A stretch of DNA of 64,000 nucleotides from the NCBI GenBank assembly GCA_009699575.1, contig WLNY01000001.1, positions 2,211-66,210 of the forward strand. Reading direction: 5' to 3'. Each line of letters begins with the position of its first letter. The stretch's first letter is position 1. The DNA is from Actinomycetota bacterium (GTDB taxonomy: Bacteria; Actinomycetota; Actinomycetes; Nanopelagicales; Nanopelagicaceae). The notes under the pieces were generated by a model. It worked only from the letters and a program-made list of their open reading frames with translations, was not told where the DNA came from and ran no database searches. Below are positions 1-64,000 of the stretch, piece by piece. A program made the position numbers and the translations under genes.

Positions 1-311
1 CCAGCAGCCTCCCCGTTCTTGCCAACTCGACGCCACCAATCAGCCTGCATACGTTTTAAGAAAAGTTTCTTGTCAATCAATGAATCCATTTTGAGAAAAT
101 CGCGTCCAATTTTTGATGCAAGCGTTCTTGCGGGGTAAGCACTTTTACGTTCAGATCGAAAATTGAGATCTAGGAGGCCATAGTTATCAGTGACAAATCT
201 CAACTCCCTTGGCATGCTCGCGCAGAATTCAGGGTGACGATTGAGTATGTTTACAACAGCCGTGGTTCCACTTCGGCCCGAGCCACCAGAAAAAACCGGC
301 GTCATTGACAT
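1..311 (-). CDS. Sulfotransferase family protein, N-terminal part (runs off window edge)
   Basis: Not in ORF track. Manual translation from ATG at 311 gives MSMTPVFSGGSGRSGTTAVVNILNRHPEFCASMPRELRF..., open to base 1. GxxRSGTT is the PAPS 5'-phosphosulfate-binding loop, followed by LxxHP; TAGAAT -10-like hexamer 6 nt upstream of the ATG. Confidence 0.8.
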   Translation of the reverse strand, partial: MSMTPVFSGGSGRSGTTAVVNILNRHPEFCASMPRELRFVTDNYGLLDLNFRSERKSAYPARTLASKIGRDFLKMDSLIDKKLFLKRMQADWWRRVGKNGEAA

Positions 312-417
312 GGAAGCATTCTATGCACCGAGATATTTCCGAGAGAAGGCAATTGCATCACTTTTTCACGGTGAATTTTCTGCGAGTTTTTTCGTTTCTA
401 GCATTTACACTACAAAG

Positions 418-1053
418 GTGCTCCTTTTAATCCGAAATATCCCAGCTTTCTTTGCAACCACCATGCTCTTAGCCATTGTGCCTGGACAGGGAATGGCAAT
501 GATCTTGCGGCAATCCATTGTCGGAGGAAAACGTCCCGCCCTGTACTCCGTACTTGGAAACAGCGTGGGCTTATTGGTGTGGGGCACACTGAGCGCTATT
601 GGGCTATCAGCAATATTCGCCACATCACCATTGGCGTTCGATATATTGAAATGGACTGGTGTTGGATTTCTAGTTTTCCTATCGATACAAACTCTCTTCA
701 GTTTACGAAACAAATTTGGAAAATTCGATTTGCAGTCGCAGGCAGCTTCTCAACCGTTGAGCGCGTTCAGGCTTGGACTTCTAACTAATCTAACTAACGT
801 GAAGGCTGCTGTTTTTGCTGTTGCATTCTTGCCAACCTTTGTGCCTGATAATTTTTCACTCGCTTTGGGAATCTTCATTTTCGGTTGCCTGTGGCCACTC
901 GTTTCATCGTGCTGGTACATATTTCTAGTCTGGACAGTTGACTACTCATCGGAATATATTCAACGTCCAATAATTCGCAGGATTCTTACAGCGGTATCAG
1001 CAGTTGGTATAGCAGTACTGGCAATAGGATTAGCACTTTCATCGAATCACTAA
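418..1053 (+). CDS. LysE/RhtB family amino-acid exporter
   Basis: PGQGMAMILRQS, G(N)xxG and NLTNVKAAVF motifs, hydrophobic. Start moved from 241 to GTG 418 (TACACT 6 nt upstream; avoids overlap with the sulfotransferase). Confidence 0.85.
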   Translation: MLLLIRNIPAFFATTMLLAIVPGQGMAMILRQSIVGGKRPALYSVLGNSVGLLVWGTLSAIGLSAIFATSPLAFDILKWTGVGFLVFLSIQTLFSLRNKFGKFDLQSQAASQPLSAFRLGLLTNLTNVKAAVFAVAFLPTFVPDNFSLALGIFIFGCLWPLVSSCWYIFLVWTVDYSSEYIQRPIIRRILTAVSAVGIAVLAIGLALSSNH

Positions 1054-1401
1054 CTACTTATCCATCCCAGTACAAACGCTGGAAACATCTTCTACTGCGA
1101 GGTTAAACCCATCAACATCACTCATGGTTACCGCCGCAAGCAACGTAGTGACAGATTGAGTGAGAACTGGTTCATCTGATAACTGTGCATCGCTGTACAC
1201 ATCTTTTATCTTTTCACGTAATTCCGTATCAGTCAGAATTCCAGCGTCCAGTTCTTTCAAAGTTTTCTGAAATGCACTACAGGCCTTAGATCCCAAATCG
1301 TTCACGATGGATTGATTTGCATTCTTATCGGAGCTCGAACCGCACCCTGCGAGGACTACTGAGAGCAAGAAGAGAACTCCACCCCCTCTTAAAATTCTCA
1401 T
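1054..1401 (-). CDS. Small lipoprotein of unknown function
   Basis: Signal peptide with lipobox VLAG-C followed by Ser-rich linker; two further Cys. Start chosen at ATG 1401 (ORF track 1446). Confidence 0.65.
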   Translation of the reverse strand: MRILRGGGVLFLLSVVLAGCGSSSDKNANQSIVNDLGSKACSAFQKTLKELDAGILTDTELREKIKDVYSDAQLSDEPVLTQSVTTLLAAVTMSDVDGFNLAVEDVSSVCTGMDK

Positions 1402-1534
1402 ACGTAACGGTAAAATTAGGCCCTCGTGAGCGCGACTTGATTTCAAGAGGAATCCCCCTGTATTTAAACTTCATGTTTTCAGTCCTTTCATATTTTGATT
1501 TTCAGGGCTAATGTGGGAGCCCTAGGACGATAAA

Positions 1535-1637
1535 CAGGTAGATACAGAGTTGCCTGCGTTTTAGGGTGGGAATCCGGAGGACCCGAGCCCACTCAATAGA
1601 GCATTGAAGGGGTGATTCCAGCTGGTGCTGGAAAGCG
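1535..1637 (+). promoter_or_regulatory. Putative structured 5' leader (candidate cis-regulatory RNA)
   Basis: Stems CAGGTAG/TTGCCTG (1535-1556), GGGTGGG/CCCACTC (1564-1594), TCAAT/ATTGA (1593-1607) and TTCCAGC/GCTGGAA (1616-1633); the last covers the purine-rich RBS 4 nt before ATG 1638. Confidence 0.4.
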
Positions 1638-3050
1638 ATGGCCACCGTCGACCCCTCTGTCCTTAAACACCTTTCGCACATGCAGCCAGATTTATATTGG
1701 CTCGATTCCGATCCACACGAACCGGAATCACATCCGATGTTGGTCGGCGATACAACAACTGATTTATGCATCGTCGGTGCTGGATTTACCGGTTTATGGA
1801 CAGCTCTTCTTGCTAAACAAAGAGATCCCGAACGTGAAGTGACGATCATTGAACAGAAGGAAACTGGAGCGGGAGCTTCCGGTCGAAATGGTGGGTTTTG
1901 TAGTTCATCACTTACCCATGGATTTAATAATGGGTATTCACGATTCAAAAGTGAAATGAAGATTATTGAACGTCTCGGTCTTGAAAATATGAATAAAATT
2001 GAGGAAACAATTAAAGAATTTAACATTGACTGCGGGTATCAAAGAACTGGCGAACTTCGCGTTGCGACAGAGACTTGGCAAATTGAAGGTCTCAAAGAAG
2101 AGGCTGAGCTGCGAAATAGTTTCGGTGATCATGTGGAACTTTTGAACGAAGGAGAAATTCGTGCGCGCGTAAATTCTCCGATGTATAAAGGAGCGCTTTG
2201 GGATCCTGATGGAACTGCTCTAATAGACCCTGCACGATTGGTATGGGGTCTTGAGCGCGCGTGTATTTCCCTTGGAGTCAAAATATTTGAACATTCTAAA
2301 GTAGAGAAGATTGAGAAAACGAAAACAGGCATTGCCGTTCATTCAGCCTACGGAACCATCTACGCTCTTAAGGTGGCACTGGCAACCAACGTCTTCCCCT
2401 CCCTTATCCGCAGAGCGCGCAAATACGTAGTTCCAGTTTATGACTTTCAACTTGCTACTGAACCTCTGACTCAAGAACAACGTGAATCTATTGGGTGGAA
2501 AAATTGCGAGGGCATTTCCGAAGCTGGTAATCAGTTCCATTACTACCGCCTTACTCAAGATAACGAAATTCTCTGGGGTGGCTACGACGCTATTTATAAT
2601 TTCAAAGGAAAAGTTCGCCTTGAGTATGAAAGTGACACAGAAACCTATGCCCACTTAGCGGCGGATTTCCTCCAAACTTTTCCTCAACTAAGAGGCATCA
2701 AATTCACACACGGCTGGGGCGGCGCTATTGATACATGTTCGCGCTTCTCTCCATTTTGGGGCAAGGCGATGGGCGGCAAAGTGGCCTACGTTCTTGGTTA
2801 CACAGGGCTCGGAGTTGCTTCTACGCGATTTGGTGCTGAAGTAGTACTTGATTTACTCGATGGGGTCGACTCAGAACGCACGCGATTGAAGATGGTTCGA
2901 AAGAAGCCACTCCCATTTCCTCCGGAACCATTTCGGTTTATTTTTATCCGATTGACGCAGTGGTCTATCAATCGCGCGGATCAAAATGAGGGAAAAAGAA
3001 ATATTTGGCTTCGTTTTCTAGATGCAATCGGATTAGGTTTTGATTCCTAA
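1638..3050 (+). CDS. FAD-dependent oxidoreductase, DAO/PuuB-like (gamma-glutamylputrescine oxidase family)
   Basis: IVGAGFTGLW dinucleotide motif, GASGRNGG, YTGLGV near C-terminus; typical of actinobacterial polyamine-catabolism oxidases. Confidence 0.85.
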   Translation: MATVDPSVLKHLSHMQPDLYWLDSDPHEPESHPMLVGDTTTDLCIVGAGFTGLWTALLAKQRDPEREVTIIEQKETGAGASGRNGGFCSSSLTHGFNNGYSRFKSEMKIIERLGLENMNKIEETIKEFNIDCGYQRTGELRVATETWQIEGLKEEAELRNSFGDHVELLNEGEIRARVNSPMYKGALWDPDGTALIDPARLVWGLERACISLGVKIFEHSKVEKIEKTKTGIAVHSAYGTIYALKVALATNVFPSLIRRARKYVVPVYDFQLATEPLTQEQRESIGWKNCEGISEAGNQFHYYRLTQDNEILWGGYDAIYNFKGKVRLEYESDTETYAHLAADFLQTFPQLRGIKFTHGWGGAIDTCSRFSPFWGKAMGGKVAYVLGYTGLGVASTRFGAEVVLDLLDGVDSERTRLKMVRKKPLPFPPEPFRFIFIRLTQWSINRADQNEGKRNIWLRFLDAIGLGFDS

Positions 3051-3111
3051 ATTGAGAGGTATCTCTAGTTCTACTGCCAGGTAGTTGCTTAAGGCTCCAT
3101 AGACTGAACAG

Positions 3112-4536
3112 ATGCTCACAGAAAGTCCGCACATCGAGCCGGACATCATCCAAGGTGGAATGGGGATCGCTGTCTCATCATGGAAATTGGCAAGAGAAGT
3201 CGCAACACATGGGGCGCTAGGAGTCGTGTCAGGCACAGCTATCGACTCAGTAATTGCCAGGCGATTACAAGATGGCGATGCAGATGGATCAATCCGAAAA
3301 GCTATGAGGCACTTTCCTAATCAACAGATTGTTCACGAAATACTGGAGATGTACTTTATTGAGGGAGGGAAGGCTCAAGGACTTCCCTATACGTTACTTC
3401 CGAAAATAACTGTGGCCCCTACTTGCTTCGCCACAAATCTCATCGTTGTAAGCACTTTTATTGAAGTGTGGCTTGCTAAAGAGGGCCACTCAGGGTTGGT
3501 TGGAATTAATGCTCTTCAAAAAATTCAGATGGCGATTCCCGCACAAATATACGGGGCGATCTTGGCCGAAGTGGACTACATACTTATGGGAGCAGGCATC
3601 CCATCAGAAGTTCCGTCAATCATTAGAGACCTCTCGCAAAATAAAGTGATAACTCTTCCTATCGATGTGGCAAGTGCGAAGAGTAAGCATTTCTTGAAAT
3701 TCGACCCGCATCTAATTGCGTCTCTTCCACATTCTCCTCGCCTTCCTAAATTCTTGGCAATTATTTCATCACACGCTCTTGCTGCGTATTTGAGTCGGGA
3801 TGACACAACACGTCCCGATGGGTTCGTTGTGGAAGGGTTTAATGCAGGTGGGCACAATGCTCCACCGCGTAGCAAAGACTCCATGGGAGAAGATGGCCAA
3901 AGTAAATTCACAGATATTGACTCTGCTGACTTAAGTAAGGTTGCCAAAACCGGCTTACCATTTTGGCTTGCCGGAGGATACGGAACTCCCCTAGGTCTTG
4001 CTGAAGCAAAAAAACTCGGCGCAGTCGGAATTCAAGTTGGTTCATTATTTGCACTCGCGAAAGAATCTGGCCTCACAGATGAATTGAGGAAGAAAGTCAC
4101 TGACCTAGTTGTACAAGACTCCATGAAGGTTAGGACCGACCCGTTCGCATCTCCAACTGGATTTCCTTTTAAGATCGTTCAACTTGATGGAACGCTATCT
4201 GAATCAGAGCTATTTAGAGAAAGAAATAGACTGTGCGATTTAGGATACTTGAGAGTTCCGTTTGAAAGAACCAACGGCAGCCTAGGTTACCGATGTCCCG
4301 CGGAACCTTTAAAAACTTACACTTTCAAAAAAGGGGAATCCAAAAATGCACCCGTTGCGCATTGCTTGTGCAATGCACTTATGGCAGATGTGGGGTTGGG
4401 GCAAACACGACCAGATGGATATAAGGAATTGCCTATGCTCACGCTTGGATCTGACTTAGCTGGCATAAAGGCACTTTCAGAACTCCATGTGGCTGGATGG
4501 AATTCTCGAGATGTGCTCGATTTCCTCAGGAGCTAA
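3112..4536 (+). CDS. Nitronate monooxygenase family flavoprotein (long form)
   Basis: IIQGGMG, VVEGxxAGGH, LAGG and GIQVGS FMN-binding motifs; C-terminal Cys cluster (CDLGYLR, RCPAEP, CLCNAL). Confidence 0.85.
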   Translation: MLTESPHIEPDIIQGGMGIAVSSWKLAREVATHGALGVVSGTAIDSVIARRLQDGDADGSIRKAMRHFPNQQIVHEILEMYFIEGGKAQGLPYTLLPKITVAPTCFATNLIVVSTFIEVWLAKEGHSGLVGINALQKIQMAIPAQIYGAILAEVDYILMGAGIPSEVPSIIRDLSQNKVITLPIDVASAKSKHFLKFDPHLIASLPHSPRLPKFLAIISSHALAAYLSRDDTTRPDGFVVEGFNAGGHNAPPRSKDSMGEDGQSKFTDIDSADLSKVAKTGLPFWLAGGYGTPLGLAEAKKLGAVGIQVGSLFALAKESGLTDELRKKVTDLVVQDSMKVRTDPFASPTGFPFKIVQLDGTLSESELFRERNRLCDLGYLRVPFERTNGSLGYRCPAEPLKTYTFKKGESKNAPVAHCLCNALMADVGLGQTRPDGYKELPMLTLGSDLAGIKALSELHVAGWNSRDVLDFLRS

Positions 4537-5147
4537 GGAAGAAAATACTTTCCGTACTTAATGAGTATTGCAAGAATTATCACGGTGTATATGGCTCCGA
4601 CAATTATGTAGTCACGCCCCAACAAAAGAAACTCAACAACTTTCTCGTACTTTTCTTGGGCTAAAGAAAATGTGTTTTCCAATAGATTGACTCGAAGCAT
4701 GGTTGAAAAGACTGTGACGGTGGAAATCGTTACCAATAGGCACCATGGACAAAATGCTTTAATGACGAAGAAACTCTGCGAAAGCAACCACAGTGCGAAT
4801 ATCAGACCAAAGCCGTAGACGGCAAGTGCAGCCTTGAGAAACCAACGTGGAAAACGGACTCGACCCAAACCAGCCACCGCAAGGGTTACGACAACAGGCT
4901 CGCAAATCAGTCCGATGAATGCATTTGGAAAACCCAATAAATTTGATTGCCAAGAAGAGGCAACCTTGCCACAGGAAACAACAGCATTAATATCACAAAA
5001 TAATTTCGAACCAGCACTCTTCGCTAAGGTGATTGCATCAATGGAAAGAACTAGCGAAGCCCCAAGACTTACTAGGGATGAAATAAGCATTGCTATGTAG
5101 GTATTGCGATACTTAACCGCTGTATCGTTATTTATCTCAAGTGACAT
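4533..5147 (-). CDS. Vitamin K epoxide reductase (VKOR) family disulfide-formation membrane protein
   Basis: CDINAVVSCGKV loop cysteines, GFPN, and CPWC redox motif in a TM helix. Confidence 0.9.
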   Translation of the reverse strand: MSLEINNDTAVKYRNTYIAMLISSLVSLGASLVLSIDAITLAKSAGSKLFCDINAVVSCGKVASSWQSNLLGFPNAFIGLICEPVVVTLAVAGLGRVRFPRWFLKAALAVYGFGLIFALWLLSQSFFVIKAFCPWCLLVTISTVTVFSTMLRVNLLENTFSLAQEKYEKVVEFLLLGRDYIIVGAIYTVIILAILIKYGKYFLP

Positions 5148-5149
5148 AA

Positions 5150-5917
5150 TTAAATATATTCCTCTACGAAAGTCAGCGAATTGGCAAAAAGTAAATCATT
5201 GTCGTGATCCAAGGTGGCAACGTGATAACTATTGACTAACTCAACCCGTGATTTCTTTACAGAAGAAATTTCACTCAAGATAATCTCCGTATTAGACACG
5301 GGTAAAACATGATCTTCTGCGCTATGAAAAAGTAAAACAGGAACATCAACTTTCTTCAAACCAGCCCGAGTAATTTTCAACATTTTCGTTAGCTCATAAA
5401 TTCCAACCATTGGCAAAGCGTCGTACCCATACTCGGAAACATTCTTTCGCTTTATGTCATTTCCAACGGTCGCACGCATTGGCCGAACAACTGACATTAC
5501 CTTTGCGAGAGTCGGACCTAAACGAGGAATGTGAATCATTGGATTTACCAATACGATTCCGGCGATGTCTTTGACGTGAAGCTCGGTAATGAGAAGCGTC
5601 AGTCCTCCACCCATTGACAGTCCAAAGATAAATATCTTCTCGCAGGTTTTTTGCAGCTCTTCAAGTTCGCTTTCGACTTTCTGGGGCCATTCCTGCCATG
5701 TGATTTTATTGAGATCGTGCGGATCGGTTGCGTGACCGGGCAAGCGCGGAACTCTGACGGTAAAACCAAATCTATTCATGTACTCAGCCCAGGGGCGCAT
5801 TGACGATGGTGAGCCAGTAAAACCGTGGACTAGCAAGATTCCTATTTTTGCATGCTTACCCGAACCTGCAGCTGAAAAATCTTCAAGGTATCCCACAGGA
5901 GCGCCAGTTAATGCCAT
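5150..5917 (-). CDS. Carboxylesterase / monoacylglycerol lipase-like alpha/beta hydrolase
   Basis: HGFTGS oxyanion motif, GLSMGG nucleophile elbow, EDHV Asp, SYHVATLD His. Start at ATG 5917 (TATTCT 6 nt upstream). Confidence 0.9.
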   Translation of the reverse strand: MALTGAPVGYLEDFSAAGSGKHAKIGILLVHGFTGSPSSMRPWAEYMNRFGFTVRVPRLPGHATDPHDLNKITWQEWPQKVESELEELQKTCEKIFIFGLSMGGGLTLLITELHVKDIAGIVLVNPMIHIPRLGPTLAKVMSVVRPMRATVGNDIKRKNVSEYGYDALPMVGIYELTKMLKITRAGLKKVDVPVLLFHSAEDHVLPVSNTEIILSEISSVKKSRVELVNSYHVATLDHDNDLLFANSLTFVEEYI

Positions 5918-5944
5918 AGAGGAAGAATACGCCCCAAAGTAACG

Positions 5945-6589
5945 ATGTCTGCGCAAACCCATATTGTTGCGCCTGTGAACTTATTCGATGCAACATTTGT
6001 GGTGATTGATTTGGAGACTTCGGGTGGCTCCCCGAAGGCCGGAGTCGGTATTACCGAGATTGGCGCACTCAAAATTCGACGAGGAGAAATACTTGATGAG
6101 TTTGAGACATTTGTAAATCCCGGATCCCCCATCCCTGGTTACATCACAGACCTCACCGGAATATCGGATCACATGGTTGCAGATGCCCCCACAATGCAGC
6201 GCATCTTTCCCGAGCTCTTTGAATTCTTGGGGACACATGAGGAAAGCATCATCGTTGCGCACAATGCACCATTTGATCTCGGGTTTTTAAAAGCAGCAGC
6301 ATTGGATAATTCACATATCTGGCCCGCTTACTCCGTGGTTGATACAGCTCTTGTTGCGCGTCACATACTTACACGCGATGAAGCCCCCAACTGCAAACTT
6401 GTCACTTTGGCCGATTTTTTTAATGCATCAGTTTCGCCGACTCACAGGGCTCTCGATGATGCCCGCGCCACCGTTGATGTATTGCACGGTCTATTTGAGC
6501 GATTGGCGACTTTTGGAATTTCCACAGTTGAGGATCTTTTTGAAATGAAGAAAAAAGTTCCTAGAGTTCGGGAAAAAAGGGTGTATTAG
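5945..6589 (+). CDS. DEDDh 3'-5' exonuclease (DNA polymerase III epsilon-like)
   Basis: DLETSG (ExoI), AHNAPFD (ExoII), HRALDDA (ExoIII). Confidence 0.9.
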   Translation: MSAQTHIVAPVNLFDATFVVIDLETSGGSPKAGVGITEIGALKIRRGEILDEFETFVNPGSPIPGYITDLTGISDHMVADAPTMQRIFPELFEFLGTHEESIIVAHNAPFDLGFLKAAALDNSHIWPAYSVVDTALVARHILTRDEAPNCKLVTLADFFNASVSPTHRALDDARATVDVLHGLFERLATFGISTVEDLFEMKKKVPRVREKRVY

Positions 6590-7629
6590 CTACTCGCTAG
6601 TGAGTTACTTAAGATCGACCATTGCTTTACTAGTTCGCTGGCAGCGCCAGAATCAATCGCTTCTTCTGCGCGCGCAATCCCGGCTGAAATTCTTGTATGT
6701 ATATCTTGCTCAAGATTTCCTTCGAATGCGGCGATTGCAGCAGCAGCGTTGAGTACTACTGCATCTCTTGGAGCCCCGCGCTCGCCAGAAAAAATCGCAT
6801 TGGTTATTCGAGCATTAACAGCGGCATCGCCTCCGACAAGGTCTTCTACTGGCGCATGAGAAATATTGAAATCTAAGGGATCTACTCGTTCACTTGTAAT
6901 CTCACCCCCGCCAATAATGAGCACAGAAGTTGAGGTCGCCAAAGTAATTTCATCGAGTCCATCATCTCCGCGAAATACAAATCCATCGACGCCTCTATGG
7001 GATAAAACTTCTGCCATAAGTAGGTGCATACGATCATTTGCCACACCAATAGCCGCAGCTTTAGGTTGGGCTGGATTTGCAAGTGGCCCTAAAATATTAA
7101 ATACGGTTGGCACACCCATTTCTTTTCGAATGGGAGCAGCAAAACGCATCGCCGGATGAAACTTCTGAGCAAAACAAAATCCAATACCCAATTGCGCTAC
7201 CGTTTGTGCCACTGCCAGACCATCAAGTGAAATATTTATTCCTAGCGATTCCAGTAGGTCAGCTGACCCCGATTTAGAAGAGGCGGCTCGATTTCCATGT
7301 TTGATTACACGTGCACCAGCAGCTGCAGCAATGATGGCTGCCGTAGTGGAGATGTTTATTGTGTGAGCGCCATCTCCGCCTGTGCCAACTGTGTCCACGG
7401 CTCGCTCTTTAATCGTAATCGGCGCGCAATGTTCATACATGGCATCGACAAATGCACCGACTTCTTGCGCGGTCTCACCTTTTTGTGTGAGTTCGACCAG
7501 GAATTTCTTTACTTCTTGTGGGTCAGAGCTTCCTTCAAGAATTTGCGTCATTGCCCACTTGGCTTGTTCGGAGTCGAGGTCTAATCCAACTTCCAAAATT
7601 GCATGTACCCGAGCCCAATTCATATCCAT
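6586..7629 (-). CDS. trpD: Anthranilate phosphoribosyltransferase
   Basis: DTVGTGGDG, NIST, KHGNRAASSKSGSAD, FNILGPL and GLDEI motifs. Confidence 0.97.
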   Translation of the reverse strand: MDMNWARVHAILEVGLDLDSEQAKWAMTQILEGSSDPQEVKKFLVELTQKGETAQEVGAFVDAMYEHCAPITIKERAVDTVGTGGDGAHTINISTTAAIIAAAAGARVIKHGNRAASSKSGSADLLESLGINISLDGLAVAQTVAQLGIGFCFAQKFHPAMRFAAPIRKEMGVPTVFNILGPLANPAQPKAAAIGVANDRMHLLMAEVLSHRGVDGFVFRGDDGLDEITLATSTSVLIIGGGEITSERVDPLDFNISHAPVEDLVGGDAAVNARITNAIFSGERGAPRDAVVLNAAAAIAAFEGNLEQDIHTRISAGIARAEEAIDSGAASELVKQWSILSNSLASS

Positions 7630-7642
7630 CGAATTGGGAAAA

Positions 7643-8071
7643 CTATGCAGTGGCCAGCGAATGTGTGCGAAGCAAATCTGCGACAGTGTTAGCTAATGTG
7701 AACGGATCGATTGGGTGAATAACAGAAGCTTCCGCACGTGACCAGGCAGCCAGCCATGCATCTTGGGGGCGACCAATGATTGCAAGTACCGGAGGGCACT
7801 TAAAAACCTCGTCCTTTAATTGACGGGCCACACCAAGACCGCCTTCTGGAGTAGCTTCCCCATCAAGAATAAAGAGATCAATTGGAAAAGTTTTATCAAT
7901 TGTTTTGCGATCAATAAATGCTCGAAGCGCTGCCCCGGTGGCAAACTCATGAATCTCATGTTCAGGTAAGTCGGTTGCAATTTTTTTACCTAAGGCGTTA
8001 GTAATCCCCTGGCGGACCGATGAATCATCAGAATAGATGGCGATCTGAGTTTTTCTCTGGCTCTGAGTCAT
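7643..8071 (-). CDS. Stand-alone receiver-domain-like protein conserved near actinobacterial cta/qcr genes
   Basis: YSDD, LFILDGEATPEGGLGVARQLKDE, CPPVL; receiver fold with no output domain. Confidence 0.75.
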   Translation of the reverse strand: MTQSQRKTQIAIYSDDSSVRQGITNALGKKIATDLPEHEIHEFATGAALRAFIDRKTIDKTFPIDLFILDGEATPEGGLGVARQLKDEVFKCPPVLAIIGRPQDAWLAAWSRAEASVIHPIDPFTLANTVADLLRTHSLATA

Positions 8072-8126
8072 GTCCTTATTCTACGCAATCACAGACACAG
8101 TCGGGCGAAAATACATGCGACAACGA

Positions 8127-8142
8127 GGTGACCCGTTTCACC
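8127..8142. promoter_or_regulatory. CRP/GlxR-like operator palindrome upstream of ctaE-qcrCAB
   Basis: GGTGA-cccgtt-TCACC; matches the GTGA-N6-TCAC core of the CRP-family consensus. Confidence 0.4.
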
Positions 8143-8221
8143 CCCACAATGGGCAAAATAACGGCAGCACCATGGGCTAGGCGGTGGCAGGAGGACCCCT
8201 TTATCGGCAATAATCACCCTC

Positions 8222-8851
8222 ATGTCGAGCGCAATAGCAGCACCTAGCCACAAGATTTCCCGTCCTAACCTCGTGGCGGTCGGAACCATCGTTTGGCTCT
8301 CGAGCGAACTCATGTTCTTCGCTGCGCTATTCGCAATGTATTTCACCACTCGAGCTGTGCAAGGCCCCAAAATCTGGCTTGAGTCAACAGGTCTTTTAAA
8401 TATTCCCTTCGCAGCCACCAATACAACAGTTTTAGTATTGTCATCTGTTACCTGCCAGTTTGGTGTTTTCGCCGCTGAGCGATTTCAATCAAAGCGAACA
8501 GGTTCAATTTTTGAGATTGGTAAATGGGGAATGCGCGAATGGTTCTCTTTAACTTTTCTCATGGGAGCCTTTTTCGTTGCTGGTCAAATTTATGAGTATG
8601 CATCTCTCGTTACTGAGAGTTTGACGCTTTCATCAAATGCCTACGGTTCTGTTTTTTATATAGCTACTGGTTTTCACGGCTTACACGTAACTGGCGGGTT
8701 GATTGCATTTCTTATAGTCATGTTGCGCGTGTCAAAAGCCCGTCGATTCACTCACCAACAGGCAACAACTGCAATTGTCGTTTCTTATTACTGGCACTTT
8801 GTTGATGTTGTATGGATTGCTCTTTTCTCAGCCATTTACTTAATTAAGTAA
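8222..8851 (+). CDS. ctaE: Cytochrome c oxidase subunit III
   Basis: [21 protein letters not shown] and [10 protein letters not shown] motifs. Confidence 0.97.
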
Positions 8852-8882
8852 CCCCATTACTAGATTTTTGAAAGGTACCTCC

Positions 8883-9674
8883 GTGAAGCGTTTATCGCGT
8901 TATCGTAGACATCGAGCAGCTGGGCCTGTTTTATTGCTCTTTGCTCTCTTCTCAGTTGGTACTACTTTTTCTATGGCAAGTGCTTCCAATCGTGAATCTG
9001 TCACTCCTCTCGCCCGAAGCGCAGCAATCGATGAAGGTCGAGAGATCTTTCTCAAGGGTTGCTCTTCTTGTCATGGACTCAACGCTCAAGGAAGCGTCGT
9101 TGCTCCATCTCTCATAGGAGTAGGAGCCGCATCTGTTGATTTCCAAGTTGGCACAGGTCGCATGCCAATGGCTGACATGAGCGTTCAGGCAAGCAGAAAG
9201 CCTCCTGTTTACAATGCCGAACAAGTTGCTGCATTGGCTAGCTACGTTTCATCTCTGGCTCCCGGTCCTGCAATTCCAACGGATTCACTATTAAATTATG
9301 AACGAGATGGAAGCACTGCTGCGGGTGGAGAATTATTTAGAACTAACTGCGCGATGTGCCACAATTTTGCGGGACAGGGTGGCGCGCTATCTCAGGGCAA
9401 ATATGCTCCAACACTTATGGGTGTTGAGCCTAAACATATCTATGAAGCAATGGTTACTGGACCTCAATCGATGCCTGTTTTTTCCGATAAGACAATTACC
9501 CCAGCTGAAAAACTTTCCATCATCAAATGGATCAAGGCTGCAGAAGCTGAGCCAGCACTGGGCGGCGCTTCACTGGGTCGTGTTGGTCCCGTAACTGAAG
9601 GGCTTTTAATTTGGACTCTAGGACTTGGGCTGCTCATTGGTGTTGCAGTCTGGCTAGCGACGAAGGCGAGATAG
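8883..9674 (+). CDS. qcrC: Cytochrome bc1 complex diheme cytochrome c subunit
   Basis: Two CxxCH motifs (CSSCH, CAMCH); between ctaE and the Rieske gene. Start GTG 8883 or TTG 8868. Confidence 0.95.
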   Translation: MKRLSRYRRHRAAGPVLLLFALFSVGTTFSMASASNRESVTPLARSAAIDEGREIFLKGCSSCHGLNAQGSVVAPSLIGVGAASVDFQVGTGRMPMADMSVQASRKPPVYNAEQVAALASYVSSLAPGPAIPTDSLLNYERDGSTAAGGELFRTNCAMCHNFAGQGGALSQGKYAPTLMGVEPKHIYEAMVTGPQSMPVFSDKTITPAEKLSIIKWIKAAEAEPALGGASLGRVGPVTEGLLIWTLGLGLLIGVAVWLATKAR

Positions 9675-9680
9675 GTACAC

Positions 9681-10673
9681 ATGTCGAAGGAAATCGAAGC
9701 GATCAAAGACCCTGGTCTTCCTGCACACGTTCATCGTGCGAGTGATACCAATCCAGCGATAGCAAAACAAGCAGAGCGACAAGTAGCAATACTTTTCATT
9801 CTCTCAGCAGCTGGAACTGTGTTAATGATCGGCTCGTATATTTTTATTCCAAACGATGTATTTATTTTCTTGCCTGCACTTGGGAACACTCATGCTGGAC
9901 AGCTCTTCCTTGGACTTGGAATGGCTTTCTCTTTATTCTTTCTTGGAATGGGCGCCATTCAATGGGCCAAGCGATTAATGCCAGATGATGAAGTTATTGC
10001 TTATCGCCACGAATTGCGATCATCCGATGAAGATCGTGCCGATTTTGTATCAACAATTAAAGAACGCTCTGGAGCAGCAGCACTTGGACGTCGCCCATTG
10101 ATTAAGCGAACTCTAGGCTTGGCTTTAGGGTTATTCTCACTCTCTCCACTTATTCTTCTCCGCGACTTGGGTCCACTGCCAAAGGATCAACTCAGTAAAA
10201 CGAGTTGGAAAGCCGGCACACGTCTAGTAACAGATCCTGGTGATCGTCCAATCAAGCCAGAAGATTTGGAAGTTGGAGCCGTTGCCCAAACATTGCCTGA
10301 GCTTGCGCAGGGACAAGAAAGAATTCTTAGTGACATAGGAAAAGATGCTGTACTTCTTATTCGATTGCGCCCAGAGGAATTCCAACTCGACGCTGAAAGA
10401 CTTTCCTGGACATACGACGGAATTATCGCTTTTTCAAAAATTTGCTCACACATGGGCTGTGCGGTCGCGCTATACGAGCAACAGACTAAGCACCTCTTGT
10501 GTCCGTGCCATCAATCCACATTTGATGTAACACGAGCAGCAAAAGTTATTTTCGGACCAGCGGCACGACCACTTCCACAGCTTGCTATCACCGTTGATTC
10601 TGAAGGATATTTAGTAGCACAACAACCATTTAATGAACCTGTCGGACCGAGCTTTTGGGAGCGATCATCATGA
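9681..10673 (+). CDS. qcrA: Rieske iron-sulfur subunit of cytochrome bc1
   Basis: CSHMGC and CPCHQSTF Rieske boxes, three N-terminal TM helices, GPAARPLP. Confidence 0.97.
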   Translation: MSKEIEAIKDPGLPAHVHRASDTNPAIAKQAERQVAILFILSAAGTVLMIGSYIFIPNDVFIFLPALGNTHAGQLFLGLGMAFSLFFLGMGAIQWAKRLMPDDEVIAYRHELRSSDEDRADFVSTIKERSGAAALGRRPLIKRTLGLALGLFSLSPLILLRDLGPLPKDQLSKTSWKAGTRLVTDPGDRPIKPEDLEVGAVAQTLPELAQGQERILSDIGKDAVLLIRLRPEEFQLDAERLSWTYDGIIAFSKICSHMGCAVALYEQQTKHLLCPCHQSTFDVTRAAKVIFGPAARPLPQLAITVDSEGYLVAQQPFNEPVGPSFWERSS

Positions 10674-12256
10674 GTACTCGCGAATACGTCGCCGGTAGCG
10701 TTGCTAACTATGTAGATGAGCGCACAGGCGCAGCTGCGTGGATGAAGAAGAACCTCACTAAAGTCTTTCCAGACCACTGGTCCTTTATGTTGGGTGAGAT
10801 TGCGCTCTACTCATTCGTCATCTTGCTTCTTTCTGGAACTTTCTTAACATTTTGGTTTGATCCATCCCAACGTGAAGTAATTTACGACGGCGCATATCAG
10901 CCACTTGCCGGGTTGAAGATGTCTGCCGCCTACGCATCTACTCTCAACATTTCCTTTGAAGTTCGTGGTGGCTTATTGATGCGCCAAGTTCACCATTGGG
11001 CCGCACTTCTATTTATGTCCTCAATGGTTGCGCATTTACTTCGTGTGTTTTTCACGGGAGCTTTTAGAAAGCCTCGTGAATTCAACTGGCTCATTGGAGT
11101 TGGTCTAGTGACTCTAGGAATTGTTGAAGGATTTCTAGGCTACTCACTTCCAGATGATTTGCTCTCCGGAACAGGAATTCGAATTGCGGAAGCAATCATT
11201 CAAGCTCTTCCCGTTGTTGGTTCTTATTTAGCATTCTTTGCATTCGGTGGAGCATTCCCTGGCGAAGCATTCATTCCAAGGATTTATACGGTGCACGTAC
11301 TTCTTTTGCCGGGAGCATTTCTTGCTCTGATCACTGTCCACCTGATGCTTGTGTGGTACCAGAAGCACACACAATATCCAGGTCCTGGCCGCACAGAAAA
11401 GAATGTCGTTGGTTATCCGCTTATGCCTGTCTACATGGCTAAGGCTGGAGGATTCTTCTTCATAGTTTACGGCGTGGTCGCATTTATTTCAGCCGTCGCT
11501 TCCATCAACCCCATTTGGCTCTACGGTCCATATACCCCTGGGCAAATCTCTGCAGGATCTCAGCCCGATTGGTACATGGGATGGCTCGATGGTCTCGTAC
11601 GTATGGCGCCTCCAATTGAGACACACGCATTCGGTCACACAATTTCATGGAATATTTTAATTCCTGGGTTGATTATTCCTGGAATTTTATTTACTGGAAT
11701 GGCCCTGTACCCATTTATTGAAAGTTGGATATCCGGCGACAAGCGCGAGCATCACCTACTTGATCGTCCACGAAATGTTCCTAACCGAACAGCCCTTGGT
11801 GTTATGTCATTAACCTTTATTTTGATCACCTTGATCAATGGTGGTAACGACATTATTGCTCAGCAGTTCCATTTGACCATCAATCAAATTATGTGGTTCT
11901 CTCGCATTGGGGTGCTTGTATTGCCTCCGATTGCATTTGTTATCACCAAGCGAATTTGTATTTCCTTGCAGAGAGCAGATCGAGATCTCGTTCTTCACGG
12001 ACGCGAAACCGGGCGGCTACTACGTATGCCAACTGGCGAATTTGTCGAGGTCCACGAGCCTATTTCAGCGGAGAAAGCCTGGGTTCTCACCTCCCATGAA
12101 CAAAACGCACCTTTACAAATCGAAGAAGTAGACCATCGAGGAGTTCGTCGAGTGGGCGCTATTCGAAATAGATTACGCGCTCGGATGAGCGAAGCGAACG
12201 CGCAATCAGCCCCTAAAGTTAGTGCTGACGATCTTAAAGAGATCGAACATCACTAA
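10670..12256 (+). CDS. qcrB: Cytochrome b subunit of bc1
   Basis: PDHWSFMLGE, RQVHHWAA, GYSLPDDLLSG and QPDWY (actinobacterial form of PEWY); ATGA overlap with qcrA. Confidence 0.97.
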   Translation: MSTREYVAGSVANYVDERTGAAAWMKKNLTKVFPDHWSFMLGEIALYSFVILLLSGTFLTFWFDPSQREVIYDGAYQPLAGLKMSAAYASTLNISFEVRGGLLMRQVHHWAALLFMSSMVAHLLRVFFTGAFRKPREFNWLIGVGLVTLGIVEGFLGYSLPDDLLSGTGIRIAEAIIQALPVVGSYLAFFAFGGAFPGEAFIPRIYTVHVLLLPGAFLALITVHLMLVWYQKHTQYPGPGRTEKNVVGYPLMPVYMAKAGGFFFIVYGVVAFISAVASINPIWLYGPYTPGQISAGSQPDWYMGWLDGLVRMAPPIETHAFGHTISWNILIPGLIIPGILFTGMALYPFIESWISGDKREHHLLDRPRNVPNRTALGVMSLTFILITLINGGNDIIAQQFHLTINQIMWFSRIGVLVLPPIAFVITKRICISLQRADRDLVLHGRETGRLLRMPTGEFVEVHEPISAEKAWVLTSHEQNAPLQIEEVDHRGVRRVGAIRNRLRARMSEANAQSAPKVSADDLKEIEHH

Positions 12257-13134
12257 TTCTTCACTGATTGTGAAGTAACAAGCCACACTCCTGTCACCGT
12301 GATGGCAGTTCCAACCATGGCCATGGGTGAGACTTGCTCTCCGAAAAGTAGAAATGCCATCACCGCCGTGACTGGTGGAACCAAGTAGTACAAGGATGAA
12401 ACTGACGCTGCACTTGAATTCTTTAATAAAAAGAAGAGCAATAAAATAGCTCCTACAGATAGCGCGAAAACCAACCAAAGAAGTCCAAATATGAATTGAC
12501 CCGTCCATCTAATCTCAAGCTTTTCACTAGCAATCGCGATGAGACCGATCACTAGTGCAGTCATCAAATATTGAACCGCGGCACCTGCAAGCATTGGAAT
12601 GCCAGCTCCGTACTTCTTTTGAAGAAGAGTCCCCAATGTTCCGCCTAACAGCCCTACAACACAGGCAATCACTCCACGTGTAGTGATATCTGAGCTCACG
12701 CCAGTAATACGTGGGGCTAAGACGAGAACTATTCCACTGAGCCCCAAAACCAAGCCTGCTATTCGCTTAACCTCCATTCGTTCACCTAAAAAAATAGATG
12801 CGAAAATCGAAACAAATACTGGCTGAACGCTCACAATCAGAGCGGTTATTCCCGCAGGCATCCCAATGCTTACCGCGTAGAAGCAGCCACCAAGGTAGGC
12901 AGCATGAAGTGTTAGCCCGATAGCGCTGGAGTGCATGAAGGAAGTGCGCGTAATCCCCCATTGACGGGTGAGAGCAAGAGCCATGAGAGCTAAAATCGAA
13001 GATGCGAGTGCCATTCGAATTGCTACAAAATAAAACGGCGGTGCATAATCTATCGCGTATTTAACACCGATGAATCCCGTGCTCCAGAGAAAAACAAATA
13101 AAAAGGGAGCAAGCTTTGAAGGTGAATACTTCAA
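12253..13134 (-). CDS. DMT/EamA family transporter
   Basis: LWSTGFI, about 10 TM helices, YLVPPVTA; likely TTG start at 13134 overlapping the ctaF stop. Confidence 0.85.
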   Translation of the reverse strand: MKYSPSKLAPFLFVFLWSTGFIGVKYAIDYAPPFYFVAIRMALASSILALMALALTRQWGITRTSFMHSSAIGLTLHAAYLGGCFYAVSIGMPAGITALIVSVQPVFVSIFASIFLGERMEVKRIAGLVLGLSGIVLVLAPRITGVSSDITTRGVIACVVGLLGGTLGTLLQKKYGAGIPMLAGAAVQYLMTALVIGLIAIASEKLEIRWTGQFIFGLLWLVFALSVGAILLLFFLLKNSSAASVSSLYYLVPPVTAVMAFLLFGEQVSPMAMVGTAITVTGVWLVTSQSVKN

Positions 13135-13532
13135 TGTGAAACTGAGACAGGTTTCTCGTACTCTGTAACCCAACCAATAATGCTGACCACAAGCGCCGAA
13201 ATTGCAATCAGAGTAAGCCACCAACCAATGATGAGACCGAGACCAGCAGCCATTGTGCTCAGAGCTACTGGAAGTGGCCACCAAGAATGTGGGCTGTAAA
13301 AACCGAGCTCTCCGGCTCCATCTGCTATTTCAGCTGTTGAATTATCTTCAGGAAGAATCACGCCAATTCTGCGTTGAGTAAACCATATATAGAAACCAAT
13401 CATTCCCGCGAGGCATCCAGAGAGCAAAAGAGCTGTGATTCCTAGAGGTTCGCCTCCCACTCCAAAGTAGACAACAGTCACAATGAAATAAAACACTGAG
13501 AGTCCAACAAATAATTGCCATGATGCTTTCAT
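13131..13532 (-). CDS. ctaF: Cytochrome c oxidase subunit IV (actinobacterial)
   Basis: PED..AEIADGAGELGFYSPHSWWP signature. Confidence 0.93.
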   Translation of the reverse strand: MKASWQLFVGLSVFYFIVTVVYFGVGGEPLGITALLLSGCLAGMIGFYIWFTQRRIGVILPEDNSTAEIADGAGELGFYSPHSWWPLPVALSTMAAGLGLIIGWWLTLIAISALVVSIIGWVTEYEKPVSVSH

Positions 13533-15188
13533 TTATTTGTGCCCTTCAGTCTTAATGTGAGGATGGTGAAGGTCAAATGCAGGTCGCTCACTTGAAATCC
13601 GAGGCATAGTCAAGAAGTTGTGACGAGGAGGTGGGCACGAAGTGGCCCACTCTAGAGAGGCACCATAACCCCACGGGTCATCGACTCCGACGAGCGGACT
13701 CCTACGAGTAATCCACACATTGATTGCAAATGGAATCATGGAAAGAGCTAAAAGAAATGATCCAATCGTTGACACAGTATTCATGTATGTAAATCCATCG
13801 GTAGCAAGGTAATCCGCGTAACGACGAGGGAAACCTTTTATGCCCAACCAGTGCTGAATGAGGAACGTTAAATGGAAACCAAAAAAGAGTGTCCAGAAAT
13901 GAATCTTGCCAAGTCGTTCATTGAGCATGCGACCTGTCATCTTTGGCCACCAGAAATAGAATCCAGCAAACATAGCAAAAACCACAGTGCCAAAGAGAAC
14001 ATAGTGGAAGTGCGCAACAACGAAATATGAAGCGGAAACGGCAAAATCAAGCGGTGGCGAGGCCAGAATAATTCCGGTGAGTCCACCGAATAGGAAAGTC
14101 ACGAGGAATCCCATGACCCACAACATAGGAGTTTCGAAGGTTACGTGACCGCGCCACATCGTTCCAATCCAATTGAAGAATTTCACTCCTGTTGGAACTC
14201 CAATGAGAAAAGTCATAAACGAGAAGAATGGGAGAAGTACTTGGCCACTTGCAAACATATGGTGAGCCCAAACAGAAACCGAGAGTGCTGAAATCGAAAT
14301 CGTTGCCGCAATCAATCCCTTGTAACCAAAGATTGGCTTCCTACTGAAAACCGGCAAAATCTCGGTCGCTATTCCAAAGAACGGAAGCGCCAAGATATAA
14401 ACCTCTGGGTGCCCAAAGAACCAAAAGAGGTGCTGCCATAGCATCGCCCCACCATTTGCTGGATCAAAGAGATGAGAACCAAATAGACGATCTGCCTCTA
14501 GTCCTAAGAATGCAGCGGCTAGCGGTGGGAATGCGAGCAAAACAAGAATCGATGTAAGTAATACATTCCAGGAAAAAATTGACATGCGAAACATCGTCAT
14601 CCCGGGTGCACGCATTGTGAAAATTGTTGTGATGAAATTTACGCCACCAAGAATTGTTCCTAGCCCACCGAGTGCAAGACCCATAACCCACAGGTCCCCA
14701 CCAATGCCAGGTGAGTATGTTGAGTTAGCTAAAGGGGCATATGCGGTCCAACCAAATGAAGCCGCTCCCCCGGGTGTGAGGAATCCCGCGAAAGCCATGA
14801 GGCCACCAAAAAGATATAGCCAGTATGAAAGCATGTTGAGTCGCGGAAAAGCCACATCCGCCGCGCCAATTTGCAGAGGCATGATCACGTTGGCAAATCC
14901 AACAAAGAGTGGGGTAGCAAACATGAGCAACATAATTGTTCCGTGCATCGTGAAAATTTGGTTGTATTGCTCTGTGCTAAAAAATTGTAAACCAGGCTTT
15001 GCTAATTCGGAACGAAGCAATAGAGCTAGTACTCCAGCAATAAGAAACCAAGCAAATGAAGTAATCAAATAGAGATAACCAATTGTCTTGTGATCCGTTG
15101 ACGTGACCCACTTGACGAATGCTTTACCTTTTTGAGTCGGCGCGTGAGCAGACTGAGAAATTGTTGGACGTTCTGCGTAGGTCGTCAT
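13533..15188 (-). CDS. ctaD: Cytochrome c oxidase subunit I (A1 type)
   Basis: [24 protein letters not shown] and VVAHFHY motifs. Confidence 0.98.
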
Positions 15189-15937
15189 GCGATGCTCGCC
15201 TTCAGTGTTTCAAGATAGCTTTGGTATTGCGCGGGTGTTACAACTTTTACCTTAAAAATCATTTCCGAGTGGTTTCGACCGCATAAAATATTGCAACGGC
15301 CAGGGAATTCGCCCAATTTGTTGGCTGTAAATTCCAGATGATTCGTTACTCCTGGTAGATTTTGAATTTGGATCATAAAAGCTGGAATCCAGAACCCATG
15401 TACTACGTCATTTGATGTAATTGTAAATCGTATTTTTTCTCCTTGAGGAAGATACAAGGTGGGTGGCTGAGCAGGCGTGCCAGTGACAACTGCTTTAGGG
15501 CCAGCTTCAGAATAACCGAATTGCCATGACCACTGAATGCCCTCGACTGAAATTTCATGTGCGGGTCCAGTTGTCTTTGCCGTGATTTTCGATTGGTCTA
15601 TTGCCGTGTACGCAAAGAGAACTGCAACGATAATAAAAGGGATAAGGGTGTAAGCAATTTCAATTGGGATGTTGTATTGAGTTTGCTTTGGAAACTCTGG
15701 ATCGCCCTTTTTTCCGCGATGAAATATTGCTGGCCACACGATCAGAATGAACGTAAAGACTCCGACAATTCCGGCAGTGATCCAGGCGCCCTGCCACAAA
15801 GATAAAGACGTATCGTTAACACTTGATAGACCTTCCTCAAATCCCAAACCCGAAACTTTGGAACATCCGGTGAGAAGGAGTGTGGTCGGTATAAGGCTTG
15901 CGGCCACCCGTAGGGTTCTGCGGCGAGTGAAGGACAT
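15185..15937 (-). CDS. ctaC: Cytochrome c oxidase subunit II (lipoprotein)
   Basis: Lipobox LTGC, two TM helices, QWSW, DVVHGF and CuA motif CxxxCGxxHxxM. Confidence 0.95.
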
Positions 15938-15996
15938 GGGGTCAAGGATAGTGGCGCATTTCCTCTTCGCACTCCTAAGCCAGTAATCTTCCTCGG

Positions 15997-17064
15997 GTGG
16001 TTCGTGTCACAGGAAATTTCCAAAGCGAAAGCCCTATCCATCCCAAGGCTTTGGCTCTACTGGAGAGCGCCTTTGAAGCAGGGTGGGCGGACCCCAAGAA
16101 ATTGGGCCAAGCAAGTGCCAAAGCGGCCCTACTGCGCAATGAAGCAATTGAATCCATAGCTTCTCACTTGAAAATTCACCCCTCCCAGATTGAAACTTTT
16201 GGCGATCCCGCCTTAGGGCATCACCTATCCCTGACTGCGTTAATGCAGGAGCGATCTCAACTCGTGCACAGCGCCATTGATCGAAGTGAAATATTCGCAA
16301 TAGCTCAGAGCGCTCGGACCACAGTCTTGCCAGTCAATCATGATGGAAACATTCTTGGAACGCACTCCCCTTCACCTCACAGTGTGCTGGCTTTGCAGAT
16401 TGCGAATGGGGAAACCGGTGTGATTCAAAAATGTGATGAAATAATTGAAGATGTCCAACCTGAATTAATCGCTCTAGATGCAACCGTAAGCGGATTTCAG
16501 GTTGAACTTCCTCGGCGATGGAACACGGCGCTATTTTCTTCGGCATCCTGGGAAGGTCCTGCCGGAGTAGGAATTTTGGCAATAGCGGATCGCTCTGTCT
16601 GGAGAAATCCACTGCCACATATCTCGGCGGCGCGAACAGGTTTATCTGCCTATCTGCCGCTACTCCTCGCATCGGCTCTAGCCCTCGAGGAGCGCGTCTC
16701 CATGGCCCGCGAAGAAGAACTCAGACGACGTCAATTGACAACTGCAATCCGAAGTGAACTCTCAAAAATTGCCGATTGCGATATTGCTGGAAATCTTGCG
16801 ACGAGCCTGCCGCATATAACGTCTGCGTCATTCATGTACTGCAACGGTGAAGAAATTATTCGCTCTCTCGCGATGGATGGATTTAGCGTCGACTCTGGAT
16901 CTGCATGCACTTCTGAAAATCTAGAACCAAGCCACGTGCTCGCAGCGATGCAAGTACTCACCCATGGAAATGTTCGAATTACTGTGCATTCTGGAACGAC
17001 GCACGATGAAGTGATGGGCCTTCTACGATCGCTGTCTTCAACAGTGATTCGGATGCGAGCATGA
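15997..17064 (+). CDS. Cysteine desulfurase-like (class V aminotransferase fold) protein, apparently lacking PLP-binding residues
   Basis: GWADP, ANGETGVIQ, WEGPAGVG and SGSACTS...PSHVL motifs; expected SxHK reads SSAS. Confidence 0.8.
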   Translation: MVRVTGNFQSESPIHPKALALLESAFEAGWADPKKLGQASAKAALLRNEAIESIASHLKIHPSQIETFGDPALGHHLSLTALMQERSQLVHSAIDRSEIFAIAQSARTTVLPVNHDGNILGTHSPSPHSVLALQIANGETGVIQKCDEIIEDVQPELIALDATVSGFQVELPRRWNTALFSSASWEGPAGVGILAIADRSVWRNPLPHISAARTGLSAYLPLLLASALALEERVSMAREEELRRRQLTTAIRSELSKIADCDIAGNLATSLPHITSASFMYCNGEEIIRSLAMDGFSVDSGSACTSENLEPSHVLAAMQVLTHGNVRITVHSGTTHDEVMGLLRSLSSTVIRMRA

Positions 17065-17267
17065 AGGAAATTGATGCACGCGGACTTTTATGTCCCTTGC
17101 CAATTATTAATTTAGGGAAGGCGATGTCCCAGTGCGAAAGTGGAGATGAACTTCTTTTACACTCAGATGATCCAGCCACTCAATCAGATTTAAATGCATG
17201 GTCACGAATGACAGGTAATACTGTGAACCCAATAACAGCTACAAGTTTCCTTATTGTAAAAAAGTAG
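17061..17267 (+). CDS. tusA: Sulfurtransferase TusA family protein
   Basis: IDARGLLCPLP and SDDP motifs; ATGA overlap with the upstream gene. Confidence 0.9.
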   Translation: MKEIDARGLLCPLPIINLGKAMSQCESGDELLLHSDDPATQSDLNAWSRMTGNTVNPITATSFLIVKK

Positions 17268-18225
17268 CTATTTCGTTGGCTGCATCATCACCATAGGCAA
17301 CTCTAAATCTTTCTAGGAATTGCGCCGGAGTGAATCGGTACTCCTGAGTTCCTTTTGTCTCAATGACATATGTTGCAATCATTGCTCCGATCTGGGCGCA
17401 TCGTTCGTGACTTTGCCCCCATGCCAACCCTGCGATAAATCCTGAACGAAATGAATCACCGACACCCGTTGGATCCACTTTGGCTTTCTCCTGCGGGCAA
17501 TGAGTTGTGATAGTTGCTTCGCCTGCTTGCTCGATACGAGCTCCACGTGCACCTGAGGTTATGACTCGATATTTCACTTTCGAGAGTATCTCTTCATCGC
17601 TCCAGCCAGTTTTTTGGATAGCGAGAGCTAATTCATATTCATTCATAAAGAGGTACGTTGCTCCTTCAATCAGGAGTTTGATTTCATCTCCGTTCATGCG
17701 AGCCATTTGCTGCGATGGATCTGCTGCAAAAGCAATTTTTCGAGAACGAGCAACTTCACTGTGACGAATCATCGCCTCGGGATCGTCGGGTGAAATTACT
17801 AATAAATCTAGCTCACCAGTCTTATCCATAATGGGAGCGAGCTCAATATTTCTCGCCTCACTCATGGCACCCGGAAAAAATGAAGCAATTTGGTTCAGGT
17901 CAGTATCTGTAGTCACCATGAAGTGTGCAGTGAATAAATTTTTTGAGACCAGCACATGTGCAGTGTTTACTCCATGGCGCGTGAGCCACGCGTCATAATC
18001 TGCCCAGTCTTTTCCAACTGCCGCGATTAGAATTGGATTTAATCCGAGGTAACCCATTCCAAATGAAATGTTCGCCGCGCACCCACCGCGCCTCACATCA
18101 AGATCATCGACAAGGAATGATAGTGAAACCTTTTCAAGTGATCCCGCGACGAGAGAGTCCGTGAATTTCCCGGAAAACGTCATCAAATGATCCAAGCCAA
18201 CTGATCCTGCGACACCAATATTCAT
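17251..18225 (-). CDS. PfkB-family carbohydrate kinase, likely adenosine kinase
   Basis: SLSFLVDDL, RGGCAANI, DPSQQ, NEYE and DPTGVGD motifs; same context as the actinobacterial adenosine kinase gene. Confidence 0.88.
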   Translation of the reverse strand: MNIGVAGSVGLDHLMTFSGKFTDSLVAGSLEKVSLSFLVDDLDVRRGGCAANISFGMGYLGLNPILIAAVGKDWADYDAWLTRHGVNTAHVLVSKNLFTAHFMVTTDTDLNQIASFFPGAMSEARNIELAPIMDKTGELDLLVISPDDPEAMIRHSEVARSRKIAFAADPSQQMARMNGDEIKLLIEGATYLFMNEYELALAIQKTGWSDEEILSKVKYRVITSGARGARIEQAGEATITTHCPQEKAKVDPTGVGDSFRSGFIAGLAWGQSHERCAQIGAMIATYVIETKGTQEYRFTPAQFLERFRVAYGDDAANEIATFLQ

Positions 18226-18243
18226 GGGTGTCAGAGTAGATGG

Positions 18244-18606
18244 TTAGTTAAAAGAATCGCCGCAGGCACAAGAGCCTCCAGCGTTTGGATTATCAATGGT
18301 GAAACCTTGCTTCTCAATTGTGTCAACAAAATCAACTGTTGCACCCGATAGATATGGTTCACTCATTTTGTCAGTGATTACCTTGACGGCACCAAATTCA
18401 CGGACAACATCGCCTTCAAGTTGGCGATCATCAAAATAGAGTTGGTATCGAAGACCTGAGCAACCACCTGGCTGAACAGCGACACGTAGGTTGAGATCGT
18501 CGCGTCCTTCTTGAGCAAGTAGCGCACTTACCTTCGCAGCAGCTACATCGGTCAATAAAATTCCCGTTGACGTTGTTTCGGTGGTGATAGTGATATCTGT
18601 GCTCAT
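18244..18606 (-). CDS. HesB/IscA/ErpA A-type Fe-S carrier
   Basis: GGCSG and NPNAGGSCACGDSF motifs; start ATG 18606 after GGGGAGAG SD. Confidence 0.93.
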   Translation of the reverse strand: MSTDITITTETTSTGILLTDVAAAKVSALLAQEGRDDLNLRVAVQPGGCSGLRYQLYFDDRQLEGDVVREFGAVKVITDKMSEPYLSGATVDFVDTIEKQGFTIDNPNAGGSCACGDSFN

Positions 18607-18702
18607 TGCTCTCCCCTTAATCAATGCTGTGTTCAGAGCAAAGACTACCGACCCCGGACCGTTGACGCGACACGGACACTATCTTTAGGAGAGAATGCGC
18701 GT

Positions 18703-19842
18703 GTGACCCTAAAGAACCTACTCCTTCTAGGCCAAGGCTCAGATCTGCAAAGTGAACGAGGCGTCTCGTGCACGGGAGAACTCCCCGAGCCCAGCGATCC
18801 CACACTTATAGAACGAGCCAGAATTGCACGAGCTGCACTTGGGGATCGCGCCCTTATTTTGGGTCATCACTATCAACGAGATGAAGTCATTGAATTTGCC
18901 GATATCACTGGCGATTCATTCAAGCTGGCCCAATCTGCCGCTGCGCAATCAAGTGCGGAATTCATTATTTTTTGTGGCGTTCACTTTATGGCTGAAAGTG
19001 CTGACATCTTAACTTCTAAAAAACAGCAAGTAATTCTGCCTGACTTGGCTGCTGGGTGTTCTATGGCAGATATGGCCACGGCCAATCAAGTACAGCACTG
19101 TTGGGAACAGTTAGCGCAAGCTGGCGTCGCAGATGTGACAATTCCTGTGACATATATGAATTCATCTGCTGCGATTAAATCTTTTACAGGCGAACATGGT
19201 GGAACCATTTGCACCTCTTCTAATGCGCAATCTGCAATGGCGTGGGCGTTGACGCAAGGGGAAAAGATTTTATTCTTACCCGACCAGCACTTAGGACGCA
19301 ATACAGCAGTACTTGCACTTGGGTATTCACTCGATGATTGTGTTCTGTGGAACCCATGGAAACCAATGGGTGGTTTAACAGTTGAAGAGATCCGCGCCGC
19401 GAAAATTATTTTGTGGCGGGGACATTGTTCGGTACATGGTCGCTTTTCCATTGACTCCGTCAATGACATTCGCCAACGGGTTCCAGGAGTAAAAGTTTTG
19501 GTTCATCCTGAATGTCAGCACGAAGTTGTGTGTGCAGCCGATGAAGTTGGTTCTACTGAAATGATCATTAGGACTGTTGCAAACTCTCCAGCGGGCTCGA
19601 AATGGGCGATTGGAACTGAACTCAATTTGGTCTCGCGATTGGCACGTACTCACCCGGATAAGGAGATTTACTTTCTCGATAAGGATGTCTGCTACTGCTC
19701 CACGATGAATCGAATAGACCTTCCCCATCTTGTCTGGGCTATGGAATCACTTGTGAAAGGCCATATCGTGAACGTCATCGAGGTGGACTCCACGGTCGCC
19801 TCCTACTCAAAACTCGCGTTGGAAAGAATGCTCGCCCTATAG
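18703..19842 (+). CDS. nadA: Quinolinate synthase
   Basis: LGHHYQ, FCGVHFMAE, AGCSMA, YMNS, CSVH, HPEC and CxTM motifs. Confidence 0.96.
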   Translation: MTLKNLLLLGQGSDLQSERGVSCTGELPEPSDPTLIERARIARAALGDRALILGHHYQRDEVIEFADITGDSFKLAQSAAAQSSAEFIIFCGVHFMAESADILTSKKQQVILPDLAAGCSMADMATANQVQHCWEQLAQAGVADVTIPVTYMNSSAAIKSFTGEHGGTICTSSNAQSAMAWALTQGEKILFLPDQHLGRNTAVLALGYSLDDCVLWNPWKPMGGLTVEEIRAAKIILWRGHCSVHGRFSIDSVNDIRQRVPGVKVLVHPECQHEVVCAADEVGSTEMIIRTVANSPAGSKWAIGTELNLVSRLARTHPDKEIYFLDKDVCYCSTMNRIDLPHLVWAMESLVKGHIVNVIEVDSTVASYSKLALERMLAL

Positions 19843-19850
19843 TTCGTTCC

Positions 19851-20393
19851 ATGAGCACTGATCACAATAAAGACTCCCAAAAAAAGGGCCGCCCAACGCC
19901 AAGTCGTAAAGAATCACAGGCAAAGAGAGTGACATCCTCTCTCGCTCCAGCTACAACGAAAGAAGCAAAACGTCGTCAAAAGGAGAATGGCCGCGCGGCT
20001 CGAATGACTTCACGTGCTGCGTTTCTTCGCGGTGAGGAAAGTGCGATGCCTTCTCGCGATGCAGGACCGGCTCGACGATTCGTTCGAAATTTCGTAGACT
20101 CTAAACGTTCAATCGGTGAATTCTTTCTACCAATTATTGGAATAGTTTTGGTGCTTTCAATAATTCCGTCCAAGCCTATTCAGTATGGCGCGATTGCTTT
20201 GATGTACGGCGTTCTCATTATTTCACTCTTCGATGGTTTCTTATTGACTCGTAAAATCAAAAAAGAAATTGCGATTCGTTTTCCTGGCACATCTACAAAA
20301 GGTTTGGGCCTCTACGGATGGCTACGCTCGACCCAGATGCGTCGTTTACGAACTCCTCATTGCCAAGTAAAAGCTGGGGACACCAACTTTTAA
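19851..20393 (+). CDS. DUF3043 family membrane protein
   Basis: KGRPTPSRKE, RDAGPARRFVRNFVD, two TM helices, RSTQMRRLR. Confidence 0.88.
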   Translation: MSTDHNKDSQKKGRPTPSRKESQAKRVTSSLAPATTKEAKRRQKENGRAARMTSRAAFLRGEESAMPSRDAGPARRFVRNFVDSKRSIGEFFLPIIGIVLVLSIIPSKPIQYGAIALMYGVLIISLFDGFLLTRKIKKEIAIRFPGTSTKGLGLYGWLRSTQMRRLRTPHCQVKAGDTNF

Positions 20394-21391
20394 GCTCTGG
20401 GTTTGGGACTTTCCGTTTTAGCAGGATCCTTCTCGGGCAATTTTCCTAGAGCGCCATCGATTGCTGACATGATCTGTGGGCTCAGTTTTACACCTGCAGC
20501 TTTTACGTTTTCCTTAATTTGAGATGGTTTGGTCGCACCCATGATTGCCGAAGAAACATTTGGATTTTGTAAAACCCAAGCAATAGCGAGTTGGGACATT
20601 GTGAGATCTGCATCCTTGGCAATAGGTGCAAGCTTTTGCACTGCGGTGAGAACATCATCATTCATCCATCGAGAGATCATGCCAGCGCCGCTCTTCTTGT
20701 CTGTGGCGCGCGAGCCAACTGGCGCTTTTTTTCCGGGTGCATATTTGCCAGTAAGGACGCCTTGGGCAATCGGTGACCAGACAATCTGACCTATCCCCTC
20801 GCGCGCAGAGAGTGGAATTACCTGCGACTCGATCACTCGCCATAGTGCTGAGTATTGCGGCTGACTGGAAATAAATCGGTTATACCCGCGTGCATCTTGA
20901 ATTTTGAGCGCTTCTTTAATTTGCGGAGCACTCCATTCTGAGAAACCGATGTAATGAACTTTTCCTGCACGTATCAAGTCATCGAATGCACTCAGAGTCT
21001 CTTCTAGCGGTGTCTCATAATCAAACCGATGAGCCTGGTACAAGTCGATGTGATCTGTTCCTAAACGCTTGAGAGATGCGTTACACGATTCCATAATGTG
21101 TTTGCGTGAAAGACCGCGATCATTTTTACCAGAACCAGTTGGCCAATATACCTTCGTAAATAATTCATATGACTCGCGTCTAACACCTTTGAGTGCGCGC
21201 CCCAAAACACTTTCAGCCTTAGTCGCCGCGTAGACATCAGCAGTATCAAATGTTGTTATGCCCTCTTCTAGCGCTGCCTTTACGCAATTTATGGCCGCTG
21301 TTGATTCAACTTGGGATCCATGGGTAATCCAGTTTCCGTACGAGATTTCTGAGACGTACATTCCAGAACTACCTAAGCGACGATATTCCAC
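20390..21391 (-). CDS. Aldo/keto reductase
   Basis: GNW, FDTADVY, TKV, DLYQAH and WSPIAQG motifs; start probably GTG 21391. Confidence 0.93.
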   Translation of the reverse strand: MEYRRLGSSGMYVSEISYGNWITHGSQVESTAAINCVKAALEEGITTFDTADVYAATKAESVLGRALKGVRRESYELFTKVYWPTGSGKNDRGLSRKHIMESCNASLKRLGTDHIDLYQAHRFDYETPLEETLSAFDDLIRAGKVHYIGFSEWSAPQIKEALKIQDARGYNRFISSQPQYSALWRVIESQVIPLSAREGIGQIVWSPIAQGVLTGKYAPGKKAPVGSRATDKKSGAGMISRWMNDDVLTAVQKLAPIAKDADLTMSQLAIAWVLQNPNVSSAIMGATKPSQIKENVKAAGVKLSPQIMSAIDGALGKLPEKDPAKTESPKPRA

Positions 21392-21510
21392 GAGTTCATC
21401 CCACTTTCTCAACAATTAAGGCGCAAACGCACTAGGGAGGACTCTAGGGGTGGCGCGCCTTGTTGCCAAGAACTGTCGGTATGTGGTTTGGTGTCCCCAC
21501 AACTAAATAA

Positions 21511-21665
21511 CTCATTGCTTCAGGGGAAGTTCGGTGCAATTCCGACGCTGACCCGCAACCGTAAATTTACATCACAACTATTTATAGTCTTTGTTGTAGA
21601 TAAGTCGGATTACCTGAATTGCTGAGATGAATATGACAACCACCCGCCGAGGTTTGCGGGGCGTA
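21511..21665 (+). promoter_or_regulatory. Cobalamin (B12) riboswitch
   Basis: CAGGGGAAGTTCGGTGCAATTCCGACGCTGACCCGCAACCGTAA ... AAGTCGGATTACCTG (B12 box), closing stem ctcattgcttcagg/cctgaattgctgag, downstream CCCGC-CGAGGTTT-GCGGG hairpin; upstream of an ECF transporter operon. Confidence 0.9.
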
Positions 21666-21743
21666 GTCCAGGTTTGAAGCTAATTTTCTTGGCTCTGTAC
21701 ATGGATGTGGCCCGTGAGACTCTGAAATTCTGAGAGGCTCTAT

Positions 21744-22271
21744 ATGAAAAAAATAACTCTACCGATCTCACTTTTGTTAGTTATTTCAGCTTCACTTTTC
21801 CTACCTTCATCTGCCAACGCTGCCAATACAGGATGGCGATATTGGGGTTATTTCCAAGCCGCACCTGGCGCAACACAGTGGACAGCGGCAATGACAGGGC
21901 CTACCGTCAACGTAAAGAACGGTTCGGTCGAGGGGTGGGCGTTCACCTTTAGCGGTGACGTGATTCCAGATGCAGCGACTCCAATTATTGCTCCTTCATT
22001 TAAATCTATTTGTGGACAAACGAAAGCGGTGAAAAATAAGAAGCGCATCGGTTTGGTAATTGATTTCGGTCCGAAATCCATCCGCCCTGATGGTGAAGTA
22101 GCGCCAAAAACAATGACTCGATGTGTTGTGGTGCCCATCAACGCACTTGGAATAGATGTCTTAGGAAAAGTAGCTAAAATCCGCGCAAATGCTTCTGGCC
22201 TTATCTGCGGAATTCGCCATTTTCCACTGAAAGAATGCGGTGTAGAAATCCCTACTCCGGCAACTTTGTAG
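21744..22271 (+). CDS. Secreted SCO2322-family protein
   Basis: Signal peptide (ANA-A), GWRYWGYF, GSVEGWAF, VIDFG and GLICGIxxFPxxECG; first gene after the B12 riboswitch. Confidence 0.75.
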   Translation: MKKITLPISLLLVISASLFLPSSANAANTGWRYWGYFQAAPGATQWTAAMTGPTVNVKNGSVEGWAFTFSGDVIPDAATPIIAPSFKSICGQTKAVKNKKRIGLVIDFGPKSIRPDGEVAPKTMTRCVVVPINALGIDVLGKVAKIRANASGLICGIRHFPLKECGVEIPTPATL

Positions 22272-22290
22272 TCGTCTTCGTCTAGCACGT

Positions 22291-23088
22291 ATGAAACGCA
22301 GCATGCATCCACTGACATGGTGGATATGGGCAATCTGTCTTGCTGTTGCTTCTGCCCGCTTTAAATCTCTTGCGCTCTCTCTTGTTGTGGTCCTTCTCGT
22401 TGCTTCAGTTGTTTACTCTCGCAACGAGAAGGCACCATGGTCTCAAACCTTTGGTTGGTCTCTAAAAATTGCCGTGTGGGTAATTGGAATACGAATGGCG
22501 ATTGCCATACTCATTGGAGTGCCAGTGCCAGGTAATACCGTCTTCACTCTTCCAATTATCCCCATGCCTAATTGGATAGCGGGAATTCGCCTAGGCGGTC
22601 CCGTGACTTCCGAGCGTTTAATTCTCACGGCACATGAAGCGATTGCGATGGCCTGCATTATTGTTTTACTTGGAGCCGCTTCATCGTTAACTAGTCCGCA
22701 TCAACTTCTGAGGGTTCTGCCTCTAGTCATCTATGAATTCGGAGTTGCCTTAGTAATTGCCACATCTGTAGTGCCGCAACTTGTCATCAGTTATGGTCGA
22801 ATCAGAGAAGCGCACTTTTTGCGAGGTGCGACAAAAATTTCCTTTAGAAAAATCGCGTTGCCATTAATGGAGGAGAGCTTGGCTCGCTCTCTGGACTTAG
22901 CTGCTGCCATGGATTCCAGAGGATACGGAATAAGTGCTAAAAGGTCTCGGTATAGACCTACGTCATTTACGATGGCTGACAAGATTCTCATCGCCTTATC
23001 GCTGACAACTTTCTTCTTTGCTCCTCTTACGCTCATAGCAGCTATAGCTCCACATATTCTTGCTCAATCATTTAGGAATACCGCATGA
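22291..23088 (+). CDS. ECF transporter transmembrane (T) component
   Basis: HPLTWW, multiple TM helices, LAAAMDSRGYG. Confidence 0.9.
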   Translation: MKRSMHPLTWWIWAICLAVASARFKSLALSLVVVLLVASVVYSRNEKAPWSQTFGWSLKIAVWVIGIRMAIAILIGVPVPGNTVFTLPIIPMPNWIAGIRLGGPVTSERLILTAHEAIAMACIIVLLGAASSLTSPHQLLRVLPLVIYEFGVALVIATSVVPQLVISYGRIREAHFLRGATKISFRKIALPLMEESLARSLDLAAAMDSRGYGISAKRSRYRPTSFTMADKILIALSLTTFFFAPLTLIAAIAPHILAQSFRNTA

Positions 23089-24695
23089 TCAGATTTACGA
23101 ATGTCTCACTTGTATATCCCAACTCAATCAATACGGTCATTGAAGATCTTTCCTTCACGATAAACGAAGGTGAAATGGTTTTGGTTATGGGCCCAACCGG
23201 TTCTGGAAAATCATCACTGTTGCGCCTTATCAATGGTCTTGTCCCCCATCACACCGGTGGCATTCTCGCTGGCGATATAAGCGTGGATGGTATTTCAACT
23301 CAGAGCGTTAAGCCCGGAGGTTTGGCGCATCTCATTGGGATTGTGGGGCAAAACCCATTAAACGGATTTGTGACTGACATTGTGGAAGATGAACTTGTCT
23401 TCGGAATGGAATCACTTAATCTTCCTCAAGATGTAATGCGAAAACGAGTTGAAGAAGTGCTGGATCTAATGAGCCTGTCACCTCTACGAAATCGTTCGAT
23501 TGCAACACTTAGCGGGGGCGAGCAACAAAGAGTCGCAATAGGAAGTGCCTTAGTGATGCATCCAAAAGTCTTAGTTCTCGACGAACCAACTAGCGCTCTT
23601 GATCCAATTGCAGCCGAAGAGGTTCTCTCTATTCTTCAAAGATTGGTTCACGATTTAAGCCTTACTGTCGTTATTGCAGAACATAAACTCGAACGTGTCA
23701 TCCAATTCGCCGATCGAGTTATCTACATTGATGGATTTGGTGCCACTCACATCGGTTCACCAGAGGAAATTCTACTGGAGTCTACGATCGCTCCCCCGAT
23801 TGTTCATTTAGCGCGAGCTTTGCATTTGGATGAGATTGGTTTGACGGTGAGAGAAGTTCGAAGAATGACATCGCAATTTCGTGGCAAATCAATCGCCCCA
23901 GTGCCCACCGAAACTCATTTCATTGGAGAATCGGTGATTAGCATTTCTAGCCTTTCTCTTAACTATGGCAATCACCAAGGGCTCAAAAGAGTTTCTACCG
24001 AATTTAAACAAGGGGAAATCGTTGCAGTAATGGGGCGCAACGGTGCTGGAAAAAGTTCGTTACTTCGAACAATTGCTGGAATAGTTAAGCCATCACAGGG
24101 CGGCGTTGAACTCCTCGGAAAAGATCCAGCAATCCTCAAGGGATACTCGCGTCGAACTTCAATTGGATTCATTCCACAGGAGCCAAGTGATTTGCTGTAT
24201 GGCCAAAGTGTGCAAGAGGAATGCACGCAATCCGATAAAGAGAATCACATAGAGTCGGGATCAACATTTAAAATACTAAATGACTTGGTTCCCGGAATTT
24301 CTCCCCGCACTCATCCGCGAGATCTTTCCGAAGGGCAGCGCTTAGCCCTTGCCTTAAGTGTGGTCCTTTCGGCAAGCCCTCAAATTTTGATTCTTGATGA
24401 ACCCACCCGTGGGCTCGATTATGAGGCCAAGTCCTCTTTGATTTTTGCATTAAAAGATTTCACGTATGTAAATAATCGCACCGTAATTCTTGCCACACAT
24501 GATGTTGAACTTGTCGCAGAACTAGCGTCACGCGTGATTTTTATTGCCGACGGTGAGATAGTCGCAGATGGATCCACATCGGATGTTTTACTCTCATCCC
24601 CAGCTTTTGCTCCTCAGGTAGCCAAGGTAATGGCGCCAGTTCCGTGGTTGACTGTTAAAGATGTTGTTCGTTCCATCGATGCGAATGCACCGTGA
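23085..24695 (+). CDS. ECF transporter duplicated ATPase
   Basis: Two Walker A motifs (GPTGSGKS, GRNGAGKS), LSGGEQQR/LSEGQR, DEPT twice. Confidence 0.93.
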   Translation: MIRFTNVSLVYPNSINTVIEDLSFTINEGEMVLVMGPTGSGKSSLLRLINGLVPHHTGGILAGDISVDGISTQSVKPGGLAHLIGIVGQNPLNGFVTDIVEDELVFGMESLNLPQDVMRKRVEEVLDLMSLSPLRNRSIATLSGGEQQRVAIGSALVMHPKVLVLDEPTSALDPIAAEEVLSILQRLVHDLSLTVVIAEHKLERVIQFADRVIYIDGFGATHIGSPEEILLESTIAPPIVHLARALHLDEIGLTVREVRRMTSQFRGKSIAPVPTETHFIGESVISISSLSLNYGNHQGLKRVSTEFKQGEIVAVMGRNGAGKSSLLRTIAGIVKPSQGGVELLGKDPAILKGYSRRTSIGFIPQEPSDLLYGQSVQEECTQSDKENHIESGSTFKILNDLVPGISPRTHPRDLSEGQRLALALSVVLSASPQILILDEPTRGLDYEAKSSLIFALKDFTYVNNRTVILATHDVELVAELASRVIFIADGEIVADGSTSDVLLSSPAFAPQVAKVMAPVPWLTVKDVVRSIDANAP

Positions 24696-25525
24696 AAACT
24701 AACCCTGTTTTTACATTCGGAACACGCTCTCGGGTAGTTCTTGTAATTACTTCTAGCGTAAGTATGGTCGGATTTCTTTGGCCTTTTATTTTCTTGGGAC
24801 AAGAGACTATTCCAAAGAATCAATGGTTCTTCTGGGTATCGACTCCCCTTGCTCTTTTTGTCATGATTGCTGAGATCAGTTCGAAAAGATTGGATGCAAA
24901 GTCAGTTGCGCTACTCGGCGTACTGGCTGCATTCATGGCAGCGCTTCGCCCCCTTGGCGCTGGCGCCGGAGGAATCGAGCCGATGTGGTTTATTTTGATT
25001 ATTAGTGCAAGAGTCTTTGGTAGTTCATTCGGATTTGTTTTGGGTATTTTGGCAATGCTCACTTCTGCATTTATAACTGGTGGGCTTGGTCCGTGGCTGG
25101 GGTATCAGGCATTTGCTGCAGGATGGATTGGTTTTTTAGCCGGTGCACTACCTCATACTTTTTTTGGCAAACATGTGACAAGAAAGCTGGAAATTGCACT
25201 ACTTGCACTGTATGGCGTTGTCGCTGGATTGCTATTTGGAATTTTGATGGACTTACAGTTTTGGCCGTGGGCACTCGGAGGAGGCACCGCGCTTTCATTT
25301 GACACTCATCTGGATCTGTTTCACAACCTTCAACGTTTTATTGTTTTTCACTTTGCTACATCTATGGCCTGGGATATTCCACGAGCGGTGCTCACAGCCA
25401 GTCTGATTCTCGCGACAGCTCCAACTTTTCTTCATGCACTCGAACGTACGAAACGTAGAGCATCTTTCCTCACGCCAATTGTTTTTAAAGCTGGAACTGA
25501 AACAATTACCGAACGTGGGAAGTAA
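24692..25525 (+). CDS. ECF transporter S component (probably cobalamin)
   Basis: ALRPLGAG..GIEP, GFVLG, SAFITGGLGPW and WDIPRA; under the B12 riboswitch. Confidence 0.88.
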   Translation: MKTNPVFTFGTRSRVVLVITSSVSMVGFLWPFIFLGQETIPKNQWFFWVSTPLALFVMIAEISSKRLDAKSVALLGVLAAFMAALRPLGAGAGGIEPMWFILIISARVFGSSFGFVLGILAMLTSAFITGGLGPWLGYQAFAAGWIGFLAGALPHTFFGKHVTRKLEIALLALYGVVAGLLFGILMDLQFWPWALGGGTALSFDTHLDLFHNLQRFIVFHFATSMAWDIPRAVLTASLILATAPTFLHALERTKRRASFLTPIVFKAGTETITERGK

Positions 25526-26594
25526 CGAAAGGTAACGTGACGACTTCAGCTGAAGATTCTCTACCTCGCACATCAATACTTACCAGTGTTCCAAGCGTCA
25601 CCGATGGGTCAAGCAAAGCTAATGCAATACCGTGCTTGAGAGTCGGTGAAAATGTCCCACTTGTAATCTCACCAATAACAATGCCGTCTGAATCTTTAAC
25701 CGACATACCTGCACGTGGTATTCCTCGATCGAGAGATTTAAGTCCGTGAAGAAATCTCCGTGGACCGTTACTGCGTTCATTCCTAAGAACTTCCGAACCA
25801 ATAAAGCTCTCTTTCTTCCAACCCACTGCCCACGAGGCACTTGCTTGTACCGGCGAAATGTCCAGGGTTAGTTCGTGCCCATGGAGCGGGTATCCCATTT
25901 CGGTTCGTAAAGTATCTCGAGCGCCAAGGCCGCACACCACGCCTCCAAACTCTTTCATCGCGGAATTGAGTGCTTCCCATACTATGTGAGCGTCTTGCCA
26001 GCGAGGAAGAATTTCAAAGCCTCGTTCACCGGTGTAACCAGTACGACAAAGAATTACTTCGACTCCACCAATAGTTACACGGTCAAAATTCATGTATTCG
26101 AGATTCGTTTGCACTCCAATTGATTCAAGCACCGCAGTAGCAAGTGGGCCCTGAAGGGCAATCACAGCAAAATCATTATGTAGATTTTTGACGGAAATGT
26201 GTGCCGGTGCGAGCTCGGCAAGTACGGCCACAACATCAGAAGTATTTGATGCATTCGGAACGAGGAAAACATCATTAGCACTATTTCGATAAGCAATGAG
26301 ATCATCAATTACGCCACCAGTCGGTGTGCATAACATTGTGTATTGCGCTGCGCCATCTGGAATACGATTGAGATCATTTGTAAGTGCGGTATTTAGAAAA
26401 TCTAACGCGCCTTCACCTGTAACACTTGCCTTTCCTAGGTGAGAAACATCAAACAAGCCAACTCTTTCTCTAACAGCCACATGTTCAGCGAGGACGCCGA
26501 ATCCAGGATATTCAATGGGCATTAACCACCCACCAAAATCTGCCATTTTGGCACCGAGGTCGAGATGGATCTGATGGAGAGGAGAGGTTTTCAC
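25506..26594 (-). CDS. gcvT: Glycine cleavage system aminomethyltransferase T
   Basis: FGGWLMP, FDVSHLG, RTGYTGERGFE and GLGARDTLRTE motifs. Confidence 0.96.
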   Translation of the reverse strand: MKTSPLHQIHLDLGAKMADFGGWLMPIEYPGFGVLAEHVAVRERVGLFDVSHLGKASVTGEGALDFLNTALTNDLNRIPDGAAQYTMLCTPTGGVIDDLIAYRNSANDVFLVPNASNTSDVVAVLAELAPAHISVKNLHNDFAVIALQGPLATAVLESIGVQTNLEYMNFDRVTIGGVEVILCRTGYTGERGFEILPRWQDAHIVWEALNSAMKEFGGVVCGLGARDTLRTEMGYPLHGHELTLDISPVQASASWAVGWKKESFIGSEVLRNERSNGPRRFLHGLKSLDRGIPRAGMSVKDSDGIVIGEITSGTFSPTLKHGIALALLDPSVTLGTLVSIDVRGRESSAEVVTLPFVTSHVR

Positions 26595-26697
26595 AGTCTC
26601 AATTTAACACCTGCGCCCGCAAAAGAGAGCGCAGCGCTACCCCTTGTCTTTATGTATGATTTGGCACTTCCCACGTGTGTGGCTCTAAGGAGAAACA

Positions 26698-28215
26698 ATG
26701 TCGACTATACGTCTGTCCGATAATTCAACCAAAGACAGCATTTTGGTTCTGGGACTTTCTTTCTCCAAAAAAAATAACAAGGAGAAGAATCAACAAGTAA
26801 ATCTTCATATAGAGCCTGGTGATGCCAAGGTAAATATAAAACTTCTCTCAGCCCAACTTCGCGACTTGGGTGCCACAGGTAAAAGTGATGAAGTCATCAA
26901 GATTCCTACAGAAAAGTCGACCCTCATTGTGTTCACTGGGTTAGGTGAAACATCTAATAACTACTCCCATGAGGTTCTACGTCGCGCTGCAGGAGCGGCC
27001 TCACGTGCGCTTCATGGAAATGCCAGCGCTACATTTGCACTACCTGCGTTTGATTCCGAAACGGTATGCGCAGTCGCTGAGGGCGCCGCACTAGGTGCAT
27101 ACACTTTTGATGAATTTAGAGGCTCAACAAAGATTGAAAGAAAAGCGCCCCTAAAGAACATCAATGTACTTACTTCGCTGGCCAAACGCCCCGAGGTAAA
27201 AGTTGGCGTAGCGCGAGCAGCACTCATTGCCCAATACACATTTCTTGCTCGAGATCTCATTAATACCCCACCGAGTCATCTCACTCCTGATTCTTTTACT
27301 AAGAAAATTAGTGCAGTTCTCAAAGAGGCAGGCGGAACCGCTTCTGGTTTAAAAATTACAATTCTGAATGAAAAGCAGTTGAAATCTCGTGGGTTTGGTG
27401 GAATTACTGCAGTAGGTCAAGGGTCGGCTAACCCTCCTAGGCTGTTACATATTTCGTACACTCCTAAAAAATCTCTTAAGAAGCTAGCTTTCGTCGGGAA
27501 GGGAATCACATTCGATAGTGGCGGACTTGCCCTTAAACCGGCGTTAGGGATGGAGGCGATGAAGTCAGATATGAGCGGAGCTGCAGCAGTGTGCGCGGCA
27601 ACTTTTATCATTGCCGCACTCAAACTCCCCGTCACAATTGAAACGTGGGCACCTCTAGCCGAAAATATGATCAGCGACACCGCAACGCGACCAAGTGACA
27701 TCATTACGATCTTTGGTGGAAAGACAGTCGAAGTACTTAATCCAGATGCAGAAGGTCGCCTAGTGTTAGCCGATGCAATGGTTAAAGCACAGGAAAGTAA
27801 ATCACTCGATGTCTTGGTAGATGTCGCAACCCTGACAGGAGCTCAAGTGGTTGCGTTAGGAACTCGAACCAGCGCAGTTATGACAAATAACGAGCCAATG
27901 AGAGAAATTTTCCTAGAAGCGGCGACTCACAGTGGCGAGGCGTTTTGGCCAATGCCGCTTCCTCAAGAGTTGCGTGCATCACTTGACTCACCAGTAGCCG
28001 ATCTTGCAAATATTGGCGAACGCATGGGCGGAATGCTTGTTGCTGGGTTATTTTTGAAAGATTTTGTGCGTGAAGACTTGCCCTGGCTCCATTTGGATAT
28101 TGCTGGCCCCGCCTACAACGAAGGCGATTGCCACGGATACACACCTGTGGGCGGAACGGGTATTGCTGTGCGATCTTTGGTCACCCTGGCCGAGAAGCTC
28201 GAGTTCGTTAAGTAG
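26698..28215 (+). CDS. pepA: Leucyl aminopeptidase (M17)
   Basis: VGKGITFDSGG, MKSDMSG, NPDAEGRL, DVATLTGA and HLDIAG motifs. Confidence 0.95.
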   Translation: MSTIRLSDNSTKDSILVLGLSFSKKNNKEKNQQVNLHIEPGDAKVNIKLLSAQLRDLGATGKSDEVIKIPTEKSTLIVFTGLGETSNNYSHEVLRRAAGAASRALHGNASATFALPAFDSETVCAVAEGAALGAYTFDEFRGSTKIERKAPLKNINVLTSLAKRPEVKVGVARAALIAQYTFLARDLINTPPSHLTPDSFTKKISAVLKEAGGTASGLKITILNEKQLKSRGFGGITAVGQGSANPPRLLHISYTPKKSLKKLAFVGKGITFDSGGLALKPALGMEAMKSDMSGAAAVCAATFIIAALKLPVTIETWAPLAENMISDTATRPSDIITIFGGKTVEVLNPDAEGRLVLADAMVKAQESKSLDVLVDVATLTGAQVVALGTRTSAVMTNNEPMREIFLEAATHSGEAFWPMPLPQELRASLDSPVADLANIGERMGGMLVAGLFLKDFVREDLPWLHLDIAGPAYNEGDCHGYTPVGGTGIAVRSLVTLAEKLEFVK

Positions 28216-28260
28216 CCCGAAGGCTGGCAAGATAGCCCTAAGAACTTTTGGGAGGCATGT

Positions 28261-29628
28261 GTGGCGCAATTCGATCTGGTCATTTTAGGCGGCGGTAGCG
28301 GCGGGTATGCGTGCGCACTTCGAGCCTCGCAATTAGGTCTATCAGTTGCACTTATTGAAGCCGACAAACTTGGCGGAACGTGTCTTCACCGCGGTTGTAT
28401 TCCGACAAAAGCCCTATTGCACGCTGGTGAAATTGCTGATGGCGCGCGCGATGCAAGCCATTTCGGAGTCAATGCACAATTTCAATCCATGGATATGCCT
28501 GGTGTGAATGCCTATAAAGATGGTGTTATTAATCGACTTCATAAAGGTTTACAGGGATTAGTTAAATCTAGAAATGTAACATTCATCGAAGGACACGGTC
28601 GTTTGGTCTCCAAGGATACCGTTGAAGTAAACGGCGAGAAATATTCTGCAAAAAATATTATTTTGGCCACTGGATCATATGCGCGCACTTTGCCAGGACT
28701 CGAAATAGATGGCGTTCGAGTGATTACATCTGACCACGCAACAAAATTGGATTATGTTCCAAAAAGTGTGATTGTTCTTGGTGGTGGCGTGATCGGTTGT
28801 GAGTTTGCATCAGTGTGGAAATCATTTGGTGCTGAAGTGACAATCATAGAAGGGCTCTCCCACCTTGTTGCTCTCGAAGATGAATCTTCAAGCAAGCAAT
28901 TGGAAAGAGCATTTCGTAAGCGCGGGATTAATTTTGAATTGGGCGTGCGCTTCCAATCCGCTGCTGTTACAAATGATGGCGTAACAGTGACACTCGAAGA
29001 TGGAAAGACTTTCTCCGCTGACGTTCTTCTCGTTTCGGTAGGGCGTGGACCTGTTTCAGCCAATCTCGGCTATGAAGATCAGGGAATCAGCTTGGATCGC
29101 GGATATGTCTTAGTTGATGATAAATGTCGAACTAATATTCCGGGTATTTGGGCCGTTGGAGATCTCATTCCAACACTTCAGCTTGCGCATGTTGGATTTG
29201 CAGAGGGAATTTTAGTCGCAGAGGAAATTGCAGGTCTGAATCCTCGCGCAATAAATTACGATGGCGTTCCACGAGTTACATACTCCGAACCGGAGGTTGC
29301 CTCAGTAGGGCTGACGACCGCAGCTGCCAAAGAGCGTGGATACGATGTTGTCGAGCTAAATTATGACCTGGCTGGAAATGGTAAAGCTCAAATTCTACGT
29401 ACTGCTGGGTCAGTCAAACTCGTTTCGCAAAAGAATGGTCCAGTTCTAGGTATTCATATGGTTGGCGCACGTGTGGGCGAATTACTTGCAGAAGCGCAAC
29501 TTATTTACAATTGGGAAGCAACAGCAGATGATGTTGCTCCTCTGATCCATGCACACCCAACTCTGTCTGAAGCAATGGGCGAAGCTCATATGGCTCTTGC
29601 AGGAAAACCGCTTCACGCCCACGGATAA
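28261..29628 (+). CDS. lpdA: Dihydrolipoyl dehydrogenase
   Basis: GGGSGG, GGTCLHRGCIPTK and HAHPTLSE motifs. Confidence 0.97.
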   Translation: MAQFDLVILGGGSGGYACALRASQLGLSVALIEADKLGGTCLHRGCIPTKALLHAGEIADGARDASHFGVNAQFQSMDMPGVNAYKDGVINRLHKGLQGLVKSRNVTFIEGHGRLVSKDTVEVNGEKYSAKNIILATGSYARTLPGLEIDGVRVITSDHATKLDYVPKSVIVLGGGVIGCEFASVWKSFGAEVTIIEGLSHLVALEDESSSKQLERAFRKRGINFELGVRFQSAAVTNDGVTVTLEDGKTFSADVLLVSVGRGPVSANLGYEDQGISLDRGYVLVDDKCRTNIPGIWAVGDLIPTLQLAHVGFAEGILVAEEIAGLNPRAINYDGVPRVTYSEPEVASVGLTTAAAKERGYDVVELNYDLAGNGKAQILRTAGSVKLVSQKNGPVLGIHMVGARVGELLAEAQLIYNWEATADDVAPLIHAHPTLSEAMGEAHMALAGKPLHAHG

Positions 29629-29645
29629 CCAAGGAGAAAATGTAA

Positions 29646-31283
29646 ATGACATTCTCAGTGACAATGCCCGCACTCGGTGAAAGCGTGAGCGAAGGAACCG
29701 TAACCCGTTGGCTTAAGGCAGAGGGCGATCATGTCGCTGTTGACGAACCACTTCTCGAAGTTTCCACAGATAAAGTAGATACGGAAATCCCATCACCTGT
29801 TGCTGGCATTTTGCAAAAAATTATTGTTTCGATTGATCAAACGGTACCCGTCGGTGCAGAGTTGGCAGTTATTGAAGATGGTGCGAGTGCGCCAGTTGCA
29901 GTGACTCCAGTTGCAGCACCTGTTGCTCACACTCCCCCTGCGCAACCTGCCATTCCTGAAGTAGTCACCCCTCCCGCTCCTGTAGTTGCTGCGCCTTCCG
30001 TTGACCTGAATGCTGCTGGCACTGTTATCACAATGCCAGCTTTAGGTGAGAGCGTGAGTGAAGGCACCGTTACTCGATGGTTAAAAAATGTTGGAGATTC
30101 GGTAGCAGTTGATGAAGCGCTTCTTGAAGTATCAACTGACAAAGTGGATACAGAAATTCCTTCACCTGTTGCTGGAATTCTCCTCGCAATAGATGTAGCG
30201 GTGGATACAACGGTCCCAGTCGGAGCACGACTTGGTCTCATTGGATCGACTTCAGGAGCAACGATTCCTACCGCTCCAGTTGTGAGCGCCCCACCCGTAG
30301 TTGTTTCGGCCGCCCCAGTTGCGCCCGTAGTTACAGCGCCCGTAGTTTCACCTGCTAACACGGATGCATATGTGACACCTATCGTTCGCAAACTAGCTGC
30401 AGAACTTGGTGTAAACCTTTCAACCCTCGTTGGTACTGGAATTGGATCACGCATTCGCAAGGAAGATGTCCTCGCCGCAGCGGCACCAAAGAGCTCGCCG
30501 GTTGCATCGGCTCCGTTACAACCTGCCTCTTCCGCAAAACCTTCCGCACCAGTAGTAGTTTCACCGCTCCGCGGGACTACAGTAACTATGTCACGACTTC
30601 GTAAGGTCATTGCCGCTCGTATGGTCGAGTCGCTTCAGGTTAGCGCGCAGTTGACTACTGTTATTGAAGTTGATGTCACTAAAATTTCTCGATTGCGCGA
30701 CCGCTCAAAAGCTACTTTTGAATCTCGTGAAGGTGTGAAACTTTCTTACCTTCCTTTCTTCGCCGTTGCCGTGTGTGAGGCACTCAAACAACATCCGGTC
30801 TTGAATTCCTCCGTTGAAGGAGACCAAATTACTTATCATGGTGCCGAACATCTTGGTATTGCAGTTGATACCGAGAGAGGACTTCTTGTACCTGTCATTC
30901 ATAATGCGGGCGACCTCAACATGGGCGGCATTGCGCGAAAAATCGCAGATCTTGCTGCAAGAACTCGTGATAACAAGGTAACACCTGACGAGCTTGGTGG
31001 AGGAACTTTTACGATTACAAATACTGGAAGTCGCGGGGCACTCTTTGATACTCCAATCATCAATCAACCGCAAGTTGCAATCTTGGGTCTTGGCGCAGTA
31101 GTCAAACGTCCAATGGTGGTTCGCGGTGAAGATGGCGGAGAAACCATTGCAATTCGTTCGATGGTTTATCTTGGGCTTTCATATGACCACAGAGTTGTTG
31201 ATGGCGCGGATGCAGCGCGTTTCCTTGTTACTCTGAAAGAGCGACTTGAATCTGGACAATTTGAATCAGATCTGGGTTTGTAA
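29646..31283 (+). CDS. sucB: 2-oxoacid dehydrogenase E2 dihydrolipoamide acyltransferase (two lipoyl domains)
   Basis: Two STDKVDTE lipoyl domains, E3-binding domain YVTPIVRKLA, catalytic DHRVVDG. Confidence 0.95.
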   Translation: MTFSVTMPALGESVSEGTVTRWLKAEGDHVAVDEPLLEVSTDKVDTEIPSPVAGILQKIIVSIDQTVPVGAELAVIEDGASAPVAVTPVAAPVAHTPPAQPAIPEVVTPPAPVVAAPSVDLNAAGTVITMPALGESVSEGTVTRWLKNVGDSVAVDEALLEVSTDKVDTEIPSPVAGILLAIDVAVDTTVPVGARLGLIGSTSGATIPTAPVVSAPPVVVSAAPVAPVVTAPVVSPANTDAYVTPIVRKLAAELGVNLSTLVGTGIGSRIRKEDVLAAAAPKSSPVASAPLQPASSAKPSAPVVVSPLRGTTVTMSRLRKVIAARMVESLQVSAQLTTVIEVDVTKISRLRDRSKATFESREGVKLSYLPFFAVAVCEALKQHPVLNSSVEGDQITYHGAEHLGIAVDTERGLLVPVIHNAGDLNMGGIARKIADLAARTRDNKVTPDELGGGTFTITNTGSRGALFDTPIINQPQVAILGLGAVVKRPMVVRGEDGGETIAIRSMVYLGLSYDHRVVDGADAARFLVTLKERLESGQFESDLGL

Positions 31284-32171
31284 ATGTCGGTACCGCAGAG
31301 AATTGCAATTACTGGGGCCTCGGGCCTGATTGGTAGCGCACTCGTGGGCCACCTGAAGTCTGAGGGCCATACAGTGCAAAGATTGGTGCGTCGCCCGGCT
31401 GCTGCTTCGGATGAAATCTCATGGGATCCCATTGCTGGCACCGTTGATCTCGCACCTCTTGAAGGCGTAGATGCGATTATCCATCTTGCTGGTGCTGGCG
31501 TTGGAGATAAACGTTGGACTAAGAAATATAAATCTGAAATTCTTAATTCTCGATTAATGGGAACAACAACAATTGCTCACGCTGTTGCTGCAGTGAAGCC
31601 TTCTGTCTTTATTTCAGGTAGCGCAATTGGATGGTATGGAGAAACTGGCAATCGTGCAGTCACAGAGAATGATCGGGCAGGGGAAGATTTTCTCTCTGCA
31701 GTATGTAGGGAATGGGAATCTGCAGCGGATCTTGCTGGAGATACTCGCACTGTTAAATTACGAACAGGTCTTGTTCTGGAACCAACAGGTGGAGCTCTAG
31801 GTCGAATGCTTCCGCTGTTCCGATTTGGTCTAGGAGGAAAACTTGGTTCAGGAAAGCAGTGGTGGTCATGGATTACTCTCCACGATCACATTCGTGCAAT
31901 AGCATTTTTGCTAGAGAACCCAATTACTGGTCCTGTTAACCTTACAAGTCCTAATCCTGTAACAAATCAAGAATTTACTTCAGGACTAGCTCGCGCACTA
32001 CACCGCCCGGCACTTTTTCCTGCACCTGCTTTAGCGCTCAAAATTGCTTTAGGTGGATTCTCCTCAGAAATACTTGGTTCAAAACGAGTGATCCCACAAG
32101 TTCTTACAGAAGCCGGATTTACTTTTAATTACCCACATATCGCGGCAGCACTCAGTGCCCTTGTTGACTAA
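31284..32171 (+). CDS. TIGR01777-type NAD-dependent epimerase family protein
   Basis: ITGASGLIG, HLAGAGVGDKRWT, SAIGWYG and GSGKQWWSWI motifs. Confidence 0.92.
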   Translation: MSVPQRIAITGASGLIGSALVGHLKSEGHTVQRLVRRPAAASDEISWDPIAGTVDLAPLEGVDAIIHLAGAGVGDKRWTKKYKSEILNSRLMGTTTIAHAVAAVKPSVFISGSAIGWYGETGNRAVTENDRAGEDFLSAVCREWESAADLAGDTRTVKLRTGLVLEPTGGALGRMLPLFRFGLGGKLGSGKQWWSWITLHDHIRAIAFLLENPITGPVNLTSPNPVTNQEFTSGLARALHRPALFPAPALALKIALGGFSSEILGSKRVIPQVLTEAGFTFNYPHIAAALSALVD

Positions 32172-33334
32172 ATAGCTAGAACAGCTTGCGCGGCAAGACG
32201 GCCAGAAGCTAAGGCTCCATTTTGTGATGGAACACTTCGGTAATCACCAGCAACAAATAAGGAGTCGTCGATTTGCGGACCATGTGCGGTACCTCGCTGA
32301 GGTGAATGCAAAGGTAATGCCGCTGGGATTTCATACTTCGCAATCAAGGTCCAATTACGAGTCTCTACGTGCCACATAAGAGAAAGGTGACGGCGCACCT
32401 CCGATTCTGTAACACCAAGCCCTGTTGTAGATGAGATGAGATGAACTCCAACAGGAGCGTATGACGGTGATATATGAGAGATGACAATGCTGTTATAAAC
32501 TGGACCGCGATTCTCGCCATCAACGACAAGTCGCGCAGTGCTCGATGGCGACTCTTCGCATGCGTGATACCAGGTAATACAACCCACAAGAGTTGGGATT
32601 TCATTTATATCCAATAGCTGCGCAGCGGTAGTCAGGTCTGTAGCAAGAACTACTGCGTGAGCCTTTATCTCTCCTTCTGAAGTGAGAACGCTCTCATTGC
32701 GTACGCGCATCACCTGCGTATGAGTTTTAAAATTACCAATTCTAGATGCTAGCGCTCTGGGCAACTGGCCTGCACCGGTCCTGGGAAGGCCCGGAGTGCC
32801 ACGAACAAAATGTTTCATCGCTTCTTTTCCATAGTCGGCGCCCACGTAATCTGGGTCAGCAAGGAATACTCCAGTGAGAAATGGCTTGAGAACTCTTTCG
32901 TAAGTTTTCCCAGTGCCCGCTCTTCTGAGTTCCCCACCCATTGAAGTACCGGTGCGTGGTTTACGCAGCAGATATTTAAGAACTGCCGCTTTCTCTATCA
33001 TCGAACCTGACTGAGTACGAAATGCTGAAAGAGGTAAAACACGTGGATCGCCAACGGGAATACGTTTATTCCCCATTGCAATTTCAATTATTCGCGGAGC
33101 TTCTATGAACTCTAATTCATCGATGACATCGAGGCGTACGATTTCTGGGTAACCGGCATTAATGAGTTGAAATCCGCGATCACAGAGAAATCCATCAACG
33201 CTATCCGTTGCGATTCGACCGCCAGCTCGATCGGACTCTTCTAGTAAAAGCACTTCACGTCCTGCATCCTGCAATGTAAGTGCGCAATTGAGACCTGCTA
33301 GGCCTGCGCCTACGACAACGATTGGTTTAGGCAT
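32168..33334 (-). CDS. FAD-dependent oxidoreductase (amine oxidase / protoporphyrinogen oxidase-like)
   Basis: VVGAGLAGL, GGRIATD, DRGFQ and AGDY...GALASG motifs; start ATG 33334. Confidence 0.88.
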   Translation of the reverse strand: MPKPIVVVGAGLAGLNCALTLQDAGREVLLLEESDRAGGRIATDSVDGFLCDRGFQLINAGYPEIVRLDVIDELEFIEAPRIIEIAMGNKRIPVGDPRVLPLSAFRTQSGSMIEKAAVLKYLLRKPRTGTSMGGELRRAGTGKTYERVLKPFLTGVFLADPDYVGADYGKEAMKHFVRGTPGLPRTGAGQLPRALASRIGNFKTHTQVMRVRNESVLTSEGEIKAHAVVLATDLTTAAQLLDINEIPTLVGCITWYHACEESPSSTARLVVDGENRGPVYNSIVISHISPSYAPVGVHLISSTTGLGVTESEVRRHLSLMWHVETRNWTLIAKYEIPAALPLHSPQRGTAHGPQIDDSLFVAGDYRSVPSQNGALASGRLAAQAVLAI

Positions 33335-34343
33335 CGGCACACAAAGTTCGGGCATCATCAATAAGTTGGGCTACGTGTAACGCATCCGTTGTACTCACTG
33401 GCATGCGAGAATTCTCGCGTATCGCAACGCCTACAGCAGTATAGAAACTCGCATAATTTCCTTGCTCAGACACAATTTCCTCGACCTGGTTTCCTGTATG
33501 AATAAATGCTCGGGAGGATGTGTCTTCTTGCCATGATCCACCTTCGGGAAATTTTCCTGCGCGAAGAAGCGCTTCTTGTGGATCCAATTCATTTATCACA
33601 AGCGCTCCCTTGCTCCCCAGTAATCGAATTCGAGGTCCTGGTGCGCCCGCTATTGCACTTGCTGAAAGAAATGAATCCACCCCATTGTCATGCGCAATAT
33701 GAAGCACACAGTCATCAACCACTCCACCCCGAATCGATTTAATCGTTGCACTTTTTACGGTTCCGGCACCAAACCAACCGATCGCAGTTGAGATGAGATG
33801 TGGCTGTAAATCAAGAAGTAATCCACCGCCTGCATCTGGATTAACTGAATCACGCCAACCGGCAGTTGTCATCACGGGTCGAAATCTTTCAAAACGTGAA
33901 TCTAACCGGAAAAGATCGCCCAATGTTTCTTCCTTGATTAAGCGAGCAATCGTCAAGGCATCGCTATCCCAACGACGATTGAAATATGTTGTGATTGGTA
34001 CGCCTCTCGTGTTTGCGAATTCAATAAGATTCTTAGTTTCTGTGTAATTTCGCCCCATCGGTTTATCTACAACTACTGGAATTCCTGCTTTGATTACTTC
34101 AATTCCTTGCTCCACATGAGCGCTGTTTGCTGAAGCAATTACTACTAAATCTAATTCTTCAGAGAGCATCGCTTCAATCGAGGAGAAAATTTTTGCGTTC
34201 GGAAAATCTTGATGGGCATAGTGCGTGCGCTCAGTGTTTGACGTCACTATTGCGCTCACATTAAATCCAGCACCTCTTAACAACGGAGCATGAAAATAGC
34301 GCCCAGAGAGGCCATAGCCAGATATTCCTACTTTAAGCGCCAT
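33327..34343 (-). CDS. Gfo/Idh/MocA family oxidoreductase
   Basis: GYGLSG, VDKP, NRRWD and GGGLLLDLQPH motifs. Confidence 0.9.
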   Translation of the reverse strand: MALKVGISGYGLSGRYFHAPLLRGAGFNVSAIVTSNTERTHYAHQDFPNAKIFSSIEAMLSEELDLVVIASANSAHVEQGIEVIKAGIPVVVDKPMGRNYTETKNLIEFANTRGVPITTYFNRRWDSDALTIARLIKEETLGDLFRLDSRFERFRPVMTTAGWRDSVNPDAGGGLLLDLQPHLISTAIGWFGAGTVKSATIKSIRGGVVDDCVLHIAHDNGVDSFLSASAIAGAPGPRIRLLGSKGALVINELDPQEALLRAGKFPEGGSWQEDTSSRAFIHTGNQVEEIVSEQGNYASFYTAVGVAIRENSRMPVSTTDALHVAQLIDDARTLCADA

Positions 34344-34442
34344 TCTCTCCCCAATGTCTAACGACTTCTAGAACATTATCAGCATACCTATCCGCTCATC
34401 TTCGAGTGGAATTCACAGCATTAATACCTTTAGGCTATCTCT

Positions 34443-35099
34443 ATGGCAATCGCGACAGGTACCACGCACTCAGCCATTGCGCTTTCCAGAAGTGGTCTAA
34501 TCGATTATGAAAGCGCCTGGAAAATTCAACGTGAAATTCATGCAGCAGTTGTCTCGGGCGAGCGTCCTAATTCGGTCCTGTTACTAGAACATCTTTCGGT
34601 GTACACAGCAGGGCGCCGCACTCAAGAATCTGAAAAGCCGCAAGATGGTTCCCCGGTGATTGATGTAGACCGCGGCGGAAAAATAACCTGGCATGGTCCT
34701 GGACAGTTAGTGGGATACCCCATTGTTAAATTAGCCAGACCCACTGAACTCGTAGGATTCGTCCGTGAAATTGAAAGCGCACTCATAGCAACGTGTTTGG
34801 AATTGGGACTTCACACTCAGCGCATAGAAGGGCGATCAGGTGTCTGGGTAGTAGATGAAAAGGGTGAGAGAAAGGTAGCTGCCATAGGAATTCGGGTAGC
34901 CAAAGGTGTGACGATGCACGGTTTTGCGTTGAACGTGTGCCCAGATCTCAGCGCGTATAGCCAAATTATTCCATGCGGCATTTCTGATGCGTCCGTTACA
35001 TCGATGAGTGACGAACTCGCAGCGCCCATTACTATTGACGTAGTGTCCCCCATCTTGGAGCGACACCTATTTGAGTCTCTATCGAAGGTGAGCGCATGA
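34443..35099 (+). CDS. lipB: Lipoyl(octanoyl) transferase
   Basis: LEHxxVYTAG, [30 protein letters not shown] and PCG motifs. Confidence 0.96.
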
Positions 35100-36022
35100 C
35101 AATTGCTCCAGAGGGTCGCAAGATGTTGCGCATTGAAGCGCGAAATGCACTCATACCAATTGAGCGAAAGCCAGAGTGGATTAAGACTCGAGCAAATATG
35201 GGCCCCGAGTACACACGCCTAACTTCCCTAGTGAAGAGTGAAGGCCTGCACACTGTGTGTCAGGAAGCCGCCTGTCCAAATATTTTTGAATGTTGGGAAG
35301 ATAAAGAAGCAACTTTTCTCATAGGCGGAGAGAAGTGCACACGGCGATGCGATTTTTGCAACATAGATACTGGTAAGCCAGATCCAATCGATCGAGATGA
35401 ACCTCGTCGAGTAGCCGAATCGGTCAAAACTATGGGGCTTAAATACGCAACGATTACGGGAGTAACCCGTGATGACCTTGAAGATGAAGGTGCTTGGCTG
35501 TACGCGGAAACAATCAAGCAGGTGCATGAACTCAATCCAGGGTGCGGTGTCGAAATGTTGGCTCCCGACTTTCATGCGAAGTCCGAACTTCTCAATCAAA
35601 TATTTGCCACCGCGCCAGAAGTTTTCGCTCATAACTTAGAAACCGTGCCGCGAATTTTTAAGAGTATTCGACCAGCTTTCACCTACGAAAAATCTTTACA
35701 AGTGATTAGCATGGCAAGAGCATATGGATTGATTACAAAATCGAATCTAATTCTTGGAATGGGAGAAACTCGCGAAGAGATCTCCCAAGCTCTTCATGAT
35801 TTGCATAGCGCAGGTTGTGACATCATCACAATCACTCAATATCTTCGTCCGACTAATCGACATCATCCGGTAGAGCGATGGGTTCTTCCTGAAGAGTTTG
35901 TAGAACTTTCGCTTGAAGCGGAGGAAATTGGATTCCTAGGCGTCATGAGTGGCCCATTGGTTCGTTCGAGTTATCGAGCTGGACGCCTGTACAAGCAAGC
36001 GATGGCTGCTAAAAATGGCTGA
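35096..36022 (+). CDS. lipA: Lipoyl synthase
   Basis: [20 protein letters not shown] and RSSY motifs. Confidence 0.97.
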
Positions 36023-36716
36023 TTTAGTTTATCCGCCAGTTATTGGTGCGCTCAAACTTTTTTGGAAATATCTCGGTCTCCAATTCACTTTTGCAGGCGA
36101 AGAGAACATTCCACGTAAAGAGGGTGCAATTCTGGCAATCAATCACATTGGTTATTTAGATTTTGCACTCGCCGGAACTGCTGCTCTTCCAGCAAATCGA
36201 TTCGTGCGTTTCATGGCAAAAAAAGAAATCTTCGAGAATAAGTTAGCCGGACCACTCATGCGGGGAATGCATCACATTAGCGTTGATCGATCTAATGGCT
36301 CAGGTTCATTTGTCGCTGCACTTCGCGCACTTCGCTCTGGTGAAATCATCGGCATTTTTCCAGAAGGAACTATCTCCACAAGTTTTGAAATAAAGGCTCT
36401 GAAATCTGGTGCGGTTCGCCTTGCAATTGGCGCAGGTGTTCCAGTGATTCCAACGATTGTTTGGGGTAGTCAACGTATTTGGACCAAAGGTGTGAAGAAA
36501 AATTTATTACGAAAGAAAACTCCAATTTTTGTCACATTTGGTCAACCTATTTACTTCACTCGAGATACTGATGTCGAGAGGGCCGAATCAGATTTGCGGA
36601 CCACAATGATTGCCATGCTTCACACCGTTCAGGAGAAGTACCCCGATAGCCCCGTGGGAGCGAGGTGGGCGCCTGTGCGTCTTGGTGGTACAGCCCCCGC
36701 CCCACTAAACTTGTAG
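36015..36716 (+). CDS. 1-acyl-sn-glycerol-3-phosphate acyltransferase family
   Basis: NHIGYLD and FPEGT motifs; start ATG 36015. Confidence 0.9.
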
Positions 36717-36718
36717 AC

Positions 36719-37390
36719 ATGTTTAATAGAAAAAAGAAGTCCGAAAAGATCAAGACTCCACGCTTCCAAGCATTTCGAGATGCGTACTCAGTCACGAAGG
36801 CAGTGAAGCCGTGGATTGGGTTTGCCCTCATTGGAGTATTTCTCAGTGTGTGGTTTATCGGCATTGGTATTGGTGCCACTCTTGGACATCCGTATTACGT
36901 CGGATTCATTTCTCTTCCATTGTCTGCATTAGCGACAATGTTTTTTTTTACACGCCAAGCAGCTACGGCGGCGTACTCCTCAATTGAAGGTCAAATTGGA
37001 GCGGGTGCAAGTGTGCTCATGGCTATTCGTAAAGGGTGGACAACGACACCAGCAGTAGCAGTCAACCGAAATCAGGACATGGTTCATAGAAGCGTAGGTC
37101 GCGCAGGAATTGTTCTGGTAGGCGAAGGAAGCAATAGCGTTCGACAAATGCTCACCGAAGAAAAAAAGAAAACTGAGCGCTACGCACCTGGTGTTCCAAT
37201 CACTGAAATAGTTGTGGGTGACTTTGAGGGAGCAATCTCATTGCGCAAGTTACAGAAGAAAGTAACGAAGCTTCCTAAAAAACTTTCCCCTCATCAAATG
37301 CGCGAAGTTCGTGCACGACTCAAAGCAGTGGGTGGTCTCTCGATTCCAATTCCTAAAGGTCCAATGCCTAAGGGAACAAAGATCCGCTAA
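36719..37390 (+). CDS. DUF4191 family membrane protein
   Basis: Two TM helices, EGQIGAG, DMVHRSVGRAGIVLVGEG, PKGPMP; conserved lipA-glnA context. Start ATG 36719. Confidence 0.88.
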   Translation: MFNRKKKSEKIKTPRFQAFRDAYSVTKAVKPWIGFALIGVFLSVWFIGIGIGATLGHPYYVGFISLPLSALATMFFFTRQAATAAYSSIEGQIGAGASVLMAIRKGWTTTPAVAVNRNQDMVHRSVGRAGIVLVGEGSNSVRQMLTEEKKKTERYAPGVPITEIVVGDFEGAISLRKLQKKVTKLPKKLSPHQMREVRARLKAVGGLSIPIPKGPMPKGTKIR

Positions 37391-37746
37391 ATACGAATGA
37401 GAACGGTGTTACTTAATCGCTCGTGTATCCCGCGACCATTTTCATCAAAAGTAACTGCAGTGATCACCAGGCACACAAGCACGGTTCGAATGAGTGCCTG
37501 AAGTGGAGTCACCTGTCCCCCATCGCTAAAACGTACAACTTTTAATCGCATAAAACGGTGCCCCATGGATGCACCCTGAAGTGAGACTAAAATCCAATAC
37601 TGAATAAAAAAAATTGCAAGGATGGTCAGGCTTCGTGAATTCGACTGGGAAATGCCTCCGCCTATGGCCGCGGCGATGGCATAGCTTGACCCCCAATCGA
37701 GGGTCAAAGCAGCAAATCTGCGCTTAATGCTCACGGTCTTGGTCAC
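37387..37746 (-). CDS. RDD family membrane protein
   Basis: RRFAALTLD, GASMGHRFMRLKVV and RGIHERLSNT; divergent from glnA as in other actinobacteria. Confidence 0.85.
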   Translation of the reverse strand: MTKTVSIKRRFAALTLDWGSSYAIAAAIGGGISQSNSRSLTILAIFFIQYWILVSLQGASMGHRFMRLKVVRFSDGGQVTPLQALIRTVLVCLVITAVTFDENGRGIHERLSNTVLIRI

Positions 37747-37780
37747 ACCTGAGCCTACCGTGCCAGAGAAGGCAGGATAT

Positions 37781-37818
37781 GTAACACGGCTGTAACACTT
37801 GAGTTATCTCATTTTCAC
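37781..37818 (+). promoter_or_regulatory. GlnR-type operator upstream of glnA
   Basis: GTAAC-n6-GTAAC-n6-GTTAT-n6-TTCAC: four pentamers at 11-bp period, matching the actinobacterial GlnR box architecture (GTnAC-n6-GAAAC). Confidence 0.7.
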
Positions 37819-37907
37819 TAAATACTCATAGCCTGTGCACCAGCAAGAGCGACCTCAATGGTGAGCCGTGCCTTGAATGATCACCCGAGTAAAAAAATGG
37901 GAGAAGA

Positions 37908-39338
37908 ATGTTTAAGAACTCTGCAGAAATTTTTGCATTCATCAAAAAGGAAAACGTCAAGCTCATTGATGTGCGCTTCATCGACCTTCCTGGAATTCAA
38001 CATCACTTCAATGTTCCAGTTGAATCATTTGATGAAGCTGTTTTCACTGATGGACTTATGTTTGATGGTTCATCTATCCGTGGCTTTCAGGCTATTCATG
38101 AATCAGATATGAAATTGCTTCCTGTTCCAAGTTCAGCTTTCATCGATCCTTATCGCAAAGAGAAAACTCTCATCATTAATTTCTCTGTTCACAATCCAGT
38201 TGATAATTCGCCATATAGTCGCGATCCTCGCGGAGTCGTGTCTAAAGCGGTCGAATACCTCAAGTCAACGGGTATTGCCGACACTGCATTCTTCGCTCCA
38301 GAAGCAGAGTTCTACGTCTTTGATGCAGTTCGCTTCAAGACTGGAATAAACGAGGGCTTTCACCATATCGATTCATATGAAGGCGCATGGAATACCGGTG
38401 TTGAATTCGATGCGGATGGCACACCAAACCGCGGATACCGCACACGCGTGAAGGGCGGATATTTTCCTGTATCGCCTTCAGATCAATTCGCAGACCTTCG
38501 CGACGAAATGGTAATGAAACTCCAAGAAGTAGGGCTCGAAGTTGAGCGCGCGCACCACGAGGTCGGTACTGCAGGTCAAATGGAAATCAATTATCGTTTC
38601 TCTGACATTTTGACTGCAGGTGATGATGTTATGAAGTTTAAGTACGTCATTAAGAACACTGCGTGGGTAAATGGAAAGACCGCAACATTTATGCCAAAGC
38701 CACTATTTGGAGATAATGGTTCAGGTATGCACGTACACCAATCACTGTGGAAAGACGGCAAGCCATTGTTCTTCGGTGATGGCTATGGCGACCTTTCAGA
38801 TCTCGCTCGTTGGTATATTGGCGGATTACTTAAGCACGCACCATCACTCCTTGCCTTCACGAACCCAACAGTGAATTCTTACCGCCGCCTAGTTCCTGGC
38901 TATGAAGCACCTGTAAACCTTGTCTACTCTGCTCGCAACCGTTCCGCCTGTATTCGTATTCCGATTACTGGCTCAAATCCAAAAGCTAAGCGCGTGGAAT
39001 TCCGTTGTCCGGACCCATCGTCGAATCCATACCTCGCATTTGCAGCGATGCTAATGGCCGGCCTTGATGGAATCTTGAATAAAATTGAACCACCTGCTCC
39101 AGTGGATAAGGACTTGTACGAACTCGAAGGTGCAGAAGCTGCCTCCATTGCTCAGGTTCCTGGATCACTTGATGAAGTTCTCACAAATTTAGAAAATGAC
39201 CACGCATTCTTGCTCAAAGGTGGCGTCTTTACTGACGATCTCATTGAAACATGGATTGCTTTCAAGCGTAAAGAGGAAGTGGATTACGTACGATTGCGTC
39301 CGCACCCAGCTGAGTTCGAATTGTATTACGACCTCTAA
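37908..39338 (+). CDS. glnA: Glutamine synthetase type I
   Basis: FDGSSI, HHEV, FMPKP, NGSGMH, PGYEAP, EFRCPD and the adenylylation-site DKDLYEL. Confidence 0.98.
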
Positions 39339-39347
39339 AATTCTTAC

Positions 39348-39388
39348 CAAAAGAACCCTTGTCACTTCGCGTGGCAAGGGTTCTTTTG
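39348..39388. terminator. Intrinsic terminator after glnA
   Basis: CAAAAGAACCCTTGTCAC-ttcgc-GTGGCAAGGGTTCTTTTG stem-loop with A/T tails. Confidence 0.9.
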
Positions 39389-39403
39389 CGTTACTTTTGT
39401 GTC

Positions 39404-40081
39404 GTGAGTGCATTTCAACGTTACATACTTTCCAGAATCCAGAAAGAATTACCGCCCCTTGGAACTAAGCAGAAAGCACAAGGCGCACAGGCATACATGA
39501 AAGATATTGCACCATTTCTTGGAGTGATGACTCCCGATCGAAGGGCTCTATCACGAATTATATTCAAGGGCGCCCCCATCCCAACGTCAGATCAACTTGG
39601 AAAAACAGCACGAGCACTTTGGCGACTTCCCCATCGTGAATACCAATATGTAGCGAATGACATGATTGCTTTTTTTATTGACTACGCTGATAAGAATTTT
39701 CTGAAAGATCACGTGCAGTTTCTAATCACTCACAAATCTTGGTGGGACACAGTCGATGGACTTGGATCCGCTGCGATTTCGCCTTTAACTCGAAGATTTA
39801 GAGCTCGCGGCCTCATGGAAAGCTGGAACCGGAATGAGAATATGTGGCTGATCCGCGCAGCGATCCAACATCAACGCGGTCGAGGTGACGAAATGGATGT
39901 AAAGCTACTTCTGAAGTTTTGCGATGCACATTCAAATGATTCACGATTCTTCATCGCTAAAGCCATTGGCTGGGCACTTCGTGATGTGGCTAAATTTAAT
40001 CGCCCCGCGGTGACAACGTTTCTTCGCTTGCACCCACATCTAAGCGCAGTCGCGGTTCGTGAAGCTATTAGGCATGCCTAG
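39404..40081 (+). CDS. DNA alkylation repair protein (AlkD-like HEAT-repeat)
   Basis: AYMK..PFLGV, REYQY, KSWWDTVD and FFIAKAIGWALR motifs; start GTG 39404 (TACTTT 6 nt upstream, after the terminator). Confidence 0.88.
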   Translation: MSAFQRYILSRIQKELPPLGTKQKAQGAQAYMKDIAPFLGVMTPDRRALSRIIFKGAPIPTSDQLGKTARALWRLPHREYQYVANDMIAFFIDYADKNFLKDHVQFLITHKSWWDTVDGLGSAAISPLTRRFRARGLMESWNRNENMWLIRAAIQHQRGRGDEMDVKLLLKFCDAHSNDSRFFIAKAIGWALRDVAKFNRPAVTTFLRLHPHLSAVAVREAIRHA

Positions 40082-40107
40082 GGATTACTACGCACTATGA
40101 TTAGTTG

Positions 40108-41091
40108 ATGGCCCAATTGAATCGAGCATTTTTTCGGTTTTTTAGAACCGAAAGCGCAGGGGGTATTTTTCTCCTCGCCTTCGCGTTCCTGGCCCTGATT
40201 CTTGCAAACTCACCAATTCGCCAAGGATATTTTGATTTCTTTGATCCCCTACACACCTTTATTAATGAAGGCTTGATGAGTATCTTCTTTTTTCTCGTTG
40301 GGCTCGAAATAAAACGTGAATTCGTGAGCAAGGAGGAGCGATCCTATAGATCTATCTCCTTGCCCATCATTGCAGCTCTTGGAGGTATGGCAATACCCGC
40401 GCTGATTTTCATTGTTTTAAACAATGGCTCAAAAGCGTGGGCGGTCGCTATGCCAACAGATATCGCGTTAGCTCTTGGAGCACTTGCCTTGCTTGGTTCG
40501 CGTATTGAGCCAAGTATCAAAATCTTCTTGCTCACTCTTGCGATAGCCGATGATTTATTTTCTATTATTGTGATGGCACTTTTTTATTCATCAGGAATTA
40601 ATCCATTAAAGCTTCTCGCAACTATCGGAGCCGTTGTTCTGGCTATTGCTATTCCAGTGAAACCTGATCGACTGATAGATATCCTTCATCCCTATAGTGC
40701 ATTCTTTATCATTCCGGTCTTCGCACTTGCTAACATTGGACTCACTATTGATTTTTCGAACATTTCAAACGCCATCACCTACTCACTTATTGTTGCTCGA
40801 GTGGTAGGAAAAATTATCGGCATAACTCTCTTTAGTTTCTTAGCCATTTCTTTTGGACTTTCCCATAAGCCAGCTTCGCTCACCTATGTCGAGATTGCAG
40901 GAGCTGGCGCACTCGCAGGGATGGGCCTTACTGTTTCACTCTTTATCGCAGACCTAGCAGGTCTGGCACCAAATCAAATGTCGGATGTAAAACTTGGTCT
41001 CATTCTTGCTGCCATAGTATCTGGATTAGTTGGGTTATTCATCCTGCGTCGCTGCGCTGCCAATCCGTTTGCTGTTCACGACGAAAATTAA
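40108..41091 (+). CDS. nhaA: Na+/H+ antiporter NhaA (short form)
   Basis: LANSP, INEGLMSIFFFLVGLEIKRE, GGMAIPA, TDIA, LAIADDL, GKIIGI and GLTVSLFI motifs. Confidence 0.88.
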   Translation: MAQLNRAFFRFFRTESAGGIFLLAFAFLALILANSPIRQGYFDFFDPLHTFINEGLMSIFFFLVGLEIKREFVSKEERSYRSISLPIIAALGGMAIPALIFIVLNNGSKAWAVAMPTDIALALGALALLGSRIEPSIKIFLLTLAIADDLFSIIVMALFYSSGINPLKLLATIGAVVLAIAIPVKPDRLIDILHPYSAFFIIPVFALANIGLTIDFSNISNAITYSLIVARVVGKIIGITLFSFLAISFGLSHKPASLTYVEIAGAGALAGMGLTVSLFIADLAGLAPNQMSDVKLGLILAAIVSGLVGLFILRRCAANPFAVHDEN

Positions 41092-42288
41092 ATGAAGCCC
41101 GATTCCAATAATTATTCCCCAGATAAGGTCTATAAATAAAGTGGCTGCAGCTGTTGTAATCAATACCGAGGCATCTTTTTTGGTCGTTTGGAGAGACTCT
41201 CTTATTGAGGCTGGGTTTAATATTCGATAGCTTGTTCCAAGCAACACTCCTGCAATCGCAGCGGTAGGTATCTGAGAAACCAATGCCCCAGCGAATAAAG
41301 CGATAACAAGTAAAAATAGCGAGTGGAAAATAGCCGCATACTTACTGTGAGCACCTGATCGCACATTCACACTCGATCGTGCGATTGCGCCAGTGGCGGG
41401 TAGGCCTCCAAAGAGGGACGCGAAGATAGTTCCGAGGCCCTGACCAAATAATTCACGGTTGGGTTGGTACCTATCTTCCTTGGCAACGTGGGCCATTCCA
41501 TCAGCAACTCGCGCGGATAATAATGATTCAATCGCGCAGAGAGCCGCAATCATTAGAGCTGGGATAAAAAGCTCAGAGAAATGGTCAAAGGATAAAGCTG
41601 CTCCATCCCACGTACCGATACTTCGAGGAATATCTCCAATGGCGGCAATATCGAAATTCAAAATTTTTACAAGTAAAAGACTAACGAGAATTGCGATAAT
41701 GCTTGCCGGAATATGAAATGTAATTTTGAGTTTTTTCCAAAGAATCGGAAAAGTAAATTTTACGAACAGTGTGACAAAAACAATAAAAATGCTCTGAGGG
41801 CTGAGTCCTGCATGCAAGGCATCGCGAATTGTTGACAAGGCGACAGGAATCGAGCGATCTCCGGCTCCTTTCTTTATTCCGAAAACAAGTGGTAATTGCT
41901 GGAGGGCAATGACCAGTGCAATTCCGACTGTGAATCCTTCAACAACTGGCCACGGCACTCGATTGATTATGTGCCCCGCGCGAAGTAACGATAAAACAAT
42001 GACGATTACACCAGCCATGAGGCCAACCATCGGAACGATATGAATGCCAAATTTTGCAATGATTGGAATGAGAACGACTGTCATCGCGCCAGTGGGGCCG
42101 CTGACTTGAAAACGTGATCCACCAAAAAATGCTGCAATAAATCCTGCGATGATTGCTGTGGTTAGTCCTGCCGATGGCGAAGCGCCTGATGTAATTCCAA
42201 ACCCGAGGGCGAGCGGCAAGGCGACAATGGCCACACTGAGCCCAGCAACTGCATCCATCGTTAGGGATTTTCTTGGATTTACCGGCAT
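41035..42288 (-). CDS. SulP/SLC26 family anion permease lacking the STAS domain
   Basis: VALPLALGFG, GGSRFQVSGPTGAM, ESLLSA, NRELFGQG and ATGAIARS; the ORF ends right after the last TM helix. Confidence 0.88.
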   Translation of the reverse strand: MPVNPRKSLTMDAVAGLSVAIVALPLALGFGITSGASPSAGLTTAIIAGFIAAFFGGSRFQVSGPTGAMTVVLIPIIAKFGIHIVPMVGLMAGVIVIVLSLLRAGHIINRVPWPVVEGFTVGIALVIALQQLPLVFGIKKGAGDRSIPVALSTIRDALHAGLSPQSIFIVFVTLFVKFTFPILWKKLKITFHIPASIIAILVSLLLVKILNFDIAAIGDIPRSIGTWDGAALSFDHFSELFIPALMIAALCAIESLLSARVADGMAHVAKEDRYQPNRELFGQGLGTIFASLFGGLPATGAIARSSVNVRSGAHSKYAAIFHSLFLLVIALFAGALVSQIPTAAIAGVLLGTSYRILNPASIRESLQTTKKDASVLITTAAATLFIDLIWGIIIGIGLHLIFVVNSKRIGSAATQDE

Positions 42289-42371
42289 TCCAAGAGCCTA
42301 CCTTCTCGGTATTTGGTATTAACCTGTATGGAGATTTCACTTATGTGATGCTCGTTGCTAATCTTCGCCGT

Positions 42372-42488
42372 AGGTCATGAGTTTTAGCACAAAGCCCCGG
42401 CTAGCTAAACAACAACCCTCCATGGCGGCGGGGTGTTCCGGGTGAAGACCAGGTCATAGGAAAGTCCATGACAAGCGCAGAAAGGCTC
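42372..42488 (+). promoter_or_regulatory. SAM-IV riboswitch
   Basis: GGTCATGAG-TTTTAGC-ACAAAGCCCCGGCTA-GCTAAAC-AACAACCCTCC..GCGGCGGGGTGTT-CCGGGTGAAGACCAGG...CAAGCGC follows the SAM-IV consensus with compensatory changes in P2 and P3; TAATCT -10 at 42359-42364. Confidence 0.88.
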
Positions 42489-42491
42489 GAT

Positions 42492-43355
42492 ATGTCACGC
42501 TCTAAAAATACGATTATTCTCTCAACACTTTTTGCAGGAGTGCTAGCACTCAGCGCGTGCTCATCCTCAAGTGAGACGACGGATTCTGCAGCGGCGCCTA
42601 CAGAATGTGTTGCGGCTTCACTCGCAACACTAGAACCGGGAGTTCTCACAATTGCGACTGGTGAGCCTGCCTATTCTCCTTGGGTACTCAATGACAAGCC
42701 TGAATCAGGTGAAGGTTTTGAAGCTGCAGTGGCCTATGCCGTTGCAAAGGAACTTGGCTATGACAATGCAGCGGTGAAATGGGTTCGCACTACATTTGAC
42801 AGCGCGATAGCACCTGGTCCAAAGAAATTCGATTTCAATATTCAGCAGTATTCAATTACCGCAGACCGATCAAAGGTCGTTGATTTCTCAAGCGCCTACT
42901 ACAAGTCCAATCAATCAATTGTCGCTCCATCAACGAGCAAGATTGCTGGCGTCAAATCAATCGCAGAACTCAAAGCAGCGAATCCAAAACTTGGAGCAGC
43001 TGTTGGCTCAACCTCACTTGATGCAATTGAAGTCCAACTCGGTCTCAAAGCCCAAGTATTTAACGATAATGCTGCAGCCGTTTCGGCTCTAAAAAATGGA
43101 CAAATAGATGGACTCGTCGTTGATCTTCCAACTGCTTTCTACCTTTCGGCTGTAGAGGTTCCCAAGGGAATAATTGTTGGACAACTTGAAAATAGTGATG
43201 TCAATGACAATGGAGCTGGACTTCTTCTAGCTAAAGATAGCCCGATTACATCCTGCGTTACCAAGGCAGTCGACGCGCTCCGTGATAACGGAACACTTGC
43301 TGCCATCACTGATAAATGGCTGACAACAGCTGCCGGCGCACCAGTACTCAAGTAA
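42492..43355 (+). CDS. Polar amino-acid ABC transporter substrate-binding lipoprotein
   Basis: Lipobox LSAC, GVLTIATGEPAYSPW, QYSITADR, VDFS and DGLVVDLPTA; start ATG 42492. Confidence 0.9.
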   Translation: MSRSKNTIILSTLFAGVLALSACSSSSETTDSAAAPTECVAASLATLEPGVLTIATGEPAYSPWVLNDKPESGEGFEAAVAYAVAKELGYDNAAVKWVRTTFDSAIAPGPKKFDFNIQQYSITADRSKVVDFSSAYYKSNQSIVAPSTSKIAGVKSIAELKAANPKLGAAVGSTSLDAIEVQLGLKAQVFNDNAAAVSALKNGQIDGLVVDLPTAFYLSAVEVPKGIIVGQLENSDVNDNGAGLLLAKDSPITSCVTKAVDALRDNGTLAAITDKWLTTAAGAPVLK

Positions 43356-43386
43356 CCAGCACTCAAAGAATCTGATGAACCAAGAA

Positions 43387-43434
43387 GTGGGGCGCGGATC
43401 TGGCGAAGAGCCAGTTTCCGCGCCTTACTCTTTT
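43387..43434 (+). terminator. Intra-operon stem-loop after the substrate-binding gene
   Basis: GTGGGGCGCGGA-TCTGGC-gaaga-GCCAG-TT-TCCGCGCCTTAC followed by TCTTTT. Confidence 0.65.
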
Positions 43435-43440
43435 GGTGGC

Positions 43441-44286
43441 GTGTGGACGCCTAGCGAAATAGAAATCTCGCGAAGAGTGGCACGAAGGAAAAGGTCTCAA
43501 AAGAACGCACTCGTTGCACTCCTTTCTACACTTCTCGTTTTGGGAACTCTCGCAGTGATTCTTTTTACCTCTCCTGGATGGAAGAGTCTTTCAGAAACTT
43601 TCTTCGCATGGGCTTATGGAGTTGAAGTTCTTCCTAAGATTATTTTGGGTTTTGGCGCGAACATATTTCTAACCGTAATAGCTGCCTCCTCTGTAGCTAT
43701 ATTCGGATTATTAATTGCACTGGTTCGAACATCGCGTTCACCAGCGATTACACCTTTTCGCTTACTAGCCACAATTTATGTAGATGTATTTCGCGGGATT
43801 CCCATGCTTCTCATAATTCTTCTTGTGGGTTTTGGAGTACCCGCTCTTCGCCTCAAAGGTGTCACTAACAACGTTTTTATTCTTGGAATAATTGCTGTGA
43901 TAATCACATATTCGGCCTATGTAGCAGAGGTTATTAGGAGTGGAATTCTCACCGTTCACCCAAGTCAAAGAGCGGCTGCTCGTTCTCTTGGCCTCTCAAA
44001 TTTCCAGACACTTCGCTTTGTTGTATTGCCACAGGCTTTACGTCGAGTGACTCCCCCACTACTCAATGATTTGGTATCGCTAATCAAGGACACAGGGCTA
44101 GTTTCGATACTAGGTGTCACTGATGCAATTCGCGCTGCACAAATTGCAAGTAGCAGAAGTTTTAATTACACCCCTTATGTAATGGCTGCCATTCTTTTCC
44201 TCTTGATTACGATTCCACTGACCCGTTACACAGACCGCACTCTTCGAAAATCAATTGAACGACAAAATGCGCAGGGAATGGCATGA
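43441..44286 (+). CDS. Amino-acid ABC transporter permease
   Basis: DVFRGIP, YSAYVAEVIRSGI, QRAAARSLG and LIKDTGL motifs; start likely GTG 43441 after the hairpin (ORF track 43375). Confidence 0.92.
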   Translation: MWTPSEIEISRRVARRKRSQKNALVALLSTLLVLGTLAVILFTSPGWKSLSETFFAWAYGVEVLPKIILGFGANIFLTVIAASSVAIFGLLIALVRTSRSPAITPFRLLATIYVDVFRGIPMLLIILLVGFGVPALRLKGVTNNVFILGIIAVIITYSAYVAEVIRSGILTVHPSQRAAARSLGLSNFQTLRFVVLPQALRRVTPPLLNDLVSLIKDTGLVSILGVTDAIRAAQIASSRSFNYTPYVMAAILFLLITIPLTRYTDRTLRKSIERQNAQGMA

Positions 44287-45032
44287 GTATTCCAGTCTTG
44301 TCCATCGAGAAAGTGCGCAAAGCATTTGGCAACGAGGTAGTCCTCGAAGATATTTCGATATCCGTACCGGAGCACACCGCAACTGTTTTTATCGGTGCAT
44401 CGGGCTCTGGAAAATCGACATTACTACGTTGCATAAACCTTCTCGAACAAATTGACGATGGCATTATTCGCATCGATGGTACCGAAATAACCGCGGTGGA
44501 TACGGATCCAGATTTCGTTCGCCGCAAACTAGGAATGGTTTTCCAATCATTTAACCTTTTTCCACATCTGACCGTTACACAAAATATTATTCTTGCTCCG
44601 ATTCGAGTGCACAGGCAGAGTACTGAAGAGGCCACCGAACACGCACGAGCACTGCTTGAACGCTTTGGACTTCTAGATAAGGCGGATCAATACCCCGATC
44701 GCTTAAGTGGCGGTCAACAACAACGGGTGGCAATCATTCGTTCTTTGGCAATTGCCCCACGCTTGCTTCTCCTTGATGAGGTTACTTCCGCTCTCGACCC
44801 CGTATTGGTCAATGAAGTTCTGAGTACGGTAAGAGAACTCAAAATTGCAGGGATGACGATGGTGCTTGCGACACATGAAATGGGATTTGCTAAGCAAGTT
44901 GCAGATGAAGTGTGTTTTCTAGATCGCGGACGTATTGTTGAATGGGGAACGCCTGAACAGATTCTTGAGTCCCCCAAGGATCCACGGACAAAAGATTTTC
45001 TTAAACGTGTTCATGAAGCTGGACGTCTGTGA
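44283..45032 (+). CDS. Amino-acid ABC transporter ATP-binding protein (GlnQ-like)
   Basis: GASGSGKS, FQSFNLFPH, LSGGQQQR, DEVTSALDP and THEMGFA motifs. Confidence 0.95.
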   Translation: MSIPVLSIEKVRKAFGNEVVLEDISISVPEHTATVFIGASGSGKSTLLRCINLLEQIDDGIIRIDGTEITAVDTDPDFVRRKLGMVFQSFNLFPHLTVTQNIILAPIRVHRQSTEEATEHARALLERFGLLDKADQYPDRLSGGQQQRVAIIRSLAIAPRLLLLDEVTSALDPVLVNEVLSTVRELKIAGMTMVLATHEMGFAKQVADEVCFLDRGRIVEWGTPEQILESPKDPRTKDFLKRVHEAGRL

Positions 45033-45811
45033 TTTCCAGTTACCAAGTAATGCAAGGCGATCCTCTTTCTTGCGTTATTTTGCATGTGCCACACAGTTCT
45101 CGCATCATTCCAGGAGAAGTTCGCGCCAATATTGTTATTGACGATGCTGAAATAGAATCTGAACTCAACGAGATGACGGACACTAAAACTGATCAATTAG
45201 CCTTTATTGCTCAGCGACAATCCACGCTAAAACCTTGGATTTTTATGAATACTCTCTCACGTTTAGTGATAGATCCTGAGAGATTCCCTGACGAGCGTGA
45301 AGTTATGAACTCTGTCGGAATGGGTGCCGTCTACACACGAACATCTAGAGGAAATCTGTTACGTCAAGAACCTTTCACTGGAACGAACATACTCATAGAC
45401 ACCTACTTCACTCCATATTCCGATGCTTTTACCGAGCTCGTTACTTCAAGACTTGATGCTCTCGGGCGAGTGACAATAATTGATGTGCATTCGTATAGAA
45501 CCCTGCAGCACCCTAATTCGATCAATCATGACCAAGAACGTCCGGAAATTTGCATCGGAACTGATTCATTTCACACACCGGAGAATCTTATTCAGAGCGC
45601 TCAAGAAGCATGTACTGCTGTTGGCCGAACAGAACTCAACCAACCATATGCGGGAACTTACATACCTCTTAAATTTTATGGAGTTGACCCTAGGGTCCAA
45701 TCAATCATGATGGAAATACGAGCAGATACATTTGTTGACGAAAATTTGGAACTTTCCGACTCCCATACGCATGTAGCGCACGCTCTCGTATCACTTGTAA
45801 ATCTCGTTTAA
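45029..45811 (+). CDS. N-formylglutamate amidohydrolase family protein
   Basis: HVPHSS, SRLVIDPERF, IIDVHSY, RPEICIGTD, NQPYAG and MMEIR motifs; GTGA overlap with the ATPase stop. Confidence 0.85.
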   Translation: MISSYQVMQGDPLSCVILHVPHSSRIIPGEVRANIVIDDAEIESELNEMTDTKTDQLAFIAQRQSTLKPWIFMNTLSRLVIDPERFPDEREVMNSVGMGAVYTRTSRGNLLRQEPFTGTNILIDTYFTPYSDAFTELVTSRLDALGRVTIIDVHSYRTLQHPNSINHDQERPEICIGTDSFHTPENLIQSAQEACTAVGRTELNQPYAGTYIPLKFYGVDPRVQSIMMEIRADTFVDENLELSDSHTHVAHALVSLVNLV

Positions 45812-46650
45812 TCGAGAAAGAAGTCCAAGAGAAAGTCCGTCGTGCCTGGCACAACAGAATATTTCTCAAGATCTGTGACTCCAACACTTGCGAGAACTTC
45901 GTCATCTACGAAGAAATTCCCTGTGCAATCCACACTAGATCGAGTAAGAATGACGTGGGCAGCATCGGCCAAAATTTCTGGTTTTCTGCAGGCGGCGGTA
46001 TCCACGCCAGGAATCATTGCAAGGGCTGCAGTATCGATAGCAGTGCGAGGCCATAGTGCGTTTACTGCGATTGCCTCTTTCTTAAACTCTTCTGCCATGC
46101 CAAGAACGCACATACTCATCCCATATTTAGCCATTGTGTAAGCCACATGATTTTTAAACCATTTCGCTTTCATAGACAGTGGGGGTGACAAAGTCAAGAT
46201 ATGTGGATTGCGTCCTGCTTGAGCAGACATCCGAAGGTGTGGAATTGCTGCTTGGGAGGTTAAGAAGGTCCCTCGGACATTGACTCCAAACATGAGATCA
46301 AAGCGCTTCGCAGGGGTGCTCTCAGTTCTTGTTAAATTGATTGCACTTGCATTGTTAATCAAAATATCTATGCCACCAAACTCTTTGACGGTTTGAGCGA
46401 TTGCTGCCTCAATCTGATTTTCATCCCGAATGTCGCACTGAATGGCTAGCGCCGTACCGCCTGCATCGCGGATCTCTTGAGCCGCTGAAAAAATGGTCCC
46501 GGGAAGTTTCGGATTGGTTTCAGCCGTCTTTGCAGCAATTGCGATGGATGCACCATCGCGAGCCGCGCGAAGTGCTATTGCTAGACCGATTCCTCGAGAA
46601 CCTCCTGTTATAAATATTTTCTTACCCGCAAGACTTTCTGACTCTGTCAT
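45808..46650 (-). CDS. Short-chain dehydrogenase/reductase (HSDL2-like)
   Basis: TGGSRGIG, AKTAETNPKLPGT, NNASAI and YTMAK motifs. Confidence 0.92.
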   Translation of the reverse strand: MTESESLAGKKIFITGGSRGIGLAIALRAARDGASIAIAAKTAETNPKLPGTIFSAAQEIRDAGGTALAIQCDIRDENQIEAAIAQTVKEFGGIDILINNASAINLTRTESTPAKRFDLMFGVNVRGTFLTSQAAIPHLRMSAQAGRNPHILTLSPPLSMKAKWFKNHVAYTMAKYGMSMCVLGMAEEFKKEAIAVNALWPRTAIDTAALAMIPGVDTAACRKPEILADAAHVILTRSSVDCTGNFFVDDEVLASVGVTDLEKYSVVPGTTDFLLDFFLD

Positions 46651-47393
46651 GACGAACCTTTCTTTGACATAAATTTCATGAATGCTTCCATGGCCTCTTC
46701 TGATTGAAGTGCCATGGCAAAAAGTTGGAATTCTGCTTGCATGACAGCGGCCACCGCATCATGCGAACCACTCTTGAGTAGCGCCTTTGTATTTATGATT
46801 GCCTGAGGAGGCTGAGCGGCAATTCGTTGCGCAATTTTATGCGCTTCTAAAAACGGTTCCTCGGAGATTTGTGCGATCAAACCCATCTCAAGCGCGCTTA
46901 CAGCATCAAAGCTCTCACCTGTCATGAAAATTCGCGCCGCTCTTTGGTACCCGACCAGTCTAGGAAATAAATAACTAGAACCTGCCTCTGGAACAAGCCC
47001 CAAGGTGGTAAATGGCATCGAAAAATTGGCCGATGGATTTGCAACCACAACATCACAATGAAGAAGCATCGTTGTTCCCACTCCAATTGCATTTCCTTGG
47101 ACCGATGCAATCAGTGGCTTAGGGAAATTGAGCAAGGAGCCTAGAAAGAGCGCGACACCAGAATCCGATTCTGTTGGTGGATGCGCCATAAAATCACCAA
47201 TGTCATTTCCTGCTGTGAAGTGATTTCCTTCGCCGGATAAAATGACGGCTCTTACCGAAAAATCACCAGCGGCATCATTGAGTCCCTTGGCCAGCGTGGC
47301 ATACATTTCGCGCGTGAGGGCATTCATTTTCTCTGGGCGATTAAAGGTGATTGTGAGGATATCTGCATCCTGTGTGATTAAAATTTCAGCCAT
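46647..47393 (-). CDS. Enoyl-CoA hydratase/isomerase family
   Basis: NRPEKMNAL, FTAGNDI, AIGVG and LGLVPEAGSS motifs. Confidence 0.92.
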   Translation of the reverse strand: MAEILITQDADILTITFNRPEKMNALTREMYATLAKGLNDAAGDFSVRAVILSGEGNHFTAGNDIGDFMAHPPTESDSGVALFLGSLLNFPKPLIASVQGNAIGVGTTMLLHCDVVVANPSANFSMPFTTLGLVPEAGSSYLFPRLVGYQRAARIFMTGESFDAVSALEMGLIAQISEEPFLEAHKIAQRIAAQPPQAIINTKALLKSGSHDAVAAVMQAEFQLFAMALQSEEAMEAFMKFMSKKGSS

Positions 47394-47470
47394 TTGAGCA
47401 TCCTAGGGGCTTCCCCCAGAGTTAAAAAGTAGGACAATGGTCTATATACACTGGAGAGGGTCCACAGACT

Positions 47471-47791
47471 ATGAGCGTTGATATCACCATTGCAATGAGG
47501 GATTTAACCCCATTTGAACAACTCGTCCTAGGTCTTTTATGCCAGGGCAAATCAAATGCTGCTATCGCTCATGAAACGGCTCACAGTGAGAAGGTCATCG
47601 AAAACACAGTCAGCCGATCGGCCAAGGCTTTTAGTATTAAATCCGATGCAGATACTAATACTCGCGTTTTGCTCGCGCTTGCATTTAGAACTCACTACGG
47701 GGACTTGGCATTTGACAAGCTTGGCGTTGAATGCGCCCATCACGAAGTCGGTCCTGATGGTCGCTCGATCTGCAACCGACACATTGAATAA
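47471..47791 (+). CDS. Small LuxR-type HTH regulator with C-terminal Cys/His tail
   Basis: LTPFEQLVLGLLCQGKSNAAIA...SEKVIENTVS LuxR HTH; tail CAHH...CNRH. Confidence 0.8.
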   Translation: MSVDITIAMRDLTPFEQLVLGLLCQGKSNAAIAHETAHSEKVIENTVSRSAKAFSIKSDADTNTRVLLALAFRTHYGDLAFDKLGVECAHHEVGPDGRSICNRHIE

Positions 47792-47945
47792 AAGCCATAA
47801 AATAATCCAGTCCTGCAACACATGTCACACTTCTTAGAGGGCTAGCACTCCACCTTTCTATTAGTTTACGAAACTTCTGGGTCTTTAATTATCTTGTCTA
47901 TAGAGACACAGGGTTACATTAAAAATTAATACAAGGGAGAGAAAA

Positions 47946-48527
47946 ATGAGACGTAAAACTTTTGACAAAATCGTAACATTCGTAGGGTTTGGTTTAGCGG
48001 TGTTCTTGCTTATCGCAGCAGGACTTCTCAACTGGGGCGCGACCTTTGCTCAAGGCACTGTGAAATCACAACTCGAAGCTCAACAAATTACAATTCCCGC
48101 TGACAATGGCGATCCGAAGGCTGATGCAGCAACTAAGAAGTTCTTCGCTGACAATGGCGATAAGTTGATGACAACTGGCAAGCAAGCACAGATGTATGCC
48201 GATCATTACATTGGTTTCCATTTATCTGCCATGCCAACGTACGCAGAAGCATCCGGAATCGCGCGTTCGGCTACTTCAGCTGCGGCAGCCGATCCTGCTA
48301 ACGCTGATGCGCAAGCAGCTGCTAGTAAAGCGAACGCAACAGTTGAAACAGTTTTTAAAGGTGAAACACTTCGAGGAATGTTACTTAATGCCTACGCGTT
48401 TGGAACACTGGGAGAAATCGCCGCAATAGCAGCACTTGTCTCACTCGTTGGCGGAATATTGCTACTTCTGCTCTCAATCGCAGGTTTGATGCATATTCGT
48501 CGCACCCCTGAGGATGCGACGATTTAA
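47946..48527 (+). CDS. Actinobacterial membrane protein of unknown function (N- and C-terminal TM helices)
   Basis: Strong SD AAGGGAGAG, own terminator; segments QLEAQQI, QAQMYADHYIGFHL and FKGETLRGMLLNAYAF. Confidence 0.8.
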   Translation: MRRKTFDKIVTFVGFGLAVFLLIAAGLLNWGATFAQGTVKSQLEAQQITIPADNGDPKADAATKKFFADNGDKLMTTGKQAQMYADHYIGFHLSAMPTYAEASGIARSATSAAAADPANADAQAAASKANATVETVFKGETLRGMLLNAYAFGTLGEIAAIAALVSLVGGILLLLLSIAGLMHIRRTPEDATI

Positions 48528-48546
48528 CCCTCAACTCTCCGTGAGG

Positions 48547-48594
48547 GAAGAAAAAGAATCCCCCCTGATTCGTCAGGGGGGATTCTTTTTCTTC
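48547..48594. terminator. Bidirectional intrinsic terminator
   Basis: Perfect 22-bp inverted repeat GAAGAAAAAGAATCCCCCCTGA-TTCG-TCAGGGGGGATTCTTTTTCTTC between convergent genes. Confidence 0.92.
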
Positions 48595-48621
48595 TAATTT
48601 TCTAGAACCATGAAAGAATTT

Positions 48622-49719
48622 TTATCGATCTATCTTTCCTGTAATGAAGTCCTCGACCTTATTATGGGCTTGCTCATCTGTGTACTGAACAGGTGGTGTC
48701 TTCATGAAATAGCTCGAAGGTGAGAGCAACGCTCCCCCGATCTTGCGATCAAGACCAATCTTTGCGCAACGAAGTGCGTCAATGATGACTCCTGCTGAGT
48801 TAGGTGAATCCCATACTTCGAGCTTATATTCCAAGTTCAATGGCACGTTGCCGAAGGCGCGTCCTTCTAAGCGAACATATGCCCACTTGCGATCATCGAG
48901 CCATGGAATGTAATCCGAAGGTCCGATGTGTACATTCTTCTCTCCCAAGTCATGCTCTAACTGAGAAGTGACAGAATTTGTCTTAGAAATCTTCTTTGAC
49001 TCTAGGCGATCGCGCTCGAGCATATTCTTGAAGTCCATATTTCCACCGACATTTAGTTGGTAGGTACGGTCTAGGTGAACGCCGCGATCCTGGAACAACT
49101 TAGCCATGATTCGGTGAGTAATTGTCGCGCCAACTTGGCTCTTGATGTCATCTCCCACAATTGGAAGACCTGCATCTTCAAACTTCTTTGCCCACACTGG
49201 GTCTGAAGCGATAAACACTGGTAGAGCATTCACAAAAGCACATCCAGCATCAATTGCGCATTGCGCATAGAACTTGGCAGCCTCTTCAGAACCCACAGGT
49301 AAGTAGCAAATAAGTACATCTACTTGCTCTTCCTTGAGTACTGCAACTACATCAACAGCAGGGGCGCTTGATTCGGTAATGGTCTCACGGTAGTAACGAC
49401 CAAGACCGTCAAGTGTTACTCCACGCTCAACAGTAATGCCAGTTGTAGCAACTTCGCTGAATTTAATTGTGTTGTTCTCGCTTGCCCAAATTGCATCGGC
49501 AAGGTCTAGGCCAACTTTTTTAACATCCACATCGAAAGCAGCAACGAACTTAACGTTGTTGATGTGGTAATTACCAACGACGGCATGCATGAGACCTGGG
49601 ATCTCTTGATCCACGGCAGCATCTTTGTAGTAGGTGACGCCCTGAACTAGAGAGTTGGCACAGTTTCCTACGCCAACAATTGCGACACGAATGTCGCCTT
49701 TACCTGTTGTGATTTTCAC
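48622..49719 (-). CDS. ino1: Myo-inositol-1-phosphate synthase
   Basis: [39 protein letters not shown] and WDSPNSAG motifs. Confidence 0.96.
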
Positions 49720-49720
49720 T

Positions 49721-50251
49721 CTATTTCCTCTCGGTTTTGATCATGTCTTCTAGCCAGTCGATCTCTCGCTGCGCTGATTCCAAAGAGTGACGTCGCCACT
49801 CTTCTAGGTACTTATCAATTCCCACAGCGGATTTCTCGAGCTCACCGCGAAGGATTTCTGCCTTCTCTTTCAACCGTCTATGACGGCCTTCCAGAATTCG
49901 TACTCTGTTCTTTTTTGATGTCGGACTAAAAAATGCAAAACGAATTTCGAATCCTTCGTCCTCCCACGTATCTGGGCTCACTGTTTCAGCCAAGGTGGAA
50001 AACTTTTTACTCCCTTTATCGGTGATTGCATAAACAATCCGCGAGCGCCTACTCGAATCAATTGATGCGGATTCCTCAATAAGTCCAGCAGTAGCCATAC
50101 GCTTTAGTTGAGGGTATAAAACGGAGAAAGAGAGAGCTTTAAAGGGGCCAAAAATTGTGCTCATTCGCTTACGAAGTTCATATCCGTGCAAAGGGCCTTG
50201 TGAGAGCAATCCAAGGAGTGCGAATTCAAGGGAGTCGCTACGTGAACGCAT
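49721..50251 (-). CDS. PadR family transcriptional regulator (ino1-associated)
   Basis: [24 protein letters not shown] and RVRILEGR motifs; start ATG 50251. Confidence 0.92.
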
Positions 50252-50315
50252 TAACGCTGCCCCCCTGATTCTAAAGAGCACGTAGTCATTCGAGTATGAA
50301 TGGTGCTATCGGATA

Positions 50316-50338
50316 ATATATCGAATGGATATATCGAA
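50316..50338. promoter_or_regulatory. Putative PadR operator
   Basis: ATATATC-gaatg-GATATAT inverted repeat (50316-50334) plus ATATATCGAA direct repeat at 13-bp period, upstream of padR-ino1. Confidence 0.5.
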
Positions 50339-50484
50339 CGCTATTCAAGCCGATATAGCAAATACGCGCAAGTTATACCTTTTTGGGCGTGGCGCGCGGA
50401 GAATTGAGATGTGAGTCATACCCTTAACTGACTTCCCTGTGCTCATATCGGCGTCTAGACGCCCCCTTTGGAAGGATTCCTTAT

Positions 50485-51741
50485 ATGTCCATGCTCTCTT
50501 GGAAGCTCCACGGAAACGGAAAAAATATAGCGCCTGGAAGCGTTGTCTCAACAGATGAACGCCTCACCTGGCCGCGCACTATTGGAGTGGGACTTCAACA
50601 TATTGCAGCGATGTTTGGGGCAACTTTCCTCGTACCCATCATTACTGGATTTCCTCCAACAACAACTCTCTTCTTTTCCGGAATCGGTACTCTGCTTTTC
50701 CTCATCCTGACAAAGAATCGAGTTCCAAGCTATCTCGGATCATCTTTTGCATTCCTTGCTCCCATTGCGGCGGCGAAATCAGGCGGCGGAATGTCGGCAG
50801 CGCTCGGCGGTGTTGTGGTTACTGGCGTGATTTTGGCACTAGTCGGATTGGCAGTTCGAGCAGCCGGTATTGGATGGGTCAATTGGTTATTGCCTCCCGT
50901 AGTAACAGGAACGATTGTCATGGTGATTGGTTTAAACCTGGCAGGTGCTGCAAAGAATAACTTTGTGGCCGGGCCGGTAGTTGGCGTCATCACCTTGGCT
51001 AGTATCGCGATTGTTTCTGCGGCCTCTCGCGGATTTCTCAATCGCATTAGCATTTTCGTAGGTTTAGTTATTGGTTATGTCTACGCCCTCATCGTTGGAG
51101 ATGTAAAAACTGATGGGATCACATCTGCCGGCTGGTTTGCGATTCCTGATTTCACAACCCCCACTTTTGACGCAAAAGCAATCGTCTTGTTCTTACCCGT
51201 CGTACTCGTTCTCATTGCAGAAAATGTAGGTCATGTGAAGGCAGTCTCTGCAATGACTGGAAAAAATCTCGATGACCAAATCGGTACTGCACTTATGGCC
51301 GATGGTCTTGCGACGACTCTTGCTGGAGCAGGTGGCGGATCTGGCACGACAACGTACGCCGAAAACATTGGTGTCATGGCAGCTACTCGGGTCTATTCCA
51401 CGGCTGCGTATTGGATTGCCGGAATAGGCGCAATCGTGCTTGCTCTCTCTCCAAAATTTGGCGCAGTTCTAAGTGCCACCCCTGTCGGCGCACTGGGCGG
51501 TGTTGGAGTCGCACTATTTGGCATGATCGGTGTCCTCGGTGCTCGCATCTGGATTGATGCTCGCGTTGATTTTGCGGATTCGAATAACTTAATCATTGCA
51601 GCCTCTGCGCTGATTATTGGAATATCTGATCTCTCATGGACACAAGGTGATTACACCTTTAGTGGAATTATCAACGCCACTCTTGTTGCCGTTATTGGAT
51701 ATCCAATTTTGAATGCAATTAGAAAATCTCGAGGCAACTAG
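50485..51741 (+). CDS. NCS2 uracil/xanthine permease
   Basis: GLQHIAAMFGAT, PSYLGSSFAF, PPVVTG, AENVGH and TTTYAENIGV (UraA-like NAT signature). Confidence 0.92.
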   Translation: MSMLSWKLHGNGKNIAPGSVVSTDERLTWPRTIGVGLQHIAAMFGATFLVPIITGFPPTTTLFFSGIGTLLFLILTKNRVPSYLGSSFAFLAPIAAAKSGGGMSAALGGVVVTGVILALVGLAVRAAGIGWVNWLLPPVVTGTIVMVIGLNLAGAAKNNFVAGPVVGVITLASIAIVSAASRGFLNRISIFVGLVIGYVYALIVGDVKTDGITSAGWFAIPDFTTPTFDAKAIVLFLPVVLVLIAENVGHVKAVSAMTGKNLDDQIGTALMADGLATTLAGAGGGSGTTTYAENIGVMAATRVYSTAAYWIAGIGAIVLALSPKFGAVLSATPVGALGGVGVALFGMIGVLGARIWIDARVDFADSNNLIIAASALIIGISDLSWTQGDYTFSGIINATLVAVIGYPILNAIRKSRGN

Positions 51742-51755
51742 TTTAGTATTACCAC

Positions 51756-52406
51756 ATGGTGATTCCATCGCGGCTCCTTGAATACATTGTTGCCGCGATG
51801 GTAATCATTATCGCTCCTGGCCCAAGTGTTCTATTTGTTATAGGACGTGCCATCGCATGGGGGCGAAAAATCGCAGTGTTAACTGTTGCTGGAAACGTCA
51901 CCGGATCTTTTTTTCTATCAACCCTGGTGGCCTTTGGCTTGGGGCCAATATTGGCTCGATCAGATTTTGCATATGCATCCGTGCAATGGGGCGGTGGGCT
52001 TTATTTAGTGTATTTAGGAATTGATGCAATTCGACATCGTTCAATTCATGCAGCTGATATGACAAATCAGGGCGGTGGAATACCTTCGGCCTTTAAATGC
52101 ATTCGAGATGGCTTCTGGGTAGGCGCGCTCAATCCTAAAGCGATTGTTTTTTATGCAGCCATTGTGCCTCAATTTGTGGATCGCGATCGAGGAAGTGTGA
52201 CTGCGCAATTGATTTTCCTTGGCGCAGTTTTCTCGATTCTTGCCTTTATCTCTGATGGCACGTGGGGGCTTCTCGCTGGAACTGCTCGCGATTGGTTGGC
52301 CAGTGATGCAAAAAAACTGGAAAAACTCCGCGCCATCGGTGGATCCGTAATGGTCGTTTTAGGCTTTTCCATTATTGCCTTTGCGCTGCGAGATGCACTT
52401 CAATAA
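51756..52406 (+). CDS. LysE/RhtB family exporter
   Basis: PGPSVLFVI, YLVYLG and LNPKAIVFY motifs. Confidence 0.9.
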   Translation: MVIPSRLLEYIVAAMVIIIAPGPSVLFVIGRAIAWGRKIAVLTVAGNVTGSFFLSTLVAFGLGPILARSDFAYASVQWGGGLYLVYLGIDAIRHRSIHAADMTNQGGGIPSAFKCIRDGFWVGALNPKAIVFYAAIVPQFVDRDRGSVTAQLIFLGAVFSILAFISDGTWGLLAGTARDWLASDAKKLEKLRAIGGSVMVVLGFSIIAFALRDALQ

Positions 52407-52435
52407 ATGTCAGGTGAATGGGGCAGACTAGTGTT

Positions 52436-53116
52436 ATGAGAAAACCCCTTACTCCGGCTCGTGAATTCATTTCCCCTTCAGATTTAACTTTTGGACTTTC
52501 CACATGCTCTCGATGCCTATGGATTAAGTATTGGTTCAAAGTCACTATGCCAGGTGCATTCCCACTAGTTGGAACTCTGGCAGATTTACAGGAGAAGCAT
52601 TTTCGCGGCGCCTCTATGACTGATATCGATTCATCGTTAAAAGAAGGCACGGTGACCAAGTGGGGTGAATGGGTAAAAAGTACTCCCCTGATAGTAAATG
52701 GTGAGTCAACAAGGTGGCGGATTCTTGGCAAGTACGATCTTGTTGCGCACAATACGGATGGAACACTTGCTCTCATTGATTGCAAAGTTTCAGATAGCAC
52801 AAGAGATAGCGCTCAGTTTTACGCACCTCAATTAGAAGCGTACGCACACAGCTTAGAATCCCCTGCGACAGGAAAACCCGCACATGTTGCAAGTATGGGT
52901 TTGCTGGTCTGGAACCCTGAAGAAGGTTTCTCCGATGGAGAGCGACATGGATTTCTCGCCGGGCAAAAATATTTACCGGTAGAGCGAGATCACACTCAAT
53001 TTGCCAAAGTAATTGAAAATCTAATTACTGTTCTTGAAGGCGAACTGCCTGAATCAGGTCCCACATGTGCCACCTGTAACTACTTGATCGAACGAGCACG
53101 ATTGGATGTACTTTAA
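52436..53116 (+). CDS. Stand-alone PD-(D/E)XK nuclease (RecB/Cas4-like)
   Basis: ISPSDL..CxxC, GKYDLV, LIDCK, QLEAY and C-terminal CATC; start 52436 or 52418. Confidence 0.8.
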   Translation: MRKPLTPAREFISPSDLTFGLSTCSRCLWIKYWFKVTMPGAFPLVGTLADLQEKHFRGASMTDIDSSLKEGTVTKWGEWVKSTPLIVNGESTRWRILGKYDLVAHNTDGTLALIDCKVSDSTRDSAQFYAPQLEAYAHSLESPATGKPAHVASMGLLVWNPEEGFSDGERHGFLAGQKYLPVERDHTQFAKVIENLITVLEGELPESGPTCATCNYLIERARLDVL

Positions 53117-53799
53117 TCGTTCTCATCTTGTAAATAGTTTTTTGCTTTGCTTGCATAAATATCAACATACTCTTGACCCGAAAGCTCTTGTATCTTCTTC
53201 ATGAGTTGGTCTGTGCAATCTCTCAGATGAAGTAGGTTCGAAGAGTCGCCTTCGAAATACATTGGTTCTCCGAAAATCATTTTGACTCGCATGATTTTTG
53301 GAACTACCGTGCCGGCAGGCTGAATCTTCTCGGTGTTAAACATGGCAACTGGGATTATCGGAGCACCAGATTCGATTGCTAAGCGAGCAATACCGGTGCG
53401 TCCTTTGTATAAACGCCCATCAGGTGAGCGTGTGCCCTCGGGATATATCCCAAGGCAATCTCCATCAGCGAGAATCTTTAATCCAGTTATGAGAGCGGCT
53501 TCGCTTCGTCGACCGCCAGATCGATCAACTGGAACTTGACCTAAGGCAATGAAAGTTAATTTCTTAAGCAATCCCTTGGCTCCAGGGGAAGTGAAATATT
53601 CGCTTTTGGCTAGAAAAGTCACTTTCCGAGGAACGACAAGGGGCATGAAAATCGAGTCGCTGAAAGAAAGATGGTTGGAAGCGATGATTACCGGTCCTGT
53701 TGCAGGTACATTTCTTAATCCCTTTACCTTCGGGCGAAAGGCAAGCATTAAAAAGGGGGTAAGAAAAGCCCTCAAGGCACCATAAGGCAAGTTGTTCAT
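53113..53799 (-). CDS. 1-acyl-sn-glycerol-3-phosphate acyltransferase (PlsC family)
   Basis: NHLSFSD, AKSEYF and YPEGTRSPDGRLY motifs. Confidence 0.93.
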   Translation of the reverse strand: MNNLPYGALRAFLTPFLMLAFRPKVKGLRNVPATGPVIIASNHLSFSDSIFMPLVVPRKVTFLAKSEYFTSPGAKGLLKKLTFIALGQVPVDRSGGRRSEAALITGLKILADGDCLGIYPEGTRSPDGRLYKGRTGIARLAIESGAPIIPVAMFNTEKIQPAGTVVPKIMRVKMIFGEPMYFEGDSSNLLHLRDCTDQLMKKIQELSGQEYVDIYASKAKNYLQDEND

Positions 53800-53884
53800 G
53801 CTGGCACCCTTTCATCTCGTGGAGCAAAGCTATAGGTAGGGGTTTAATTTAGTGCAAAAGAGCGCTCTATGACACTATTTGAGC

Positions 53885-54157
53885 GTGAGCGATACCCCAA
53901 GAGAGCCCAGTGAAGATGAGAAAGATCTCATCAATGCCGAATTTGAATCAATGGTCGCTGGACTTTCGTTGGATGAATCATCTCCAACAACATACCTAGA
54001 TGAACTCGATGCCAGAGCGCGCGAAATTGATCACAACCATTTTGAAGAACCGCACCCAAAACCAGTCGGTTTCAAAAATTTTTTCAGATTAGCAAAAAGT
54101 GCCATCATTCGATGGAAGAGTGGCAAGAGCTCGCATGACGATGGAGTCGAATTATGA
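53885..54157 (+). CDS. Hypothetical acidic protein
   Basis: ORF fills the gap, ATGA overlap with the next gene; INAEFESMVA...DDGVEL resembles small actinobacterial proteins found near plsC/glk. Confidence 0.6.
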   Translation: MSDTPREPSEDEKDLINAEFESMVAGLSLDESSPTTYLDELDARAREIDHNHFEEPHPKPVGFKNFFRLAKSAIIRWKSGKSSHDDGVEL

Positions 54158-55140
54158 GTGAAGAATTTCGTTGGGGAATATTAGGAACAGGTGGCATCGC
54201 AAAAGCATTTGCCCGCGATCTTTCATACCTCAATAGCCATGTTGTCGCTGCTGTTGGTTCACGATCACTTGAATCTGCCAATAATTTCGCCATTGAATTT
54301 TCTTCATGTAAAACATATTCAAGTTATGAAGATTTGGTTTCTGATCCAACTCTCGACGCAATTTACATAGCGGTACCACACCCATTTCATGCCAGTGCTT
54401 CCATTTTAGCTCTTAACGCAGGAAAGCCAGTCCTATGTGAGAAGCCTTTCACAGTTAATTCCAGTGAAGCTCAGAGCGTTGTGGAAGCGGCGATCGAAAA
54501 TGATGTTGCGCTCATGGAAGCCATGTGGATGCGCTTCTTGCCTCACATAAATGAAGTACGTTCAATTGTTGCCAGCGGAATTCTTGGCCAAATTATTTCC
54601 GTCACTGCCGATCACGGTCAACGACTCGCAGATCAAGGTATCGATCGACTTACCAACCCTCAGTTAGCTGGCGGAGCGCTTCTGGATCTAGGAATTTATC
54701 CCGTGTCATTTGCTCACATGGTTCTCGGTGTTCCAGAGAAAATTACTGCGACTGCAATGCTCACTGAAAAAGGTGTGGACGCTGCGACATCTATGATTTT
54801 TGATTACAAACAAGGGGCGCAAGCGGTTCTCACAACAACTATGGATGCGCAAACTCCATGTCGAGCGGTAATAAGCGGCGTAAATGGATGGTTAGAAATC
54901 GACAGAACTTTCTATCAACCCTCGCCTATGCGCGTATTTCATTACGATGGCACGATTACGGAGTATCCAAGCGTGTACAAAGGACATGGATTGCGCGAGC
55001 AAGCAATTGAATTTGCTCGAGTGATTCGAAGCGGAGAGAAGGAATCCCCGCTTTTGAGCAATAAGGAATCTCTAGAAATTATGGCCATGATGGATGAGAT
55101 CCGCTCGCAAATTGGCCTGAAGTACCCCTTTGAAAATTAA
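54154..55140 (+). CDS. Gfo/Idh/MocA family oxidoreductase
   Basis: WGILGTGGIA, LCEKP, MEAMW and GGALLDLGIY motifs. Confidence 0.92.
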   Translation: MSEEFRWGILGTGGIAKAFARDLSYLNSHVVAAVGSRSLESANNFAIEFSSCKTYSSYEDLVSDPTLDAIYIAVPHPFHASASILALNAGKPVLCEKPFTVNSSEAQSVVEAAIENDVALMEAMWMRFLPHINEVRSIVASGILGQIISVTADHGQRLADQGIDRLTNPQLAGGALLDLGIYPVSFAHMVLGVPEKITATAMLTEKGVDAATSMIFDYKQGAQAVLTTTMDAQTPCRAVISGVNGWLEIDRTFYQPSPMRVFHYDGTITEYPSVYKGHGLREQAIEFARVIRSGEKESPLLSNKESLEIMAMMDEIRSQIGLKYPFEN

Positions 55141-56081
55141 GTTCTAGCGAGGTCGGCGACGCCTACAAGCCCTGCTTGATTTCCAAGGGCTGCTGCAATT
55201 ATTTGTGGGTATGGATGTTTTCCAGCGAATGGCATAGTACGAACGACTGCCTCTCTCGTAGGTGCAAGCAATATTTCTCCAGCATCTATTACTCCCCCGC
55301 CAATGACGACGCATGCAGGGTCTAGCAAAACGCTCAGAGATGAAATGCCTGCACCAAGCCATTGCGCCGTTGTATTAAAGGCAGCCAGAGCAACTGGATC
55401 TCCCCCACGTGCAGCCTCGGTAATGGCGCTACCTGTAAGACCATCAATGGTGCCATCACCTAAGGAAAGTAAATTGCGGGCAATTTCAGGGCTTGCAGCT
55501 ATCGCTTCACGCGCGTGTCTTAGAAGTGCGTTACCAGATGCATACTGCTCGAAACAACCTCGCGCGCCACAACCGCACACATGTCCATCTGGAACAACTC
55601 GCAAATGGCCAAACTCTGCGGCAATTCCAAATGCACCTCGATAAAGGTTTCCATTAACAACGATTCCGCCACCGATACCTGTTCCAATTGTGAGCATCAT
55701 TAAATGATTGTGTCCGCGGCCCGCACCAAACTTTGCTTCGCCCCATGCTGCAGCATTGGCATCATTTTCCACAACAACAGGTAAACCAATTAATTTCGTT
55801 AATTGAGAATCGAGTTCGACACCATTCCAATCAGCAATATTTGGAGTAGCAAGCATTGTCTTTCGATCTGACGATACAAAACCTGCAGCAGAGACACCTA
55901 CTGCGCTCACTTCATGGCTTTTCATCAGCTCAAGTGCCACATCGGCTATGGTCTGCGTGAGAACGGGGCCGCCTTGGCGCGGCGTTTCTCGTCTTGCTTG
56001 GGCTACTACATTCCCAAGTGAATCAACTACACCGCCAAGAACTTTTGTTCCACCGACATCTATTCCAATTGTAAAACTCAT
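55137..56081 (-). CDS. glkA: ROK family glucokinase
   Basis: GIDVGGTK, ENDANAAAWGE, GTGIGGG, EFGH and CGCGARGCFEQYASG motifs. Confidence 0.92.
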   Translation of the reverse strand: MSFTIGIDVGGTKVLGGVVDSLGNVVAQARRETPRQGGPVLTQTIADVALELMKSHEVSAVGVSAAGFVSSDRKTMLATPNIADWNGVELDSQLTKLIGLPVVVENDANAAAWGEAKFGAGRGHNHLMMLTIGTGIGGGIVVNGNLYRGAFGIAAEFGHLRVVPDGHVCGCGARGCFEQYASGNALLRHAREAIAASPEIARNLLSLGDGTIDGLTGSAITEAARGGDPVALAAFNTTAQWLGAGISSLSVLLDPACVVIGGGVIDAGEILLAPTREAVVRTMPFAGKHPYPQIIAAALGNQAGLVGVADLART

Positions 56082-56089
56082 ACGCTCTT

Positions 56090-56527
56090 TTATTTTTCTA
56101 GATGTTCTTTTAGCTGTGAGAGCGCCTGTTCAATTGTTGCCTTCTCGGCCTTCTGGCGCATCATCGCTGGAATTGGCATCGACACATCTACGCCCAAGTT
56201 ATACGTCACAAGAGTTGAATCTTCATCAACTGACTTAATTTCATAGGAGCCATTCATGGCTGTCAAAAGGTCTGCATCCTCCATCGAAAACTCCAGAGAA
56301 TTAGGAGCCTTGCTCCAGTCATAGGTCAAGACAACTCTGTCCTTGAGCATCCCGGCATCAATAGTGGTTTTCGCACTCGTTGCCCGACCCTGGTCGTCGC
56401 TAGAAAGTATTTCGACCTTCTTGATCGCAGTAGACCAAGACGGGTAGCCAGCTAGGTCAAATAGACATGCCTGAACCTGGGCTATAGGGGCATCGATTGT
56501 GATCTTTCCCGAACTTAATTCACTCAT
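56090..56527 (-). CDS. SRPBCC (START-like/cyclase) family protein
   Basis: IDAP, YPSW, DAGMLKD and GSYEI segments; start ATG 56527 (TAGCCT 7 nt upstream), not 56905. Confidence 0.85.
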   Translation of the reverse strand: MSELSSGKITIDAPIAQVQACLFDLAGYPSWSTAIKKVEILSSDDQGRATSAKTTIDAGMLKDRVVLTYDWSKAPNSLEFSMEDADLLTAMNGSYEIKSVDEDSTLVTYNLGVDVSMPIPAMMRQKAEKATIEQALSQLKEHLEK

Positions 56528-56581
56528 AGAACACAGGCTACCCTCTTCCATAAAGTTCGCCTGCACGACTAGCGTTGCGCC

Positions 56582-58372
56582 ATGAATGAAATCTCGATCC
56601 CGGCCCTTGTGCCTACTGCCACCGCTGGAAACCTCACAAATTTGGTAGCCGAACGTGCCTGGTTTGAACCAGAACGCATCATGCTCTCGCGCCCACTCGG
56701 TGATGGATGGCAACCTGTCACTGCACGTGAATTTGAATCGGAGGTACGCGCAACGGCTAAAGGTCTCATCGCCGCGGGAATAAACATCGGTGATCGAGTA
56801 GCCATCATGGCGCGCACGCGATACGAATGGACCATTCTTGATTTTGCAATTTGGTATGCCGGCGGATGTGTTGTCCCGATTTTTGATACTTCCTCGGCAG
56901 AGCAAATTGATTGGATTCTCAATGATTCCGGTTCGGTTGGATTAATAGTTGAAACACCAGCAATGAAAGAACTCGTGTCTACCGTATTGCCTTCACATAC
57001 AAGTCATGTGTGGGTTATGACAGAGAATATTCTTTCCCTACTTGCAGATGCTGGCTCTCATATTAGCGATGAAGAGATTGATAATCGTCGAAGAGCATTA
57101 CTGCCTGACACTCTTGCCACTTTGATTTACACCTCCGGAACAACAGGTAAACCGAAAGGCGTGCAACTAACGCATAGTAATTTCTTATCCGAATGCGGAA
57201 ATGTTGTTCAAGGCGCTAATGACCTTTTCCTTAAACCCGGTGGCTCAACACTTCTCTTCCTTCCAGTTGCTCACGTATTTGGCCGGATGGTTCAAATTGG
57301 CGCAGTTGCTGCAGGGTTACATATGGCTCACTGCAGTGATCCAGTGGGCCGTTTGCCTCACGATCTCGCCTCGTTTAAACCAACTTTCGTGCTGGCAGTT
57401 CCTCGTATATTTGAAAAAGTGTATAACGGAGCTGAAGCCCGCGCAGATGCAGCAGGTAAAGGAAAGATTTTCAGAAAAGCCGCCGGTATCGCTGTTGCAT
57501 ATAGCGAGGCTCTCGATAAAGGCCGAATTTCTCCCTTACTACGAGTTCAACATGCGCTCTTTGACAAATTAGTTTTTTCAAAAATTAGACAGGGACTTGG
57601 TGGTCGAGTAGAAAACGCAATCTCTGGTGGCGCGCCACTTGGCGCACGCCTTGGTCACTTCTATCGTGGAGCAGGAATAACAATTCTTGAAGGGTACGGT
57701 CTTACTGAAACAACGGCCGGTGCAACGTTAAATCTCACAGATCATTTAAGAATTGGATCCGTTGGTCGACCAATCCCGGGCACAACAGTGAAGATTGCCG
57801 ATGATGGCGAGGTCCTCATAAAGGGTCCAATCGTCATGCGCGGATATTGGCAAAATGATGTCGCCAATTCTGAAACATTTTCCGAAGGCCATTGGTTCCA
57901 CTCGGGTGACCTTGGTCGTATTGATGAAGATGGTTATCTCTTCATAGTTGGGCGCAAGAAAGAGTTAATCGTGACTGCAGGTGGCAAAAATGTCGCTCCT
58001 GCAGTTTTGGAGGATCGATTGCGCGCACATCCACTTGTTAGCCAGTGCATGGTTGTTGGAGATAACCAACCCTTTATTGCAGCTTTGGTCACCATTGATC
58101 AAGAAGCGCTCAAGACGTGGGTTGCAGCCAATAAAAAGGAAGGCGCATCCATGATCGATTTATCTAAGGATCCTGATCTCATCGCAGTTATCCAAACCGC
58201 TGTCGATAGTGCGAATAAAGCTGTGAGTCGCGCTGAATCAATTAGAAAATTCACGATTCTTCCAACTGACTTCACAATTGCGGCAGGACATCTCACCGCA
58301 AAATTCTCAATCAAGCGACATGTCATCGCTCAAGAATTCGCACCACAAATAGAAGAGCTATTTACCAAGTAG
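56582..58372 (+). CDS. fadD: Long-chain fatty acid-CoA ligase (FadD15-like)
   Basis: YTSGTTGKPKG, EGYGLTET, HSGDLG and GRKKELIVTAGGKNVAP motifs. Confidence 0.93.
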   Translation: MNEISIPALVPTATAGNLTNLVAERAWFEPERIMLSRPLGDGWQPVTAREFESEVRATAKGLIAAGINIGDRVAIMARTRYEWTILDFAIWYAGGCVVPIFDTSSAEQIDWILNDSGSVGLIVETPAMKELVSTVLPSHTSHVWVMTENILSLLADAGSHISDEEIDNRRRALLPDTLATLIYTSGTTGKPKGVQLTHSNFLSECGNVVQGANDLFLKPGGSTLLFLPVAHVFGRMVQIGAVAAGLHMAHCSDPVGRLPHDLASFKPTFVLAVPRIFEKVYNGAEARADAAGKGKIFRKAAGIAVAYSEALDKGRISPLLRVQHALFDKLVFSKIRQGLGGRVENAISGGAPLGARLGHFYRGAGITILEGYGLTETTAGATLNLTDHLRIGSVGRPIPGTTVKIADDGEVLIKGPIVMRGYWQNDVANSETFSEGHWFHSGDLGRIDEDGYLFIVGRKKELIVTAGGKNVAPAVLEDRLRAHPLVSQCMVVGDNQPFIAALVTIDQEALKTWVAANKKEGASMIDLSKDPDLIAVIQTAVDSANKAVSRAESIRKFTILPTDFTIAAGHLTAKFSIKRHVIAQEFAPQIEELFTK

Positions 58373-58377
58373 ACCTC

Positions 58378-58953
58378 ATGCCACACTCTGAGCGAGTACG
58401 GCTTGCGCAAGAACTCCATGATGGACTGGCACAAGAGCTAGTCAGTATTGGATACTCGATTGATCTCATCCTTGGCGCGCCAGATACTCCCGCTCAGACA
58501 CGAACAGATTTGCGCACCCTTCGTTTCAGCGTGACCGACCTCATTTCTCACGTACGCACAGAAATTTTCAATTTGCGTTCCCAAGATGTTGAAGGACAAC
58601 TGCGCGCGCTCGCTGACTCAGTCTCTCACATTTGCGCAGATCGATTAGGGGTATTAGATATTAGCCCTATTGAGATTTCAGGCTCGGTATGTCAGGAGAT
58701 CTGCAAAATCGCTTTAGAGCTTGTGAGAAATTCACTCAAACATTCTGGTGCTACCGCTATAGACCTCTCCCTTAATCAAAGTGATGATCTCATTATGCTG
58801 CGAGTGAGTGATAACGGGAACGGAAAGAGTGTAAATACCCTTGAGGGATTTGGACTACAAGGGGTGAGAGAAAGATGCTTGACTATTGATGGCAATCTTT
58901 CTTTGATTACCTGCGATTCGGGAACAGAAGTATCTCTTGAATTGCATTCGTGA
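58378..58953 (+). CDS. Histidine kinase (HisKA_3 + HATPase only, no sensor domain)
   Basis: ERVRLAQELHDGLAQ H-box at residues 5-19, ELVRNSLKHS N-box, DNGNG, GFGLQGVRER. Confidence 0.85.
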   Translation: MPHSERVRLAQELHDGLAQELVSIGYSIDLILGAPDTPAQTRTDLRTLRFSVTDLISHVRTEIFNLRSQDVEGQLRALADSVSHICADRLGVLDISPIEISGSVCQEICKIALELVRNSLKHSGATAIDLSLNQSDDLIMLRVSDNGNGKSVNTLEGFGLQGVRERCLTIDGNLSLITCDSGTEVSLELHS

Positions 58954-59567
58954 GCACTCCGCCCACCATTCTTGTTATCGATGATCATGCGAGTGTGCGA
59001 GCCGGGATTGCCGCTGCCGTTGCGCATGCTGGATATATTTACATTGGCGAAGCTTCAAGTAAGGCCGAAGCATTTGCCCAAATAGCACATAAGAATCCGC
59101 AGGTGATCGTTGTCGATCTCAATTTGCCAGATGGGAGTGGTTTAGAAGTCATTGCGTGGGCGCGTTCCATCTCAAAAGACATTGGCATAGTCGTTCTCAC
59201 GTTACATGAGAGCGATAGTCACCTCTTAGCCGCGCTTCAATCTGGTGCAAGTGCTTATGTCAGCAAGAGTGCCCCACTCACTGAACTAGTTGCTGCAATC
59301 GACCACGCATCAAAAGAGCCTTTAAGCTTCGTTGCACGAGGAATTGCTGATGCAATGAAGAGGAGTGAGAATATTTATGGCTTAACATCTCGAGAACTCC
59401 AAGTACTCAGTTTGTTGGCAACCGGAGCAGCTACTTCAGTTATTGCAACTGAACTCTTGATAAGTCAAGCTACTGTGAAAACACATCTCGCTTCAATATT
59501 TAGGAAACTACACGTTGATAATCGCACGCAAGCAGTGACCTTTGCCATCAAACGCTCTTTAATCTGA
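58950..59567 (+). CDS. NarL/LuxR family response regulator
   Basis: IDDH, VDLNLPDGSG, GASAYVSK and LTSRE...TVKTH HTH. Confidence 0.93.
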   Translation: MSTPPTILVIDDHASVRAGIAAAVAHAGYIYIGEASSKAEAFAQIAHKNPQVIVVDLNLPDGSGLEVIAWARSISKDIGIVVLTLHESDSHLLAALQSGASAYVSKSAPLTELVAAIDHASKEPLSFVARGIADAMKRSENIYGLTSRELQVLSLLATGAATSVIATELLISQATVKTHLASIFRKLHVDNRTQAVTFAIKRSLI

Positions 59568-60749
59568 AATAAGTAATTCTGCAAATTTTTGTGACCAAAT
59601 ATCCCAACGCCATTGCTGAGAAACCCATTCATTTCCGTTTTTGCCCATCTCTTTTGCCAGTGTTGGATTGGAGAGTAAATCGATGACAGAAGCGCTGACC
59701 TCACCAACGTTTGTTCCATCCACCACGATTCCTGTTTTACCCTGCAGTACAGCGTCCGGGGCTCCACCCGATGCTCCTGCAATTACAGCAAGTCCGCATG
59801 CACTGGCTTCAAGATAAACAATTCCAAGGCCTTCAACTTCAAGCCCAAAAAAACGCGACCGAGAAGGCATTGCGAAAATATCTCCCACAGATAAGTACCT
59901 TGGTAGATCTTGGTATTGAATTCTTCCAATAAACGTTATTGCTTGCGACACTTCCAAGTCATGAGCTAATTTTACCAAATTTTTTCTATACGGCCCTTCC
60001 CCAATGAAAAGAATATGTGCATCAGGAACCGATTTTCTAATCTCAGGAAGAGCCTTAATTAAAATATCTTGGCCTTTTCGGTGGACGAGCCTGCCCAGGC
60101 ACACAATCACCTTTTTATTTGCCAGACCTAATTCTGCTCGTAACGTACCGGCACTGGATTGTGGGAAAAAGTGCTCCACATCTATTCCTGGGGCAATTCT
60201 GACCATTGAGTCCTTAGCTTTGTGTGTCAGCGCTGAACCGATTGCCGAACGTGTGAATTCGCCGAGATAAGTCAGGACATCTACTGAGTTCCCAATCCGA
60301 CGTATCGCAAAGGAGAAAGGTGGCACTTTTGCCCACCAGACTTCATGTCCATGGGTTAATGCAACGATCCTTTTAACTCCGACCTTTCGAAGTGATGGAG
60401 CAAGTAACCCAAGCGGAGCTGCCGCACCAAAAACAACGATACCTATAGATTTCTCTGTGCATAATTTCTTAAGTCTTCGGGTAACTCTCAACGATGGCAA
60501 AAGTATCGTGGATTTATCTCGAATGATTTCCACTCCGAATTTCTCTTTCCACATGTAATCATATGTATCTGTGTCACCTTGTGATGAAGTAAAAACAATC
60601 ACCCGTTTATCGGGAATTCCTTCTATAAGGCCGTGAATAAATGTTTCAATGCCACCAGCTCTTGGCCCGAAATCATTTGTCACAAAGAGAACGAGATTAG
60701 TAACGTCGTCCTCCCATGAATCTTTTGCGTCCCATATCCATCGTGGCAA
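59559..60749 (-). CDS. pimB: GT4 glycosyltransferase, phosphatidylinositol mannoside mannosyltransferase PimB'-like (start uncertain)
   Basis: VTNDFGPRAGGIE, FGAAAPL, THGHE, RLVHRKGQD and EGLGIVYLEASA; conserved fadD-pimB-NlpC context. Confidence 0.88.
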   Translation of the reverse strand: MPRWIWDAKDSWEDDVTNLVLFVTNDFGPRAGGIETFIHGLIEGIPDKRVIVFTSSQGDTDTYDYMWKEKFGVEIIRDKSTILLPSLRVTRRLKKLCTEKSIGIVVFGAAAPLGLLAPSLRKVGVKRIVALTHGHEVWWAKVPPFSFAIRRIGNSVDVLTYLGEFTRSAIGSALTHKAKDSMVRIAPGIDVEHFFPQSSAGTLRAELGLANKKVIVCLGRLVHRKGQDILIKALPEIRKSVPDAHILFIGEGPYRKNLVKLAHDLEVSQAITFIGRIQYQDLPRYLSVGDIFAMPSRSRFFGLEVEGLGIVYLEASACGLAVIAGASGGAPDAVLQGKTGIVVDGTNVGEVSASVIDLLSNPTLAKEMGKNGNEWVSQQWRWDIWSQKFAELLISD

Positions 60750-61713
60750 CTTTTACTCGAGAGCCTGGGCGCGGAGCATGAACCATCCTGCCTCCACCTA
60801 AGTAAATTCCCACGTGCGAGATTGGGCTTCCGAAAAATACAAGGTCACCTGGTTTGAGGTTAGCCCGCTTGATTGATTTGCCATGTCGAAACTGGGCGGC
60901 AGACGAATGCGGAAGCGATACTCCGGCAGTTGCAAAGGCGCGCATTGTTAAACCTGAACAATCCCAATATGTCATTCCCGCCGCACCGAATACATATCGA
61001 TCACCGATTTGCTTGAGCGCAAACTTAAGTGCAGTACCGGCTCTACCTGAAATTCTGGCCGCAGATTTTGCTGCAACAAGTGAGGACGCTTGGTCAGCAT
61101 CCTCTTGCTCCTGGGCAAGTTTTGCTAAACGGGCTCGATCTTCTTTCTTAAGTTTTGATAAAAGAGTCTCCGCTTGCGCTAATTTCGCCTGAGCAAGTCG
61201 AGCCTGCGCTGCATATTTCTTTTGCGCTGATGCGATCAAAGCTAGTTTGTCATTGACTGTAAGAGTGGTTGCATTGAGTCTTTGTTGGGCGGCTTGGAAT
61301 GAACGCAACTGAACACTCTTGCGTCGAGTGATCGCATCAAGGGATCCGGCAGCGGTGAGATAGAGAGTTGGATCGGAAGAGAAGAGCAGTTCTAGGCTTT
61401 GACTTAAGCCAGATGATTTGTACTGATCAATTGCGATGATTCCTAATGATCGAGAAAGTTCCTTGACGCTCTCTCCTTGAATGGCAGCCTTTTGCTTAAT
61501 CCCGGTTAAAGTCTTTGTGAGTGAGGCCAATTGAACTTTGGCTTCTTGGGCCCCCTCAGCTGCCGAGGTTGCATCTTCTTGTAGCGCTCTTACCTTGGCT
61601 TGGACCTGGGCCAATGTCTGGTCTGCTTGAGCAATAGGAGTCACTGCACCCGACACGATGACAACTGCGGCCGCGAGTTGGGCGAACCTCACGAGCCTGC
61701 GGGGGGTCAACAT
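60697..61713 (-). CDS. Secreted NlpC/P60 peptidoglycan endopeptidase with coiled coil (RipC-like)
   Basis: Signal peptide AQA-D, coiled coil, YVFGAAG..WDCSGL, PGDLVFF, HVGIY and HAP motifs. Confidence 0.93.
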   Translation of the reverse strand: MLTPRRLVRFAQLAAAVVIVSGAVTPIAQADQTLAQVQAKVRALQEDATSAAEGAQEAKVQLASLTKTLTGIKQKAAIQGESVKELSRSLGIIAIDQYKSSGLSQSLELLFSSDPTLYLTAAGSLDAITRRKSVQLRSFQAAQQRLNATTLTVNDKLALIASAQKKYAAQARLAQAKLAQAETLLSKLKKEDRARLAKLAQEQEDADQASSLVAAKSAARISGRAGTALKFALKQIGDRYVFGAAGMTYWDCSGLTMRAFATAGVSLPHSSAAQFRHGKSIKRANLKPGDLVFFGSPISHVGIYLGGGRMVHAPRPGSRVKVATMDMGRKRFMGGRRY

Positions 61714-61808
61714 ATGTACGAGGTTAACGCCTAGATACCGTAACCCTCAACCTCAAAAGCAGTTTTACGCCTGAGAATCCCCGAAGTTTCCGTGCTATCT
61801 AGGCGTAC

Positions 61809-61988
61809 CTAGCCGGTCTGTTTGATGAATTGAAGAGGTTTGAGGATCTCCCGAGAAGCCAGAAGTTCGAGGGCTCCCTGGAGTTCTGGAGAGATCTCCT
61901 TCTCGGATTTGGGCGCAATGAAGAAAGAGACGACGCAGTCAGCACAGCTGATCTCGCGCTTTATACAAGTGTCGCAGTCAATGATCAT
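61809..61988 (-). CDS. Small Cys-rich actinobacterial protein
   Basis: MIIDCDTCxxRxxxCxDCVV, ALELLA..ILKPL; normally upstream of the NlpC/P60 gene; TACTAT 7 nt upstream of ATG 61988. Confidence 0.8.
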   Translation of the reverse strand: MIIDCDTCIKREISCADCVVSFFIAPKSEKEISPELQGALELLASREILKPLQFIKQTG

Positions 61989-62027
61989 GAAAAGGATAGT
62001 ACGTGACACCACTGACATTATTAGCCC

Positions 62028-62522
62028 ATGACCGTACGGGCGACATTGGTGATTGGGGCCGATGGCTCTGCCACTAAAAATGGCTCCTCGCGTGGGGTCA
62101 CATCACACGCCGATCGCGAGAATTTTCTAGCCGAACGAAAGCGCGTCGATGCCATCATCATTGGCGGCAACACAGCTCGTAGCGAACCCTATCTACGCAC
62201 ACCAGTGCCAGTTATCGCACTTTCTCGATCCTCTGACAATGTCTTGCACAGTAACCCGAAAGCACATTGGTGGAACACTTCACCCGCTTCGGCTATTGCC
62301 CGCGCCACAAAAGAATTTGGCGAGAATATCCTCATTGAGGCGGGCCCAACGATGATTACAGAACTTATCTCATTAGGCCTAGTAGATCAGTTAAATCTTT
62401 CAATAACGAGTGTGCGCGGAGGGGAAGATTTTTTTGATTGGGAAAAGATTGTTGGACATGCAATTTCAATTAAGGAACATACACATGGCGACACTCGATT
62501 CATTACAGCACAATTTAAGTAG
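62028..62522 (+). CDS. RibD C-terminal / dihydrofolate reductase-like protein
   Basis: GADGS, DRENFLAER..DAIIIGGNTARSEPY, ILIEAGP and LVDQL motifs. Confidence 0.85.
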   Translation: MTVRATLVIGADGSATKNGSSRGVTSHADRENFLAERKRVDAIIIGGNTARSEPYLRTPVPVIALSRSSDNVLHSNPKAHWWNTSPASAIARATKEFGENILIEAGPTMITELISLGLVDQLNLSITSVRGGEDFFDWEKIVGHAISIKEHTHGDTRFITAQFK

Positions 62523-63345
62523 CTGAAATCAAGGCAACGCCTGCAACTGCCAAGATTATTCCAAAATACTGAACTTTCATTAAACGTTCATGGAGAAACT
62601 TAAAAGCTAGTAGCGCAGTTGCAATCGGATACAAGGAAGCAAGAACCATCACAAGTGAAATCAGCCCCTTAGTAGTTGCTACTCCCATGAGAAGGTTTGC
62701 AAGGAAATCTGAAACACCAATGAAAATTAATAGAGGGGTTTCTGAGCGAGTGAGACCGCCAAGAGTCTTATGTCGCGCCGCTATTGCACAAGATATAAAT
62801 AAAGTTACTGTACGCATCATTACCATTGTTAATAAGGCGCTCGATCGTGAACCAATGGCCATCAAGCTCATAGCTGCGCCAAAACATAGCGCTGCCGATA
62901 GCGCTAGAAGTAGGGGCTTTACTGAGACTCCCTGCGAAAGTTCTGGTCCGCTCGCACAAAATGCTCCAATAAGAGCCGCTACTACTCCAACTGCCTGAGC
63001 AACTGTCAGTACCTCACCTCCCACTAGTGCGATCGATAAAGGAATGACAGCGCTGAGGGAACTGATGGGAGAGACCACGCCCATTGGGCCAGTTGAGAGT
63101 CCAGAATATAAACATATGAGTCCGATATACCCTGCAATTCCTGCAAGAGCTCCCGGTATGAGAAATCCACGGTCGACTCCATCAAATTCATTCAAAGTCA
63201 CGACAAGAAAAATCCCAAAAATTAATCCGAATCCTTGGGAGATTCCCAGAACGGCAATTGCAGGAAAGCGCTTACTTAATTTGCCACCATGGTAATCAGC
63301 ACTTCCCCATAGAACGCTGGAAATGAGCGCTAAAAGCGAGGCCAT
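62515..63345 (-). CDS. DMT/EamA family transporter
   Basis: LWGSADYHGG, GPMGVVSPIS, LASLYP and LHERL motifs; start ATG 63345. Confidence 0.88.
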   Translation of the reverse strand: MASLLALISSVLWGSADYHGGKLSKRFPAIAVLGISQGFGLIFGIFLVVTLNEFDGVDRGFLIPGALAGIAGYIGLICLYSGLSTGPMGVVSPISSLSAVIPLSIALVGGEVLTVAQAVGVVAALIGAFCASGPELSQGVSVKPLLLALSAALCFGAAMSLMAIGSRSSALLTMVMMRTVTLFISCAIAARHKTLGGLTRSETPLLIFIGVSDFLANLLMGVATTKGLISLVMVLASLYPIATALLAFKFLHERLMKVQYFGIILAVAGVALISAT

Positions 63346-63405
63346 TACGAAAGGGTACCGCCCAGCCTCCCACTCCAACGCCATGACTTCTTTTAGAGTT
63401 ACGCC

Positions 63406-63984
63406 GTGGATTCACTTGCATTCGAACGATTACTAGTTCACTTGAGAACCTTTACCCCTCGAACAGAGATTGTTTTAGAGGAAGTGCCTGCGCCTCAAAA
63501 ATTGGCCACATACGCCTTTGCATTTTCTGCTGATGTGAGTAACGGCCTGATCGGTGAAGCCGAAGATGAACTCGCATCTGGACGATTTGTTTTATTGCAC
63601 GAACCAGGTGGTCAGGATACCTGGGAGGGTGAATTTCGCTGCGTGACATTTGTACGAGCCGATATAGATCCAGTAATGCAGGAAGATCCCTTACTCCCAG
63701 AGGTTGGCTGGAGCTGGTTTTTAGATTCTCTTTCACAAACCGGCTGCGAATTTGTTGCACCTAGTGGAACCGTCACGCGTGTGTCGAGTGCCTCATTTGG
63801 CAAACTCTCACCACGACATGATGAATCCGAACTTGAAATACGAGCGTCATGGACACCCATCGTTACTGACTCTCTCGAGTTAATTAAACACATAGAAGGC
63901 TGGTGCAATCTCATCGCTGAAGTTTCAGGGTTAGCTCCGGTCCCAGAAGGTGTGTCAGCGATATTATCTGCACGACGTAAATAA
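63406..63984 (+). CDS. DUF3000 family protein
   Basis: EVPAPQKLA, GRFVLLHEPGGQDTWEGEFRCV, PLLPEVGWSW, GTVT and ELEIRASWTP motifs. Confidence 0.9.
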   Translation: MDSLAFERLLVHLRTFTPRTEIVLEEVPAPQKLATYAFAFSADVSNGLIGEAEDELASGRFVLLHEPGGQDTWEGEFRCVTFVRADIDPVMQEDPLLPEVGWSWFLDSLSQTGCEFVAPSGTVTRVSSASFGKLSPRHDESELEIRASWTPIVTDSLELIKHIEGWCNLIAEVSGLAPVPEGVSAILSARRK

Positions 63985-64000
63985 TTTATGAGTGAAGAAA

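Follow-up and report, generated by a model that had tools for sequence, protein, structure and literature searches.

A SAM-IV riboswitch-linked operon encoding a polar-amino-acid ABC importer and an FGase-family hydrolase in a Nanopelagicales genome

The most abundant bacteria of freshwater lakes belong to the Nanopelagicales (acI). We analysed a stretch of 64,000 nucleotides (hereafter the window) from a 1.39-Mb, 85%-complete assembly of a freshwater actinobacterium of this order, with a streamlined genome, and found a SAM-IV riboswitch followed, on the same strand, by four closely packed genes for an SBP_bac_3 lipoprotein, a permease, a GlnQ-like ATPase and a PF05013 hydrolase. Profile and covariance-model searches recovered every part of the operon where the original prediction, made from the letters of the sequence, had placed it, which confirms both the riboswitch and the operon of four genes. 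In window coordinates, the features are:

42373..42483, + strand: SAM-IV riboswitch aptamer (RF00634, model positions 1-116)
42480..42485, + strand: probable Shine-Dalgarno sequence GAAAGG, read from the sequence, overlapping the 3' end of the aptamer
42492..43355, + strand: gene for a substrate-binding lipoprotein (family 3, polar-amino-acid type; PF00497, lipobox)
43375..44286, + strand: gene for an ABC permease (HEQRo 3-TM type; PF00528, TIGR01726)
44283..45032, + strand: gene for an ABC ATPase (GlnQ/TcyN/HisP class; PF00005, best model GlnQ)
45029..45811, + strand: gene for an FGase-family amidohydrolase (PF05013), predicted to be cytoplasmic, not HutG

The identity of the riboswitch, for which the original prediction had named a covariance-model search as the check, is clear: RF00634 matched over the full length of the model with 94.5 bits (gathering score 38, E 6.5e-16), and across an alignment of the aptamer with 13 further SAM-IV copies from Nanopelagicales the mean column identity is 80%. 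The reading frame of the binding protein spans 42468-43355, with an in-frame ATG at 42468 that falls inside the aptamer; the likelier start is the ATG at 42492, six bases past GAAAGG. From the overlap of this Shine-Dalgarno sequence with the aptamer 3' end we infer control at the level of translation initiation. The minimum-free-energy fold of the leader was no better than that of shuffled sequence (z = 0.45). Downstream, the ATPase gene begins before the permease gene has ended, the GTG start codon of the hydrolase (45029) shares bases with the TGA stop of the ATPase (45030-45032), just as first described, and the hydrolase stop overlaps the stop of a convergent SDR gene, the last two junctions being read directly from the sequence. 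Because homologues align from residues 2-4 onward, GTG 45029 is favoured over ATG 45050 as the start of the hydrolase. No internal terminator was found within the operon, and promoter-like sites occurred inside it at no higher frequency than in shuffled DNA. Recent horizontal transfer of the cassette into this genome is not indicated, its G+C content being 43-47% against 46% for the genome.

The first three genes encode, side by side, all three component families of a polar-amino-acid ABC importer (SBP_bac_3, HEQRo permease, GlnQ-HisP ATPase). The binding protein, read as MSRSKNTIILSTLFAGVLALSAC, contains the lipobox LSAC and matches PF00497 with 79.4 bits, and no NCBIfam equivalog for it reaches its cut-off. 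The permease matches PF00528 (71 bits) and TIGR01726 (56.1 bits, cut-off 42.2), and the ATPase matches PF00005 (116 bits) with GlnQ as its best NCBIfam model (281.6 bits, under the 379 cut-off). The MetN model scores 199 bits on this ATPase, below its cut-off of 499.7, and no NlpA/MetQ-family binding protein (PF03180) was matched in the 85%-complete genome, in agreement with the original placement of the importer in the GlnQ/HisP class rather than with MetNIQ. An AlphaFold model of the binding protein (pLDDT 90.9) has amino-acid and opine binding proteins as its best structural matches, with SocA and NocT near the top. Structure searches with the binding protein and the hydrolase confirmed both folds and indicated no ligand.

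The hydrolase matches PF05013 with 137.6 bits (cut-off 28.9), and its AlphaFold model (pLDDT 87) adopts the FGase fold, with TM 0.80 to 2Q7S, to which it is 18% identical, and TM 0.72 to 2ODF; after the FGase entries, the nearest structures are poly-gamma-glutamate hydrolases and zinc carboxypeptidases. An alignment of 24 orthologues has 61 invariant columns, and no in-frame stop occurs in any hydrolase match of the 23 carrier genomes, three of these matches lying on contig fragments. We predict a cytoplasmic, presumably metal-dependent amidohydrolase with the N-formylglutamate-amidohydrolase fold. The HutG equivalog TIGR02017 scores 35.8 bits against a cut-off of 278.75, and by this profile measure the hydrolase is not HutG. 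The remark of the original prediction that the window lacks histidine-utilisation genes holds and can be extended, HutH and urocanase being found neither in the window nor elsewhere in the 85%-complete genome. Among five complete hydrolase-bearing genomes, urocanase was not found in three and is encoded 36-55 kb from the hydrolase in two.

Across 151 genomes of the order, binding-protein homologues occur in 108 and the hydrolase in 23; the enzyme is dispensable, being absent from 128. Given a common binding protein and a sporadic hydrolase, most relatives run the importer without the enzyme. In all 47 Nanopelagicales hydrolase loci with sufficient flank, the hydrolase lies directly 3' of the ATPase gene and the order SBP-permease-ATPase-FGase is kept. 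In the phylogeny of 81 binding proteins, loci with the hydrolase group into a single clade (SH-aLRT 99; 49 of 50 rows), and the hydrolase label requires 2 changes on this tree versus a mean of 25 in shuffles, from which we conclude that the hydrolase was gained once and then co-inherited; L091, a locus within the clade, has lost it. Co-inheritance with this transporter clade holds among binding proteins that have diverged to as little as about 70% identity. Sporadic occurrence of the hydrolase would, by the original prediction, have counted against it, and the presence of the gene in only 23 genomes bears this out in part. Within Nanopelagicales, these data support a specific tie between the hydrolase and this transporter.

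Of the 47 loci with the hydrolase, 34 have SAM-IV 5' of the binding-protein gene, as do 14 of 32 that lack the hydrolase, and other SAM-IV copies precede metY-metX or metX alone; the host genome has one other SAM-IV, upstream of metX. For 9 of the 13 hydrolase-bearing loci without an upstream SAM-IV, the operon sits directly upstream of SAM-IV-metY-metX. No SAM-IV was found nearby at four hydrolase-bearing loci (L013, L015, L017, L020), nor any alternative riboswitch at L015. The link of the operon to methionine metabolism is strong. A phyletic contrast with cysteine synthase gives no information on Cys versus Met as the product, since CysK/CysM exceed their cut-off in 147 of the 151 genomes.

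Comparison of the 81 binding proteins bears on the ligand. Arg126 (in 'YSITADR') and Asp211 (in 'VVDLPTAFY') align with their equivalents in AncCDT-1, AncQR and GlnPQ and are invariant in all 81 proteins, from clades with and without the hydrolase. We take the equivalents of these residues in related binding proteins to hold the alpha-carboxylate and the alpha-amino group, respectively, the Asp as in LAO, GlnBP and AncQR. Their invariance speaks against a ligand whose amine is blocked, for example formyl-methionine. Residue 242, which shares an alignment column with the Tyr in the 'EPYG' motif of AncQR and is presumably the equivalent of the pocket residue Tyr185 of GlnBP, is Ala in 49 of 50 hydrolase-clade rows versus Phe in 31 of 31 rows outside. 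Two further positions differ from the three nearer outside clades: residue 62 is Glu, Ser or Pro in 47 of 50 hydrolase-clade rows versus Tyr, and residue 234 is Asn versus Gly or Ser. Judged from this alignment and from contacts in other proteins, the hydrolase-clade binding proteins have probably lost an aromatic residue at the pocket wall through the Phe-to-Ala change at residue 242.

The single recruitment of the hydrolase into one importer clade, together with this pocket change, leads us to propose a bulkier, conjugated ligand for the clade. More specifically, when SAM is abundant, the aptamer would fold over the adjacent ribosome-binding site and turn off translation of the operon; when SAM is scarce, the lipoprotein, permease and ATPase would import an amino-acid-type compound for the methionine/SAM pool. 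This compound would be an amide conjugate of a sulfur amino acid that retains a free alpha-amino-acid head group, and the hydrolase would cleave the amide inside the cell, freeing the usable amino acid. We give this reading, import of a bulkier amide-conjugated sulfur amino acid and its cytoplasmic hydrolysis under SAM control, an even chance of being correct. Our leading guess for the ligand is a compound of the gamma-glutamyl-Cys or gamma-glutamyl-Met type. One member of PF05013 has been proposed, by prediction only, as a gamma-glutamylglycine amidohydrolase (PMC6529630), and a dependence on reduced sulfur, with assimilatory sulfate reduction incomplete, has been reported for the order (PMC12817590, PMC5301498). 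GGT was not found in the host genome. The fuller version, in which one acI clade obtains reduced sulfur from gamma-Glu-Cys, gamma-Glu-Met or glutathione-derived compounds that phytoplankton release, taken up by the SAM-IV-controlled ABC system and cleaved by a hitherto uncharacterised FGase-family gamma-glutamyl amidohydrolase, is speculative and, as a whole, unlikely.

The hydrolase also occurs away from the importer. Orthologues in Streptomyces, Nocardia and Rhodococcus are about 50% identical and single-copy, the Rhodococcus genome having a second, weak FGase match, and no riboswitch or transporter was found beside them, which indicates that the enzyme can work without this importer. No conserved neighbour of these orthologues was detected by tblastx, and a Pfam search of their neighbours returned unrelated families or none. 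At two loci a SAM-IV precedes the hydrolase without a transporter. L019 owes this arrangement to a recent, clean 2.46-kb deletion, its flanks being 95-96% identical to L016. In L127, from an unrelated actinobacterial family, the SAM-IV precedes an FGase homologue that has an in-frame TAA and lies in an island; a 101-aa ORF between the two matches no Pfam family, and no homologue of it was found at the other loci or in the Nanopelagicales genome analysed here. The hydrolase occurs in 1 of 61 genomes of this family, so the arrangement cannot be confirmed from relatives. Both loci are weak cases of a riboswitch-hydrolase pairing free of the transporter.

These stand-alone occurrences fit a different account, in which a plain sulfur amino acid (Met, Cys/cystine, homocysteine or cystathionine) is imported in every clade and the hydrolase, sharing with the importer only its SAM control, has as its substrate an N-acyl compound formed in the cell as a by-product of methionine metabolism. 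Possible substrates would be N-acetylhomoserine, which the MetX product could yield by an O-to-N acyl shift, or N-formyl- or N-acetyl-Met freed by proteolysis. Identical head-group residues in clades with and without the hydrolase, the absence of the enzyme from most importer-bearing relatives and its frequent position between the importer and SAM-IV-metY-metX are likewise in its favour. It leaves unexplained, however, why the hydrolase is restricted within the order to one transporter clade and why the F242A, Y62 and G234N changes are confined to that clade, and MetX is widespread in the examined loci whereas the hydrolase is found in so few genomes; we regard this account as improbable. Less probable still, to the point of being doubtful, is the ligand of the original prediction, N-formyl-methionine or another Met or Cys species blocked at the alpha-amino group, imported and then deacylated by the FGase-family enzyme. 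Deformylation of an N-formyl amino acid is the founding activity of the family, and the overlapping codons and the SAM-regulon linkage agree with such a route, but a blocked amine would not need the invariant Asp211, the head-group site is the same in relatives without the hydrolase, and free formyl-methionine as a nutrient here has no independent support. That the enzyme is a true N-formylglutamate amidohydrolase of histidine catabolism, as its Pfam family name and public-record annotation have it, or an unrelated passenger gene 3' of the importer, we consider very improbable in view of the HutG score, the missing histidine genes, the strict co-inheritance with one transporter clade and the independent SAM-IV association in L127, even with the distant urocanase genes of two carriers on its side.

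Uptake of reduced sulfur and methionine by acI is not settled in the literature (PMC12817590, PMC5301498); of these studies, PMC5301498 covered only vitamin riboswitches and PMC12817590 makes no mention of riboswitches. The SAM-IV link marks one ABC system, present in ~70% of the sampled genomes of the order, as a candidate methionine or sulfur-amino-acid importer, and it assigns to the SAM regulon a branch of the FGase family, itself poorly characterised, that is distinct from HutG. The single-origin clade of transporter plus hydrolase, with its changed binding pocket, and the sister clade that lacks the hydrolase offer a testable comparison of how an importer may be retuned to a conjugated nutrient, and the answer could guide media for hard-to-grow isolates. 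The gamma-glutamyl reading, if true, would provide a first physiological substrate class for this PF05013 branch and identify a route by which the most abundant bacteria of fresh water take up sulfur.

SAM-riboswitch (S-box) methionine importers such as MetNIQ/MetNPQ of Firmicutes carry a SAM-sensing leader RNA. As in those systems, a SAM-sensing leader here would switch off import by an ABC system into the methionine/SAM pool; unlike them, the operon combines SAM-IV (not SAM-I) with an SBP_bac_3/GlnQ-like transporter and an attached hydrolase gene. The family-3 binding proteins SocA (deoxyfructosyl-glutamine) and NocT (opines) illustrate that this family can be retuned to larger conjugates, and GshT is a family-3 binding protein for glutathione; identities of 19-25% between SocA/NocT-type proteins and ours permit no inference of ligand. 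Some S-alkylcysteine clusters of B. subtilis contain polar-amino-acid ABC importers. Such salvage clusters (scm/yxe, ytn, yha) carry M20 N-acetylcysteine deacetylases, so that there, too, an N-acyl-amino-acid amidohydrolase completes the recovery of a sulfur amino acid from its modified form (PMC12757645), a precedent that qualifies the original remark that no described pathway of this form was known. The B. subtilis clusters, however, have an acetyltransferase, a monooxygenase and an M20 deacetylase and are not regulated by a SAM riboswitch, whereas no match to any of these three enzymes was found in our operon or the neighbouring genes scanned. Our operon instead has an FGase-fold enzyme and SAM-IV and is not an S-alkylcysteine-type cluster. 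With HutG (TIGR02017; 2Q7S, 2ODF) the hydrolase shares its Pfam family and fold, and it differs in its low identity, its score under the equivalog cut-off, its lack of a histidine-utilisation context and its SAM-riboswitch control. SCO1615, another PF05013 member, is the predicted gamma-glutamylglycine amidohydrolase of the Streptomyces ethanolamine pathway (PMC6529630, PMC9397018); unlike in that setting, no glnA-like (glnA4-like) gene was found within the 7 kb searched around the Streptomyces orthologues of our hydrolase. The poly-gamma-glutamate hydrolases of phage and Bacillus (3A9L, 5ONJ) reach a TM of only 0.42-0.46 to the hydrolase. Cleavage of gamma-glutamyl amides, proposed or shown for these enzymes of a related fold and for SCO1615 of the same family, is the reaction that we favour for the hydrolase.

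Across the 64-kb window, cmscan scored just one Rfam family above threshold, SAM-IV, and four genes follow its aptamer on the same strand:

Features of the riboswitch operon (window positions)
42373-42483 (+): SAM-IV aptamer, full length (cmscan 94.5 bits, gathering score 38)
42468-43355 (+): ORF of a family-3 solute-binding protein, with a signal peptide and the lipobox LSAC at its end
43375-44286 (+): permease (PF00528; TIGR01726 above cut-off)
44283-45032 (+): ATPase (best model GlnQ)
45029-45811 (+): PF05013 'FGase' hydrolase (137.6 bits)

The likelier start of the binding protein is ATG 42492, six bases past GAAAGG. The hydrolase GTG overlaps the ATPase TGA, alignments of hydrolase homologues begin at residues 2-4, and the hydrolase stop is overlapped by that of a convergent SDR gene. 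We found no internal terminator in the operon, and promoter-like sites occurred there at the frequency of shuffled sequence. Since the SAM-IV match (confirmed by cmscan), the four genes and the GTG/TGA overlap were all found as stated, the observations of the original prediction were correct in every detail. The minimum-free-energy fold pairs the 5' leader before the aptamer (42345-42368) with the region of the ribosome-binding site and start codon (42476-42500); this possible alternative structure, whose fold is no better than that of shuffled sequence, is only a hint. Upstream of the riboswitch lies a divergent SulP-family permease (41035-42288, -, 417 aa) with no STAS-domain match, in a neighbourhood kept by several relatives (L014, L018, L020, L030, L032 and L037). 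Its 3' end is overlapped by 57 bases by a short NhaA-like ORF (40105-41091, +, 328 aa) whose Pfam match is split in two pieces.

Loci were collected through the hydrolase (80) and the binding protein (32), a sampling that is biased because it goes through the two proteins themselves. Of 151 genomes sampled from the order, 108 have binding-protein homologues and 23 the hydrolase, and within the window's own genus the hydrolase was found in 1/75 genomes plus this one. The order binding protein-permease-ATPase-hydrolase was present in all 47 hydrolase-bearing Nanopelagicales loci with enough flank. SAM-IV lies upstream of the operon in 34 of these; in nine of the remaining 13 the operon is directly upstream of SAM-IV-metY-metX, and in four of the 47 no SAM-IV was found nearby. 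Most genomes of the order have the importer and no hydrolase; a sporadic hydrolase was named in the original prediction as a finding against it, and this applies in part. Some hydrolase-less loci are otherwise alike (for example L092 and L093, which read SAM-IV, importer, SAM-IV, metY, metX). At three loci of the window's own genus (L116-L118), a divergent importer with a binding protein 53-56% identical occupies the same position behind SAM-IV and adjoins SDR and enoyl-CoA hydratase genes. In a maximum-likelihood tree built from 81 binding proteins, the hydrolase-bearing loci fell into one clade (SH-aLRT 99; 49/50 rows), with two changes of the hydrolase label versus a shuffle mean of 25. The widespread SAM-linked importer therefore gained the hydrolase a single time, on one of its branches, and the hydrolase is an accessory limited to that clade, where it has been kept across binding-protein divergence down to about 70% identity. 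Two further hydrolase-less loci of the window's own genus, L099:4048-7028 (+) and its mirror L098, carry a homologous importer without SAM-IV; the genes next downstream encode an IF-2B/MtnA-like isomerase and a protein in which a class-II aldolase and an SDR are fused. Both look like enzymes for salvage of methylthioribose or 5-deoxyribose by-products, which, if so, would be another tie of the transporter family to SAM metabolism.

The binding protein was aligned with AncCDT-1, AncQR and GlnPQ. Arg126 ('YSITADR') and Asp211 ('VVDLPTAFY') fall on the family positions that bind the alpha-carboxylate and alpha-ammonium of the ligand, and both are invariant across all 81 homologues. Structures of the LAO mutants R77A and D161A are among the fold matches of the binding protein, and we take the roles of the equivalent head-group residues to agree with them. 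This invariance favours a ligand whose amino-acid head group is free and speaks against N-formyl- and N-acetyl-methionine. The original interpretation holds in part: the operon and its connection with the supply of sulfur amino acids stand, and its N-formyl-methionine reading is disfavoured. A few positions set the hydrolase-linked clade apart from all others:

Binding-protein positions distinguishing the hydrolase-linked clade
Residue 242: Ala in 49/50; Phe in 31/31 of the other clades
Residue 62: Glu/Ser/Pro in 47/50; Tyr in 19/19 of the three nearer clades
Residue 234: Asn; Gly or Ser in the three nearer clades
Residue 117: Ile; Leu in the three nearer clades

In AncQR, the Tyr of 'EPYG' is aligned to residue 242, which is presumably the pocket position of GlnBP Tyr185; loss of its aromatic side chain would enlarge the pocket. 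Enzymes of the FGase family cleave the amide of N-acyl amino acids. One protein of PF05013 is, by prediction only, a gamma-glutamylglycine amidohydrolase (PMC6529630). Given this chemistry and the proposed precedent, the operon is consistent with import of Cys or Met in a conjugate of the gamma-glutamyl type, which would possess a free head group and be an N-acyl amino acid at once.

Identification of the hydrolase as HutG was rejected, the equivalog model scoring 35.8 bits with a cut-off of 278.75. The FGase fold is seen in the predicted structure (pLDDT 87), which matches 2Q7S with a TM of 0.80 at 18% identity and, next, poly-gamma-glutamate hydrolases and zinc carboxypeptidases. Among 24 orthologues 61 columns are invariant, including His, Asp, Glu and Arg, and no in-frame stop occurs in the matches of the 23 carrier genomes, three of these matches lying on contig fragments. 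Judged from these sequences, the hydrolase appears to be active and to be maintained by selection. Its closest homologues bear names such as Candidatus Nanopelagicaceae.

The genome itself (1.39 Mb, 49 contigs, 46% G+C, 85% complete) contains exactly two SAM-IV elements, that of the operon and one upstream of MetX homoserine O-acetyltransferase:

Second SAM-IV element of the genome
Contig C48:47182-47294 (-) = locus L004:7183-7295 (-): SAM-IV, 90.9 bits, upstream of the MetX ORF, L004:6099-7235 (-)

After metX come a sigma-70 gene and then gyrB; the equivalent block in relatives is SAM-IV-metY-metX-sigma-gyrB, and metY is here located elsewhere (contig C46). MetY, a MetZ-like enzyme, a cystathionine gamma-lyase/synthase-family enzyme and CysD are also encoded. 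Searches of this 85% complete genome for MetQ, GGT, HutH and urocanase found none of them. According to published work, members of the order require reduced sulfur because they do not possess the full pathway of assimilatory sulfate reduction (PMC12817590, PMC5301498), although the CysD sulfate adenylyltransferase subunit is present (483 bits; C10:12040-12720 (-) = L090:1360-2265 (-)).

Alternatively, a plain sulfur amino acid may be imported while the hydrolase acts on an endogenous metabolite, an N-acyl by-product of methionine metabolism. Two loci at which SAM-IV precedes the hydrolase and the transporter is absent weakly support a place for the hydrolase in the SAM regulon, and fit this explanation equally well. 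The first, L019:5338-6389 of a metagenome-assembled genome, has, compared with L016 (flanks 95-96% identical), undergone a clean deletion of 2.46 kb that takes out the binding-protein, permease and ATPase genes and leaves SAM-IV, an 18-codon signal-peptide stub and an intact hydrolase gene. At the second, L127:7551-8800 of a distant 68% G+C actinobacterium, SAM-IV (64.9 bits) is followed by a 101-aa ORF and, with an ATGA overlap, by an FGase homologue whose codon 51 is an in-frame TAA; genes for helicase, HNH and Z1-domain proteins surround the locus, and no other FGase copy was found in 61 genomes of that actinobacterium's family. Outside the order, 12/14 sampled Streptomyces and a few other genera have orthologues that are about 50% identical, single-copy or, in a Rhodococcus genome, nearly so. 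No riboswitch, importer or conserved neighbour was found beside them, and the hydrolase therefore has a role for which the importer is not required.

Among known systems, Bacillus subtilis clusters recover cysteine through a final N-deacylation, using M20 enzymes, an acetyltransferase and a monooxygenase (PMC12757645), none of which the operon has. In a literature search of partial coverage, we found neither a link of PF05013 to a SAM riboswitch or methionine nor SAM-IV-controlled importers in acI bacteria. Methionine importers under SAM riboswitches are well known for MetNIQ-type systems, from which the operon described here differs in both riboswitch class and transporter class, and it has a hydrolase attached.
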